The position numbers were made by a program, and so were the translations under genes. From the NCBI GenBank assembly GCA_012026655.1, contig JAAILG010000196.1, forward strand, positions 1 through 64,000: a DNA stretch of 64,000 bases, in the 5' to 3' direction. Source of the DNA: Hydrolagus affinis (lineage: Eukaryota). The notes below the pieces were generated by a model, which did no database searches, was not told the DNA's origin, and saw nothing but the letters and a program-made list of their open reading frames with translations. Of the stretch, positions 1 to 64,000 are shown one piece after another; positions within the stretch are counted from its first letter, which is position 1, and every line of letters begins with the position of its first letter.

Positions 1-252
1 GGACAGAGGGGGCAAGTAGGCTGGAGCCCACTGAGGGAAGGAAGGTTGGGGAGAGCAAGGCCATGGAGGACTTCAAAGTGAGGACCGGGATCTTGACTGT
101 ATCTGTTCAATAAGTTGCATCCAGAGCCACTGTTACTTGTTAGGCTTGTGGACAGGAGAGTGCCCCCAAATCAGAGTGGAGATAGATATGTGTTTGCATG
201 TGATGTGGATATTGTGCTAGTTGGAAAGAATAGGGAGGAGGGAAAAAATATA

Positions 253-565
253 TAATAATACTAATCCTTGCATTTGATATGGCACTTTTCATGTCTTCCA
301 GACAGAAGTTTCAAAGCGCTTCACAGAATGTACTGTAAAGTGAATTGACTGTATATTTGTGGGTGAAACGCGGCAGCCAGTTGCGCACAGCAGTGTCCCC
401 ACAAACAGTCGTGGATTGAAATGACCAATTTTATTATTGTGTTTTTTGGAGTGATTATTATTAGGCGTGTGGAGTAAGGAAACTTACCCAAGGTTTTGCC
501 CTGGATTCGAACACAGGTCCCACGCTTGTAAGGCGAAGGCTCTAACCACTGAGCTACAGGACTCC
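253..565 (-). mobile_element. tRNA-derived SINE (Deu-like core, L2-like tail), near full length
   Basis: Reverse complement has the A box tagctcagtggttag, B box gttcgaatcc, core gtgggacactgctgtgcgcaa.tggctgccgcg and a tail ending gcaagga(tta)n; shared with more than 10 copies in the window. Confidence 0.9.
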
Positions 566-724
566 ACTCCAAAACAAACCTTCCATCTGCACAGCACGTA
601 ACAAGCAGATTCTGTTTTATTGAAGCCTGCATTTGTCAGGGGGGTATTTATTGTACGTGCTTTTGAATGACAGCAAAATAATTGAATTTTTTTTCACCAT
701 TAGCTATTAGCTATTCCATATAAG

Positions 725-1027
725 GGAAGGAAAGCCATGGCAACAGAAGAATACCAGGAAGAAGATGCGTTTTGTTTCAATGTGGGAGGCTGGTTCTTCT
801 CTGTCCCCAAATCAAAGCTTTCACAATTCCAAGACTCTGTGCTATGGCAAGAAGCTTCGAGCCTTGCTCTGTCTGAAGAAGCCAGGCTTTTCATCGACCG
901 AGATGGATATACGTTTCGTCATGTCCACTATTACTTGCACACATCGAAGCTCTCTTTCTCCTGCTTCTCAGAAATTAGACTGCTGTATGAGCAAGCAACC
1001 GTTATGTGTCTGACATCGTTACAGCAG
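725..1027 (+). CDS. KCTD19: KCTD19 exon, N-terminal BTB domain (in-frame ATG at 737)
   Basis: Acceptor tataag|GGA at 724/725 is in frame with ATG 737. Encodes [38 protein letters not shown]. Donor gtatta at 1028. Confidence 0.92.
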
Positions 1028-1700
1028 GTATTAGCTGTTTAGGAACCGTATAGCTGGACGCACAATGTAACACTGGGTGAATCAGCAGTCCTTACTCTTG
1101 ACGTTTGAAATTATTAATTATGTTTTTCTGAAGACAGCTTTTGTAGAAAGTGTGCGCTTATAAAAGGGGATGTCTTTCATTGCGTTTGTGAAGGTTTTGT
1201 CACCGAGTTGATATGTGTTAAACACCTGCATGATAAAACATCTCCCACAGACCTACGTTAGGAGTAAGAGCTTTTGATTCACCCTGTAGAGTTGGCCGAG
1301 TATACGGTAGTACTGTACACTTTTATGCTAACACTTTGCTCCTTGTAGAGAGTGTCTCCTCGAGATTTCAGCCTGTGGTCCTCAAGACTTCCAGCCTGTG
1401 GTCCTCGGGATGGCTGTGGTCCAGAGAAGGACCCTATCTCTGTGTACTGATGTGCCGATTTGCAAACCATCAGAACCAACTTGCGACCAGTAACAGGATA
1501 ATGTCCTTGTGTAGGCAGGAACTCTGGTTTGGATGCTTTCAAGGTGTAAGATAGTGATGGGTTTCCTTCCGTGTGTATCAAAAAAAATGGAGTGTTTCAT
1601 TTACTTAGAGCTAATTATATACACTGGAAAAAAACATTTGTTGTTGTTGTTGAGACATTTTTGTAACGTGTGCTGGTAATGTACCATCTTACTTTAATAG

Positions 1701-1848
1701 GCTTTGGATAATATGAAGGAGGGGAGGCATCATTTGCGTATACGTCCTGCGGATGTACCCGTCACCAAGAGAGCGAGCAGAAATTACTGGCGGACAAGGT
1801 GTAACAGCAAGCCTTCAGAGTTCCAGATTAAAAGCCCAGCGTTCACAG
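1701..1848 (+). CDS. KCTD19: KCTD19 exon
   Basis: ttaatag|[50 protein letters not shown]|gt; phase 0 to 1. Confidence 0.92.
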
Positions 1849-2076
1849 GTTGTTCCGACGTCCGCACAGACAGTTTCAGCAATTCTCCGTATCGTGCGCA
1901 TTAACCAGCCTCGGTGTAGACTTGTGACGGCTTTCCGCGCCTAGCAAAGCAGAGACAAGTTACTTTTACGCATGGTGGTTTGGTTGCTGGTTACCATTGG
2001 CCAAAGTAATCTAATAGCCCGCCACCCTTATTGTTCTGATCAGAACCTACTAAACAAACCCAAAGGTTGGCTTTCT

Positions 2077-2179
2077 CAAATATACAGTCAATTCACTTTA
2101 CAGTATTCCGTGAAGCGCTTTGAGACGTCTAGAAGACCCGAAAAGCCGCTCTATCGAATGCAAGGAGTGTTATTATTAT
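2077..2179 (+). mobile_element. SINE 3' fragment
   Basis: aaatatacagtcaattcactttacagtattccgtgaagcgctttgagacgtc..tattattat matches the family tail. Confidence 0.8.
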
Positions 2180-2598
2180 GATAGTAATTGAGAGTTAGTT
2201 AAACCCCTGACATGGCTTGACAGGCAAATGCTGCTCAGGTGAGAATGTGGCTTTTTCTGATTGTCTCACTGCCAGCTGGACTAGGCTTCATATAAACCCA
2301 GCCAAAACCAGTAAAACTGTAAAGCCAGGCTCTCAACGAGCAGGAAATCAGGTGTCTGCAGTCCAATGTTCCTTCCTCACAAACTGCAACACAATAGTGC
2401 AGAGCAGGCAAGGCTCATTGTGCAGATGGTAGGAATGCAATCTTTGAATCTATACTCCCTGTGGCTGGTGCGTTCCCCCGCCTGAACCATTGCAAAAAAG
2501 GGATCAAGTATAAATACATTATAATCCATGATAAGTGCACATCTATATTGATTACACTCTTGGTTGTGGGAGAGTAAACTGCCTTTTGTTGCTTTCAG

Positions 2599-2790
2599 GA
2601 TTGCATGATAAGGCTCCGCTGGGGTTGATAGACACCCCACTGCTGGACACTGAGGATGTTGTGCACTGGTATTTCCTCTCTTTAGACCTGGTGAAGAAAC
2701 ACCCGACTTTGATCAATGACGATAACCTCCTGTGGCTGTGTGAGGGAGTGGTCCTCATAGAGATCGGGTGGAGTCATTTCCGATTTATAG
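2599..2790 (+). CDS. KCTD19: KCTD19 exon
   Basis: tttcag|[64 protein letters not shown]|gtattt; phase 1 to 1. Confidence 0.93.
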
Positions 2791-2871
2791 GTATTTATTT
2801 AATCATCGCTTGGTGATGTTATCAAACGGTATTTTTTTTTAAAAAAACGAAAAATGCTCTCATTCAAGACT

Positions 2872-3090
2872 GTGGTGTCCTGTAGCTTAGTGGTTAGAGC
2901 ACTTGAGAAGACCTGAGTTCGATTCCTGGGCAGGGAGAAAGGTGCCAACACATTGGACCAGTTTCCTTACTCTGCGTTTTCGCCCACAAATATACAGTTA
3001 ATTTTCCTACTTTCCTTCCCCAAACTCTGCGAAGCGCTTTGGGACGTCGATAAGACGTGGAAAGCACTATATAAACTTAAGGATTACTTA
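2872..3090 (+). mobile_element. SINE with internal deletion
   Basis: Head tcctgtagcttagtggttagagc..gttcgattcc joins almost directly to tail gcgttttcgcccacaaatatacag..gacgtcgataagacgtgg. Confidence 0.75.
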
Positions 3091-3174
3091 CTTACTTTTC
3101 CTTACATGCCTTTGTTCACTAGAAATAAATCAGAACTCATTTGTTAGTCAATTGACGGATTGCTTTTCCGGGTG

Positions 3175-3337
3175 TAATAATCCCTTCTAAATGAAATGTG
3201 GTCACTTAATCCATGACCGTTTGTGGGACACTGCTGTGCGCAGTTGGCTGCTGCGTTTTGCACACAAAACATACAGTCAATTAATTTTACAGTATATTCT
3301 GTGAAACGCTTTGAGACGTCTCTGTGTTATTATTACT
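3175..3337 (+). mobile_element. SINE core+tail fragment
   Basis: gtgggacactgctgtgcgcagttggctgctgcg..acagtatattctgtgaaacgctttgagacgtc. Confidence 0.8.
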
Positions 3338-3577
3338 TAATGTTAGGTATTGACATTTCTGAAGTAACATTGACATCAAACGGTCGTTGAGACAAACTTG
3401 TCACTTCCTCAGATCAGGCACAAGGTCTCGTTTTTGACCTGAGCATGTTTTATTCCTGAGCAGTGTCAATAAACAAAAACTCTAGTATCCATTCCTGTGC
3501 GTTAAGTAAATAACAGGAGGGAAATCAACAACAACAATAACAACAAAATTACACTTCTATAAAGCCTTTCAGCGAGC

Positions 3578-3806
3578 ACTTTTCACCCAAAGGGTAGTGG
3601 AAATCTGGAACTCTCTTCCCCAGAAAGCTGTGGATACTGGATCAATTCAAGTTTTCAAGACGGAGGTCAAAACTATTTTTTATTAGGTTAGGGTAGCAAG
3701 GGATATGGAGCAGGCAGGTATGTGGAGTTGAGGTACACATCAGACAGGATTTAATAGAATGGAGGAAGAGGCTTGAGGGGCTGAATGGCCTCCTCCTGTT
3801 CCTATG
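3578..3806 (+). mobile_element. CR1-type LINE 3' end
   Basis: gggtagtggaaatctggaactctcttccccagaaagctgtgg..gggctgaatggcctcctcctgttcctatg, a typical CR1 ORF2 end and 3' UTR; related to copies at 10.8, 20.5, 55.2 and 58.9 kb. Confidence 0.75.
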
Positions 3807-4309
3807 CAAACCATTTCTAACCAGAAATTTAGCCCGACCTTTTTTTGAAAAAGATTATTGACTGCTTCTGTGGGACTGTTTCGTTCCAGGGCGTGTGATG
3901 TTGTAAAGAACGGTGAACTGACTTAATTTATGGCATTGATTTGAAATCAGTCTGGGGGCATGGGTCTAAAATTTCTGCTGGGTGTTAGGATTCAATGCTA
4001 TGTTTTAAAACTAATTAAAGAACAGTGACCCATAGCATCGAATTGGTGCTTGAATTGTCATTTAGTCCTTCCTGGATCTTGCTCATCATGATTGATCCAG
4101 GACAGTAGGTATTGGCAGAGTTGATTGAGAGTTATATAACTCGGTTCAATAGTGTCCTCACCAGCTCCCACACGCCCACATCCCTTGCATGGAAACCTTT
4201 CTGTACTTCATTAATGTTTTAATGTTAACTAAGGACAGCGTAATTCTGCACTTTGCGAGGTTAGTTAGCACTAAATTTGAATCATAAATGTGGTTCATAT
4301 ATTTTCTAG

Positions 4310-4441
4310 CAAACTTCCTTCAGACTGGGAAGCTCCTTGTGCCCAAGAAATTTTCCGAGCTCGATGGTCTTGTGAACGAGGCCGAGAACTTGCGACTTCC
4401 AGAGCTTGTTAAAGCCGTGAAATCATACAGGGTGGATGTTG
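4310..4441 (+). CDS. KCTD19: KCTD19 exon (not in ORF track)
   Basis: ttctag|ANFLQTGKLLVPKKFSELDGLVNEAENLRLPELVKAVKSYRVDV-G|gtgagt; phase 1 to 1. Confidence 0.9.
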
Positions 4442-4877
4442 GTGAGTGTACAGCAGAGTTCTTATAATCTGTGGGGTATTGAGAGCAAAATATGTTGAAA
4501 CACAACCCACTTGACTTAGCTCCAGTTGGGTTCCTCATAAATGTTAAATAGATTGATATCTCAATCTAACAGATTCAACAGGCAATCAATAGGCTCTAAA
4601 CATCTGTGAGCCATGAACACAAATATTCGCATTGTAACCTATTTTGATGTGTGCAGTGTGTGTCTACCTGGACAGACACGACTGCCTTAACTATCTCACA
4701 CACGTTATCATGCCATGACATTACTGTGGCAATCAAAAAGAGGCAATCACTTGTGATTACTAGTTTATCTGAAGGAATGTTCATCTCCGTCTATTAATAC
4801 TGTATATAATGCGTACCATGAGTCCTCCTGCTCGTAGACTGAACGCAATGATTTGATCGGCATCTCTTTGTTTACAG

Positions 4878-5100
4878 GTGACAATGCTAGAGATATCGCA
4901 AGTCCAATCAGTTCTTTGCACTCCACTGAAGGTCGCTGTAACCGTGTGTGCAATACTGCAGAGAAGCCATTGTACGTCCTTGTGCTGGAATTGTTAGTTA
5001 AATACCCGGATTCAGCATTGGGACAACTCTGCATTGAGAGCAGCCTCAATGGGATGAAACTATATATTTTTGGCAACGGTGTTCTTTTTAAACACGTCAG
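4878..5100 (+). CDS. KCTD19: KCTD19 exon
   Basis: ttacag|[52 protein letters not shown]|gtactt; phase 1 to 2. Confidence 0.92.
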
Positions 5101-5728
5101 GTACTTATATCATCTCTTAATGTCTGCAGTAAATAGACGTTAAGTCAATAAAACGACAATGTGACAAGTCTTTTAATTCATTCTTAGGAATTAATAATCA
5201 GCAAAAAAAGAGAGGAACGCAAGTATAAAGGCTCTCTCACTGTGTGGGATGGTTGCCTCTGTGTATGTGTGTGTGTGTGTGAGTTTCCCTCTCTTCCCCC
5301 CCACCATCACCTCTTGGTGTGTGTGTGTGTATCTCTTTTTCTCTTTCTCTGTCTACTTCACCCTCCCCTCCCCCATAGTATATAATGTCTGGAAAACCTC
5401 CACTTATATACAGTATGTATATTTAATATATATAGCAACTTTGTATTTTACTGTAAGAAACTTATTTGTTTATTTGCATGTATTGCAGTACAGTGTGAAG
5501 TTTAACCCACTGATTTGACGCCACTCAATTGCAGACTAACAAAAATGCTTAATTGTTTGTAGCGTGTATGTACAGAAAGTGACAAATGGCCACAGGATTG
5601 TCTGGTTAGGTTGACGAACAAAACATCCAAACATTGGCTGTGTACCTTTTGGATTAGTTTTTTAGTTTGGCTTTGCTGTAAGCAGTGTTGATCCGAGTGG
5701 CAATGTTATTTGTCATTTGTGTTTGCAG

Positions 5729-5898
5729 AAGCTGGCTGGGAACCTGCCGCCTGCCTTTAACTGAAGACGCCTCCCAGATGGGTGCGGTGTGTGTCTACCT
5801 GGACAGACACGACTGCCTGTACCGCCCTGTAAAAGATGCCATGCGACTGTACTTACAGAAACGAAAGAGCGAGACCCTTGGCCCAGGCTTCACTATGA
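5729..5898 (+). CDS. KCTD19: KCTD19 exon
   Basis: ttgcag|SWLGTCRLPLTEDASQMGAVCVYLDRHDCLYRPVKDAMRLYLQKRKSETLGPGFTM|gtgagt; phase 2 to 1. Confidence 0.9.
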
Positions 5899-6081
5899 GT
5901 GAGTTTGATTGAAATACTTGTCAATGGAGAGCCTCTCCCCGGTTCACAATGGGAGTCACGGTCGCTCTCTCCAGCTTTTTGTTGCCCCAGTTCCATATTG
6001 CAGACCTCATGGTTCATTCTTAATGAACGCTGTGCCGATAGTATTGTTATTGTACTAAAACATATACGTTTAACAGCTATA

Positions 6082-6391
6082 ATATAATAATATAATCCTT
6101 ATATTTGATAAAGCGCTATATCAAAGTGCTTCACAGAATGAACTGTAAAGTGAATTGACTGTATATTTGTGGGTGAAACGCGGCAGCCAGTCGCGCACAG
6201 CAGTGTCCCACAAACAGTCATGGATTTAAATGACCAATTTTGTTATTGTGGTTTTTTTTGGGGGGGAGGAATTATTATTAGGCGTGTGGAGTAAGGAAAC
6301 TTGCCCAAGATTTTGCCCTGACCTGCCTGGATTTGAACACAGGTCTCACACTTGTAAGGCGAGTGCTCTAACCACTGAGCTACAGGACTCC
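6082..6391 (-). mobile_element. SINE, near full length
   Basis: Same head, core and tail as the 253-565 copy. Confidence 0.9.
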
Positions 6392-6698
6392 TACAGCTGT
6401 CAGCATCACGCACAGCATTGGTAAATGTGCTGAGAGTCTATGTGTGAGCCCACAGAAATTGGTGAAGCATTTACACGTAAGAACATTAACATTGACTTGG
6501 CCGCTGAAAATAGTGTCTGTATATCGGCTGTGTTTTTTATTAAGTGTGTCCACTGGTTGCATTAGACAAGTGGTTGCTGAACAGAGGTGGTTTGTTGTGA
6601 AAAATTGGTCAGGACTGTACCGGGGTGGTTGCTGACTGTAGTCGGTTGCTGAGTAGAGATTGTTTGACGGCAACTTCTTTCCGATGTGTTTATTTAAG

Positions 6699-6811
6699 GC
6701 GCGGTGGAGGACAGCTGGACACCTGAGGTGGATATCCATACTCTTCACCAGATCGTGAAGGTTTATGTGGGAAACTATTGGTACGCCACTTACCTGAAGA
6801 CCTTTCTGAAG
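6699..6811 (+). CDS. KCTD19: KCTD19 exon (start of a further BTB-like domain; not in ORF track)
   Basis: tttaag|SAVEDSWTPEVDIHTLHQIVKVYVGNYWYATYLKTFLK|gtaact; phase 1 to 0. Confidence 0.9.
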
Positions 6812-6954
6812 GTAACTCAATACAGTTGTGTCTCCTCTTTTATGTAACCAATCCTGTGTGTCGTCATTGCCATTGACCATAGCCCTGCTTCATAAGTTAT
6901 TTTATCATAGAATAAATGTAACCAACATTGATGCTTTGATCCGTTTGCCTCGCT

Positions 6955-7151
6955 TCCTCCCTTGCCTCCTTCAAGACCCTCCTCTTCGAGCGTGCTGCCC
7001 TCCTCACTCTCTCCCTCCCCCCCTAACTCTCTCCCCCTCCCCCCTACCCTTTGCTACCCCCTCTCCCTTCCTCGGGTCCTGACCTGACTGTTCAGCGCCT
7101 TGGAGCATTCTCCCAACGTGAAATCGCACTATAATTGTAATTTTGTTGTTG
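6955..7151 (+). mobile_element. L2-type LINE 3' end
   Basis: C-rich tract then ctgttcagcgccttggagcattctcccaacgtgaaatcgcactataattgtaattttgttgttg; a second tail lies at about 7620-7712. Confidence 0.7.
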
Positions 7152-7421
7152 ATCAAACCAATAAAATAGGAGAAACACCCAAATGAAGCAACAGGGGGGT
7201 AAAACACATAGTTAAAAATAATATTTAACTTGGCTGTTAAATGTTCTTGTAGTTACCGGTTGTTTAATAGAGAGCGTCTTTCACTTGATAGCTTTCTGTA
7301 GTAGCTTTTTGTTACCCCAGTTCCATTATTCCTGACCTCATGAGTTTAGGTAACAAACTTCTGGTTTATTTTTAATGGATACTGTAGCAGTAATTTTGGT
7401 ATCCATACTAAAATAACTCTT

Positions 7422-7445
7422 TCTCTCTCTCTCTCTCTCTCTCTC
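7422..7445. repeat. (CT)n microsatellite
   Basis: Direct inspection. Confidence 0.9.
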
Positions 7446-7781
7446 AGTCACTATGTAGTGTAGGATGACTGGAGTGTGCTTCAGTCTAATTGCTGTTTTG
7501 TTGGGAGTTTTAATTTTGAACATTAAGAATAAATGTACAAAATCAAAGCGCTATTCATATTTTGAAATGAATTGTCGACTTAGACTTTGTTTTCAACTAG
7601 CTCAGCAGTACCTCCCCCACACCTCCCCCATGCTCTGACACCCGACTGTTCAGCGCCTTGGGACATCCTCCCATGAAAGGCGGTCTACAAAGGTAATTGT
7701 GTTGTTGTTGTTGAATGCTGTAAAGTAAATGTGGAAATTGAATGTTACGTTGAAGTACATTACATTTTTATAAGTAAATTT

Positions 7782-8099
7782 GGGAGTCCTGCAGCTCAGT
7801 GGTTGGAACATTTGCCTTACAAGTGGGAAACCTGGGTTCCGGGTCAGGGCGAAACCTTGGGCAAGTTTGCTTATTCCACACGCCTAATAATAGTCCCTCA
7901 GAAAAACAAGCAATAATAAATTGGTCATTTAAATCCACGACTGTTTGTGGGATACTCAAGTCTGCTGAGCGCAATTGGCTGCTGCGTTTTGCCCACAAAT
8001 ATACAGTCAATTCACTTTTTACAGTATATTCTGTGAAGAGGCTTTGAGACGCCTAGAAGACGTGAAAAGTGCTATATTAAATGCAAGGACTATTATTAT
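7782..8099 (+). mobile_element. SINE, near full length
   Basis: ggagtcctgcagctcagtggttgga..gggcaagtttgcttattccacacgcc..gcaaggactattattat. Confidence 0.9.
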
Positions 8100-8241
8100 C
8101 TTGGGAAATTGATGCACATTCAGGGTGTTTGTTTGTTTGATCTGAAATAGTTGCTGATCTTGACCTAATGTCCTGACATAATGTTTTTTTTGTAAATTGT
8201 GGCCTAATTGGATTATATCTGCCTTGACCTTTGCCTGTCAG

Positions 8242-8384
8242 TATCCAGAGCTCCTAGCGAATCCTAACAAAGCGCAATGGATTGCGTACGGCAAGACCCT
8301 TTTCATCAATGGGGACGGTCAGATGTTCAGGCATATCATCAACTTCTTGAGGCTTGACAAACTGTACATCCCTTCAGGATTCAA
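8242..8384 (+). CDS. KCTD19: KCTD19 exon
   Basis: tgtcag|[48 protein letters not shown]|gtgaga; phase 0 to 2. Confidence 0.93.
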
Positions 8385-8609
8385 GTGAGAGTATGGCATT
8401 TACAGTCATGGAGTGTGAATGTTACAGTAGACATAGTAAGATCAACCAAACGCTGCTGGATCGCAGCACGACAGGCTGTTACATCAGAATACTGGGGGCC
8501 AGCAAAGCACAGTTTGCGTTGGTGCTGAGAAACTGCACATTTGCAGCAAAAATGTGGAATGTATTACTTAATTGCACGCTGGGATCTCTGACATGATTTG
8601 CGGAGGTGC

Positions 8610-8790
8610 TGTCCTTCGCGTGAGAGGTTGAGCCGAGGTCCTGTCTGCTTGTGCAGGTGGACTTTAAGATCCCAATGGCACAACTCGAAAAGGTGTCGTG
8701 CCACAACCCTCCAGATTGATTGGTGATTTGCCTAATTGCTGTTTGTAGATCCTATTTTGCGCAGACCGGCTGTGGCGTTTACCAACAACT
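8610..8790 (+). mobile_element. Older DeuSINE-like relic
   Basis: tgagaggttgagccgaggtcctgtctgc..caggtggactttaagatcccaatggcac..gctgtttgtagatc; related relics at 42405-42640 (-), 45045-45305 (+) and 56820-57135 (-). Confidence 0.55.
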
Positions 8791-8998
8791 AGTGGTTACC
8801 CGTGACAGCAATTGCCTTCTGGACTGCTTTTTGACATTCAATGCTGGGGGTTAAACACAAAGATGATCCCTATTGTAGCTTCTGTTTTATAAAAGCGAAG
8901 TGATCGCGCCGTGCTTTATACACAATAAATGTCGCACCTAACGATGCTACGTGGCTGATGAATTATTTATCATTTATCTTCATTTCAAACCGCTTTAG

Positions 8999-9082
8999 AG
9001 AATGGCAATTACTGTGTCAAGAAATCGAGGACTGTAAAATTCCTGCCCTTTCTGAAGCCATGCGTCAGTGCGAGTCCTACAG
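8999..9082 (+). CDS. KCTD19: KCTD19 exon
   Basis: ctttag|EWQLLCQEIEDCKIPALSEAMRQCESY-R|gtaaat; phase 2 to 2. Confidence 0.9.
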
Positions 9083-9286
9083 GTAAATTAAGCCAATTAG
9101 TAAATTAACTTCAATCGCATCTCAAACATTGTTCATTCACCTCTTGGCGATTTGTTTGGCTTTGCTGTGGTTCAAACTGGTTGCTGCGTTCACTTACAAA
9201 ATACACGGTCACTACATTATCCAGTGTGTAATATAATATAATAGCTGGATGTGATTGAGCAATCTGAAATGCAAGGCTTGTTCTTC

Positions 9287-9373
9287 ATAAAACAAAAGCA
9301 GAAGTCACTGGGAACACTCAGTGGGTCAGGCAGCATCTATGGATTTCCAGCATCTGCAGTATTTTGCGTTTTT
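9287..9373. mobile_element. Fragment of the Penelope-like inverted-repeat family
   Basis: ctgggaacactcagtgggtcaggcagcatctatgga fused to the opposite-orientation arm tttccagcatctgcagtattttgcgtttt. Confidence 0.6.
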
Positions 9374-9691
9374 ATTCTTTATAAATCCTGTGGAATTGCC
9401 ATCTTGGGGGTGTTTCGGAGCAAGAAATAGTTGAAATTGTCACTGTATCTCCTCATGGGTTAAGTTTCACAATAAACAATATTAATCCTTGCATGTGGTG
9501 CAGTGTCTCATCACGTCTTCGGGACGTCTTAAAATGTCTTCACAGGATATATCTTAAAGGGAATTGACTGAATATTCTGTTGGCCAAAGCATGGCAACCA
9601 GTTACGTCAATGTTGCAAGTAGAATGTTTGAAGCATTGCTGACTGTCTGTTCGAATTTGAATTCAAGCACGAGGTTTATTCATTCATTTAG

Positions 9692-9800
9692 AATGTGGTG
9701 CGGAGAAAACGATGCAGAAAGTGTTGCGTCGATCTCGTCAGTGGAATCCAGTGCGGGTTTCGAAGAGGAGGAGAATGCTTTGGATCGGCTCGTACAGAAG
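9692..9800 (+). CDS. KCTD19: KCTD19 exon
   Basis: atttag|MWCGENDAESVASISSVESSAGFEEEENALDRLVQK|gtattc; phase 2 to 0. The donor is less certain. Confidence 0.7.
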
Positions 9801-10221
9801 GTATTCTGTTTTACTCTTGAAGTTCAGGTTAAACTAACTCGGGGGTACAGTGAGGGTGAACACTGACCTTTTTATTCAAATACCTTTATATTTTGGTGAA
9901 TGTAGGAAATGTGGGTTTAAACACTCCTGAGACACCGTCCAGCGTGAAAAGCACCACTAAATAAAATCAATCTAAAATTGTTGTTGTTTCAACAAAAGTT
10001 TCATATTTTGTTTGTATTGGTCCTGAATATGGCAAACAGTCACATCCACAATGGTAACCACATTTTCTCTCTGACCTGCTGAGTGATGTGCTGCCAAGCT
10101 CCTCTGCTTTATCTGCTTACACTTTGATAAGTTACTGTGGGCAAGTACAAGGTTTACTTTACAAAAGCCGTGAATTTTAAGAGGAAGCCTGACCTTCACG
10201 TGAGGGAGAGGGGAAAACAGT

Positions 10222-10605
10222 AACAACAACAAAAAAATGACATTTGTATAGCGCCTTTCACGTCAGGAGGACGTCCCAAGGCGCTGGACAGTTATTGCTT
10301 CAGGCCCGAGCTGAGAACACGGTGTGGGGAGGGAAGGAGTTGCCGATGGGTCCATCGAAGAGGAGAGTCTTGAGGCGAGACTTGAAGGAGGCCAGGGAGG
10401 GGGCGAGGCGGGGGGACTTTGGGATGGAGTTCCAGAGGTTGGGAGCAGAGTGACTGAAGGCTCGTCCGCCAATGGTTGGGTGGGTGGGTTGGGGGACGTG
10501 GAGCAGGCCAGAGCCTGCTGAGCGGAGGGGGCGGGCAGGGGTTGGTAAGGGGATAAGAGGTCACGGATGTAGGGCGGGGCGAGGTTGTGGAGGGCTTTAA
10601 ATGTG
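10222..10605 (-). mobile_element. L2-type LINE 3' fragment
   Basis: (aac)n tail plus tatagcgcctttcacgtcaggaggacgtcccaaggcgct, then a G-rich body strongly similar to 46021-46345. Confidence 0.8.
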
Positions 10606-10811
10606 AAAAGATGGTGTGTCAGGGTGTGGGAAGGGAACGGAGACCGGTGCGGAGTATAAACACCGGGAAGGACAAGTTATGACACGTTTCCACGCTGTAC
10701 ATTCTTTATAAATCTGCGAAGAACCAGTTATTCTTTTGAGGCTTATACTGACTGGCAATGGTGCCACCTGCTGGTATCTGTACAATTGTGTTACAAATAA
10801 ATTTATGGATA

Positions 10812-10942
10812 AAGGATTAAATTTATGGATTAAGGGATATGGGGATAAGGCGAGTTAGATTAGAAGATCAGCCATGATCTTATTGAATAGCGGGGCAGGC
10901 TCGTGGGGCCGAATGCCTACTGCTCCTTATTCTTATGTTCTT
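10812..10942 (+). mobile_element. CR1-type 3' end
   Basis: agggatatgggg..gatcagccatgatcttattgaatagcggggcaggctcgtggggccgaatgcctactgctcc..tcttatgttctt. Confidence 0.75.
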
Positions 10943-11187
10943 AAACCAAATTTGTCCAGAAACATTTTTCACAACACAAGTCTGGATAAGTCTCTCTCTT
11001 GGGAAGATCACCCAATCACCCACCCTTCCTCTTGAATTTGTTTTCATTCTGTGATTGAACCCAACCCTGTGAGTTAAAGCTTTAAAATTAAACCAATTCC
11101 TCTCCTTGCATTGTGCACGCTTTAACAATACACGGCTAATTCAGAATAACCTCGGACACCAAAGCACCAATAATTTTACATGTTAAG

Positions 11188-11588
11188 GAATGGAAATCCA
11201 GAAACCTGGAACAGATTTTATTTTTTGCCGTGCGAGGATCACCAGGATGTTTCTAAAGATAAACTGCCTCAGCATTTAATAACGTGGTTCAATTCGGATC
11301 TTTCACAGAAAAGGAACGACCTTGTAATCGGAACCGATAAATCTTCCGGTCTGGAAATGAAGCCAAGCGTTTGGGACCAGTTTGATCCCAGCGGAAACAA
11401 GTTACAGTGCATAGTTAACCCGACAGTGAGATCAGAATTGATTGGACAAACCAAGGCTGACCAGGAGAAGCTCTCGATTGCTAACTTCCCTGTCACAATG
11501 TTAACAGCCGAGGATTCTGCAAAGCAAGGCCTGATTGGTGCTGATAGCTGTTTACAGTGTAATTTTATGAGCACATCAATATGGAATG
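11188..11588 (+). CDS. KCTD19: KCTD19 exon, poorly conserved linker region (start uncertain: 11188 or 11246)
   Basis: Long open frame NGNPETW..SIWN with strong donor G|gtgagc at 11589. The acceptor at 11187 needs phase 2; a phase-0 acceptor cag exists at 11245. Confidence 0.6.
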
Positions 11589-11952
11589 GTGAGCAAAGGA
11601 CAGTATGTTCTGGGAAATGTGAACGTGTGTGTGTGTACATATAGTGAAAGAAACCTTAGCTGTAAATTTAGACAGTTTGGATAACATTCTAAAATATGAT
11701 GTTCAAATCCTATTTAATAAAATCAAGATAATTGATTTTTACTACAATAAACGGATTGTGTGAGGCGATCCTTGCACATGTTTTTGTGCTATTTTATGTG
11801 CCTCGCTGTTCCCTTTCAGGCCCCTCCGAACAGTCCTTCAGCAGGAACATTCCTCTGTCGGAAAGATTTGAACTTTGTGTACTCCAGCTACCAGACCATT
11901 GTTACGCCCACGTGTGTAAACCCACTCAGTGTAATATTTTTTATTGTTGCAG

Positions 11953-12114
11953 GAAAGGAATTTGATGAATCTATGGAATGTAATAATTTTGATGCGTGGC
12001 CTCTCAGTGCCGGATTCATTGTAAAAGTTCACCACCCTCTTTTGCTGGGAAATGACGGCAGCTCTGCCTTTTGCACAGACGGTGTGTTATACATGGAGAA
12101 GCCCATCGACATAG
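11953..12114 (+). CDS. KCTD19: KCTD19 exon
   Basis: ttgcag|GKEFDESMEC..GFIVKVHHPLLLGNDGSSAFCTDGVLYMEKPIDI|gtgcag; resembles the recalled GVILKVTHPPVVGSDG motif. An alternative strong acceptor lies at 11819. Confidence 0.75.
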
Positions 12115-13059
12115 GTGCAGTACGACAAATTCAGAAGACAAGCTTTAACCTTTTTTTCGGACGGATTATACCTCTGTATTCAGGGTGCTTTAAACCAGGC
12201 ACACATTTTACCCAGATCCATACAAAAAAAATGATATCACTTGATTGTAAGGATGTTCCCCCAGCACTTTACAAGTGGGAGCCTGAAATGGGAAGGGAAG
12301 TGAGAGATGGCAAGTGTGCTGAGGGCTTTAAAGGGGATTTCAGAAGAGTTCTCGGGCTGGGAGAAAAGTGTCTTGATAGCTTGTCCTCCAATGACAGGGA
12401 AGAGCAGATGGGAATTATGAAGCAGACTAGAGATGCTGGAGCGACCAGGGTTGTTGATGGTGGGGGATTGGAAGGACCACAGTCGATCTGATCTGTTGGG
12501 GTAGGACTAGAGGACTGGGAGAAGCCCAGTGTTGATGCAGGTTTGGATGGTCTAGAGTCTGATGGGTGGATCTGAGAAGGCATTTAGAGTTGCATATTTC
12601 TAAAAATCATTAAAGGCTGATCGGGGTTGAAAAATTTCAGACTTGCAGTTAAATTCTTGGGTCATAGTGTTAGTTGGCATGTGTCTCACTCACCAATCTT
12701 GCCGTGTCCACACAGTACAGGTTTTGAAATGTAAAGACCACACTGCGTACTCCCGTTGCAGTGATGGTTTGAAGATTCAGGACAGCGTCCAAAGAAAGCC
12801 AAGTTTTAGTTTGTTCATTGGCTAGAGAAGTTGTTTTAAATAGTTGTGGGAATAATAATAATAATAATAGTGTGATAGCAATGTTTTATGTGAGTTTAGG
12901 GCAAACCTGATGCTAAAACTGTTAACTCAGGAGCTTCTTTATACGGTGAAGCAATGGCCTTACATTGCAGCATAGAGTCAAACATTTGTTTGATTTGAAA
13001 CTAGGATACAGTAACTGTTTATGTTTTGTAATCTCACCTCACAATCTGTGTTTCCACAG

Positions 13060-13104
13060 CTGATGCACAATGTAATAATCACTCAGTGAGGAGCCAGATT
13101 ACTG
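13060..13104 (+). CDS. KCTD19: KCTD19 small 45-nt exon (predicted)
   Basis: tttccacag|ADAQCNNHSVRSQIT-G|gtatgt; good splice sites, phase 1 to 1, frame-preserving. Confidence 0.6.
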
Positions 13105-13504
13105 GTATGTTACTTCTTTGTCTCGTTTTCTTAATTGCCCTTAATGATCTGAAAACAAGTTTTATCTGTTCTCGTGTCTCATCCTTAAATGCAGCGTTCT
13201 TACTGTATTTAAGGTGTAAAAATCCCCTTTTTGTTAACAATCCTGATGTGCGTGTGTGTAGTGTTATCTGAGTACAGACAAGCAGCCTGCTCTCAGATCT
13301 CTGGGATTGACCCCAGCCTTTTGTTTGCCGTATGAGGTCTTTGCCTGTGCACAACTTTAATTCATGTGAGATTCAGAGTGGAAGAGAAAACTAAACCCCT
13401 TAAATCCTGTATTATATATATTTTTGCAATGCCAACAAGATGGATATTTGCCTCAATGTTTCAAAATAACCCTTGACAAAAGTACATTTTTCTTTCCTTT
13501 TCAG

Positions 13505-13659
13505 GCTTAGCTTCGCTCACGTTTAACTTGTCACACGAAGAAATATTTTACGCTCGTGAATGTCATCACTTTTTGACTGGCATCATCCTGGACTCCTACA
13601 CGTTGAAGGATCCTCAAAAGATTACCTGGGAAATTCTACACTTGGTGAACATTCTCTGG
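13505..13659 (+). CDS. KCTD19: KCTD19 exon
   Basis: tttcag|GLASLTFNLSHEEIFYARECHHFLTGIILDSYTLKDPQKITWEILHLVNILW|gtaaga; phase 1 to 0. Confidence 0.92.
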
Positions 13660-13732
13660 GTAAGAAACGTTGGCAATGTAACTGCCATTTGTTGAATGGG
13701 TGGTTGCAAAAAGTTCCATTTTATTTTCCCAG

Positions 13733-13834
13733 ACAAAACAGATACCACCCGAAAAATTTGTGACCAAATTGCTAAACATGAAGGCCTTCAGGAACCAAAA
13801 GCAAGCACACGAGAAGCTGGTAAAATGGGTGAAG
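13733..13834 (+). CDS. KCTD19: KCTD19 exon
   Basis: tcccag|TKQIPPEKFVTKLLNMKAFRNQKQAHEKLVKWVK|gtaaga; preceded by a 73-nt intron. Confidence 0.9.
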
Positions 13835-14321
13835 GTAAGAAATGAATGTCTGGATCAGAGAATGAAATGCAACTAAGCTTTGAATCCAAACCCCAGTTTG
13901 CTTGACACTGGGCTGGATTGCCCTCTGACAGTGAGTTCTCATTGAGGACTCGGCAGCCCTGAGAATACCTGTATTACTTCCGAACTACGTCAGAGTCAAT
14001 TATTTTGGTTGGATGTGGAGTTTTCACTGTGTATATTACTTGTGAACAGGAATTGTGGTTAGATATCAATATAGTGGCATCTGTAGATCACCTACAAAGT
14101 GTTGTCAATTCACAGTACATTCTGTGAAGCTTATCAAATACACGATAAGGCGCTGTATCAAAGGCAAAGATTATTACTATTATTAAATACATGAATCCCT
14201 CTAGTTGTTTAAGGATTCATTCAATGGCACTCGTGTCAATGATGTTTTAGAAAAATGTTCGCTTGCTTGCCTTGTATATTAAATAATTAGTCTAATAGAT
14301 TGCATTCTTTTGCTTTTCTAG

Positions 14322-14420
14322 TTGACTCTACCACTTGCTCAGAAGTACAGCCAATGCATGGAAATATTGTTGAAGAAAGGATATTATAAGTCGGTGTCAT
14401 TTTCAATGATAGGAAACTAA
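14322..14420 (+). CDS. KCTD19: KCTD19 last coding exon
   Basis: ttctag|LTLPLAQKYSQCMEILLKKGYYKSVSFSMIGN-TAA. Confidence 0.92.
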   Translation: MTLPLAQKYSQCMEILLKKGYYKSVSFSMIGN

Positions 14421-14923
14421 TTTCCAAATGTTGCTGTAGAATGTCCAAATGTCCAAAAATAACTAAATTATTAGTTAGATTTTAAAACTTAATCAATTGT
14501 ATTTAAAATGTCAGAATTGTTAATGTACAAACAGAAGCTGCAGTATGGATATTCGGGCTGTAAGACTGGTCAGTAACTGTGCTTTTTTTTTTACCACCAC
14601 AGAATCACTTGTAATGGAAAGCAAAATTAACTTTCTCTATTGACTAGTTTTCACAAGGCTGCCTTGTACACTGTGTGTGTAATTTTAGTTCTGGCCACAA
14701 GAGGGCCCTTAAGTGATAAATGAATTTGTCAGCAATGTTTACAAAAATATAATTATATTCCAATGTTAATGTTTGGATCAGAGGATAGATTATATGATAA
14801 AAGAACAAGATGTTTTTTAAAAAAATGTTATATATCAAATTTTAAGCAATACCAATAACATTTAGAAATTATGATAAATTTAGCAGTAAATGTTCCATTT
14901 TAAAAAACTGCACTAACTTTTTA

Positions 14924-14929
14924 AATAAA
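14924..14929 (+). terminator. Candidate KCTD19 polyadenylation signal
   Basis: AATAAA about 500 nt after the stop, followed by a GT/T-rich tract (gtgagtttgcttttctgtt). Confidence 0.5.
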
Positions 14930-16505
14930 TAATCCAGTGAGTTTGCTTTTCTGTTATGAATTTTTATTTAAACATTTTAACAACTTTAATCCTTTTTCTG
15001 AAAGATAACAACATGCTAAGTACTGTGCGGTGACCCCCCCCTATTCTTATGTGGCTCTCTCTACATACAGCTGGCTCGCTGAGTGAGTACAGATCTTGAT
15101 CAGCTGTTGGAACACTGGCAAACTTGTGAACCACCTGATTTGTAAGTCAACCTCCATTGTTCTCAACTCAGTTACAGAAAAGAACTCTAAATGTTCCATA
15201 TGTCTGATGTAGATGGCAGATAGCAAGTGAGGAAATGCAAATCGTTAACTACGTTTTTTTTCATTCAATCAAACAGCTCAAAGAATGTACAGATTAGTCT
15301 TATTTTGAAACAAAGCAGTTCACATTTATTAAATACTGAAAACTTAATATAGAGGAGAGTATATTAAAGTCAACAAAATAGGATGACAATACCAAGAATC
15401 CATCTTATTCTCGGTTTAATGCAGTCGGTACATTAACAGTGGCACTTCAGTGATTTCCCTGCTTTGCTAGTAATTAACATAGAAAAAAAATCATTTCTCT
15501 CCCCTGAAAAATCCAGCACCACTGGCACTAAACTATGTAATTATGTACATGTTTTACAGAACCAAAGAAAGATTTTTAATTAATTTATTTAGTGAGATGA
15601 ATGCACTAAGTTAAACGCTGAAATGGGAACAAAGCTCCTTTGTCTTCAGTAATTTGGTTAGTCTCACTTTTTGTTAATACTAGGGTTGCAGCTGATCGCT
15701 TAGCCAGTGACAAAACATGTCTAAATATGTAACATCAAATCTTGTTGAACAGTTATAAACTAATCCCACTAAACTTAACTACCTGCAGCTAAACAATAGT
15801 TAACTGTCAAAATCTAAGTAAACCGAATGGACTTTGATAAACTAAACAAGTTTCCACAGAAATGTTGAGTATTTACAGTCAAGATGATGAACAATAGGAA
15901 GAATCTTGTGTCATTTGCCAAATAGGAATATAAAAAACAATGTAGATGTGGGTTCTCTGAGCAGTCAGTCCAGGTACAGCAACCAATCAACCCTCTCCAG
16001 CGAGGCCTGGACTGCTCTTCAGTAGTTCTAATGGGTTGCAGTTGCTTTTCCAGTGATAAATGGAGCAGACAGGATCAAATCTGAGAAAAGCACAAATCTT
16101 ATTTGAATCAAAACACTTCATTTGTTGTATGTCAAGGTTAGGAAGTGAAATCTACACTTTTTTTTGGTTCAAACACTTTCCCCCCACCCCACCCCCCACT
16201 GTTAACCATGTTTTAACCCCCAACTTAAGAGAATCCTGTTTTCCCAGGCAGCTATTCCTGTTGGTATAAGAATGTCAATTTGACAGTTGGATCATATAGT
16301 CTGGTTTTGTTACAGGTAAAATTGGTCAGACCATAACACTGAAATGACTTGCACAAAGCTTGTCAGTATTAGTTTAAGATGATTTGAGTATCTTATTACT
16401 GTAATTTCAGCTTTCATTGTCATAGTTCAGAGGTCTAGGGTCACTTTAAGAGATGATGTAAATCAGGTTTGGATTCACATTAGCTGTGAAGTGAAAGGTT
16501 TCTAA

Positions 16506-16541
16506 TCAACCGTCACTCATTTCATCTCCTTGAATGGCTTG
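16506..16541 (-). CDS. PLEKHG4: Alternative candidate PLEKHG4 terminal exon QAIQGDEMSDG*
   Basis: ctatttctctatttag|CAAGCC..GGTTGA; good acceptor, in frame with the 17237 donor. Confidence 0.35.
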   Translation of the reverse strand, partial: QAIQGDEMSDG

Positions 16542-16754
16542 CTAAATAGAGAAATAGATCGGGCGGGGAAAGGCATTACAAATAAGGCCAATGTGATCAC
16601 CAAAATTAGTGCAAGTAAAGACAAATATGGCTCTGCAAGCAAACAGAATAAAATAAATACCATCAAAGCTTCTGCGGGTCAAAGACGAGAACTCAAAGCA
16701 AGAAAAGCAACACCCACTTACTTAATTAGGCAGGAGGACAGAGCATAGCAGCTC

Positions 16755-16799
16755 TTACACCATTGTGGATGGGCTAACGGTAATTTGATCAGATTTCTG
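16755..16799 (-). CDS. PLEKHG4: Candidate PLEKHG4 terminal coding exon (Q)KSDQITVSPSTMV*
   Basis: Pyrimidine tract with tandem acceptor ctttcctcag|cag|AAA, in frame with the 17237 donor; TAA at 16757-16755. Confidence 0.55.
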   Translation of the reverse strand, partial: QKSDQITVSPSTMV

Positions 16800-17236
16800 C
16801 TGAGGAAAGTACAGCGAGAGTTTAGAAAAAAGTAATTATTGACCAGCACCGAAAGGAGAGAAATGAGATCAGCTTTCTTGTTAACAGAGCTTATGCACAA
16901 GCTGTTTTCCACTGTGCACCTTGTGATATACTACAGTGAGGATTGGTTTAACAGCTCAACAGTATAGTTATTATAGCAACATTCATATGTAAGCAAACCT
17001 GAAAATGCTTTGCAGTTGCTTCGAGAGCTTGAGCTGGAGGAGAGGGAATGCACCTTAACCACTTTTTATTTTAACATTGGTTTTCTCCATTTAATCACTG
17101 GTTTCAAAGCAAAAATTAAAATGAACTATTCAATGATCTCTCATGGTGGCTTTGTGTCACAGACATTTGTATTAGTGATGAACAGTTGAAAAACACAGCC
17201 AAATCATCTTTACAATTGGAATCAAGTAAAACTTAC

Positions 17237-17463
17237 CGCTGAAATATACCGGCTGTTGGAGAATTGGGGCTTGTCCTCCAGTGGGGAAATGGTGCTGGAG
17301 CTGTGCCGGGAACCAGGGAGCGAATACGAGGCAGAGATATCGGATGGAGGGCCAGTCTCTTCTGACAGGTTTTCAGGAAGGAGACTAGATACACAGCCAC
17401 TGTCAGATCCACTGGAGCCACTGCCTGACATGCACTGGAATGAAGACTCTGAGCTCTCAGTTG
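17237..17463 (-). CDS. PLEKHG4: PLEKHG4 Ser-rich C-terminal exon (unspliced read-through ends VSFT* at 17222)
   Basis: ctccag|TTESSESSFQCMSGSGSSGSDSGCVSS..KPQFSNSRYISA|gtaagt. Confidence 0.87.
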
Positions 17464-18589
17464 CTGGAGAGGAATAGCGAGAATATTATTAATCAGCCAC
17501 ATTTGAAGAAGCTGTCCGAGAATATATTAATGCTTGTCAGGCAAAGTTCAAATTGCCCTTTTAAAGAAATACGGATGGTCACACAAATAATGCTAGTAAA
17601 GCCTATCAGATCTGAGTAGTCTCTTGTACTTCATAATTATTGCCATTCCTAAATGCATAAATACTTATTGATGTGCACACGGTTCCTTTTGCAGCTGTGA
17701 GTTGGATAAATGAGCTCATTTATTACACTGCTGCATACCACGATTGAAAAACTACCATAATGTGTCGTCTGTGACAATGGGGTGTACGAGAAACAGGGCA
17801 CCAGCCCTCCATATAAATGTACAGTTCTATGATATACATTACTAAGTGCAGTAAACTAGTCAGGCTCTTCTAACACCATCCTTTGTCATGTCAAAGGAAA
17901 GGAACTCTTGCTTTTTTTTTAAAAAAACCAATAAAACAATGAATGCCCCCATTTCAGATTCCAGCTACCTCTGATTTGCTGGGAACCTGTGGTGGTAATT
18001 ACAGAAATAAGCTGTGTACTTAACTTCAATAAAGGCAACCATTTTAGCCCACAACCCAATCCCAAACTAGAGTCTGGGCACTGCTTTGCAGAATGAAGCA
18101 AAATTAATTGTAGGGAAAACACTTCTAGCCTTTTCTCCTTAGAGACAGATAATCCATCGCAATATCCCAGTTGATTTGCATTCAAATAATAATATTCTGC
18201 ATACTTTGGATGTCACCTAGTTTTGCTTGTTTCAGAATTTTAGCTCCACAACCACCCTCCCTAAGAGCAAGGTTAAGAATATCTTATGGTCACCAAGTCT
18301 GACAATGTGCACTTGGAACAGGATTTCCTGTACATCAAAGTTGCTCTTCTTACGTGGAATTTCTCCAACAAAATCCGTATAATAATTTTAGCTCCCGTAA
18401 AGGTTACATGAAAGTTAACAGCACAGGACACAACCAGTCACTAAACATGGAAAGGTTGGACAAGAGTCAGATCTTGTAATCTGCCCTCAGAAAACATATA
18501 GAGGACTACAGTTTGACCCGAGTTAAAAGTTTTACTTTAAATATGACACGATGTTTACAGTGACAGTTATAAAGAGATGGAGCACTTAC

Positions 18590-18859
18590 TGATGGAAGGT
18601 TGACTACTTGTTTCATGTTCCAATTCATCCTCCTCAATGCAAGTGTTGGAGTCAAATGGCTGTCCACTGGCGAGTATGGAGTTCACTCCCGACAGCAGAG
18701 GCTGATTTGTGTACATGTGCAGGTTGAGAGGACCTAACAGTGAGGACGAGGATGGGCCACTGCCTGAAGGACTATTGGTTTTGTTAATGGCCTGGGTCCT
18801 CCTGAATGGATTTGTGTGATCAAATAACGACACTGCAATCGAAGCCCTGGTTCTTGCTC
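18590..18859 (-). CDS. PLEKHG4: PLEKHG4 exon
   Basis: ttacag|ARTRASIAVSLFDHTNPFRR..SSSSLLGPLNLHMY..CIEEDELEHETSSQPSI|gtaagt; phase 1 to 1. Confidence 0.9.
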
Positions 18860-19617
18860 CTGTAAGAATGTCAAACGTTCAATATTCTCAAGGTTTTATT
18901 TTAACACTCTTTCAAACAGAATACTGAATCTCTCTACATTTCTGAGAGGAACAGAATGAAAAAATGCATCTTAACACATTTACACTCATAAAACAGTACA
19001 CAATATATAAAAACTTGCTCATCTGTCATGGATTATTGAGATATTCATAGTCGCTCTGTGTTTTGGTTGCAAATCATCTCCATCAATTATGACATTTATC
19101 TAACCCTGAGCTAAATGTCAAACTTATATTCAGCTTTCCAAAGCACAAGAAATGCCATGATTGACTGAAATGGTAATGTGCTCGATTCTGACCTAAATAG
19201 GCATCTCTGATCTGTTGGGACTTTGCTGTGTATCTAGATGTACCTCCGACTTCATTTCATTTGTGTGCAATAAGCAAATGTTTGCTGCATTTAAACTGTA
19301 CAACTGCTTACCCAATTGAAAGGTTACTGCTCCAAAGTATATTTACCAACATTCATGTGAGAAATGCATTATTTCACAGTCGAAGCACATCAATTTGTCA
19401 GACTCTCTCTACAGTGTTTAATTTTATTCACATACAAAATCAGATGTGTCTGAGAGTAAAAGATTTTAAACACTCTACACATAGTCCTCATCTACAACAA
19501 AATAAATTCACAGCAAATGGTTCTATTTTATTAAGGTCCTGAAGGTTTAATGATGGTACTATTTGTCCACTGCTGTACTGATTTTCTAACCACGTCAAAA
19601 AGCTTCAGCACGCTTAC

Positions 19618-19734
19618 CTCTTCCTTTCATAATGTAGTCAATGGCACGGTCGTTGATAGCAGCCTCACTTGGTTTGATGTCCAGGAATGGCTTGTTACCA
19701 ACTCCCATTGATACCATTTCCTGCATTCGTACCT
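19618..19734 (-). CDS. PLEKHG4: PLEKHG4 exon
   Basis: tttcag|VRMQEMVSMGVGNKPFLDIKPSEAAINDRAIDYIMKGR-G|gtaagc. Confidence 0.93.
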
Positions 19735-19953
19735 CTGAAAGGGAGAGAGATATTCCTCACTGTCAGGCTGTGTAAGAAGTGCGAAATAAAGTCATACTCC
19801 ATTTTGTAAATAGTACAAAAAGGAATATTTCTCGAAATCACATTAATTATGTACAAATTAAAGAGTTCCAAAACTGCCTATTTAAGCTAAATATATTACA
19901 TTTCTTAGCTGAAGCATCAACTCAAAATAATAAACCTAATCAAATGTATTTAC

Positions 19954-20131
19954 CTTTATTTCTGGTAGCTTGTTGCCACAGAATCTTTGCAATGTCGTTT
20001 GCCCAGGCTAGTTTAACCTCCTGTGAACTTGCCTGCAGGATATACGTATCATTGGATTTCCGCCGACGAAACCAGATCTCAAAACGTAACCCACTTTCTC
20101 CAGATGTTTCTGTTAGACCGATGTCTGCTGT
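19954..20131 (-). CDS. PLEKHG4: PLEKHG4 exon, PH domain
   Basis: tcatag|[60 protein letters not shown]|gtaaat. Confidence 0.94.
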
Positions 20132-20449
20132 CTATGATATAGGAAGAATCTATCACATCACTCCTCATGTGCACAGGTTTAATAAAGCACGGGTTCAAGT
20201 AAGAGAAAATATCACAAAGATCTCAATTAGCTCATTGACCGAGATGCCAGTCAATTCTTCACACCACTTATCACTTGCCTTTATTTCTGCTCCGAACTCA
20301 AATGTGAATCTTAATTTTCTATTAAACTAAAGTAGATGAAACCTCATTACAAATACAGTATCACTGTGAGGCATATTGTTTCTACATTCTGCACAGCTAA
20401 AACTAAATTGCCATAAGTGTCAGGACACGCTTGCTATTAAACCCATGAA

Positions 20450-20622
20450 CTACCAGGGTGGTGGAAACAGATTCAATAACAACGTCCAACGTAGGTATAG
20501 GTACTTGAAAAGAAACATTTGCAAGGATATGGGGAAAGAGGGGCTGATTGGGTAGCTCTTCCAAAATGTCAGCACAGGCATTATGGGCTGAATGGCCTCC
20601 TTCTAGACAGTAATATTCTATG
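20450..20622 (+). mobile_element. CR1-type 3' end (degenerate)
   Basis: gcaaggatatgggga..gcacaggcattatgggctgaatggcctccttc..attctatga. Confidence 0.6.
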
Positions 20623-20666
20623 AGGTTAACTTACAGTGAGATTATTCAACATTTTCACAGCCTTAC

Positions 20667-20837
20667 TTTGAAGGAATGTTTATAGATATAGACGTCAAAC
20701 CCCCCATCGATTTTCTTGGGCTTGCTGAAGAGAACCAGATCTTCAAACAGAAAGACATGTCGCTGGTATTTCTTGCGTCCACACCAGATGATAAACTCGT
20801 CTTGGCGAACCAACTGCCCTTGTTCTTTTAGGTTCAC
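20667..20837 (-). CDS. PLEKHG4: PLEKHG4 exon, PH domain
   Basis: aaacag|VNLKEQGQLVRQDEFIIWCGRKKYQRHVFLFEDLVLFSKPKKIDGGFDVYIYKHSFK|gtaagg. Confidence 0.95.
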
Positions 20838-21313
20838 CTGTTTGAACAGAATTTAAATGACTTCATTTGATTAACATCTATTTATTCTGTGCCATCAGAC
20901 ACATCTTTCATTTCTAAATATTTCATTTAAAAACAATACTCTTGTTCTTCACTCTTTCCATTTCACAATTAATTGCTGAGCATTCAACCTCCACTTTCTG
21001 GAATCCTAAATTCCTGACACTATGTTTCTCCCACTTCAAGACCCTCTTGAAACAGATTTCATTTGAAAACTCTTCTGACCATGCTATTGATTAATATCCT
21101 TAAGCTTCCCCTGCTTTCTTCCCTGCTCAGGGAACCCAATAGTCTTTGTGAAGCAATTTGAATCATTCATCTTACAAGAAATGTGCTGAAAGATGCAAGT
21201 TGTTTTCAGTTTGGGTTTAATACTAACTCGATTTTCCGAACAATATCTCTGCGTTGTATAACTTAATCCACTAAACTATTTATCAGACCACCTGAAGCAA
21301 ACAAAATGCTTAC

Positions 21314-21538
21314 ATCACAATCCCTGATAGCGTCCATTGCCAAAAGGTCATTTCCATGTTGCAGCTGAAATTTAACCATTTCTTCTGCTGCTCTGAGGTA
21401 GTTCAGCTCCTGGTCCTGGGCTTCACTGCACTCCTTGATCAAATCCTTTAGTAAAAGAGCATATTTACTCATCCGCTGTATGGGTTTCAGTAGATAGGAA
21501 GCTAGATTCATCTTATCACCCAGTTGTAGTTGCTTGAA
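21314..21538 (-). CDS. PLEKHG4: PLEKHG4 exon, DH domain end
   Basis: ctttag|FKQLQLGDKMNLASYLLKPIQRMSKYALLLKDLIKEC..HGNDLLAMDAIRDCD|gtaagc. Confidence 0.95.
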
Positions 21539-21788
21539 CTAAAGAACAAAATGAGAGAAGAACAGGTCTCCTGAGAAGCAGTAAAGATACCAAACACCAT
21601 TTTAAGAGAACTAAACTATATTTAAAAAATTTATTATTAAAAAAAACATAAAAACATGTGTCCGAGAGAAACTGGCAAACCTAAGTCAAAGACTAGACTG
21701 ATTGCTCATATGAACTATCTTCTAAAATGTAAAATGATCAGTACCTCCAAAGCTGCATTAATGCCCCCACCCATAAGTTAAATTCATC

Positions 21789-21950
21789 AATAATAATTAC
21801 TGCATTATACTTTTCACGTTTTCTAGACGTCTCAAAACGCTTCACAGAATATACTGTAAAGTGAATTGACTATATTTATGGGCAAAACAAGGCAGCTAAT
21901 TGTGCACAGCAGTGTCCCACAAAGAGTCAGGGATTGAAGTGACTAATTTT
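21789..21950 (-). mobile_element. SINE core+tail fragment
   Basis: gacgtctcaaaacgcttcacagaatatactgtaaagtgaattgact..gcacagcagtgtcccacaaa. Confidence 0.85.
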
Positions 21951-22508
21951 TTTTGCAAATGTTGTAAAATATAAACAATTATTTTACAAAACATTTTCTA
22001 AGTGTGATTTTGCTAAGCGAATGCCTGTGCAGAGAAGAGCAAAAAAAGATAAAAGGTCAGAGAGGGCTCAAGTTGTTTTCAGGATAAAAAAGGATGGCCT
22101 TGATCTAGGTAATCTGAAATGTTGGCAAGACTGTTTGAACGTGACAATGGAATTAGGACGATAGATTTAAAACTAAAAATTCTGAAGCAATGAATTAGCT
22201 GGATTAGAGAATTATTAGTACGACAAACTTATGCACATTTCGAACAGATTTCATTTGACTCCAGTCAATAAGTCAATGGGAGCAGAAATTAATGCAGAGT
22301 GAAATGAAAACACATTTCATGGACCAAAACTATGTGGAAAATAGATGAATAACGAAAATAGATAAATTATTTGGTGTTTTTGCTCATTTTGAAACTGGAG
22401 AGAAGTACATTTTAGCGTAGCTTTTGCATGGAAGAAACAGCCTTGATAACTTTCCATTCCATCCTTTCTTAAATTCTGATGTTATAGGAATGGATATCCA
22501 ATGCTTAC

Positions 22509-22598
22509 CTTGAAGAAAGTGTTGCCAAGGCTGGCCAGCAGGGCATCTGATTTAGGTTTGTTCTTACTGTACAATGCATACATGCCAAACTGGTCTTG
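22509..22598 (-). CDS. PLEKHG4: PLEKHG4 exon, DH domain
   Basis: tttcag|QDQFGMYALYSKNKPKSDALLASLGNTFFK|gtaagc. Confidence 0.93.
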
Positions 22599-25059
22599 CT
22601 GAAAACATAATGCAATATTATTACAGCATGTGCCATATTATTTTTTGTTGCAATTTTCTAACAACAACAAATTGTATTTTTATAGCGCCATTCACATTGT
22701 TGGGATGATATCTCAAGGCACTGGACAATTAAGGGTTTACATTCGAGCAGAGAGTTGGAATCAAAGTGTGTGTAGAACAAGGGGGGTGGGGCGTAGGAGG
22801 ATGACCTAAAAATAAAAGTACGAGTTTGAAGTAACAACTCCCTACTAAACAACTTTCACACTTTATAATAAATGAAAATTAAATGGAAAAGATATTAACC
22901 ATATTTTACTAACTATTGGTTAGATTTATATTCATTATATTTCACTCTGACCTTTCAGAACTACAGGGCATGGAGGGAATAATTCATGGTCATGTTTCAT
23001 TGGGAATTAGAGAAAACAAACATCTGAATCCTAAAGGATATCTCTCAAACAAAGAAGAAAGATCTCTAACCTTTTTATGCTTTGAATAAGGGCATCCTAC
23101 ACACAATGCTGGTTTACAATAACTCAAGGGACTAAACAAACGGAAAGAAGATCACAAAGACCATTTTGCTTTAAGAGCTTGTAACATCGTGACTTTGGGG
23201 CTGCCTGTTTCCTTGCCCCTCAAATGGAGATCCTCTCCATGAATGAGTCCAAGTGGCTAAATGGGTTTCGCAAGACACAAGGATACAAACAGGATACGCT
23301 TCCCTGATGGGCGTTTCCTACACTGATCAATAATTTATTCTAATGCCTATTGCTAGGCTAGGAGGATGGGCGGATGATCTGCACTTTTGTGTTTGCTTGG
23401 AGAACAATTTATCCTCTGGTTTTCTCTCCCTCTTAGGAGTTAAGTGTCTTGGCTCCCCATGACAACATGGTTCAATTATTCCAACATACAGCAGAATCCA
23501 CTATTTATAACAAAGGTGGATTTCACACAGACAGGTCTCATTTGGAATTACTACACTGAAAAACAGCAGCATAATCACCAATTAAAGAACAACATGGGTT
23601 AATGCAGATTATATATGGAGGCTACAAAATGAAAACCAACAGTGGGTTTGGTAATCCAGTGTTTCGCTTCACTGTGCATTCTTTGTAAGTATTAGTCAAA
23701 TGACATTCCTAGACTGTAAATCCCGGTGAACTGGAGCCACTCCAGTATGAATTTCTCTTTTGTAACTTGCTTCAGTGGAGCCGAGACGAGTTTGATAAAT
23801 TCAATGCAAGGAATTAGCACAGTTTGAAAAATTGGCATGCTGCTACTATGGCATACATGCTTGCTAGCTGAAAGGGACCTGTAACAATTCTAGTGTGTTT
23901 TAACACTGGAGTACAGCTTTGCCCAAGCATATCAGAGGTTTAGTCAACCTGATATTTTGAGTTATGCTGCAGATGACAACTTGTTTGTTTACAGCCAGAA
24001 ATTCTCTTCATAGGCAGTCCTCTATAATTAACCTGATTAATCTTAAATTCCGAGGCACAGATTGTAATTCAGCCATGTTAATTTGTGGACAATGAATTCC
24101 TCCGAGTGTAGATATTGAATCTGCACTGTTGAATATGAGTCAGAATGAGCCTGTGGAGCTGACAAAGGCCAGGCAGGGGTTGGGCCTGGGAAAGTCTAAT
24201 GAGCTCCTTCCGTCTCTTGCAGACGGCCACACAGCTGTGCCTGTCGAATGCTCGGCACAGTGTGCCAAGTACCCTAGAGTGAAACAAAACAGAGCTGAAT
24301 TGCAGTGCCTGTGTTTCAGTGCATATTGGTTGCCACTAGTTTTGTGAAGACTACGGCAGCCTATAAGCTCCCTAAATTGCAGTATTGGTGCATGTATTAG
24401 ATTAATGGTACATTAATCTACAACTCTGACACAATGTTATAAAACTTTTAAGATCTAAAAGTTGTACTTTTTAACACGACGAAAGAACGAGTTTGAAGTG
24501 AGCCAAAACATCTCCATAATTGAGACATTAGGTAAACGTTTAAAAATATAATAGAGTCTATGTCAGAAGGAGTCACTCACCCAAGGTCAAGTGCTCTCTG
24601 CTGAACACGTTGATTGCTCTTCTCAGTACCGCTCAACATGAGTTCTCAGAGTTGAAAGTTGAATAATTATCATCTATTGGTCTTATGGGACTACACTGGG
24701 CTATTATCATCAAGCTTTTGCCAAAGCACAAGCTTGTAAGTTAAGTGCATTTGGGCAATACAAAGATATTAATTGTTTATCTCTTTAGTCTACATTTTGA
24801 TCCTAGATCCCTCATTTTAATTCACCAACCTGGTTTTCAACTATGCTGCCATAGAGTCCAAACAAGTGCCAAACAGAACTGAGCTCAATAGCTTCATTAT
24901 CATCTGCCAAAAGTTGAGGAAGATAAGTCAAAAGTGCTTCTCAGCTCTGCTTGCTCCATCAAAAATCTCCTAAAAAGCATCATACACCATCACGGTTTTC
25001 CATCAACCAAACTAAATCTGGTTCTTGTTTTCAACAGTTTAAACTAAATGTTTTCTTAC

Positions 25060-25309
25060 ATGTCTCAAAAAGCAGTGGCTGACACGGAGTGGATGGTTAA
25101 CACAGCTCTCCAGCTCTTTCAGGAAGTACTGGCTGTGGAAGTTGTACAGTTTCTCCAGGTTTCCAAAGATAACACTGCGCTTCCCTCGCAGATCCTGAGG
25201 AAGGTCGAAGCGTTCCATCTCTGGGAAGTAGTTGTCAATGATGTACCTGAGAGATTTCACATATTCACGTTCTGTTGTAACCATCTCATCGATAATGTGC
25301 CTCAGTTTG
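25060..25309 (-). CDS. PLEKHG4: PLEKHG4 exon, DH domain start
   Basis: ttgcag|KLRHIIDEMVTTEREYVKSLRYIIDNYFPEMERFDLPQDLRGKRSVIFGNLEKL..FLRH|gtaaga. Confidence 0.95.
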
Positions 25310-27423
25310 CTGCAATGAGAAACATATTTCAGTGTTTTAAAGTATATTTCTCAAAATGTAGGCGTAAAAGGTTTTAAAAAATTATACCACTAATAGCATA
25401 CAGAAATATACAAACAAACAAGTCGTTGTTTTTTTACCACTGAATTCTTGAGAACATTCTGATCATGTGAAAGAGATAATATTTGAATGGCTTCCATATG
25501 GTTGGAAATTTGCAGTTTTACTTGGCAACACTGTAATATTGTGTTATTTTACTACAATGTACAGTACTTCAACAAAACACACTTTCAATTCATTTAGGTA
25601 ATTTAATAGATATTTTAGAGCAATATTAAACCTTCCTTGGTCGTGATATGTTCTTTTACATGTCCTAATTTTTGGATGATTTGTATATGTGGTAAGGCTG
25701 TTGAATATTTGGGGATTTTAGACTCCTACAACTGTATCAATTGTCACCAGGGATTTAAAGCACTTCCAAAAAGCTAATTAATAGTCCCCCAGAGTCCTTG
25801 AACATCTGCTTAATTTGCTGAACTGTGTATGATACTGTTTGATATACAGTATCTCTAAATAAATTGCGTCTCTCATTTCATACATTTATTTAATACGAAT
25901 TCCTTCTCACCACTCAGCCTATGTTTTCATAAGAAAAACATATGAGAACCAATAGCATCCTTTTTGTTACCGAAACAATAAAGTGCCCTTCAGTATCCGA
26001 GGCTGACAGTTGTATGAAACAACTGTTTAGATTGTGGAGGAAACTTAACAGAAATGGGTGCAACAGTCAAATGTTTGTGGTACAAAATTTTCCCTGATTA
26101 CTGGACAAGGATCCTATGGGCCAGCAGTACAAAGTAGACAACTAATTGCTTACCCTACCTGCACCCAGTAATGGCAACACTGCCAGAGGCAGTGATATGA
26201 AACACCATTTGTCTTGTTGTCTCAAGGTGTTGTGGAGTGAAAAGGTACCTCTCGAAAAGGTACTTTGTGCTTTTGAAAACAACCGTGCCACTTCATTTAT
26301 GCCATTGATCTGCAATCACTCTATCATTATAATGTACTTTAGAAACCAGAATGCTGTAAGATAATATGGTGCATATGCTGAAAAAATACGAATATAATTG
26401 CCAAAGTCCATGACATCGAACATAACAACAATTCCCAGGCCAGCACAACCGGATATTTTGCAAGCAACCAGAAAATACAGCTGCCTGCATTTCTGACTGC
26501 AGTGGATACACATCAACAAAGCAAAATAATTCATATCTGTAACTTCAGCAGTAGTGATACAACTTTAATACAGTCAGTGTCCTGTCTGAGTTGACTTTGG
26601 CCTGCTACTCTGCCTTTCTTGTCGCACAGCTTTCTTTAAGCACCACAATAAGAGTAATTATTTCAGTCACTTAAGCCTGGGAAGAAGATGACATCACGTT
26701 GCTGCCATTTACTGGCGCCAGACTTAAAACATGGTAGTGAATAAGCACCCAAAGATTTTCTGAGAACAATTCAATTAGGTTTTATTTTCCCAAATCATAT
26801 GCCTCAAATCATGCTCAAAGCCCTCCCACAGATTCTGTGCTCAGCCTCTTCATTATTCACTACTTTGGTTTGTTGTTACAATGAATCTGACAGGGAGGCA
26901 TTGACTGGGCTTCTAAACATTCACTTACCACTGGGAAGTTAGCCAGTGAGCCAGTTTTATACCAAGGGAAAAAATATATCAAACGAAAGTGAGTACAAAA
27001 AAGTTGGGGAATTTGTATCATGTGTTCTTTGCCTGTTCCTTTTATGAAACACATACTGTTATTCTATTATTTGGATACAAAATATATACATCTTTTATAT
27101 ATCACTTTTTTTGTATTGCATTAAGTTATTGGATCTGAAGGTTAATTAAAAGCCATAAGATGCTCATACAATAATCAATAAAAATGCAGGCACTCTATTC
27201 ATGCATTGTTTTTGCACACAATAAAATATCTAGTTTCTGACTTGATTTTTTCTCTTTCATTAATTTCCTACATAAATTTGTGCAATATTGACCCTCCTTT
27301 GAAGAGTCAGAATTATTTAAATGAACAATTCTTCTCAGATAGAATGATGCAGAGAATACTTAAAAATGGCAAACTATAAAGGAATTTTCATCTCAACAGG
27401 CAAAACCCTGAGAGTAATGGTAG

Positions 27424-27765
27424 TGGAGCTCCTGTGGCTCAGTGGTTAGAGCACTTTCTTGCAAGCTGGGGAGACCAAGCTAGGGAAACCTGTGTTCAAA
27501 TTCAGGCAGGTCAGGGCGAAACCTTGGGCAAGTTTCCTTACTCCACACGCCTAATAATAATCCGTCCAAAAAAAGCACAATAATAAAATTGGTCATTCAC
27601 TCCATGACTGTTGGTGGGACACTGCTGTGCGCAATTGTCTGCCGCGATTCGCCCACAAATATACAGTCAATTCACTTTACAGTATATTCTGTGAAGCGTT
27701 TTGGGACGTCGATAAGATGTGAAAAGCGCTATATCAAATGCAAGGATTATTATTATTATTATTAT
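27424..27765 (+). mobile_element. SINE, full length (head-duplication subfamily)
   Basis: ggagctcctgtggctcagtggttagagcac..gttcaaattc..core..gtgaaaagcgctatatcaaatgcaagga(tta)n. Confidence 0.92.
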
Positions 27766-28111
27766 AGTGAAGTAATTTTTGATACAATGGAGTTAACATC
27801 AAATGTCTCAATATGCATCAACATGCACTGAAAGCTGCTGTCCGATGTAGTGACTGTATTCCAGCACCTTGGCACGTCCTTCTGACGCGAAAGACGCTAA
27901 ACAAATGTAATGTTGTTGTTCTTGGCTAATCTGGCAGCCAATATGCACAGTGAGTTCCCACAGAGACATGAAGTGAAAGACAAATCTACCTTGAAGATTA
28001 TTGGACAGGACACATTCAAAAATTAAAAAAATAAAATCTTGAAATAACCAACTAGAAGACATAATAAACTACACAGCTGAAAATGACACTCTGAATCAAA
28101 TTAATACCCAC

Positions 28112-29109
28112 CTGCCCTTTGCTTTGGTCTCTGATGAGGGAGTATAACTTCTGTGACCATCTGTCTGGTTTCCAGTCCAACTAAACAACGCTTGCTGCCT
28201 GGACATACAAGTTCTTTCGTTAAGTTCAGTACTGCTCACTTCTAGTCCCTTAATGAACACGCCAGTGTTTCCACGCCTTGCAGGTTCACTGAAAGTTCTT
28301 TGACATGATGTGTACTTAAAAGTGTCATTGGGGGAAAGATCAAAGCTCTGAGCCTTCCTTAATACCCTTTTTAAATATTGATTCCGGGAATCCAGTGCAG
28401 AGAAACACCGAGATTGTATCTGAAGAGGGTTAACTGCACCATTGTAGTTGGGTTCTTCGTTGGATATATTGTGCATCAGTCCGTGAGCATCTGGGGTTGA
28501 TGTGTGAATAGAAGCACCAGCTCGCCCTGCTATCATCTGATCAGAGCCCTGAAAACTGGGGGTAGAGCTTCTGCTATTCATAGTTTCAGGTACAAAATCA
28601 TCCTCATTGTTCACGATTCCATAACAACCTGGAGCCTGTGGTGAGTGTTTGTCTTTCTGCCACGCACCACAATGTGACAACCTGCTGCTGAGAGAATACA
28701 TACTGCTGTTTAAGCTAGCATTACTCCTTTCACACTGTAACCTTTGTTCAGTACCATCTGAATGTCTCCTATGGACATTCTCGCTCTTTGTGTTATCTAA
28801 ATCAGAGAGCCTACGGTCTGATGGTAGAGACTTTCTTGTCCTTAGTGCAGTCTCTAACTTCTTCTCAAAGATGAGCTTAGTCTCTTGACATTTGGACCAA
28901 GCAAACTTCCACTGCTTCATCCCCTTCTCACTCTTTAAATCACATGCCAATTCCTTCATTTCCTGAAACTTCGCCTCTGGAATCTCTGGATGTTGATGAT
29001 GATGATTTTCCAGATATCTCACAACTGGCCCACAGCGCTCCGAAGAATTGCAGTCTTCCATGCTGATACAAGCAAGGTGTCTCATCCCTTCGAGGGCCCA
29101 CTCATAAGC
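28112..29109 (-). CDS. PLEKHG4: PLEKHG4 large 998-nt exon
   Basis: ttacag|AYEWALEGMRHLACISMEDC..QWKFAWSKCQETK..SEPARRGNTGVFIKGLEVSSTE..KAKG-S|gtgggt; phase 0 to 2. Confidence 0.92.
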
Positions 29110-29174
29110 CTGTAATAAAGACAAGTCAGATTAGCAACCAAATAGTTAGAGAAATTACTGACACTACAAAACAT

Positions 29175-29452
29175 ATTCGCCTTACAACCGAGAGACCTGC
29201 GTTCAATTCCAGGCAAAGTGAAACCTTGGGCAAGTTTTCTTACTCCTCACTCCTAATAATAATCCCTCAAAAACCCCCAATAATAAATTGTTAATTTCAA
29301 TCCATGATTGTGGGACACTGCTGTGCGCAATTGGCTGCTGCAATTCGCCCACATATATACAGCAATTCACTTCACAGTATATTCTGTGAAGTGCTTTGAG
29401 ATGTCTTGAAGATGTGAAAAGCGCTATATCAAATGCAAGGATTATTATTATA
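29175..29452 (+). mobile_element. SINE, 5'-truncated
   Basis: tcgccttacaaccgagagacctgcgttcaattcc..core..tail; lies about 65 nt from the acceptor of the 998-nt exon. Confidence 0.88.
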
Positions 29453-32400
29453 TTTCAGTACAAGCATACTTTATTTGAAAGCATGGAACAGTACTTACTA
29501 TAAGCAAAACAAGTTACTCACTACATACAGTTAGTGATAAACAAGAGTAAATATTTTCTACTACTGGCAACATAGACTTTCTATTTTTAAAACCAATTGT
29601 TTATTTGACAACTATCGTGGTTTATTGTCTAAACGTTTGTTGTGTAATTGTATTAGAGATCAAAGAACAAGAAATCGTATCAGTTGTATTCAGGTGCTTT
29701 CTGCAAAGGTTACAACCTAACATTTAAGACATGTTGAAGCAAGGATGTTTTCTTTACAGCTGTTAATAGTCATTTTTGCTGTTAATAGTCATTCTCGCTC
29801 TTTGTGTTATCTAAATCAGAGAACCTACAGTCTGATGGTAGAGACTTTCTTGTCTTTAGTGCAGTCTCTAACTTCTTCTCAAAGATGAGCTTAGTCATTT
29901 CCACTCGTTTCAAGTACAGTGCTTTGCATATCCTGTAATGATCCAGCCTGCTTGTAAGGTAATGAGAAAATCTTTTGGATTTACCCAACATTCTACCAAC
30001 AGCAAACAGGTTTGTTTTTTCAGGCCAAGGTGACAATGCTTTCTTTTTCTCCAGCAAACAATTCTCAGGACCTCTGTTCCCTGGGACTCAAACATGACCT
30101 CTCCTCTAAAGGGCATGTGTGAAACAACTGTTACATACCAACTATTTGACGCGAGCTGCACTGAGTTACTGAAGTAACTCAATAGGCTATAAGTGAAATG
30201 CTATTCACCATGGTAAGATTGAACAGTATAATAGTTCAGGATAACTATGCTTAACAAAAGGGCTTTCTATCAAATACAATATAACAGTGATGGCAGAGAT
30301 GTGGCAATGAATCTGCACATATTAATATTTAAATATAGACTATACCTTATTACAAATAACACTGGATACATTTCTCGCCATGCTAAAGGAATATCACTCT
30401 TACAGAGTTACATAGTATCATGAGGCACAAAATTCCACAATTTATTCCACACAAACCTCCATCCCTCCTTTACTTCTCACCTAAACCCTTCTAATCGCGA
30501 TTTTCAATTCCTTTATGAAGCAAGCTCTATTATTCTGCACCTACTTTATTTTCATAAATAAATCCAATTTGAAATCTTGCTTCCAGCTCTTACTGGGCAC
30601 TTGGGAAGCAAATAGAATTAAAACAAATATTTTCAGGAGCTGAAAAGTGCCCTGCCACTTTTGTCGAATGCCCAGACTCAATAGTTGGTATGGTCACATC
30701 CAAAGATCCTTAGTAGCTGCCAAGTGAAAACATATCCAAACTGGTAACGGAGTGCACTCCTCATGACAACAGTGTTGAAATGAAGAGCTTTGCACATCTG
30801 GGATTGCAGCCATAAACCCATGTCCCAGCAATTAGTCGTATAGCCACCACTTGTTGGGCCTTCCAAGAATGCACTGATTCACACTATCTGAAATATGTTA
30901 TTTACAGCAGAATAGAATCCCGATTGGTAGCTAGTGCTAATGACATCCGCTCCACTGTTTATGCTCATTTTGCTGATTATTACGGTTCCTTTTGTACTTT
31001 CTAAAGTTATAGAAGAGTTTATATTAACTCATTGTACAACTTCTACTCCAACATATTCTTTCCTAGACATCTCACAATTGTGGAACTCATTAACTTTACC
31101 TTTGTTCTTTAAAATCTTGACTAATTGCTTTGTTTCAATTATTTCATGTTTTTCTTCTAGTCTTTTGAACCTCTGGGCATTAGCCTTCCCTTAGGATTAT
31201 TATATCAATACTGTTCACGTTTTTTGTTTTAAATCTTCACAGAATATTCCTAAACTTAAATAGGTAAAGATTGTGACTTAAAAGCTTTTTTTTAAAAAAA
31301 AAATTCAAACAGCTCTGAATAATTATAGCACCAACGCTAACACCCAAGCAACTAAATCCCACTGTATATTCCTCCACAACCCAATCATAAATTTCCTTAT
31401 TTGTTGTATGCCATCCTCACTCTTGGAATGTCATATATATCCCACTATACATATGCAAGATTGGTGGAATCACAATTCTCAAGAATGCTACATTCACAAC
31501 AAAATAATTTTTTTTGCAGAAAGTGGCAAAGCCCAAGCCATTAACATGTATCCTCTGACTTTTTAAAATGATCATTTGAAAAAAAATTAAGAGCAAGATT
31601 AAGACTATAGACTTCAATAAAGATGGAATGACTATAAAAGATAAATACGTCACAAAAGCCTTTTGCAGAAGTGCAGTTTACGTAATGTGTTGCGCATGAA
31701 TGAACGAATGAAAAGAATAACTGAATAACATTAAAATACTGAATACACTATGACCTATAATTTAACTACTGTTAGGCCAAGAAAACATTAAATTAGTGAA
31801 AATGTTGATTTCGCTCTCAGGTAGGACTAAAACCCAAATTTTGATGGTTGGCTGTGAAATCAAAATGAAAGACAACATGGAATTGGATCTCTACAGCTAT
31901 CACAGAAAACATTGTTTCGGCTTGGTGAAAATGTTGTTTTTTTAAAAGTTTGTTGCTGGTTGAAACAAACACACCTATCAGAATCACCACCCGAATCACT
32001 GAAAATTAACATGAAGTTGGTCAGCCTTTGATAATCATTATTACCATTTCACAACACAAGCAAATTAAACTAAACAAGTATCTTTTCTTCCAGAGCAAAT
32101 TCATACATGCTAAAAGTTTGTATATTCATTGGACAAAAGGAAATCTATGATGTTAATTCTGTGTATAAAATTACGATGTGAAGACTGGAAAAAGCAAATC
32201 AATGTTTTAATCAAACAAGATGCTAAGGTAAGTAAATTGTAGCATAGCATATTAGCTTATAGCCCCCAAATAATAATATTGAAGTAAAGGGATTTACAAC
32301 TATATAAAGCACATTTTGAAACATGCTTTGAGCTGATTTTGAATTTGGAAGTACAGTATTTAAAAACAGCATATATTTTCATTCATGGATACTAACTTTA

Positions 32401-35400
32401 AATACAAGAAACATTGAAATATATCATGCTACCACCAGCAACTCAAGTTGTAGGCAATGAAGACAATCATTACAATTAAAATGAGCTTTGGGAAAAAAAG
32501 ACTAGATTTTTCAAAGCTGTGACAGATGCACGCCTTCCCCTCTAGGCATATGTTGCAGTTTTCTTTCATGAGCTGTAAAGAAATTGATTATACCCTAATA
32601 ATCATATTAGAAATTCAAAGGAAATGAACGCCTGTGACTTCAGCAGATGTCCACAGGCAAATCCAATTCCGCTGTAAAAGACAGAATTGAAAATGAACAC
32701 ATTTTCAAAGTTAAGAAACTGAATGTAATCAAAAAGTTGCCCAAATTAGAACACTGTCACCACTTAAGGCTGATCGGATCGTTTATCATATTCTTACTAG
32801 TACGTTCTACTAATCAAATAATTAAACAGATGTATTTAGCTTTATTTTTGTTGACTAAATGATTGATTCTTCACATATAAACTTGCCTTTGTCTCATTTT
32901 TGGTTAAAAACATGTTTTGCTAATCCATTCTGCTCAATTATCACTTATGTCAGATCATCGTTAAGGGTGTTCACATTCGTTCAACGACTGGGTCTAACAC
33001 AAATAAATACATTTCCCATGCAACTTCAAAGCTTTCAGGAAAGTCAATATAATTCACAACCTACAAAATGATTCAGACTGATAGATCTTAAATGTGCTCA
33101 TCAATTTTTGAAAAGGGGAATGAATGCAAAGTTTACACTGCCATACATCTCTCAATATTCTATCTATACATTCAGAAGTTACAAGCCTCTCACAGTTCTC
33201 TAAAATGCAAGTCAATACTTTCAAAAGCAAAATGTTTCAATAAATACATGTAGTATTTTTTGCATTGTGACCTGCCGTCTACAGGTTTAGTTATATCAGC
33301 TGCTGTATCATTTGCCAATACAGATTGATTCCTTATTCCTCACAAAATCGGATTTATAATATTACTATTTAATTTTATAGTCTTATCATTATTTTTATCA
33401 CCCATAAATCTTTAAATCGTTCCTACTACAATAAAGTTCAACATCAAATCATATTTCATAACAGTTTATCGCATGTGGTTCTATTCACTTGTACAATGAA
33501 TCATTATTTGAGCAATGATATTATAATTAATAAAGCTTGATTACTTACAAGGGTCAAAGGTACACTAGCACAGTGTGAAAGGATCTAACTTTTACAAATG
33601 ATCCACAAATTACTAACACAACAGGAAACATTGCACCGCCATCTTCATTATATTCGATGAATTGCTGAGTACATTTAAAATCAATTAGCACAAAACAGTT
33701 TGTAGGTACTGAATTTCATTAACGTCCATGAAAGATATCTAATACAGTTTGGAGAATACATTAATGAAACTCATATTCACATAACATCAAGGGGTAAGCT
33801 TGTTTAATTCATCTATTATCCAGTGCCTTGGGACGTCCTCTCTGAAAAGCGCTATCCAAATGTAATTTTTTTATTGTTATAATGCAATTTTCTATTTTTC
33901 TAAATTCAGTCATTAATACTGGCACCTTAGTCAAAAAGACATCCACATGAGATGACCAATTAATTTTCTGTTCATAAAATATTTAAATACCAAGTTTCTT
34001 GGATATCAATGCAAGCCAATGAACCCAATAGAAAACGGAAACAAATACAATTAAGAATTGTAAGGTAATTGTAAGAAAAGTAATCTCTAAATTTTTTTAA
34101 TTCTAAACTTTAAGAGAAATGTTAGTTACAACATACATATTCAATTAATTTTCAGTTCCTGAAGGTTTAAATTAATATTGTACCAAAATGATCTAGAAAA
34201 ATCAAGTTTGCAATTTACAAATTAGAGGATGCTGGAGGTATATAGCATGTGAGTACATTGACAGGCTGTGCCTCTGAATAGTACAACCTTAATTCCCCTT
34301 TAAATTGTCTACGCAGCAAGTTCCTGATATGTGATGCTGATTCATATGCATGTGAAAGAACCCCAATCACTTTTTCACAGCTTCAAGAACCTAATCAACA
34401 GCATAAGCAGAAACCTGAGAAGTAATCGCTGCCTCAGGGGTTTAGAAATCTAACAACGTGGAAAAAAAAACTTACAAAAATGGGAAAATATCCTGAGGTG
34501 TGATCATTTAATAGTACAGTATGTGAATCACTGACTCTTTGTGAGCAACACTCCTTGGATTATTTTAATATAATCCATTTAATCTGTATCACAATGATAG
34601 CAAAACATAATAGGGATAAATGAGAAACCTCCCCCTCCTTCATACAATAAATCAAGGAATACTTAAGTTCTATGTATCATCATTTTTTTGTGTAGGCTTA
34701 AAATAATGATGAATTAATTGTTCAACTACACAGACAATCTATATGAAATAGTGGACAGAGGCACATTAGACTGTTTTGAAAAGCCTAGTGACCCAACAGT
34801 GCTCTACATCCATGGTTCATATGTCCAATATGATTCGTAACACTTTAATAATGGATTTAGGTATGACAAAGAAAATAAAGGAGACTTTTTTTCCTCTATA
34901 ACTGTCTTGATCCTAGGCATACTTATCAAAATAAAAATGTCACTGAAATCTTTGAATTATTTTGTAACAAAGCTTTCAGCTCCTAGACTGTACACATACG
35001 TAACATTGTTAAATCGATCTAGTCTGACACTGAGCTGGGACACATCTATGGGGAGTGTAAATACTGGCACTTAACAGGATCAGGCACACACCTTGGGCTC
35101 AATCTGAGTATTTTATGGACGCATATGGTTTTGAGAATGACAATTCCACTTAGTTTGTCTTCACATATCACAACATTGCTGCAAAATGCAGTTTATTTCA
35201 GCTGAACACACAGAATAGTCACATAGACAATAGACAAATAGCCCTCAATGTCAGGAATTGCTCAACCTTATGAAACCATGAGAAGTGACAGATGTAGCAA
35301 CAGTTTCCAAAGTATACAGTGACTGAAACTGACAAAATGCTAAAATAAACCACACATAAACAACCGAGTTTTTGTTTTTGAAACAACAACAATTGTCCAT

Positions 35401-37656
35401 CTCTAAACCAACCATCATACCTATTTGTATTTTCTAGCATTATGCTGTACTTCTAATTTAGTGTTGGATTCTTGCTCTCTCATTTCTCAAATGACCAACT
35501 GCTGAGATGCTCAACTAGGCTAAGCAGGGGCCCCGCCGACAGCTATTCATTCACAGCACAATACACTGCAGTCTGAATCCAAGGTCTGTTTGAGGTTCTT
35601 AGCCCTGAAAAGCAGCAGACAAACACAGTATCTACTCCCCATTGTTAACAATGCAGCAATCTGGCACACATAAAGGAGCTCATTGCCAAACGTGTTAAAA
35701 AACACAATTTTTAATCTTTGAGCTCAAGTTTCAAAATACATGGGTACATGTTGCAGTTGACATGCATATCTAATGTATTTTTATACACATACATAAACAG
35801 CCTACATTAATTACAGACCTAATGCTGATATTTTATATTTATGAACTATTTCCAAAAAATTCAAAAGTAGTTGCTGATGTTTGTAAGTTGCACTTCAATT
35901 TTAACCTTGCACACAAGCAAACGATCTATTTGGAATAAACACAATACAGTAATTTAGCAAATCTAATGCTCATCCATTGAAAAAGTTTAATAATGTATAA
36001 ATTGTAGTTTATTGAAAATAACACATGATTTGGAATAGCCAGATTTGCTATATATAAAGCACTGGTTGATTATAATGTATCTGTTGTCTAAGTTCTAACA
36101 AAACATAAATTTGTTCCTACCTGTATGGGTCTACAAACTGTGTCCAGATCTGGGCTCTGTGAGACTGCTTTAGCTGTGTCGTATTCTATCATCCTAAACT
36201 CAGACACTCTAAGCCAACACAGCACCTCCCTTCAAATGTGCTAACCTAGCTCCCTACCAACCCTTCAATGTTCACAGGCAAATGCTAGACTGCATACCAG
36301 ATGGGCGACCCTCAGTAACTAAATAAAAGGGAAAGTGGAAGGGGGAGGAGGGCTGTCTGTCTGTGCATAGCAAAATTATTGAACTGTGCAACAGGAACAA
36401 ACAAAACATGGAACTGGATTGTTATCGCGTTTTTCAGCCGATGTGCAGTAGTTTTATTTAAGTTTGAAAGCAATATTTAGCACAAAGGTCGCAATGGCCA
36501 GAGTTTGGCAGAGGTAGAAATACAATGTTAATCAATAGTAAAAACAAGTGTTGGTTAAGAAGATAACATTTTCCTTCTGGCAGGTGTATATCATTGTTAA
36601 CTACAGATAATAGATTATATAGTTCAGCAGATTTTGACAGGAACTGGGGTTTCGCAACATCTGAAGAATAATAAACAGCATCAGCAAAGCATTTTAGTTG
36701 GAGCTTTGTGGAATCTGTACACCTTGATGAAACACTTTTTAACTGTAGAAAAAGCACCATTACTGTTCAACAAATAAAATGTCATCCTAAATGTCAAACT
36801 TATGTCAGAATATTATGTGTTATGATTAAGCTGGATTCTCTTGTCCTTAGTATCATCTGAGCTATGTGTCTACGCCAGTGATGTACGACAGCTTAATTTA
36901 GAGAGAAGACAGATAAAAGTACTGAAAAAATAACAACAGATGTGATTGACTTGTGCATTTTGGTTATCAAATACCACCTACTATTCCCAGGGCTTACAAT
37001 TATGAAACTGTAGCTGCATTGATTAATCAATAGTCTAGGTCTAACATTAATACACAGTTGGACAGAGTAATAATAAATGTAGCATGGGGGTGATTTAGGG
37101 TAATGTGATCCTTGCCTTCATATACATGCACACATGCGCCAGTTACTTGTCTTTAGTTAATATGAACTTAGCAGTCAAATTAATTTTTTAAGCTTTTAGG
37201 AAACATTTACATTGATGGTTAAAAGTTCTGTAAAGTTGCTGTAAAATCAGTTTTCATTTTCATGCATATACAGTATATAAATATATTTTGATTGCAGCTT
37301 GGATTTTAGAAGCCTGCAGACGATGGAAGGAAAGAATGAGGGAAAGAATGAGACATTATACTGGTCTTGATTTCAATTTAGTAAAGGAAGGTGATGTGGG
37401 GTAGCATATATGGAGCTTTGGAAGAAGAAAGTTCAAAAGAACAATGACTAGAACAGTATCAATATATTCAAAAATGATTTTTTTAAAAAAATTGCAACAG
37501 AGGGAGAAAAGGATTATAGATCAAAGATGACAGAAGGATGACCTATAAAACAGTAACTTTTGAATCTTGCCCGATTCATGTTATTTACTTTGAACATATT
37601 GAGTTCCTTACCCCCTACAGGTTAACACCATATTTATAATATATTGTATATTCTGG

Positions 37657-37760
37657 CCACAAAATATACAGTCAATTCACTTGAAAGTGTATTTTGTGAA
37701 GCGATTTGAGACATTTCAAAAATGTGATAAGGCGCATATCAAATGGAAGGATTATTATAA
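37657..37760 (+). mobile_element. SINE tail fragment (another at about 38390-38470)
   Basis: aaatatacagtcaattcacttgaaagtgtattttgtgaagcgatttgagac..ggattattat. Confidence 0.7.
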
Positions 37761-37902
37761 TATGGCAGAATAACCTTGAGAGGTCTGGAGACAGGTAACA
37801 ATTCAGCTGAGTGTTTGAATTCTAACCAAAGTCCTTAAGTCCTCAATCAGCTAATTATATGAGATGAGTTGAAACACTTCAGTTGACCCCAGGCAAGGAA
37901 AT

Positions 37903-38020
37903 TTCAATTAAATAATGATTCTTGCACTGTGTTTTTTTTAATTAAATAATTTTTTTTGTATTTTTTTCAATTAAATAATGATTTTCTTCTGTGTTTTATC
38001 AATTAATTGTGATTTTTGTA
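37903..38020. repeat. Degenerate AT-rich tandem repeat, about 31-bp unit x4
   Basis: caattaaataatgatt-like motif recurs at about 37905, 37939, 37968 and 38000. Confidence 0.7.
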
Positions 38021-40956
38021 TGTAAGTGTGCTTTTTTTTTGGTGGGGGGAAGTTTTTAAAAACAAAAGGATTAGTCCACTCACACACAATGGGCAAATGA
38101 TTTTTCCATCAAGTTTTGAGTAGTTTAGTCAATGCTGCTGGATTGTTTTTAGTATAGAAAAGTTCTCACAAAACAGAAAAAATAACAAGTCCAAATTCTT
38201 GACTAAAAGAACAAAAGTAATTTCCTATTGTTCTATTCAAAGTGGCTGCTTGCCACATTTCAGCAAGATATCTTAGCAACAGATCACATGCTGAAATTAA
38301 TTATTCTGTACCCTCTTACTGCAAAACAAAGCATAGCAGGTTTTTTAAAATCAGAACTATATTAAAGTGTATTCAGAGGCTTCTCCCAAAATTGCAGTCA
38401 AACACTTTACAATATATCTTGTGAAGCACATGATAAGGCGATAAATCAAATGCAAGGATTATTATTATAAATATAGTGAATACATTTTGAAAATTGATGT
38501 TCAGTTGTGATATATGAATCTAAACATTTTCAGTTGAAATACAGTACATACAAAGAAACTTGTGTTGGTGTGAACTTTTGTAACTTGAGATCAACGTTTA
38601 AAGCAGTTTAAAAGATGCTTCTGTTGTTTGGACAACAGTTGTGATGTTTACAAATCACACTTTGTTCAATTTACTAAAGCAAACTGTGAGTTTACAAAGA
38701 GTTATATTAGACAGAGAGGAAAGCCAGAGTCATAACTCCATCCTTCTCACTCCCTCCCCTTCAGTTTGGGTTTTTATTTATAAGAATAAATCAGGAACAG
38801 CTTCTATTTTGTTGTCCTACAAATGATGCATTTAAAAAACAATTAACATACAATTAATATCTTATCAATCAACCCCTATTGTAGACACATCATTGAATTG
38901 TTCCCAAGGTTTTAAAAAGCTTAACCACAAAAAAGGCACTTCATGGAAATTCATGTTTTGTCCCATGTGTAGGATAGAAACTGAACCAAAATGTAAAAAA
39001 AAGGAGATAGACTATAATCAAGGGTAAAATTTATTAAATCTGCTCTGCTAAAAACAAAGGGTTTGAGGTATTGCTATACCCCCAAGGCCAATTCTGTAAT
39101 ACAAGTCTTAAAGGATTATACCAATCTCAGCTACAAATTTGCAAGCAATATAAAAAGCAATAAAATGGATTTTAAAATGGGGATCATGCTCACTTGCCTG
39201 TTTTTCCCAAATTACAAATTAATCTACTGCCATTGTATATTAGCAAAATGCATTTATTGACTTATAACAATCTCCACATTTGATCTTGCAAACATCGAAA
39301 AGCACTTCACAGTACAAAATGATTTTACATCAGGGATGCATTAGATGCAATACAATATTAATTTTAAAAATTGGGCCTGAATGAATGTTAAAAGGACTTA
39401 TCTGGATAAATATTGTAACTGTGATCCTTGATGAGCTTACTGCGTGTTTGCATCATTGGTCTAGTTTATGTACGAAAATAAACTATTGATAAAACTGAAC
39501 GAACGTTTATCTTGGATACAGATGATGTGGTTTGTGGCAAAATTATAGGCATAAATATAGCAATTATTTCTGTGAGATTTGAATATGGGGATCCATAATT
39601 CAACATAACAAATATCCATAAGGAATTTAAAGTCAATGAAAATCATTATTTTCATAGAAAATAGCTCTTTAGCCCTTGACTGTTGACATATACCAGGGAC
39701 ATGCTTAAAAAATTAACTTGATGAGATTACTCATACTAACATCATGAGTAGAGGCACTTTTCTTTCTAGTGTGGACCAGACATTCAAGAGTATTCTCAAC
39801 ACAACACACACAATATTTTCGTAAAACTGGCAGATTTGAATATCTCAAAGGAAGTGAAGGGAAAATTTGAGAGCAAGCCCACCCACCCCTACCTCAAATC
39901 ACTTTCACATGCCTCCTAGTGATCCTCAAGAGAGCTACTGGCAAAAGACTGGGAGCAAGTGACCTGCTTGCCCTCTCGGGCTGGGACTGGCATGTGAACC
40001 AGGGAGATGCAAATAGGGGAAGAAAATAAAGGCAAAATGAGCCAAAAATGTGTCTGGTATCACATAGAATGATTATAGACCAACTCTAACCATTGTTCCA
40101 CCTACAGCAAAACCACATTACGGTTTCTTCTAAACCGTGGGGAAAACCATTAATGTCATCAGCCTCATAACGCTTAATTTGCAAATGAATTAACTAGACA
40201 AGATTTTTTTTTGCATTATCAGTGTATAACTGCTTATCTAACAACCATAAGGCACATCTGGACAATTCAATAATCAATCACCGGTACGTTTCTAAGAAAC
40301 AGATTTAAAAGTGGAACCTTACACAAATAATTATTTCTAGAATGCTAAAATAATACGTCAAATGCAGGTAATTGGAATGAAATAACAGCGAAGAAGGTAA
40401 AAAGTAGTGAGCTGGGAGAACCAATGTATTACATCATGGTAATAAATGGGCTGCAGTTTTGAGGTCAAATTCCCCACAAAGTGAGTTTTAACCTCATTTC
40501 TGGTTTCCGGGGAAGGCACTAAGCAGTGGCAAGGCATTTCTAAAGTGGGAGAGAGGAAAATGGTCAGGCATGACACCATGGGTGGCTCTTGTGTATGTCC
40601 CAGTGACAGGTCACACAGAAGGTTAGGCAGAGGTCTGGGAGCAGAATGCCTGCCTGCCCTCTCATCAGGAGCGCAATGTGTGACAATGAGAAAACAAAGA
40701 AAGGCGGGAAAAAGAGACTAATAAAAGTGGAGGTCAGGACAACAACATTATAGTATTAATAGGTAAATACATCATACACCTGTACAGCATTTAAAGTGGA
40801 ACTTTGATTTCCATAATCAAGCTTAAATTCAAAACTCAGTTTGCTGTTTCATCCTAATTTTGTTGGATCTTATTCAAAAAAATGCTATTTTTTTTAACCC
40901 GGTAAAAGACAGAAACTGAATCAGAAGAACACTCAAATGCTTTAGTGACCACTTAC

Positions 40957-41148
40957 CTTATCAAAAAACGCATATAGCCTCACAGTCTTGTCGATCGTCT
41001 GCCTGCATTCTTCTACCTTTCTTGCAAATTCCCCAAACTGTCTTTTGTACCTCTGCAGTTTCACTTCAAACACATGTAGTTCTGGTGACTGAAAGTCACA
41101 CCACTCTTCCAGTTTCTTCAAAAGCTCTCTACCTTTCCCACAGTGCTC
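40957..41148 (-). CDS. PLEKHG4: PLEKHG4 exon (not in ORF track)
   Basis: ttttag|EHCGKGRELLKKLEEWCDFQSPELHVFEVKLQRYKRQFGEFARKVEECRQTIDKTVRLYAFFDK|gtaagt; 192 nt. Confidence 0.9.
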
Positions 41149-43679
41149 CTAAAATGAAAAACAATTTATATCAAAAGGGTGATAAAGCTAAATAATAATA
41201 AGAGGTATGCTGTATGTTTCAACTATTTGGGGGGTCAGCTGAGTATCTCACACAAGCAGAAACCCAGTACCACGCTTCAGAGAATCAAAATCAAATAGAG
41301 AATTCCACACAGCCCATCTATTCGTAGAAATTCTACAGCCCTTTACTTAAATGGATTGTACAATGTCTCCCGGTAAGGTTGCATCCTGCTTGTCTAATTC
41401 CAGGAAGGAATTTGAGAACAACAAAATTATATTTGTAGAGCGCCTTTCACGTCGGGAGGACGTCCGAAGGCGCTGGAGAAGAAGGCACAGGTTGGCAAGA
41501 GCCAAGATTTGGGGATCCCAGTGTGTGTTGGGGTAACTGCTGGAGATTAACCAGCTAAACTGCATATCTTGCCTTGAGAGCACCGCCTGGCTAGCTTTCC
41601 TGCTGCTTGTCCAGGCTATGACCACCCTATCCATCAGGTCTCTGGCTTTCAGGGTTGATAGGAGCTGAGTGAGACGAGTCTCTGCCCCCAGTGACTGGTC
41701 TTTCCTTCATGTCATCCCAGTAAGCCAGCCTGACTGTACTGTCATCAGTACGGTAGTACCGCGGAACTGCCTACCTCAGGAACTGGACTACTGAGACTGC
41801 CGCAGAGACTGGCCTGATTCTGACATTCCGTCGCCAAACATGTCACCGTGAAGCTAGTTCAGCTGCAAGTAGACCCAGCTTACCTCCCCCTCCCAAGGAA
41901 AATACATACTAGCTGGTCATTTAACATCCTACAAGCATGAGTTTGAGCCCTCGCTAAGTGAATGGCACATCCAGGAGCTCCCTGCAAACTTCTTGATGGG
42001 TAACATGGCTCAACATGAAATGCATGAGATTATTGCCACCATCTTCCTATCTAGAGTTCAGACACACATCCCTTCCCATGCTTTAATTTTAGAGCTAGAA
42101 GCTTTAATTAATGGTGTAGTTGCAATGTTTCCTTTGATATTATTCAGCAAGCAGCAGAATCCACTTTCCTAGCCACTGAATAAATTACAAGTTTCTCTAA
42201 AATTATAGGTTACTGCACTGCCATTCTATGTACACATTGCTTAGGAAGTTCTAGACATGAAATAAAGAAACTTTTAGGGCTTTTTTAAGAAAAAGTAGTG
42301 ATATAAATCTTTTAAATGAGAAAATTACAGCTGTATATAAGTTAGCACTTTCCAGCAATATTTATTGCAGAATGTAGAGCTCTTTGATCAGCGTCAGTGG
42401 TATATACATTGATATAGCACCTTTCATGTCAGGAGGTCACCCCAAAGCGCTTCCCATGATTTAATGTTAAGTGTCACGATTGGATTTGTGGGAGACCTTG
42501 GCAGCCAATTTGCACACAGCAATGTCTCATAAATAGCTAGGAGGTGATTGTTGGCCAGGACACCAGGGGAAAGAAACTACCTTCTCTTTTCGAATAGCGC
42601 CATGGGATTTTTAACGAACAGACTGACAGGGCCTTGGTTTAACTTTGAGAGACTGTGGAATAGGAATTTCCATTACTGAGAAGAGAAATTGGTCACCATT
42701 AATTTTAATGTACTCTTTCTCTCTCAACAGGAATAACAGAACCAGTTACAAGAGTGGATAGCATGCAGACAGAACATTTTACTACTGCAACAACTCCTCC
42801 AGATGGCTTGTAAAAAACCCTTCCATCTCATATGCAAATATCATACTTTTCTTTCAATCAGACCATTAATTTTTTTAAATAAAATCATTCACAGTAATTG
42901 CAGTTAATTTATAGTTATTTGAATGAATTAGAATCAATGTGATGTTCAGGCTGGCCTGTCAAGATATTCTGCTGTAAATTACTGCTCCAGCTGTTAAACC
43001 TGATAGACAGCACTAAAGTCAAGCACATCTCTTGAGATGCAAAACAAGGACTGACAGCAGCATTGGCGATGCCCACTTTGTTATCCTGTGAAGGCTGATG
43101 GAAGAGCCGGGGAAACGGGAAAGGGAAATAAGAAACAACATTGTGCCAGTCTGTGCAGTACCAAACATAAACTTGATAGGTCTGCTGTTAAATCTATTCC
43201 CTAGATCCCCAGTGTCTTAACTAAAATTTGCTTGAGTTGGTATAAACATTTAATCCCATTTGCCTGCATTGCAAAAAATTTTACATCTGAGGTGCCTAAA
43301 TATCCAGCACAGGTCAGATATCTGGCATATGATGGCGCCAGCTGCTAGACAGAACTCTGCCTACATTATTCTGACAATGAGTTTATTATGTGCCGATAAA
43401 TAAAACTTGAGTTCCTTTTACAAGCAACTTTTACACACTGTATAGGAATTGTACTAATGTGGTGCATTAAACAACTGCGACAAGAGGTGGTTTTGCAACA
43501 GTTCTTGTGAGTCTCAGTGCTTTGGAATCCCCTTGTTTACATTGCATAAGAACCAGAACAACAGAAAAACAACCACAAATGTGCAACTATTTTTAAGTCG
43601 GAACTTGTGACGGTCATACTTTTCCAATGGTCGAGGAAGGGAACATGCAAGGCAACAAATGAGAAACCACACTGTTGAT

Positions 43680-44680
43680 GTTAACAACAACTACTCAAGG
43701 TGCTGGTCAATCAAGGATTTGCACCTGAGCTGAGGGTTGGGATCAAGAGGGGTGGAAAGCAAGACAAGGGAGGATGAAGGAGCAAGGTCTTGAGATGAGC
43801 CTTGAAGGGGGCAGGAGAGAGTGTGAGGTGAAGGAAGGAGTTCAAAAAGCAGGGGCAGAAAAGCTGAAGGACGATGGTAGGGCAGGCAGGGTAGGGGACT
43901 TGGGTAAGGCCAGTGCCTGCTGAACGGTTTTATACCAGCTCATCGAGGTGGAGAGTGCAACCATAAATAGTGATGCTGTCAGCACCTGAGGTGAAGCTAA
44001 GCAGGAGACCCTCTGTCTTATTTATATTCAACAGGAGAATGTTGGCTCTCATCCAGGACTCAATGTCTGATAGATAATCCATTAGGACAGCAGTGGTCAT
44101 GGAGTTGAGGGTGGAGGGAGAGAGCTCCAATTGGATGTTATCCATGTATATGTAGAACATGCCCATGGATGATATCACTGAGCAGGAGCTTATCAATGTT
44201 AAAGAGTAGAGACCCAAGGATAGAGCCCTGAGGGACATCACATGAGAGTGTTGGAGGAGAAGCCACTAAGGGATAGAGATGGGATCAAGGGAGCAGGCGG
44301 TGGACTTAATTGAAAAGCATGAAAGGGGCTCTATAAATATAATTTTATTATTGTTGTAATTTGAGAATTGGTGGGAGGTGAGAGGAAGAGAGGAAGACGT
44401 GGTCAAAAGCAAGGGAATGTAAGCGGAGGAGCTGGTTTGTGGTAGAAAAGAGGAGCCTGGGGTTATCTTTGGCTTCCAAGATAATCTTGAAGTAGAAAGC
44501 TGATTTAGCTGAAGCATGGGAGGAGTAGAAGGCTTTGATATGGTCCACCCAAATCTGGCATTGGACCTTTTGACTAGATTTGTGCCAGGTGCATACAGCA
44601 GCATGTACCTTTGCCTTGAGGGAGAGGACGAGGCTGGTACCAGGGGGCCTTACGCGAATAGGAGTGCTGTGAGTTACCCT
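43680..44680 (-). mobile_element. Degenerate L2-type LINE relic including RT region
   Basis: Broken frames with ..YMDNIQL..LSDIESWMRANILLLNINKTEGLL (decayed YADD and downstream RT motifs) and ..KDNPRLLFSTTNQLL; an L2-like 3' region toward 43680. Confidence 0.75.
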
Positions 44681-45852
44681 AATATGTAGGTTTAACAAAA
44701 ATAAAATAACTTTTAAAGTACTGAAAATGTTGCTCATATTCTACTGCCTCAGAGCATCCCAAACTATTGTTTGGTGGTTGTATTCTCAATCCCGTTTAAA
44801 AACCTGTAAACCTAAAGTGCTGTTGTAAACAGGGATTTTTTACACATTACAACATATGACCACGATGTTACAAGATGGAGCACAGAATTCCATAAAGATG
44901 ATGAGAATCTCAGGAAATTAAATGTTTCGAAATGACTAGTTCCTGAAAATAGAATATAGCACAATACAGGTATCAGTGACCTGACAATCCCTTTTTGTTT
45001 TAGTGAAAATACCATTCAAAGCAAATCAGTTCATCGAATGAAACATTAAACTGAGGTCCAGTCTGCCTGTTCAAGTGGAAGTTAAAGATTCCATGGCGCT
45101 ATTTGAAAAAAAGGAGTTTCTCCCAGTGCCCACAATCCCCCAAATAACATTGGTCATTCACTGTATGGCTGTTTGTGGGGCATTATTGTGTGTAGCTGGC
45201 TGCTGTGTTTCACCCACAAAATAAACAGTCAATCAACTTTACTGTATATCCCTGAGATGTCTCAATGTGATAAGGTGCAATATCAAATGCAAAGATTATT
45301 CTTATTAATAATAAAGCAACATTCAGGACATTTAAATCAATTGATTACATATAAATATAAAATTAAATATTTAGTTGGTATAATAACAAATGCAAGCTTC
45401 TTAGAAATTGTAAGAAACTTTACAACTGCACTATTATTACTCACATTACTAAATTATACAATCTGGGAAACATGAGAATCTGAAATACTAAAACACTTGA
45501 CATATGGCATTTCTAAATCATTGCCATGGTAGCAATTACAACAAAGCTTTTAAGAACCAAAGCTTTGAAATTCATATGTTCACATGTCAAACTGGAAGCT
45601 TTGTCACTGACCTCCTTTCCAAAGGTCCACTGTCTCCCTACCCCTTAGGCTCCAAATATATCCACCCAAAGGAACTGTCTGCTCAGTGTCAAAACCCCAA
45701 GAAAACAGGTTTTGCAGTCCACAATGAAATCTTAACATACATTAAACTGCATGAATACACAGACATAAGAATAAAATTATCTAATAATGAAATCGGACAC
45801 AATCTAAAAATAATCTAACAGAAACTGTCCAAAAAATATAACTTATACATAC

Positions 45853-45975
45853 ACACGCCACATTGTAAAAGCCCTTGAATTCTTCTTGTGTGTTTTGCAA
45901 GGAATCCAGGGAATCCTCCAATTCTCTTCCTCTTTCAAGTTGCTTCTCTCCAACCTGCTCAATCCATCTGCTCAC
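45853..45975 (-). CDS. PLEKHG4: PLEKHG4 exon (spectrin-like)
   Basis: attcag|VSRWIEQVGEKQLERGRELEDSLDSLQNTQEEFKGFYNVAC|gtatgt. Confidence 0.88.
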
Positions 45976-46020
45976 CTGAATGGAGTATAATTCACAAAAT
46001 TGCAGCACCAGCTGTATACA

Positions 46021-46555
46021 TAACAACGACAAAATTACACTTGTATAGCATCAGGAGGTTACTGCTTCAGATCTGAACTGAGGACAAGGGCGGGAGGGAA
46101 GGGAGTTGCCGATCGAAGAGGAGTCTTGAGGCTAGACTTGAAGGAGGCCAGGGAGGGGGGGTGAGGCGGAGTGACTGCGGGAAGGAGTTCCAGAGGTTGG
46201 GGGCAGAGTGGCTGAAGGCTCGCCCGCCAATGGTTGGGCAGGTGGGTGGAGTCACGTGGAGCAGGCTAGTGTCTATTGAGCGGAGGGGGTGGCAGGTGGG
46301 TAAGGGGATAGGAGGTCACGAATGTAGGTGTGGAGGGCTTTAAATGTGTGGACCAGGATCTTGAATTGGATCCTCTGGATGATGGGGAGCCAATGGAGTC
46401 GGGCAAGGATGGGGGAGATGGGGTCACGATGTTTTGAACGGTAGAGGACACGGGCCGCAGAGTTCTGGATTATCTGCAGCCTGTGGAAGGAGGAATTGGG
46501 AAAGTCGACCAGCAGGGTGTTTGCATAATCGAGCTAGGATGTAATGAAGGCATAA
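46021..46555 (-). mobile_element. L2-type LINE 3' fragment
   Basis: Reverse strand reads LARLHWLPIIQRIQFKILVHTFKAL and PTIGGRAFSHSAPNLWNSFP, typical L2 ORF2 C-terminal motifs; the tail lies about 45 nt from a PLEKHG4 acceptor. Confidence 0.85.
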
Positions 46556-47549
46556 CACACCTATGCAAATAAACTAATTTGTCAGCTCATTAGTCGCACT
46601 CTAGGTGATCATTTTATTAATGCAAATATAGTAACAAAAACATTCAAACCTCATCCTATCTAAATCCTAAATTACTCAAATTTGTATTTTGTGCACAATA
46701 GAAACACACTGCTATTTTTAGCAAATGAAAATAGGGAGCAGCTTAGCAAAAAAAGTCTTAATTGATATTGTGCCTTTTACCCCCCAAAGCAGTCACAACC
46801 CAATAATGTTTGACCGCTGTGGAGAATGGGTAATATGGAACAGAAAGATAAGGTTGCATTTTTTTTTCCCCTTCGAGTATAAAACAAGTACATATTTCAG
46901 CAAGCCAAACATTAAGAAAAAGCACTTCTGCCAAAAGAATTAGTACTGTGACCATTGTGGATGGTAAATTGAAACTGGAATTGGCTACGAATTTATTATG
47001 ATTCTATGAATTTTTTGCACCTTCAAGGTTAAATGTGTTATTGTGGCCTAATTTGTGACTTCACCTGAATAGTCAAACCCAACTCACAATTATAATATAA
47101 AGTACTGCTATGTTTGTTCCATGATTCTTTGGGTGTTCTAGCATCTCCATCCATGATAGCATTGCTTGTAGGGTTGCACATGTCTATACATCTTCAAGTC
47201 ACATCAATGATACCAGACAATATGTCATGTACATTATGGTGACTAATCACAACCTAATCTGGATCTTACCAGAGCAGCTCTTGCAGTTAGGGTATAGGTT
47301 TCATGAATCCCATTGCTGTATGAAAACACTATCTATTAAACTAAATGCAATACTAATAACCCACTGTTTATATTGAATCCAGCTATCCCAGTTTAAAAGA
47401 ATTGTGGAAACTAGCATCCTTGAGGGTTTGGGGAAGAACAGATTGGTAATACTGTATTCAGAAAATATATTAGTATTTGTGTGTGCTTATCGCATTATTG
47501 CAGATCACGTGGTGCTGAATTGAGGATATTTTCCACTATTTTTTTTTAC

Positions 47550-47688
47550 CTCCTCAAACTCTCCTTCATATGTTTTGAACTGTTTCAGAAACTCAAGTTC
47601 CTGATTACACTTATTCGAAAGCATCACCAGACGGTGAATTCCCTCATCCACTTGGTTATACAAGGCTGTCACAGTCTTCATTGAATCT
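47550..47688 (-). CDS. PLEKHG4: PLEKHG4 exon
   Basis: ttgcag|[46 protein letters not shown]|gtaaaa; phase 2 to 0. Confidence 0.9.
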
Positions 47689-48547
47689 CTGCAAGAAAAC
47701 AAGAAAAAACATCAATGTTAAAATCAATAGAAATGTTTCATTAAGCTAAATAAAAGCATATATTTAAATAAAAGAGTAACCATCATCAATAAAACATGTT
47801 TTGGTATTTCAAGAAGTTCATTTATATTACGGTATCATTCTATTTGTTTTCAAAGCGATCATTCAATGTTGGATTTACATTAAAGTAATTTATCATCTCT
47901 AATATATTTGGAGTGAGTAGCAAGATTTATATCTTATGCTAAAATTACATGGCCAGGGGTAACTGAGGGAGCTCTGCGCACACACACAAACCATGTGCAG
48001 AAATCAGATAAGTAGTGTCGAACACTGATTGATATTTTTAAATTTTTTAGTAACATGCCGTGTGAATGTTTTAATTTAGTTTTAAGATTAAATCTTCTGT
48101 TAAATCCAGCTGCAGTACAAACCTGATACAAACAGCAGTCAATGTCTGTACCATTACGCAAAACTAGTGCCCAAGTTAATTTGCTTATTTAAACACAAAG
48201 TCACAAGCACAAAACTGCATTTAAATCATAATTTTCAAATTAGAATAATAAATACTGAAAAGCAAAGGACAAAGGACAATGAATGAATATAAGTTAATAA
48301 CTACTGTATGTTCTCAAAAATAAAAAGACGTGCTGAAGATTCACTGCTAGAGGGCAGCAGAGATAATAAATGATACTTTCAATCTACCTAGTTTATTGAA
48401 TGTTATGTGTTAAATTATACATGGCCTTTGGCAGCTCTAGTTAATTTCACTGTTCAGAAACTTCCTAATCAAATAAAGTGAAATGAATTGTCAGATCCTT
48501 CACTTGACCTGAAGCAGTTTTTCTTGTAAAATTAAAAACCAGGGTGT

Positions 48548-48965
48548 GGACCCCATCAACCCAATCCTTGTCAGGTTCCACAATCCACTACTGCTAATCC
48601 AATTATTTCAAGATCTTCACTCTCACTTTCAAATCTCTTCACACCCTGGAACCTCCCTACCTCTCCAATCTGAGCACATGCCACTTCACTCAGCTGGCTC
48701 AAGCCCTCTGCATATCCCTTGTCCCCTCCACTACACAATTGGCAGTCGTGTTCTCTGCCACTCTGCTCCAAGTCTCTTGAACTGCTTGTCTCAATCCTTG
48801 TATTGTCCCGTTTCCCCATCTGCAAATCACACGTGAAAACTTTCCTCTTCAATCATGCCTCCACTCCCTTTCCAGCTCAGTACCAAGCAACATCTCTATT
48901 GAGCACGCCAAGATGCTATCCACGTGAAGGGCACTATATAAATGCAAGTAATGTAGTTGCTGTTG
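48548..48965 (+). mobile_element. Older L2 3' fragment
   Basis: Degenerate homology to 46021-46555; tail cacgtgaagggcactatataaatgcaagtaatgtagttgctgttg. Confidence 0.65.
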
Positions 48966-49465
48966 AATTCTAAGCATAACAATGTTATTGTTACATCTTA
49001 AAGCTGTCATTCTACTCACACTTTTTAAATTACCAACAAAATATTATATTTGTGGAGATCATCATGATAAAGCTGCCTTGCTCATACAGTAAAACTCAAA
49101 CAAGTCGCAGCAGTCCGGACGACAATATTTAATATGACACACAAAGTCTATGTTACAGACAAACTTGTTAAGTCATATAAAATCTAATATAATCAATAAT
49201 CTACACTGTACATGAGTAATTCAATGCAGCCGGTAACTGCACATGCGGTACTGCCAACCTCCAGATTGCCAGAATGTTACAGAAATTTCATGGACATAGA
49301 CCATGTGAGATATGCCCAAGAAATGCTAGTAATGTCAGTGTACCTGTACAGCACACAGAAGGCGATGTCAGTGGCATTTCTCATGCATGTACAGGACACA
49401 TCACTGACCTTCCCACCAGGACATCGCCCATGTGTTTGTAACTTCACCAATACCGCAGGCAATGA

Positions 49466-49640
49466 GATAATAATAATCCCTGCATTTGATATAGTGCCTT
49501 ATCACTTCTTTGAGAGTCTTAAAGCACTTCATGGAATATACTGCAAAGCGAATTGACTGTGGGAAAAACGCAACTACCAATTGCACACAGCAGTTTCAGT
49601 CAGTGGTGGACCTCGCGACCAAATTTTTTTTGGGGAGGGA
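49466..49640 (-). mobile_element. SINE core+tail (degenerate)
   Basis: ataataataatccctgcatttgatatagtgcc..gaatatactgcaaagcgaattgactgt. Confidence 0.75.
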
Positions 49641-50131
49641 TTATTACCCCCAGAAAGCGATCCGCCAATCGACCTTTATAAGGTGGGTTTCAGTTTGGCT
49701 GAGTTGGTTGCACGCTCGCTTCTGAGCCTGAAGTTTTTTTCTGCAAGGCTTCCTTTGTAAAAAAAAATGTTTTAACACTATTTAGGATGGGTAGTAAGTT
49801 AAATATGCATGTGACTGACATGTTTTTACAAAAAAAGTCTAAAACTTCAAGTAGCTCCTTAAACCAAAAATCATGGAAAGGATAACATGCTTAAAACTTG
49901 GGCATCTAAATCTCCAAAGAGACTCATGAATAAAAGTGATGATACCAAACACAACACAATACGTTTGGGCATCTCATGTTCACATAAGTAGATATCAATA
50001 AACAGAAATTTTTTTCTCTAATATTTTCATGCAACTTCAAATTATCTTTAAAACCACAATATTCTGTTTGTTGCTGCATTCCAAAACAATCCTGAAATTA
50101 TCTCCAACAACTTTTTTTTAAAATCACTGTT

Positions 50132-50407
50132 TGGTGGCGTTCAATGGCTAGAGTACTCGCCTTGCAGCGAGATTCGATTCCAGCCTGGACTAAGTTTCCT
50201 TACTCTACAGAGCTGATAATAATCCCTCGAAAAAAACAATTGGTCATTTCAATCCACGACTGTTTGTGGGACACTGCTGTGCGCAATTCGCTGCCCCATT
50301 TCACCCACAAATACACAGTCAATTCACTTTACAGTATATTCTGTGAAGCACTTTAAGACGTCCAGAAAACGTGAAAAGTGCTATATCAATTGCAAAGATT
50401 ATTATTA
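50132..50407 (+). mobile_element. SINE, near full length
   Basis: gttcaatggctagagtactcgccttgcag..gattcgattcc..core..tail. Confidence 0.85.
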
Positions 50408-52795
50408 AGTTTGAGCCGTATAATCCTAGGTTATTTTAACTCTATTAATTTACAACCAAATATTCTGATAGTTTGCTCCTTGATGGTTAAAAACAGCCCA
50501 CCTACACAATGAACTGACTGTCCTTTCCCTCATGCTCAGTTTTGCATAGTTTAGTGTCTCATGCATTGCACAGTGTATGAGTCACATGTAAAACTTTCAA
50601 TTCAGCTGAGACTGAAGTGCTCAATTGTAGCAACCTGCCCTGGAAAGCCTCCCAAAGGTTAATAAAAGACAGAACTCTGGATACACCAACAACAGTAACC
50701 TGAGAAAGAAGAAACCTAATAAATTCAAAAGAATACTCCATCATTCTGCAGTGAAATCTAGTAATGTGGTTTTATAATTGTACACCTCGCCTTTAATATA
50801 TTTTTTGAACATATCTTTCAACTGACTGGCAGTTTACCCTTTACAATCTGACCTAAACAGCTGTTGGTATCATTTCCTTCTCCACAGATACTAGTCCAGA
50901 CATCTGGGCCATGGTCATATTTCTGCTGTGAAACCACTTCTCAGACCATATAGATTAAAGAAAGTTCAACAGCTGCATCAGCCATGTCGCAGCTCACAAT
51001 GGCCTCTCAGTTTGCCTTGATGTTTGCCTTGGAAGACCATTTGCAGGAAATGTTTGTGAGCATGTCTAGTGAAACGTCAAATCAGTCAAATAGCATTGGA
51101 AACCAATTGCTGCTTTAGAAAAAAACAAAAATAACACTGCACTTCACATAATACTAAAAATTGATACCTTAGAACTAAGCCTGGCAAATCTAAAAACATC
51201 CGCTTTGCTGCCTAAACTCAACAACAACACCCAAATTACATTTATAGAGTGCCTTTCATGTCGGGAGGACGTCCCAAGGTGCTAAACTCAGATCAATAAG
51301 GTAACATGCTGGCCAACAGAAGATAATTAATTTTTCAAATACTTCAAAAAGTGAAGTAGTGCCATCCCTTAAATGAAATTCACTTCTTGGCTTTTTGTCG
51401 GTTATTGCTATGTGCAAATTGGCTGCTGTGTTTGTCTAGAAAATACACAGTACTGTATTACATTCTACAGCAAATTCTGTGAAGCACTTTGAGACAGCTC
51501 GAAGATATAGTAAGGTTTTACATCAAATGCAAGGATTGTTATTTTAAATTTTAAATGAAATAAAACTGAATAAAACCAATATTTTACAACAAACTAGTAA
51601 TCTGCAATGAGATAAAATCATAAGTGTAAAATCCTGGCCTGTTCTGGAAAATAGGTGTGTAAGATTATTGACATATAATCATCTAGCAGTCGTGTTACTT
51701 AATAGAAATATCCACTATATGGTAATCAAAATAATCATACATTTACTAAAAAATACTTTACTCATTTGCAGATTAAATTGTAAACAAGTATTCAAACTTG
51801 GCCAATGACTGCTTTGTCATCTGAGTTGAATCCAGTTTAGCACTAAAAACACATCTTATTTATTTTTTCCCTTCCTTTTTACAGCTCTCTTATGAACCTA
51901 TTTGGAATCCCATCACATGCCTGTGATTCGCTGCACCTCGAGTTGTCTTGCATGGTAGTTGGTTTGAAACTAAACTAGCCTCACTGCATATAGAGGTAGG
52001 TAAATTGTAGCATCATCCAGCTACACTATAAAATTAGTGTCAGTGGAGAGAAAATGATATGGATCTAACTTGACATCAACAACTTACACTTAGATGCTCT
52101 TTCAGAGTGCTAGATTTCTTTGTATGGACAATGAAAAAATGTGCAATTCTCAGGCCATACATTTTAACATATGTACAAAAAGGGGATTTGCAGTCTTTAA
52201 ATACCAACATTTTTGATAGATATTATGGTCGCCTCCTTGGGCTCTTAAAAATGTTTTTCATCTCAAGCCCAACCCTTTGTCTTTCAAGCCTATCTGCCAG
52301 CATTTTCTGGCAAGCTACTTTGCCTTAATTTATCACATGGATCGACCCTTATGAGTAATCTATTACTTTATGAACAATTTACTGTCTTTGTAACCTAAGT
52401 GCTCAGATTCTTCAAAATATTAACTAATGGCGCCTGTGTGTGACAGGTTACTCCAGATTTTAACGTGGCTTCCTGTTTGGAATAAAAAGTGGCACTAAAT
52501 CATCAAACGAGAGAGCACTGCAACACAATAGGGTTATTGAGATTTTAGTGACAGATTTGTAATCTGATCAGATGCCATTGTACAATGGTTAAAAGCACAA
52601 ATGTCCAGAACTAGGGATTAATGCAGAACCATTGTGGTGAGAGAATTTTAAAATGATAGAATTTTTCTGAAGTTCAGAAAGAAACATTAAACCTGAGTCA
52701 AGCCTTTTTTTGTAAAAACATGTCAAATGAATTGAGTGAATATGACCATTTACAATCTGCTAAAATAGGGGCTAAGATAAACGTACTATTAAAAT

Positions 52796-52992
52796 TAAAA
52801 TGCAAATACTGCGGATGCTGGAAATCTGAAACTAAAACAGAAATTGCTGGGAACACTCAGCAGATCAGGCAGCATCTACGGAGAAAGGCAAAGTGAGTCA
52901 ACGCTTTGGATCCACATCCTTTTGTCAGAACTCAGTTGACTCACTTTTCTCTCCCATGTGATAAATTAAGAAATCGCTCCTGTTTTTGTTTT
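52796..52992. mobile_element. Penelope-like inverted-repeat element with decayed hammerhead motif
   Basis: aatactgcggatgctggaaatctgaa..actcagcagatcaggcagcatc..aagtgagtcaac / gttgactcactttt inverted arms. Confidence 0.7.
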
Positions 52993-53974
52993 ATACAATT
53001 AAAATACAGTATATATTTTTTCATAATCATCAGGTATAGCTCCTGTTTCTACAATCAAAGAAACACAACATTTGAAGTTTAATACATTGCTAACAGAAAC
53101 CCTTTGAACTTTTGGTGATGAATGAGAGTGACACTGTCATGCAATGTAATATTTCACTGAACTGTAATTTATTAATCTGAATTATGATGGTGCTCCAGTC
53201 ATATCATAAAAATTGAAGCAAAGGGATTAAACCCACAAATGGGTAAGCAAAAATTTAAATCCACATTTTCAATATCCTTTAAATGTAGCTGAACACATGT
53301 TTTATGAAGTAACTACTTCAGGAAGAGTAATACTTCATAGTTGATGTCCTTTTATTGTCAAACCAACACATACTCTGCAATTTAACTGCCAACTTTAGGA
53401 ACATGTTTGGTTTCAAATAGGCTATCAATTAAAACAATGCCAAGAGATCTTCAATATGCACCGGAATAGACAAGCAGAACCTCAGTTTAGTGCCTCTAAC
53501 AATGCAGCACACTTCAAATTCTGAATTGCAGTGTCAGCCCACACTATGATCCTATCAAGTCACAATTTGAGGCTTGAACCCTGAACCTTTTAATCGTTTG
53601 ACTCAAAAATCAAAAATCTTACCAACTGAGTCAAGCCTAACATTATAAAGTAACCAGCATATATTAACAATTGTCACCCGTTTGTGCACTTAGTTTAAAA
53701 CTTTTTTAGACAAAATCTTGATGTGATGCCAGCATAAAAATGTTGTTGGCATGGATCGTTTTACTTCAACAACACATCTATATGATAACTCAACAATTAA
53801 AAGGCACATTTTTGGTAAATTGAATTCCTATTCTTGAGAGATTGAATTTCTGCCTAATTTGGAGGTGCGTTCACCAGCTATTGGCAAGGCTGGTAGATGA
53901 AGTGTGTCACCACCCACCAAAGAACAAATTAAAAGGAGAGGGAATGAGTCATCTCAGGAGAAAGACAATTCATT

Positions 53975-54263
53975 TGAAAATCGGAAACATAAAGAGAAGT
54001 CGCTGGGAACACTCAGCAGGTCAGGCAGCATTTGGGAGAAAGGAAATTGAGTCAATGTTTCGGGTCCGTGATCCTTCGTCAGAACTGGGACATGTTGGGA
54101 GGGAGAGGCTTTTAATGACTAACGGAGCGGGGAAGCAGGGCCAGGAAGACAAGGGAGAAAATGTGGTAGACTCACTTTCCTTTCTCCATAGATGCTGCCT
54201 GACCTGCTGAGTGATTTCTGTTTTTGTTTCAGACTTCCAGCATCTGCTGTATTTTGCGTTTTG
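53975..54263. mobile_element. Penelope-like inverted-repeat element with hammerhead motif on - strand
   Basis: Arms 54011-54053 and 54169-54212 are near-perfect reverse complements; CTGACGA..GAAA core at 54082-54058. Confidence 0.75.
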
Positions 54264-55217
54264 TTCATTGGGAGATCTGTCCTGCTTTGCCACACAGACC
54301 CCATTAACAAACTCAGACCGCGCTGAGGAAGACTGCAGAAATCAGTGACCCAGACCACCCCATTCTACCAGTTGAATGAACATAAAAGGCAACAAAACAA
54401 GATAGAGCATTTTCTAGTTACTGATTTAACTAACTGGGATGTGATAGTAATTGCAATGTACAAAGGGTTCTGTGTGACTAAGTAATGAAACATGACCCAC
54501 TAATTCTGAACCCATTACCTCACCACCAAAATAGTACAATGATTCCATTTAATCAGTGAATAAAGTGTAAGTTTACACTGAACCATCATTAACACTGTCT
54601 ACCCATGAGGAAACTAAGCAAAAACTAAGAAAACAAGAATCAATCAAAAAAACAAGCCAACCAAAAACTCGGTCTAAAAACATATTGATGAGGCAGGGAA
54701 AGGGGATAAAATACACATCCAAGGTTAACTTGAGTTCGGAGACATTTTTATTTGTTTTTATATTAAATAGTCCTGAATATACAGTCCTAAAACAGAAACT
54801 TAAAAAAAAAGGAGCCATTCAGAAAACTATTTTGAATCAGTTCCACAGACTGAAGGCGAGCCAAGACAAACCACAATGCAAGCAAAAACATACTTGTCTC
54901 TGCAAAATCATTTCCAGGTCTTACTGTGGCTACCGTGATGCTTCACTTTCACTAGTGTGTTTCAAGCTTCCAGATAATGGCAAAGGATACTGTGCAAAAC
55001 AACTGATATTTTAACTACCTTAAATAAAACAAGTGATACTGAAAACAACGAGTTAAAACTGCTTTCAGCAACCACTCAGAGGATTGGGTCAGAGTGGTCT
55101 TTATGTAAGCATGTCCTCTGAGTAAGAGTCTATTGTTAAGTGCAGAATTTCTAAGTGTACATGCAAACCAATGAATCAAACTACAGCTAGTTTTAATAAA
55201 GCAATAAATTACAAAAA

Positions 55218-55321
55218 TATGGCGAAAGAGCGGGAAGTGGGACTAATCGGATAGCCTTTTACAAAGAATCGGCACAGGCACGGTGGGCCGAATGGCCTCC
55301 TTTTGTGCTGAGATTCTATGA
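55218..55321 (+). mobile_element. CR1-type 3' end
   Basis: ggcacaggcacggtgggccgaatggcctccttttgtgctgagattctatg. Confidence 0.7.
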
Positions 55322-55589
55322 AATCGTTAGCTTTCACTATGTTCTGTTTGTGTTTCTCAGAAACCTTGACCATTTACTCCAATACGTTTACATGGTGGAT
55401 GCCGTTCTGTTTTTCTGCGGACTTGCAAAAGTGCTGACCACTGATAATGCAAATTATAGTTCGAATTTTATGGATACCGACTAACTACCATGTTATAACT
55501 GGGCTCACCATACTTTAGTTAGTTTAAAAACGTTTAATTAGTGAATTTGAGCTGCGAGATTACCTGATAGAATCTATCAGCACACTCAC

Positions 55590-55738
55590 CTATGGATTCC
55601 TGTTCCAGTGACACAAGATTCTTCTTTTTTCAGTCTGGCTAGGATAGCTCCTCCTTCAAGCTGTAATCTAACTAAACGAACATCTTCAAGAACATTCCTC
55701 ATTAGGCCTCTATACTTCTCCAACAGAATATCAGCTTC
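55590..55738 (-). CDS. PLEKHG4: PLEKHG4 exon (spectrin-like)
   Basis: tgttag|EADILLEKYRGLMRNVLEDVRLVRLQLEGGAILARLKKEESCVTGTGIH-R|gtgagt; phase 0 to 2. Confidence 0.9.
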
Positions 55739-58671
55739 CTAACAAAAATATAATGCATTTTGTTCAGTTAATAAGTGTACAATAAATTAATGTACAGATT
55801 ACAGCTGAATATTAATATATCAGCTTTGACATTTACATAAATGAAGAGTCACCCCAAATTTCCCAAAGCAAATTCTACAATTTAATCAGTTACAAGTAGC
55901 ATAGTCATTTAAGATTAGATGTGAATTTAATTCAAGTGATGTGAATTTAAGCATTAAAGTTCTGAAAATAAAGTAAGATTATATGTTTCAAACCGAGTTC
56001 ATATGTTTTAATAAGGTATACATCTTAAAACCGTTTAATAGCTGTTACTACAGGAAGCGATTGACTGATCAGTCGTAGCATCACATGTATTCATTGAATT
56101 GGAAGATGCCATAATTACAATAATTAGAAACACAGGGTTTTTGTCATGTAATATTATGCATCTCTGACACTACACCCTTTATCTTTGAGCTAAAATGTTC
56201 CCATCTTTTGACTGATGCTTGTAAGGTCATTTGATCAAGGCAGCAGGGGATATGCAACCAAATTTCAAAAGATGCCTAAAGGCAAATGTTGCAGAAACAA
56301 TTTGTCAGTCCTCTGCTTTTATCTCAGCTATAATTACATTTGAATGAAATTGTAGAATTCATTTACTGCTGATTCTTTCCCTTCTACCCTTACGTCAATA
56401 ACTCGTTATCAAACTAATTTCCTTTGCTCTGCAATCAAAGGGCATTTATCCACTCTGATAGCATGTGCAAATTATCGGTTTCCCAAGAACTTTGGTTCAT
56501 TTGACAAGACATCTGTGGAACCCGTTTATAATAGTTACCACAAATAACCTAAAGGTCTGACTTCTGAACAGTAGTTACCATCGGCAGGAAATCCAGTGAC
56601 ACTGAAAAGTTCAGATAAGTAATGACTAATGTGCGCTCAGAAAGAGCTTGTCCTCTCAGTACGACAGGACAGGTTTTCAATGTCAAACTGCGATGACATC
56701 TTTCTCTGACATGACAATGAAAATAGCAACAGATGATAAAGTCACAAAGGAGATCGTCTTTATGATGGTTTTACGAACATATCAAATTCAATCATGCTTC
56801 CTATTACAACTAAACAACATTAATAATAGTAATTCTTGCATTTGATACAATGTCTTATCGCAATGCTGCAATGTCTCAAAGTGCTTCACGGGATACCATG
56901 TAAAGTGATTTTTGACTGTTTTGTAGGCAAAATGTGCCAGGCAATTTTGGCATAGCAACGTCTCAAAAACAGCAGTGATGTGAATTTAGGCGATTTGCAA
57001 GCCAGGACACCAGGGGAAACTCTCTTCTCTTTTCAAATAGTGCTAAGGGATCTCCCCCTCACGTGAAAGGCCCTCTATCAATGTAATTCTGTTGTTTAGA
57101 ATCCATCTGAACAGGCAGATGGGATCTAGGTTTAATGTCTCATCCAAAGGAGGGTATCTTTGACCATCCCCAGCACTCCATACTTGCTAGTACAGTGCTT
57201 TTTGAATTTGGCAGTTCCAGAACAGTGATGGCAAGTTTTTTTTATGTATATCATCAGTTGTAGATGGAGAGAACAGTTTGAGAAAAGCATTTGTTGAATC
57301 ACAAAATGACTCAAATAGAGAACTCTGGTCTGAAAAATGAAGAATAAATGAACAAAGTCGCAGATATCTAAAATAACTGGCCTAGAAATGAATAATTCCA
57401 GCTGCAGTTATACTGAATCCTTGTATAAGATCTTCCAATTCACCCCTATTAAAATATATTCATGATTCAAAGGATAATTTAAGGATAGTCTGGCTAGAAA
57501 TCAGGGCTGTTATCCTTTTGATCCACTCCATCAGATTCATTTCTGTTTTTTTATGTTCAAGAGTCTCAATTTTACTTCTTTTCCACTCCTTTTACTACCG
57601 TTACATTTTTGATTGTCTTTCTCACATTGAAAAAACTACAGAGAGAAACACTGAAAGAAACTCACTGTAAGGGTCAGACAATAGACTGACCTATTTTATC
57701 CTGATCAAAGAGGTGTCCTCAAAAGTGACTTTGAGATTTTGGTCACCATCAGTTTCAACAGAGACAAAAGGCATTTTTGCATAAAGTGACCTTAAAATTT
57801 AAGTGTTCTGATTGCAGCAGTGTTCAGGAGGCTTTCTACAGTACTTGAGTACACAGTAAACCTCACATAAGTTATATCAGTTGGGACTATACATTTAATA
57901 TGACTTATGCAAAGCATGAGTTATGGCACTTGCATAGAATACAAACTCTTGAACGAGACTTGGGTAGATGTATGATTTAGACAATTATACGATTTATACA
58001 GATTAGAATTATATGAGTTTTACTGTAGTTATTTAGAATTTGACACTAACTTTACCTTTCTCGCCCATCTTATGTCCTTTAATGTGTTCATATTATTGCT
58101 TGTTTTATTTTAAGTATTATTAATTGCACCATGTTTTTTTGCCATCTATCTGTTGTGCCACTCAATTCCTTTGGTTTTGGCAATTAACTGTTTCGATTAT
58201 CACTTTTTAATTATTCTCTGTTCCTGAGAACTCTCAGTATTACTCACTATTCCTCTAGCTTCATTTCAGAGACAGGGGTGTTTAATCATGCTACTCAGTG
58301 AGAAAACAATCAATCTATAATGGCTTGACGGCTGTAAGCTTAACCCTCTTCAATGTCGGGGAGAATCTGCAGACACTATTCTGGGTGGCCTGTTCTGCCA
58401 GGCAAATGGGCCAAGTTATTTTTCACTCCCTGAAATTTGGTCAACTCAGGTTCCGTTCTATTTGCTCGAGCGGTATGATTCTAACCAAGTGCTGCATGAA
58501 GTAGTGCAGACCCCAAGTTTAAAGTTCTCACATGACAATTTGGCTGTGCTAAAAACAACAGCAACTGCCACTGCTTTGAATGAATGATGCCATGTTTTGT
58601 ATCCAAAACGGTATGAGTTGTTTTATGTTTTTGAAAATGAAAGGCTGTACCAAATGCAGGATTATTGCCAA

Positions 58672-58845
58672 GATAACAACAACACCCAATTAGACTTGTA
58701 TAACGCCCTTCACGTTGGAAAGAGTCCCAAGGCAATGGACAGTCTGGGGTTTCTGGACCAGAAATGTGAGTTTGGGTCAGGAGGAGTGGAGGGCAAGGGA
58801 TATGGGTAGTAGAATGTTCAAAGGCATGGTCGAAGAGGAAGGTAT
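58672..58845 (-). mobile_element. L2-type tail fragment
   Basis: aacaacaacacccaattagacttgtataacgcccttcacgttggaaagagtcccaaggc; similar tails at about 3527, 22659, 33820, 41417 and 51220. Confidence 0.65.
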
Positions 58846-58848
58846 TTT

Positions 58849-59036
58849 ATAGAATCATAGAATTTTATGGCACAAAAAGGAGGCCATTCGGCCCATCTAG
58901 TCTGTGCCGGCTCTTTGAAAAGGGCAACTCAATCCCACTGTCCAGCTTTCTCCCCATAACCTAACAGACCTGTTCTCCTTAAATAAAGATCTAATTCTCT
59001 TTTAAAAGCTGTTATCGAATCGGCCTCCACCACCTT
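58849..59036 (-). mobile_element. CR1-type 3' end
   Basis: atagaatcatagaa..ggaggccattcggcccatctagtctgtgccggctc; the reverse complement matches the 55218 copy. Confidence 0.75.
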
Positions 59037-59448
59037 TATAACAGATAACATTACATCTGAACATTTTCCCACAAATTAAATATAAAATGCTAATAATAAA
59101 AGTAAAGGATCTGTAAAACTGTTCGTCTCTATCGGTTGACTCCTTCACAAATGATGCTTCAGAACAGTATTAGAGGATTTAGGCATAAAAGCAGTGAAAT
59201 GAACAAACAGTCCATGGACCTGCAACTCAGAAGGGAGTGAGCGAGAATGTTGTCTGTGGAAGGAAGAAACACATTATTTGAAGAAATATAAGTCATCGAT
59301 TACAGATAAAAACACTTATATATTGAAAGCTATTTTATGATGACAATTTATCATTGCAAATGTTAAACAAGTTTAAAAATCACTTTGAATCCTGAATGTA
59401 GGTAGTGTCTAGTTCAATATGCTTCCTGGTTCTATTTGAGAAGATTAC

Positions 59449-59547
59449 CTCAGCTGTAGTAGGCAGTTGACTGGATTCCAAGTTCTCTATGGTGCTCTGG
59501 AGGAAATCTTTTGCTGCTATACAACCCTGCATAAGCTGTTCCAGTTT
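59449..59547 (-). CDS. PLEKHG4: PLEKHG4 exon
   Basis: ttacag|KLEQLMQGCIAAKDFLQSTIENLESSQLPTTAE|gtaatc; 99 nt, phase 0 to 0. Confidence 0.88.
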
Positions 59548-60404
59548 CTGTAAAAGCAATTAAATACAAAAGATACTCATTATTTCAACTTGAATATTGA
59601 TTGGGAAACAAAAACACAATAATTTCATGTGCAATTCAAAATACATTCCTAGACATAATGCAAAAATTACAGCAAAATTATAAGATGATCAGATAAATGT
59701 CCAATATTTGTTTTCTTGCTTCTATCTGCTATTGTCCCATTCTAGAATTGGTATAATTGCTCAGTGGAAGATTGGCTTGTAAATAGAATACATTCTTTAC
59801 AAATAATGATTTTTAAAAATTGAGCAGAGGTAGTAATAGGGAAAAGAAAAGCATTTTCATATTAAAACTTTCATTCCAAACTGTCTCACAAAAAGCCTTG
59901 AACTGTCTACAATAACAAATAACCTCTAAATGGCTTTGTATATAGGGGTTTTCATTCGGAATCCTGCCCAGCCAAAGAGAAGCAGATCAGAAGCAAATAC
60001 ATTCCAATGATGCAAGGCACAGAAATCCTTCTGAAAATTGTTGGCTGCCAGTATTGAACAATTCCTCAATGTTCCAATCTCAGACATTAGAACACTAACA
60101 AATTGTTCACATTTCCACACAATACTGTTTGAACAGATGCATATCCTAAACCCCGTTACTGAAAATTATGACTGACAATTTGATTACAACTATTGGCTAC
60201 TATAAATTGAGAGACTGGTGACAAAAAACTTTGTAACCGCACTAAGCAGTGTCGTAAATACTTTAAGAACAAATGCCAAGCAAATGGCTTAATTCTTGCT
60301 TCATTACATGTCATTAGCATGTTATGACCTCTTAATTTTTTGGAAAGATCCAACTGTCAAGGGTCGAAGATGCAAAAATAGGAAATAATTGAATTGTCAC
60401 TCAC

Positions 60405-60521
60405 CATACGAAAGCAAACCCAGTCTTGGTGACAGTAGGGGAAGGTTCCATCAAATTCCAATGGAAGCTGATTGGTTTCTATGTGTTTATGTAGAGATTT
60501 CAGTGATGTAAGAATTTCAAA
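60405..60521 (-). CDS. PLEKHG4: PLEKHG4 exon (end of Sec14-like region)
   Basis: gcacag|FEILTSLKSLHKHIETNQLPLEFDGTFPYCHQDWVCFRM|gtgagt. Confidence 0.92.
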
Positions 60522-61574
60522 CTGTGCAAAGACAATAAAAATCATATAAAAGTACCAAAACAATCAGGGTATTTCAGAAGCGTAACAGTGCAAAAGACTG
60601 ACAATCAAGTGTTTTCAAAATGGTTGAGGGGATGTTTCTGATTTAATATCCACGACAGCAGAATAAAATGTTCCAACACAAACACAGTTCAAACCCAATC
60701 GTAATTGCCATCTCGGAAGCTAACAAAAGATAACAAGCAAGCCAAACAAAACAGAATCTAGAGGTTACTTGAGGGAGAAGCCATTTTACACTCTGATTTT
60801 ATAGTTTCATTAACAGCCTAAAACCAATTTAATGGAAATAAGCACAAATGCACAATTTTTAAAAAATTATCTGATCCTGAGCTCACTCTCCCCTAACTGT
60901 GCAGATGCTGAAAGCATTACTATTAGATTTAATGAAGTTTAGGTTCATAAAACATTCATTTTATAAATGGTAACAATATACTACCAATCATTTTATTTAC
61001 CCTAAGTTATGTTCACCTAAATGCCCAGTGAAGCCGTCTAAACCATATTTATCAAATGGCATGTGGCCTGTTTCCTTGACTGCTGACCCGCTTCTGTGCC
61101 TTGTTAAACTCTTGTTATATTCACTGCAACCAAATGTGGTAATAAAAAGAGGTCAGTGTGAGACCTAAAACATTTGGTCTGATGCTATGGGACATTCACA
61201 CGAGTGATACGCACAATGTTCTTCAGGCAATCAAACCATGAACAAGAAGTGCAGACTTTGGGAAATAACTATAGTACCCTTTTGTTTTAATGGGACTAGC
61301 ACAATTTTAAAACCACAAAGATGTATGTGGTTTAAAATATTTACTTGCTCCAAATATAATTATGTTGCAGATTGAAAATGGAATAAATAAACCTGGAGTT
61401 CTTTCAAAGGAATATTTATTTGATTAAAATAAACAAAATTGTGCTTAATATAATAAAGGTAGTATTACCATATTATGTATTAGTATTATGCATCCAGAGT
61501 AACGTTTTTATAATTGATCTTCAAAGATGCCACTAAAAGTTTTGCACTAAATTTAAAAACAATCCTTTGCTTTT

Positions 61575-61680
61575 TCAGTTCTGACGATGGGTCGTGGAAC
61601 CGAAACGTTGACTCACTTTTCCTTTCTCCATAAAGCTGCCTGACCTGCTGAGTGTTCCCAGCGATTTCTATTTTTGTTTC
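61575..61680 (+). mobile_element. Penelope-like element arm carrying the hammerhead motif
   Basis: gactcacttttcctttctccataaagctgcctgacctgctgagtgttcccagcgatttctatttttgtttc, same family as the 52.8 and 54.0 kb copies. Confidence 0.75.
61577..61614 (+). ncRNA. Minimal type I hammerhead ribozyme motif (Penelope-associated type)
   Basis: AGTT-CTGACGA-T-GGGTC-GTG-GAACC-GAAA-C-GTT-GACT: intact CUGANGA and GAAA core, helix II 4 of 5 bp, helix I AGUU/GACU, palindromic AACGUU in place of helix III. Confidence 0.6.
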
Positions 61681-62636
61681 TATGCTTTTACTGTTGGACT
61701 TTTAATTTTGATTTATATTAATGGAAATGAAGATGGTTCACAGTTGGCAGTATAGTAATATGGAGCAGAAAGCCAGTTTATACTGCCATGCTATTCTGCT
61801 TTCAAAATTATCCCAAAATAGAACAATCAGCTGCACTGACGTAATCTAAACATGATACAAGATATTTTCAAGAAATTAATATATGGAAGAATGTGGGCCC
61901 CAGCTCAGCCCTGAGGAGACTCTGTTTACTTCCACTCTTCTCCCCTGGGAGGATAGTCACTAATTGATTATTAGAAATCTGATGAGCACTGATTCGAACT
62001 CTCACGAGGTGGACTGCTTGTGAACATCTTGGTGAGTAGCATTATTCAGTATAACATGTAAACAAACTCCTTGCAATTCTTTTTATTACTATTATCCTCA
62101 TGCCCAGTTAGGACACACATCTATCTCCATTGAACAGTGATTCCACAGTTGGAAGTATGAAGCTTCAGCTGCAGCTGTTAACCTCTTTGAGTACTCCTCA
62201 AGGTAGATACCGAGCTTTGGATATACAAGTGTGAGTTCATGAACTCTGAAGTCAGCTGTTCCAGCAGCTGTCATTCCAAACTTCAGAGTTTCCTATTCAA
62301 TAGCCATCTGCCTTCAGCATTACGGGAAGACCTTCACAGAACAGCTTGTAATGTGCCAGTCACTCTGGCGTTCTTGAGTCCAAATCCAATGCCATGTACT
62401 AGGTTTACTCAACACCAACTGCTTAATCCAGGCCTCATGTGAAGGTTCTTGGCAAAGAGACATGACCACTTGGAAGCCAGAGTGCTGAGCAACAGGACAG
62501 TGCAAGCTGAATCGCTTCTTCCCTGCAGCTGCTTCTTATTTTAAAAAAAACACAACTTGGTCCTGGACTTTGCAAATGTGCTGAAGTAAACTCTTCCATT
62601 GCCTGGCAGCTTGGAACTATGAAGAACTGTTTCGAC

Positions 62637-63001
62637 ATAATAATAATAATACTAATACTAATAATAATAATAATCCTTGCATTTGATATAGCGCTTTCCA
62701 CATCTTATCAACGTCTCAAAGCGCTTCACAGAATATACTGTAAAGTGAATTGACTGTATACATTTGTGGGCGAATCGCGGCAGCCAATTGCGCACAGCAG
62801 TGTTCCACACACAGTCGTGGATTGAAATGACCAATTTTATTATTGTGTTTTTTTTGGAGGGATTATTATTAGGCGTGTGGAGTAAGGAAACTTGCCCAAG
62901 GTTTCGCCCTGACCTGCCTGGATTCGAACTAAGGTCTCCCCAGCTTGGATTCCCCAGCTTGCAAGATAAGTGCTCTAACCACTGGGCCACAGGAGCTCCA
63001 C
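62637..63001 (-). mobile_element. SINE, full length (head-duplication subfamily)
   Basis: Reverse complement closely matches 27424-27765; long (TTA)n tail at 62637-62674. Confidence 0.92.
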
Positions 63002-64000
63002 CTCTTATAAGCCTCTTAACTGATTAAAAGAGACGTCTTGCATTAATTTTCTACACGACAAATCAAAATGATAAACGTTCTTGTGATGTAAGTTGCTTTG
63101 AAAAAACAAAAATCCATAAATAAACTTTAAAGCTGTCAGGCAACTGGCAGGAGTAAAATGGGTAAGTGTGTGTATTCAAGTAAAACCTTTTACAGGGGCT
63201 TTAAGTAACCCGTTACTCTAATTCCTCATTCAACAAAGAGAGAGAGGGAAAATGCAGGTCATTCTACAGCAAAATTCAAAGCTTTTGTGCCAACTTTTAT
63301 CAACAGTGAAAAGAAAAAGTCTGCTGTATTGAGCAGAATCATAGCCAAAGCAAAGGTCACTTTAGTATCTACATTCATGAGTAACGAATAATAGAAACCT
63401 AGGAGTGACTAATCTTATCAAGGGGTGAAAATGATCCCATCCATTGTAAAAGTATCACAACTCTTTCTTAAATAACATGATTCTCAAGGTTTACAACCTC
63501 ACAATGTGGTATTCATCAATATGTATATAAAAATTTATACAAAGATGGTGAGGAAGGGGGAAATGGTCCTAATGTTGAAGGATTGGGGACACAGGGGAAA
63601 TTATTTAAAAAAATGAATGGAGTATTGGATCATTTAAGGTATTATATGAGGTAAACAAGGGCAATCTCACAACATTACAAGTTCAACCCAGTTGGCATTG
63701 TCCATAGTTTACAAACTGGCAGAAAAACAATCTCTACATTCAGAAAAAGAACCATCGCCTTTGTTTTCCTGCATTTAATAAATTGGCTTTTACCGTACCT
63801 GCAGATTATCTGAAAGTATGCGGCTACAAGCAGGGGCACCTTCTGTTTCTAACACTGATACTTATATTTAGTTATAAGTGCTAATCGATGACAGGTTCCC
63901 TATTTATACCTTAAGAGTGCCGCAATCACAGTCAAGGTTATCATTTACGAGAAATCTCACTTTCAAATATTTCAAATAGTGTCACCAGATGTAATTTATA

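Follow-up and report, generated by a model that had tools for sequence, protein, structure and literature searches.

Gene Context of the Insertion

The window, i.e., the whole 64,000-nt stretch of Hydrolagus affinis contig JAAILG010000196.1 that was analyzed, carries PLEKHG4 (puratrophin-1) sequences on its minus strand. An open reading frame at 28096-29130 (-) represents this gene, with its best match in Callorhinchus (90%), indicating a chimaera-like host. Approximately 700 bp upstream of this real exon, a partial duplicate of the large PLEKHG4 exon was observed at 29791-29907 (-) (P0001 residues 918-956, 74%). The feature under study is a 105-bp insertion flanked by 10-bp target-site duplications (TSD) and containing a hammerhead-like motif (Table 1). 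Since the PLEKHG4 exons on either side both lie on the minus strand, the motif is intronic and antisense to the gene, which agrees with the first-pass annotation of this DNA. An empty site, in which the flanks are joined without the insertion, was found in a single contig, which belongs to run X1 of a related organism. In contigs of run X2, each flank runs into the repeat, consistent with presence of the insertion there.

Table 1. Coordinates of the motif, the insertion and the surrounding host gene within the window.
Feature	Position	Strand	Remarks
PLEKHG4 (puratrophin-1) exon downstream of the host intron	60408-60524	-	tblastn with P0003, 82% identity
PLEKHG4 host intron	60525-64000	-	Continues to the next exon (contig 64023-64121)
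Left TSD copy, 10 bp	61565-61574	+	9/10 bases match the right copy
Insertion of 105 bp: solo pseudo-LTR stub, truncated on the 5' side, from a Neptune-like Penelope element	61575-61679	+	Ends at the shorter of two family 3' ends
Helix I, 5' strand	61577-61580	+	Also the commonest start of short family copies
CUGANGA box (CUGACGA)	61581-61587	+	Intact
Unpaired base between position 9 and helix II	61588	+	U here; A in 49/54 family copies
Helix II	61589-61601	+	Family: 5 bp, 3-nt loop; window copy: central pair broken (G-A, 61591/61599)
GAAA box	61602-61605	+	
Palindrome AACGUU	61604-61609	+	Helix III possible only between two motifs
Helix I, 3' strand	61610-61613	+	
Remainder of the pseudo-LTR stub	61614-61679	+	Without the optional ~33-nt tail of many other copies
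Right TSD copy	61680-61689	+	

Neither a tandem repeat at the motif site nor a tandem array in the window was detected; the copy is solitary and bears a TSD. Further members of the same Penelope family are located elsewhere in the window. An inverted pair occupies 53975-54170 (-) and 54166-54262 (+), the former copy being sense to PLEKHG4, with kept core boxes and mutated helix II and palindrome. Another copy, also sense to PLEKHG4 and in the same intron, lies at 52794-52932 (-), about 1.15 kb from the copy at 53975-54170, and has two mutated core bases. Judged from their sequences, pairing of these two copies in their present state would not give an active ribozyme. A short family fragment without the hammerhead was observed at 9290-9343 (-). 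Moreover, tRNA-like heads are present at 496-563 (-) and 6318-6389 (-) (Rfam tRNA, 33 and 40 bits), likely representing a tRNA-derived SINE, and a similar tRNA-like element with an (ATA)n end is located at about 62640-63000, approximately 1 kb from the motif.

Anatomy of the Hammerhead Motif

The minimal hammerhead written out in the first-pass annotation was confirmed at 61577-61613 on the plus strand; in the following, +1 denotes the A at 61577. All 11 scored hammerhead core bases are intact in the window copy, including U16.1 and H17, and the self-complementary AACGUU is present in the place of helix III, as had been described. Helix I forms all four pairs (4/4), with 96% of cells paired across 14 copies. 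The single G-U pair ascribed to this 4-bp helix exists as well; as U-G, it is the normal state of the family (13 of 14 aligned copies) rather than damage. A G10.1-C11.1 pair preceded on its 5' side by an unpaired base was also found, with five of five helix II pairs in the family and four of five in the window copy. The earlier description of the core as intact holds for both boxes and all core bases but is too strong for this copy as a whole: the one mismatch seen in helix II proved to be the G-A at 61591/61599, i.e., a private substitution breaking this helix (the family has C mid-helix in 45/57 copies). The second private substitution of the motif affects the unpaired base between position 9 and helix II. 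Based on the numbering and the NUH rule, the cut of the window motif is presumed to fall between 61609 and 61610.

A pattern consisting of the two boxes and their spacing matched once in the window versus a mean of 0.01 in 100 shuffles, of which one contained a match. Using the full minimal-hammerhead descriptor, the window site was the sole match, and none occurred in 60 simulated 64-kb controls.

A Large Repeat Family with Two Subfamilies

That the motif belongs to a repeat family, as previously proposed, was borne out by genome-wide copy searches. Screening of the species' own genome (1.11 Gb) with positions 61550-61700 returned 2,014 first-look candidates, of which the 40 scored showed 87-95% identity over approximately 105 bp. 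The intact-motif pattern (both boxes, perfect helix II) gave 601 exact matches versus none in the reversed control, and at least 4,415 versus 30 were obtained with helix II left free. In an unselected sample of 679.5 kb, comprising three large contigs and the contig of the window, 25 family fragments were counted, scaling to roughly 40,000 fragments for the genome. Two subfamilies are distinguished at the top of helix II, with either C-G and a GUG loop or U-G and a GUA loop; the window copy is a member of the former. Patterns with longer helix II spacers uncovered no hammerhead families (81 matches versus 94 in the control). Shorter spacers yielded 124 versus 48 matches, and the 100 listed were mostly indel variants of the window family, with no other family among them.

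The proposed comparison of core and flank conservation revealed no clear difference. Among 60 flank-recruited copies, mismatches were more frequent in the core overall (42/601, 7.0%, vs. 324/5,719, 5.7%, in the flanks) and less frequent there at non-CpG sites (15/491, 3.1%, vs. 296/5,608, 5.3%), with CpG-site mismatch near 25% in core and flanks alike and a helix II mismatch of 12.5%. Covariation in helix II, likewise suggested as a check, was not seen: none of nine pairs exhibited a two-sided change in 14 hand-picked sequences, and the covariation score of these 14 copies, in which just two close subfamilies are represented, was matched by 474 of 500 shuffles. The only helix II difference between the subfamilies is one-sided, from C-G to U-G. 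Since dead copies of one family are expected to decay neutrally, such conservation and covariation tests bear little on the ancestral element, and their outcome is in keeping with one or two masters whose copies decayed neutrally.

Linkage to an RT/GIY-YIG Open Reading Frame

Walking along the copies substantiated the supposition that the repeat derives from a Penelope element with a linked GIY-YIG/RT ORF. When sequence upstream of the motif was used for recruitment, the copies obtained contained an ORF end approximately 250 nt before it. In translation, this end shows a GIY-YIG core having two Cys and two downstream His residues (CCHH), as well as a CX4CxxC linker. The linker was recognized in the translations of L037, L058 and L101, and the DKG motif in those of L099 and L104. 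Pfam GIY-YIG matched at E<=0.1 in three of four and three of eight locus fragments (best E = 1e-4, one above the gathering score), and a weak RVT_1 match was obtained in one of eight decayed fragments (E = 0.007). The RT and the DKG motif lie farther upstream than the GIY-YIG domain, and the 25 homologues of the RT fragment featured RVT_1, PF28514, PF26215 and, in some, GIY-YIG.

The pseudo-LTR (pLTR) motif is also repeated before the ORF start. In L136, L132, L148, L150 and L141, motif and tail continue into the ORF N-terminus, and likeness to homologue N-termini makes a start codon near +175 likely. Among seven extended loci, L273 and L274 represent partial pLTR-ORF-pLTR arrangements with the motif, L278 is a pLTR-ORF-pLTR copy with a shortened ORF, L275 and L277 retain the 3' pLTR only, L279 is a partial tandem, and no motif was seen in L276. 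Long ORF-bearing copies mostly belong to the sister subfamily; the subfamily of the window is linked to the ORF end by the recruited copies, and L021 and L176 connect it with the ORF start. Every ORF seen is broken by stops or frameshifts. The partial tandems L279 (886-2113), L176 and L021 contain motif, tail and ORF start and, 277-1121 nt farther on, another motif.

Partial tandems, inverted 5' copies, an optional tail and TSD were found in the family and are hallmarks of endonuclease-bearing (EN+) Penelope-like elements (PLEs). A CX2-5CxxC linker together with a C-terminal EN of the CCHH type is described as defining Neptune and Nematis (PMC8557442), and only Neptune and Poseidon are reported for vertebrates in a recent survey (10.64898/2026.07.22.740005); on these motifs, the family therefore likely belongs to the Neptune clade.

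Copy Ends and the Template RNA

Copies recruited by flanking sequence from about +32 on numbered 30, or 28 after removal of the query locus and one duplicate. Of these, 19 start at -4 to +6 and two at +29 to +39 (p about 1e-15 versus uniform). In the unselected sample without the window copy, six of 24 start at -4 to +6 and two of 24 near the cut (p = 0.002), and for unrecruited secondary matches the corresponding counts were 19 and two of 78, with 23 of 78 extending beyond -31. No genome-wide excess of starts at the cut (+34) was obtained for the window subfamily, where 19 were counted, the neighbouring positions +36 and +38 having 13 and 21 (p = 0.77), starts masked by T-microhomology being missed. 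By eye, about four of the 19 are plain 5' ends, and the remainder are inversion junctions or internal deletions. At the opposite side, 3' ends cluster at +103 to +109 (9/25) and +133 to +140 (10/25) in the unselected fragments, about 33 nt apart. Furthermore, ten loci (L009, L064, L066, L157, L161, L179, L180, L206, L248, L267) contain inverted pairs arranged back to back, each arm beginning 1-11 nt from the first base of the motif, again marking this base as a fixed end.

With 19 of 28 copies beginning at the motif's first bases, the stubs were likely copied from uncut RNA starting there, and an RNA with its 5' end at the first base of the motif is the simplest reading. The CCAGTTC at the motif start fits the initiator consensus, YYANWYY. 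PLEs often have an intron in the 5' UTR. The family has AG at +1/+2 and splice-acceptor-like stretches (pyrimidine tract, AG) at +57 (61618-61633 in the window) and at +107, just past the end of the window copy; no splice donor was identified. Capture of a host exon via the AG at +1/+2 was considered as cause of the shared start and is disfavoured, as TSDs abut the start in the window copy and, by eye, in several others. Internal promoters are described for PLEs (PMC2377424). In Drosophila virilis, transcription starts 46 nt before a 75-nt intron, the end of which meets helix I (PMC2377424; PMC4209133); a transcription start at this position therefore has two alternatives, an RT stop or a splice acceptor at +1/+2. 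A literature search retrieved no paper on PLE copies beginning at the first base of the motif.

Predicted Activity of the Window Copy

Calculated helix II energy amounted to +0.9 kcal/mol for the window copy and to -5.8 kcal/mol for a natural copy with intact motif; for the dimer-active fold, the two values were -1.5 and -14.7 kcal/mol. Folding of the isolated 38-mer produced no hammerhead fold (z = +0.37), and monomer folds had z values of about 0 to +1.3. Within the unselected sample, the core is kept in six of 12 whole-motif copies, and core, both helices and palindrome are kept in three of 12; the window copy falls into the former group only. No same-strand (+) partner with a whole motif was found besides the window copy in the 84 kb examined. 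On these models, the window copy is predicted to be inactive, residual activity being possible in view of its 11 intact core bases. Catalytic competence, even of the intact family motif, is assumed by analogy from its likeness to hammerheads.

Comparison with Known Systems

Minimal hammerheads have been described in the pLTRs of metazoan PLEs, including fish Neptune, where solo copies run into the thousands and dimers show little activity (Cervera and De la Pena 2014, PMC4209133; PMC6765202; PMC6155905), and are reported for fish Xena, Poseidon and Neptune elements (PMC4209133). The motif presented here shares with them the 4-bp helix I, both boxes, the unpaired base between positions 9 and 10.1, the G10.1-C11.1 pair, the palindrome at 15.2-16.2 instead of helix III and the thousands of dispersed solo copies. 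Going by the features listed in that study, all structural ones are present here except helix II length, which is 5 bp in contrast to 7-8 bp in Schistosoma families; the window copy additionally differs by its broken helix II. Cartilaginous fishes are not among the hosts named in the available text of PMC4209133, and searches for literature on hammerheads combined with shark and Penelope, or with Callorhinchus, returned no relevant paper. The lineage may thus be unreported; the kind has been known since 2014.

Similarities to Neptune EN+ PLEs (Craig et al. 2021, PMC8557442) comprise a single ORF with RT, DKG, CX4CxxC linker and C-terminal GIY-YIG of the CCHH type, as well as partial tandems, inverted 5' copies, an optional 30-40-bp tail and variable TSD. 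Unlike the elements described there, no (TA)n preference is apparent in the junctions listed here, which are mostly AT-rich and not microsatellite. In vitro work on PAc, a Poseidon element of Anolis, reported two internal sites at which the RT starts, uncut RNA as main template and ribozyme cutting only with the element protein (Frangieh et al. 2024, PMC11167929). PAc and the present family have in common a hammerhead at the pLTR-ORF junction, two 3' ends corresponding to two such RT start sites and no signal of ends at the cut site. However, the PAc ORF starts at stem II, whereas the likely start codon here lies about 175 nt after the first base of the motif, beyond the tail, and Poseidon lacks the Zn-finger linker present in this family. 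Animal non-LTR retrozymes (Li et al. 2026, 10.64898/2026.07.22.740005) resemble the short copies in being non-coding, carrying a type I hammerhead and being related to PLE pLTRs, and one chondrichthyan case is reported. In contrast to the window copy, which is solitary and flanked by TSD, they are defined as tandem repeats in which two or more successive units each bear a complete hammerhead.

Origin of the Motif and Alternative Explanations

Based on the results obtained, the motif is interpreted as a minimal type I hammerhead of a PLE pseudo-LTR, likely of the Neptune clade, surviving in a PLEKHG4 intron as an insertion of 105 bp that is predicted to be inactive; a probability of roughly 0.88 is assigned to this reading. 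In the corresponding scenario, the RT/endonuclease of the element would have nicked AT-rich DNA, and reverse transcription would have been initiated within the RNA of the element, about +105 from the first base of the motif, where the shorter of its two internal start sites lies. The RT would have passed the uncut hammerhead and stopped at the first bases of the motif, most likely the 5' end of the RNA. In an active parent, cleavage may, according to the literature, occur only as a dimer via the AACGUU palindrome or with the help of the element protein. The window copy would have undergone neutral decay since insertion.

A chance resemblance to the hammerhead within an ordinary repeat could explain why Rfam reported no hammerhead family, neither in the whole window at the gathering threshold nor at E<=10 in 61000-62200, and why a stable fold and covariation are absent. 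Such an origin is scarcely credible, given that the agreement takes in all 11 core bases and both helices as well as the extra unpaired base, G10.1-C11.1 and the palindrome, at a place where PLEs reportedly carry such hammerheads (PMC4209133), and that the descriptor found no match in the 60 controls. At the other extreme, the window copy could be a functional or domesticated ribozyme acting on an antisense transcript of PLEKHG4. Its intact core bases, helix I and palindrome would suit this role, the core being kept in only half of the unselected whole-motif copies; the same proportion renders its retention unremarkable. Moreover, family-derived poly(A) reads were recovered from two RNA runs of another organism (3,798 and 3,166 reads). 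These reads lie on the repeat in both directions, with almost none on unique flanks and no pile-up of ends in the two runs, and are therefore uninformative for the window locus. Function of this copy is very improbable considering the broken helix II, an active dimer fold approximately 13 kcal/mol less stable than that of the intact copy, the relative without insertion at the matching site, the orientation opposing the host pre-mRNA and the missing nearby same-strand partner.

The short stubs might also constitute a self-standing non-autonomous family of SINE- or retrozyme-like nature, with short master loci being transcribed and copied. Copy lengths are mostly about 105 or 138 bp and the 5' start is sharply shared, short copies greatly outnumber ORF-bearing ones (2,014 first-look candidates for the motif region versus 595 and 107 for ORF regions), and non-autonomous retrozymes derived from PLEs are described (10.64898/2026.07.22.740005). 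However, in both subfamilies the short copies equal the pLTR of ORF-bearing copies base for base except for decay, and they grade into longer 5' extensions. Furthermore, the window contains no tandem array, same-strand pairs are few among the fetched loci and spaced 277-1652 nt apart, and a full-length RNA beginning at this point would produce the shared start just as well. An independent family of this type is accordingly regarded as unlikely, and origin as a pLTR stub of the ORF-bearing element is preferred.

Implications for Penelope-Like Elements

The locus itself is of little significance, representing one decayed copy among thousands, and the family adds a further case to the known link between PLEs and minimal hammerheads. 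The sharp copy start at the first base of the motif, together with the missing signal at the cut site, provides genomic support for the in vitro result that uncut RNA serves as template (PMC11167929). Beyond this, we tentatively suggest, at somewhat under even odds, that the element RNA starts at the first base of the hammerhead, that the tens of thousands of 105- and 138-bp stubs are strong-stop products of uncut RNA, copied from either internal RT start site up to the cap, and that the ribozyme, rather than producing the template, is a rarely fired switch that would remove the first 33 nt and the cap. If this were true, genomic stubs would map the transcription start of PLEs, and cleavage and retrotransposition would be alternative fates of the element RNA.
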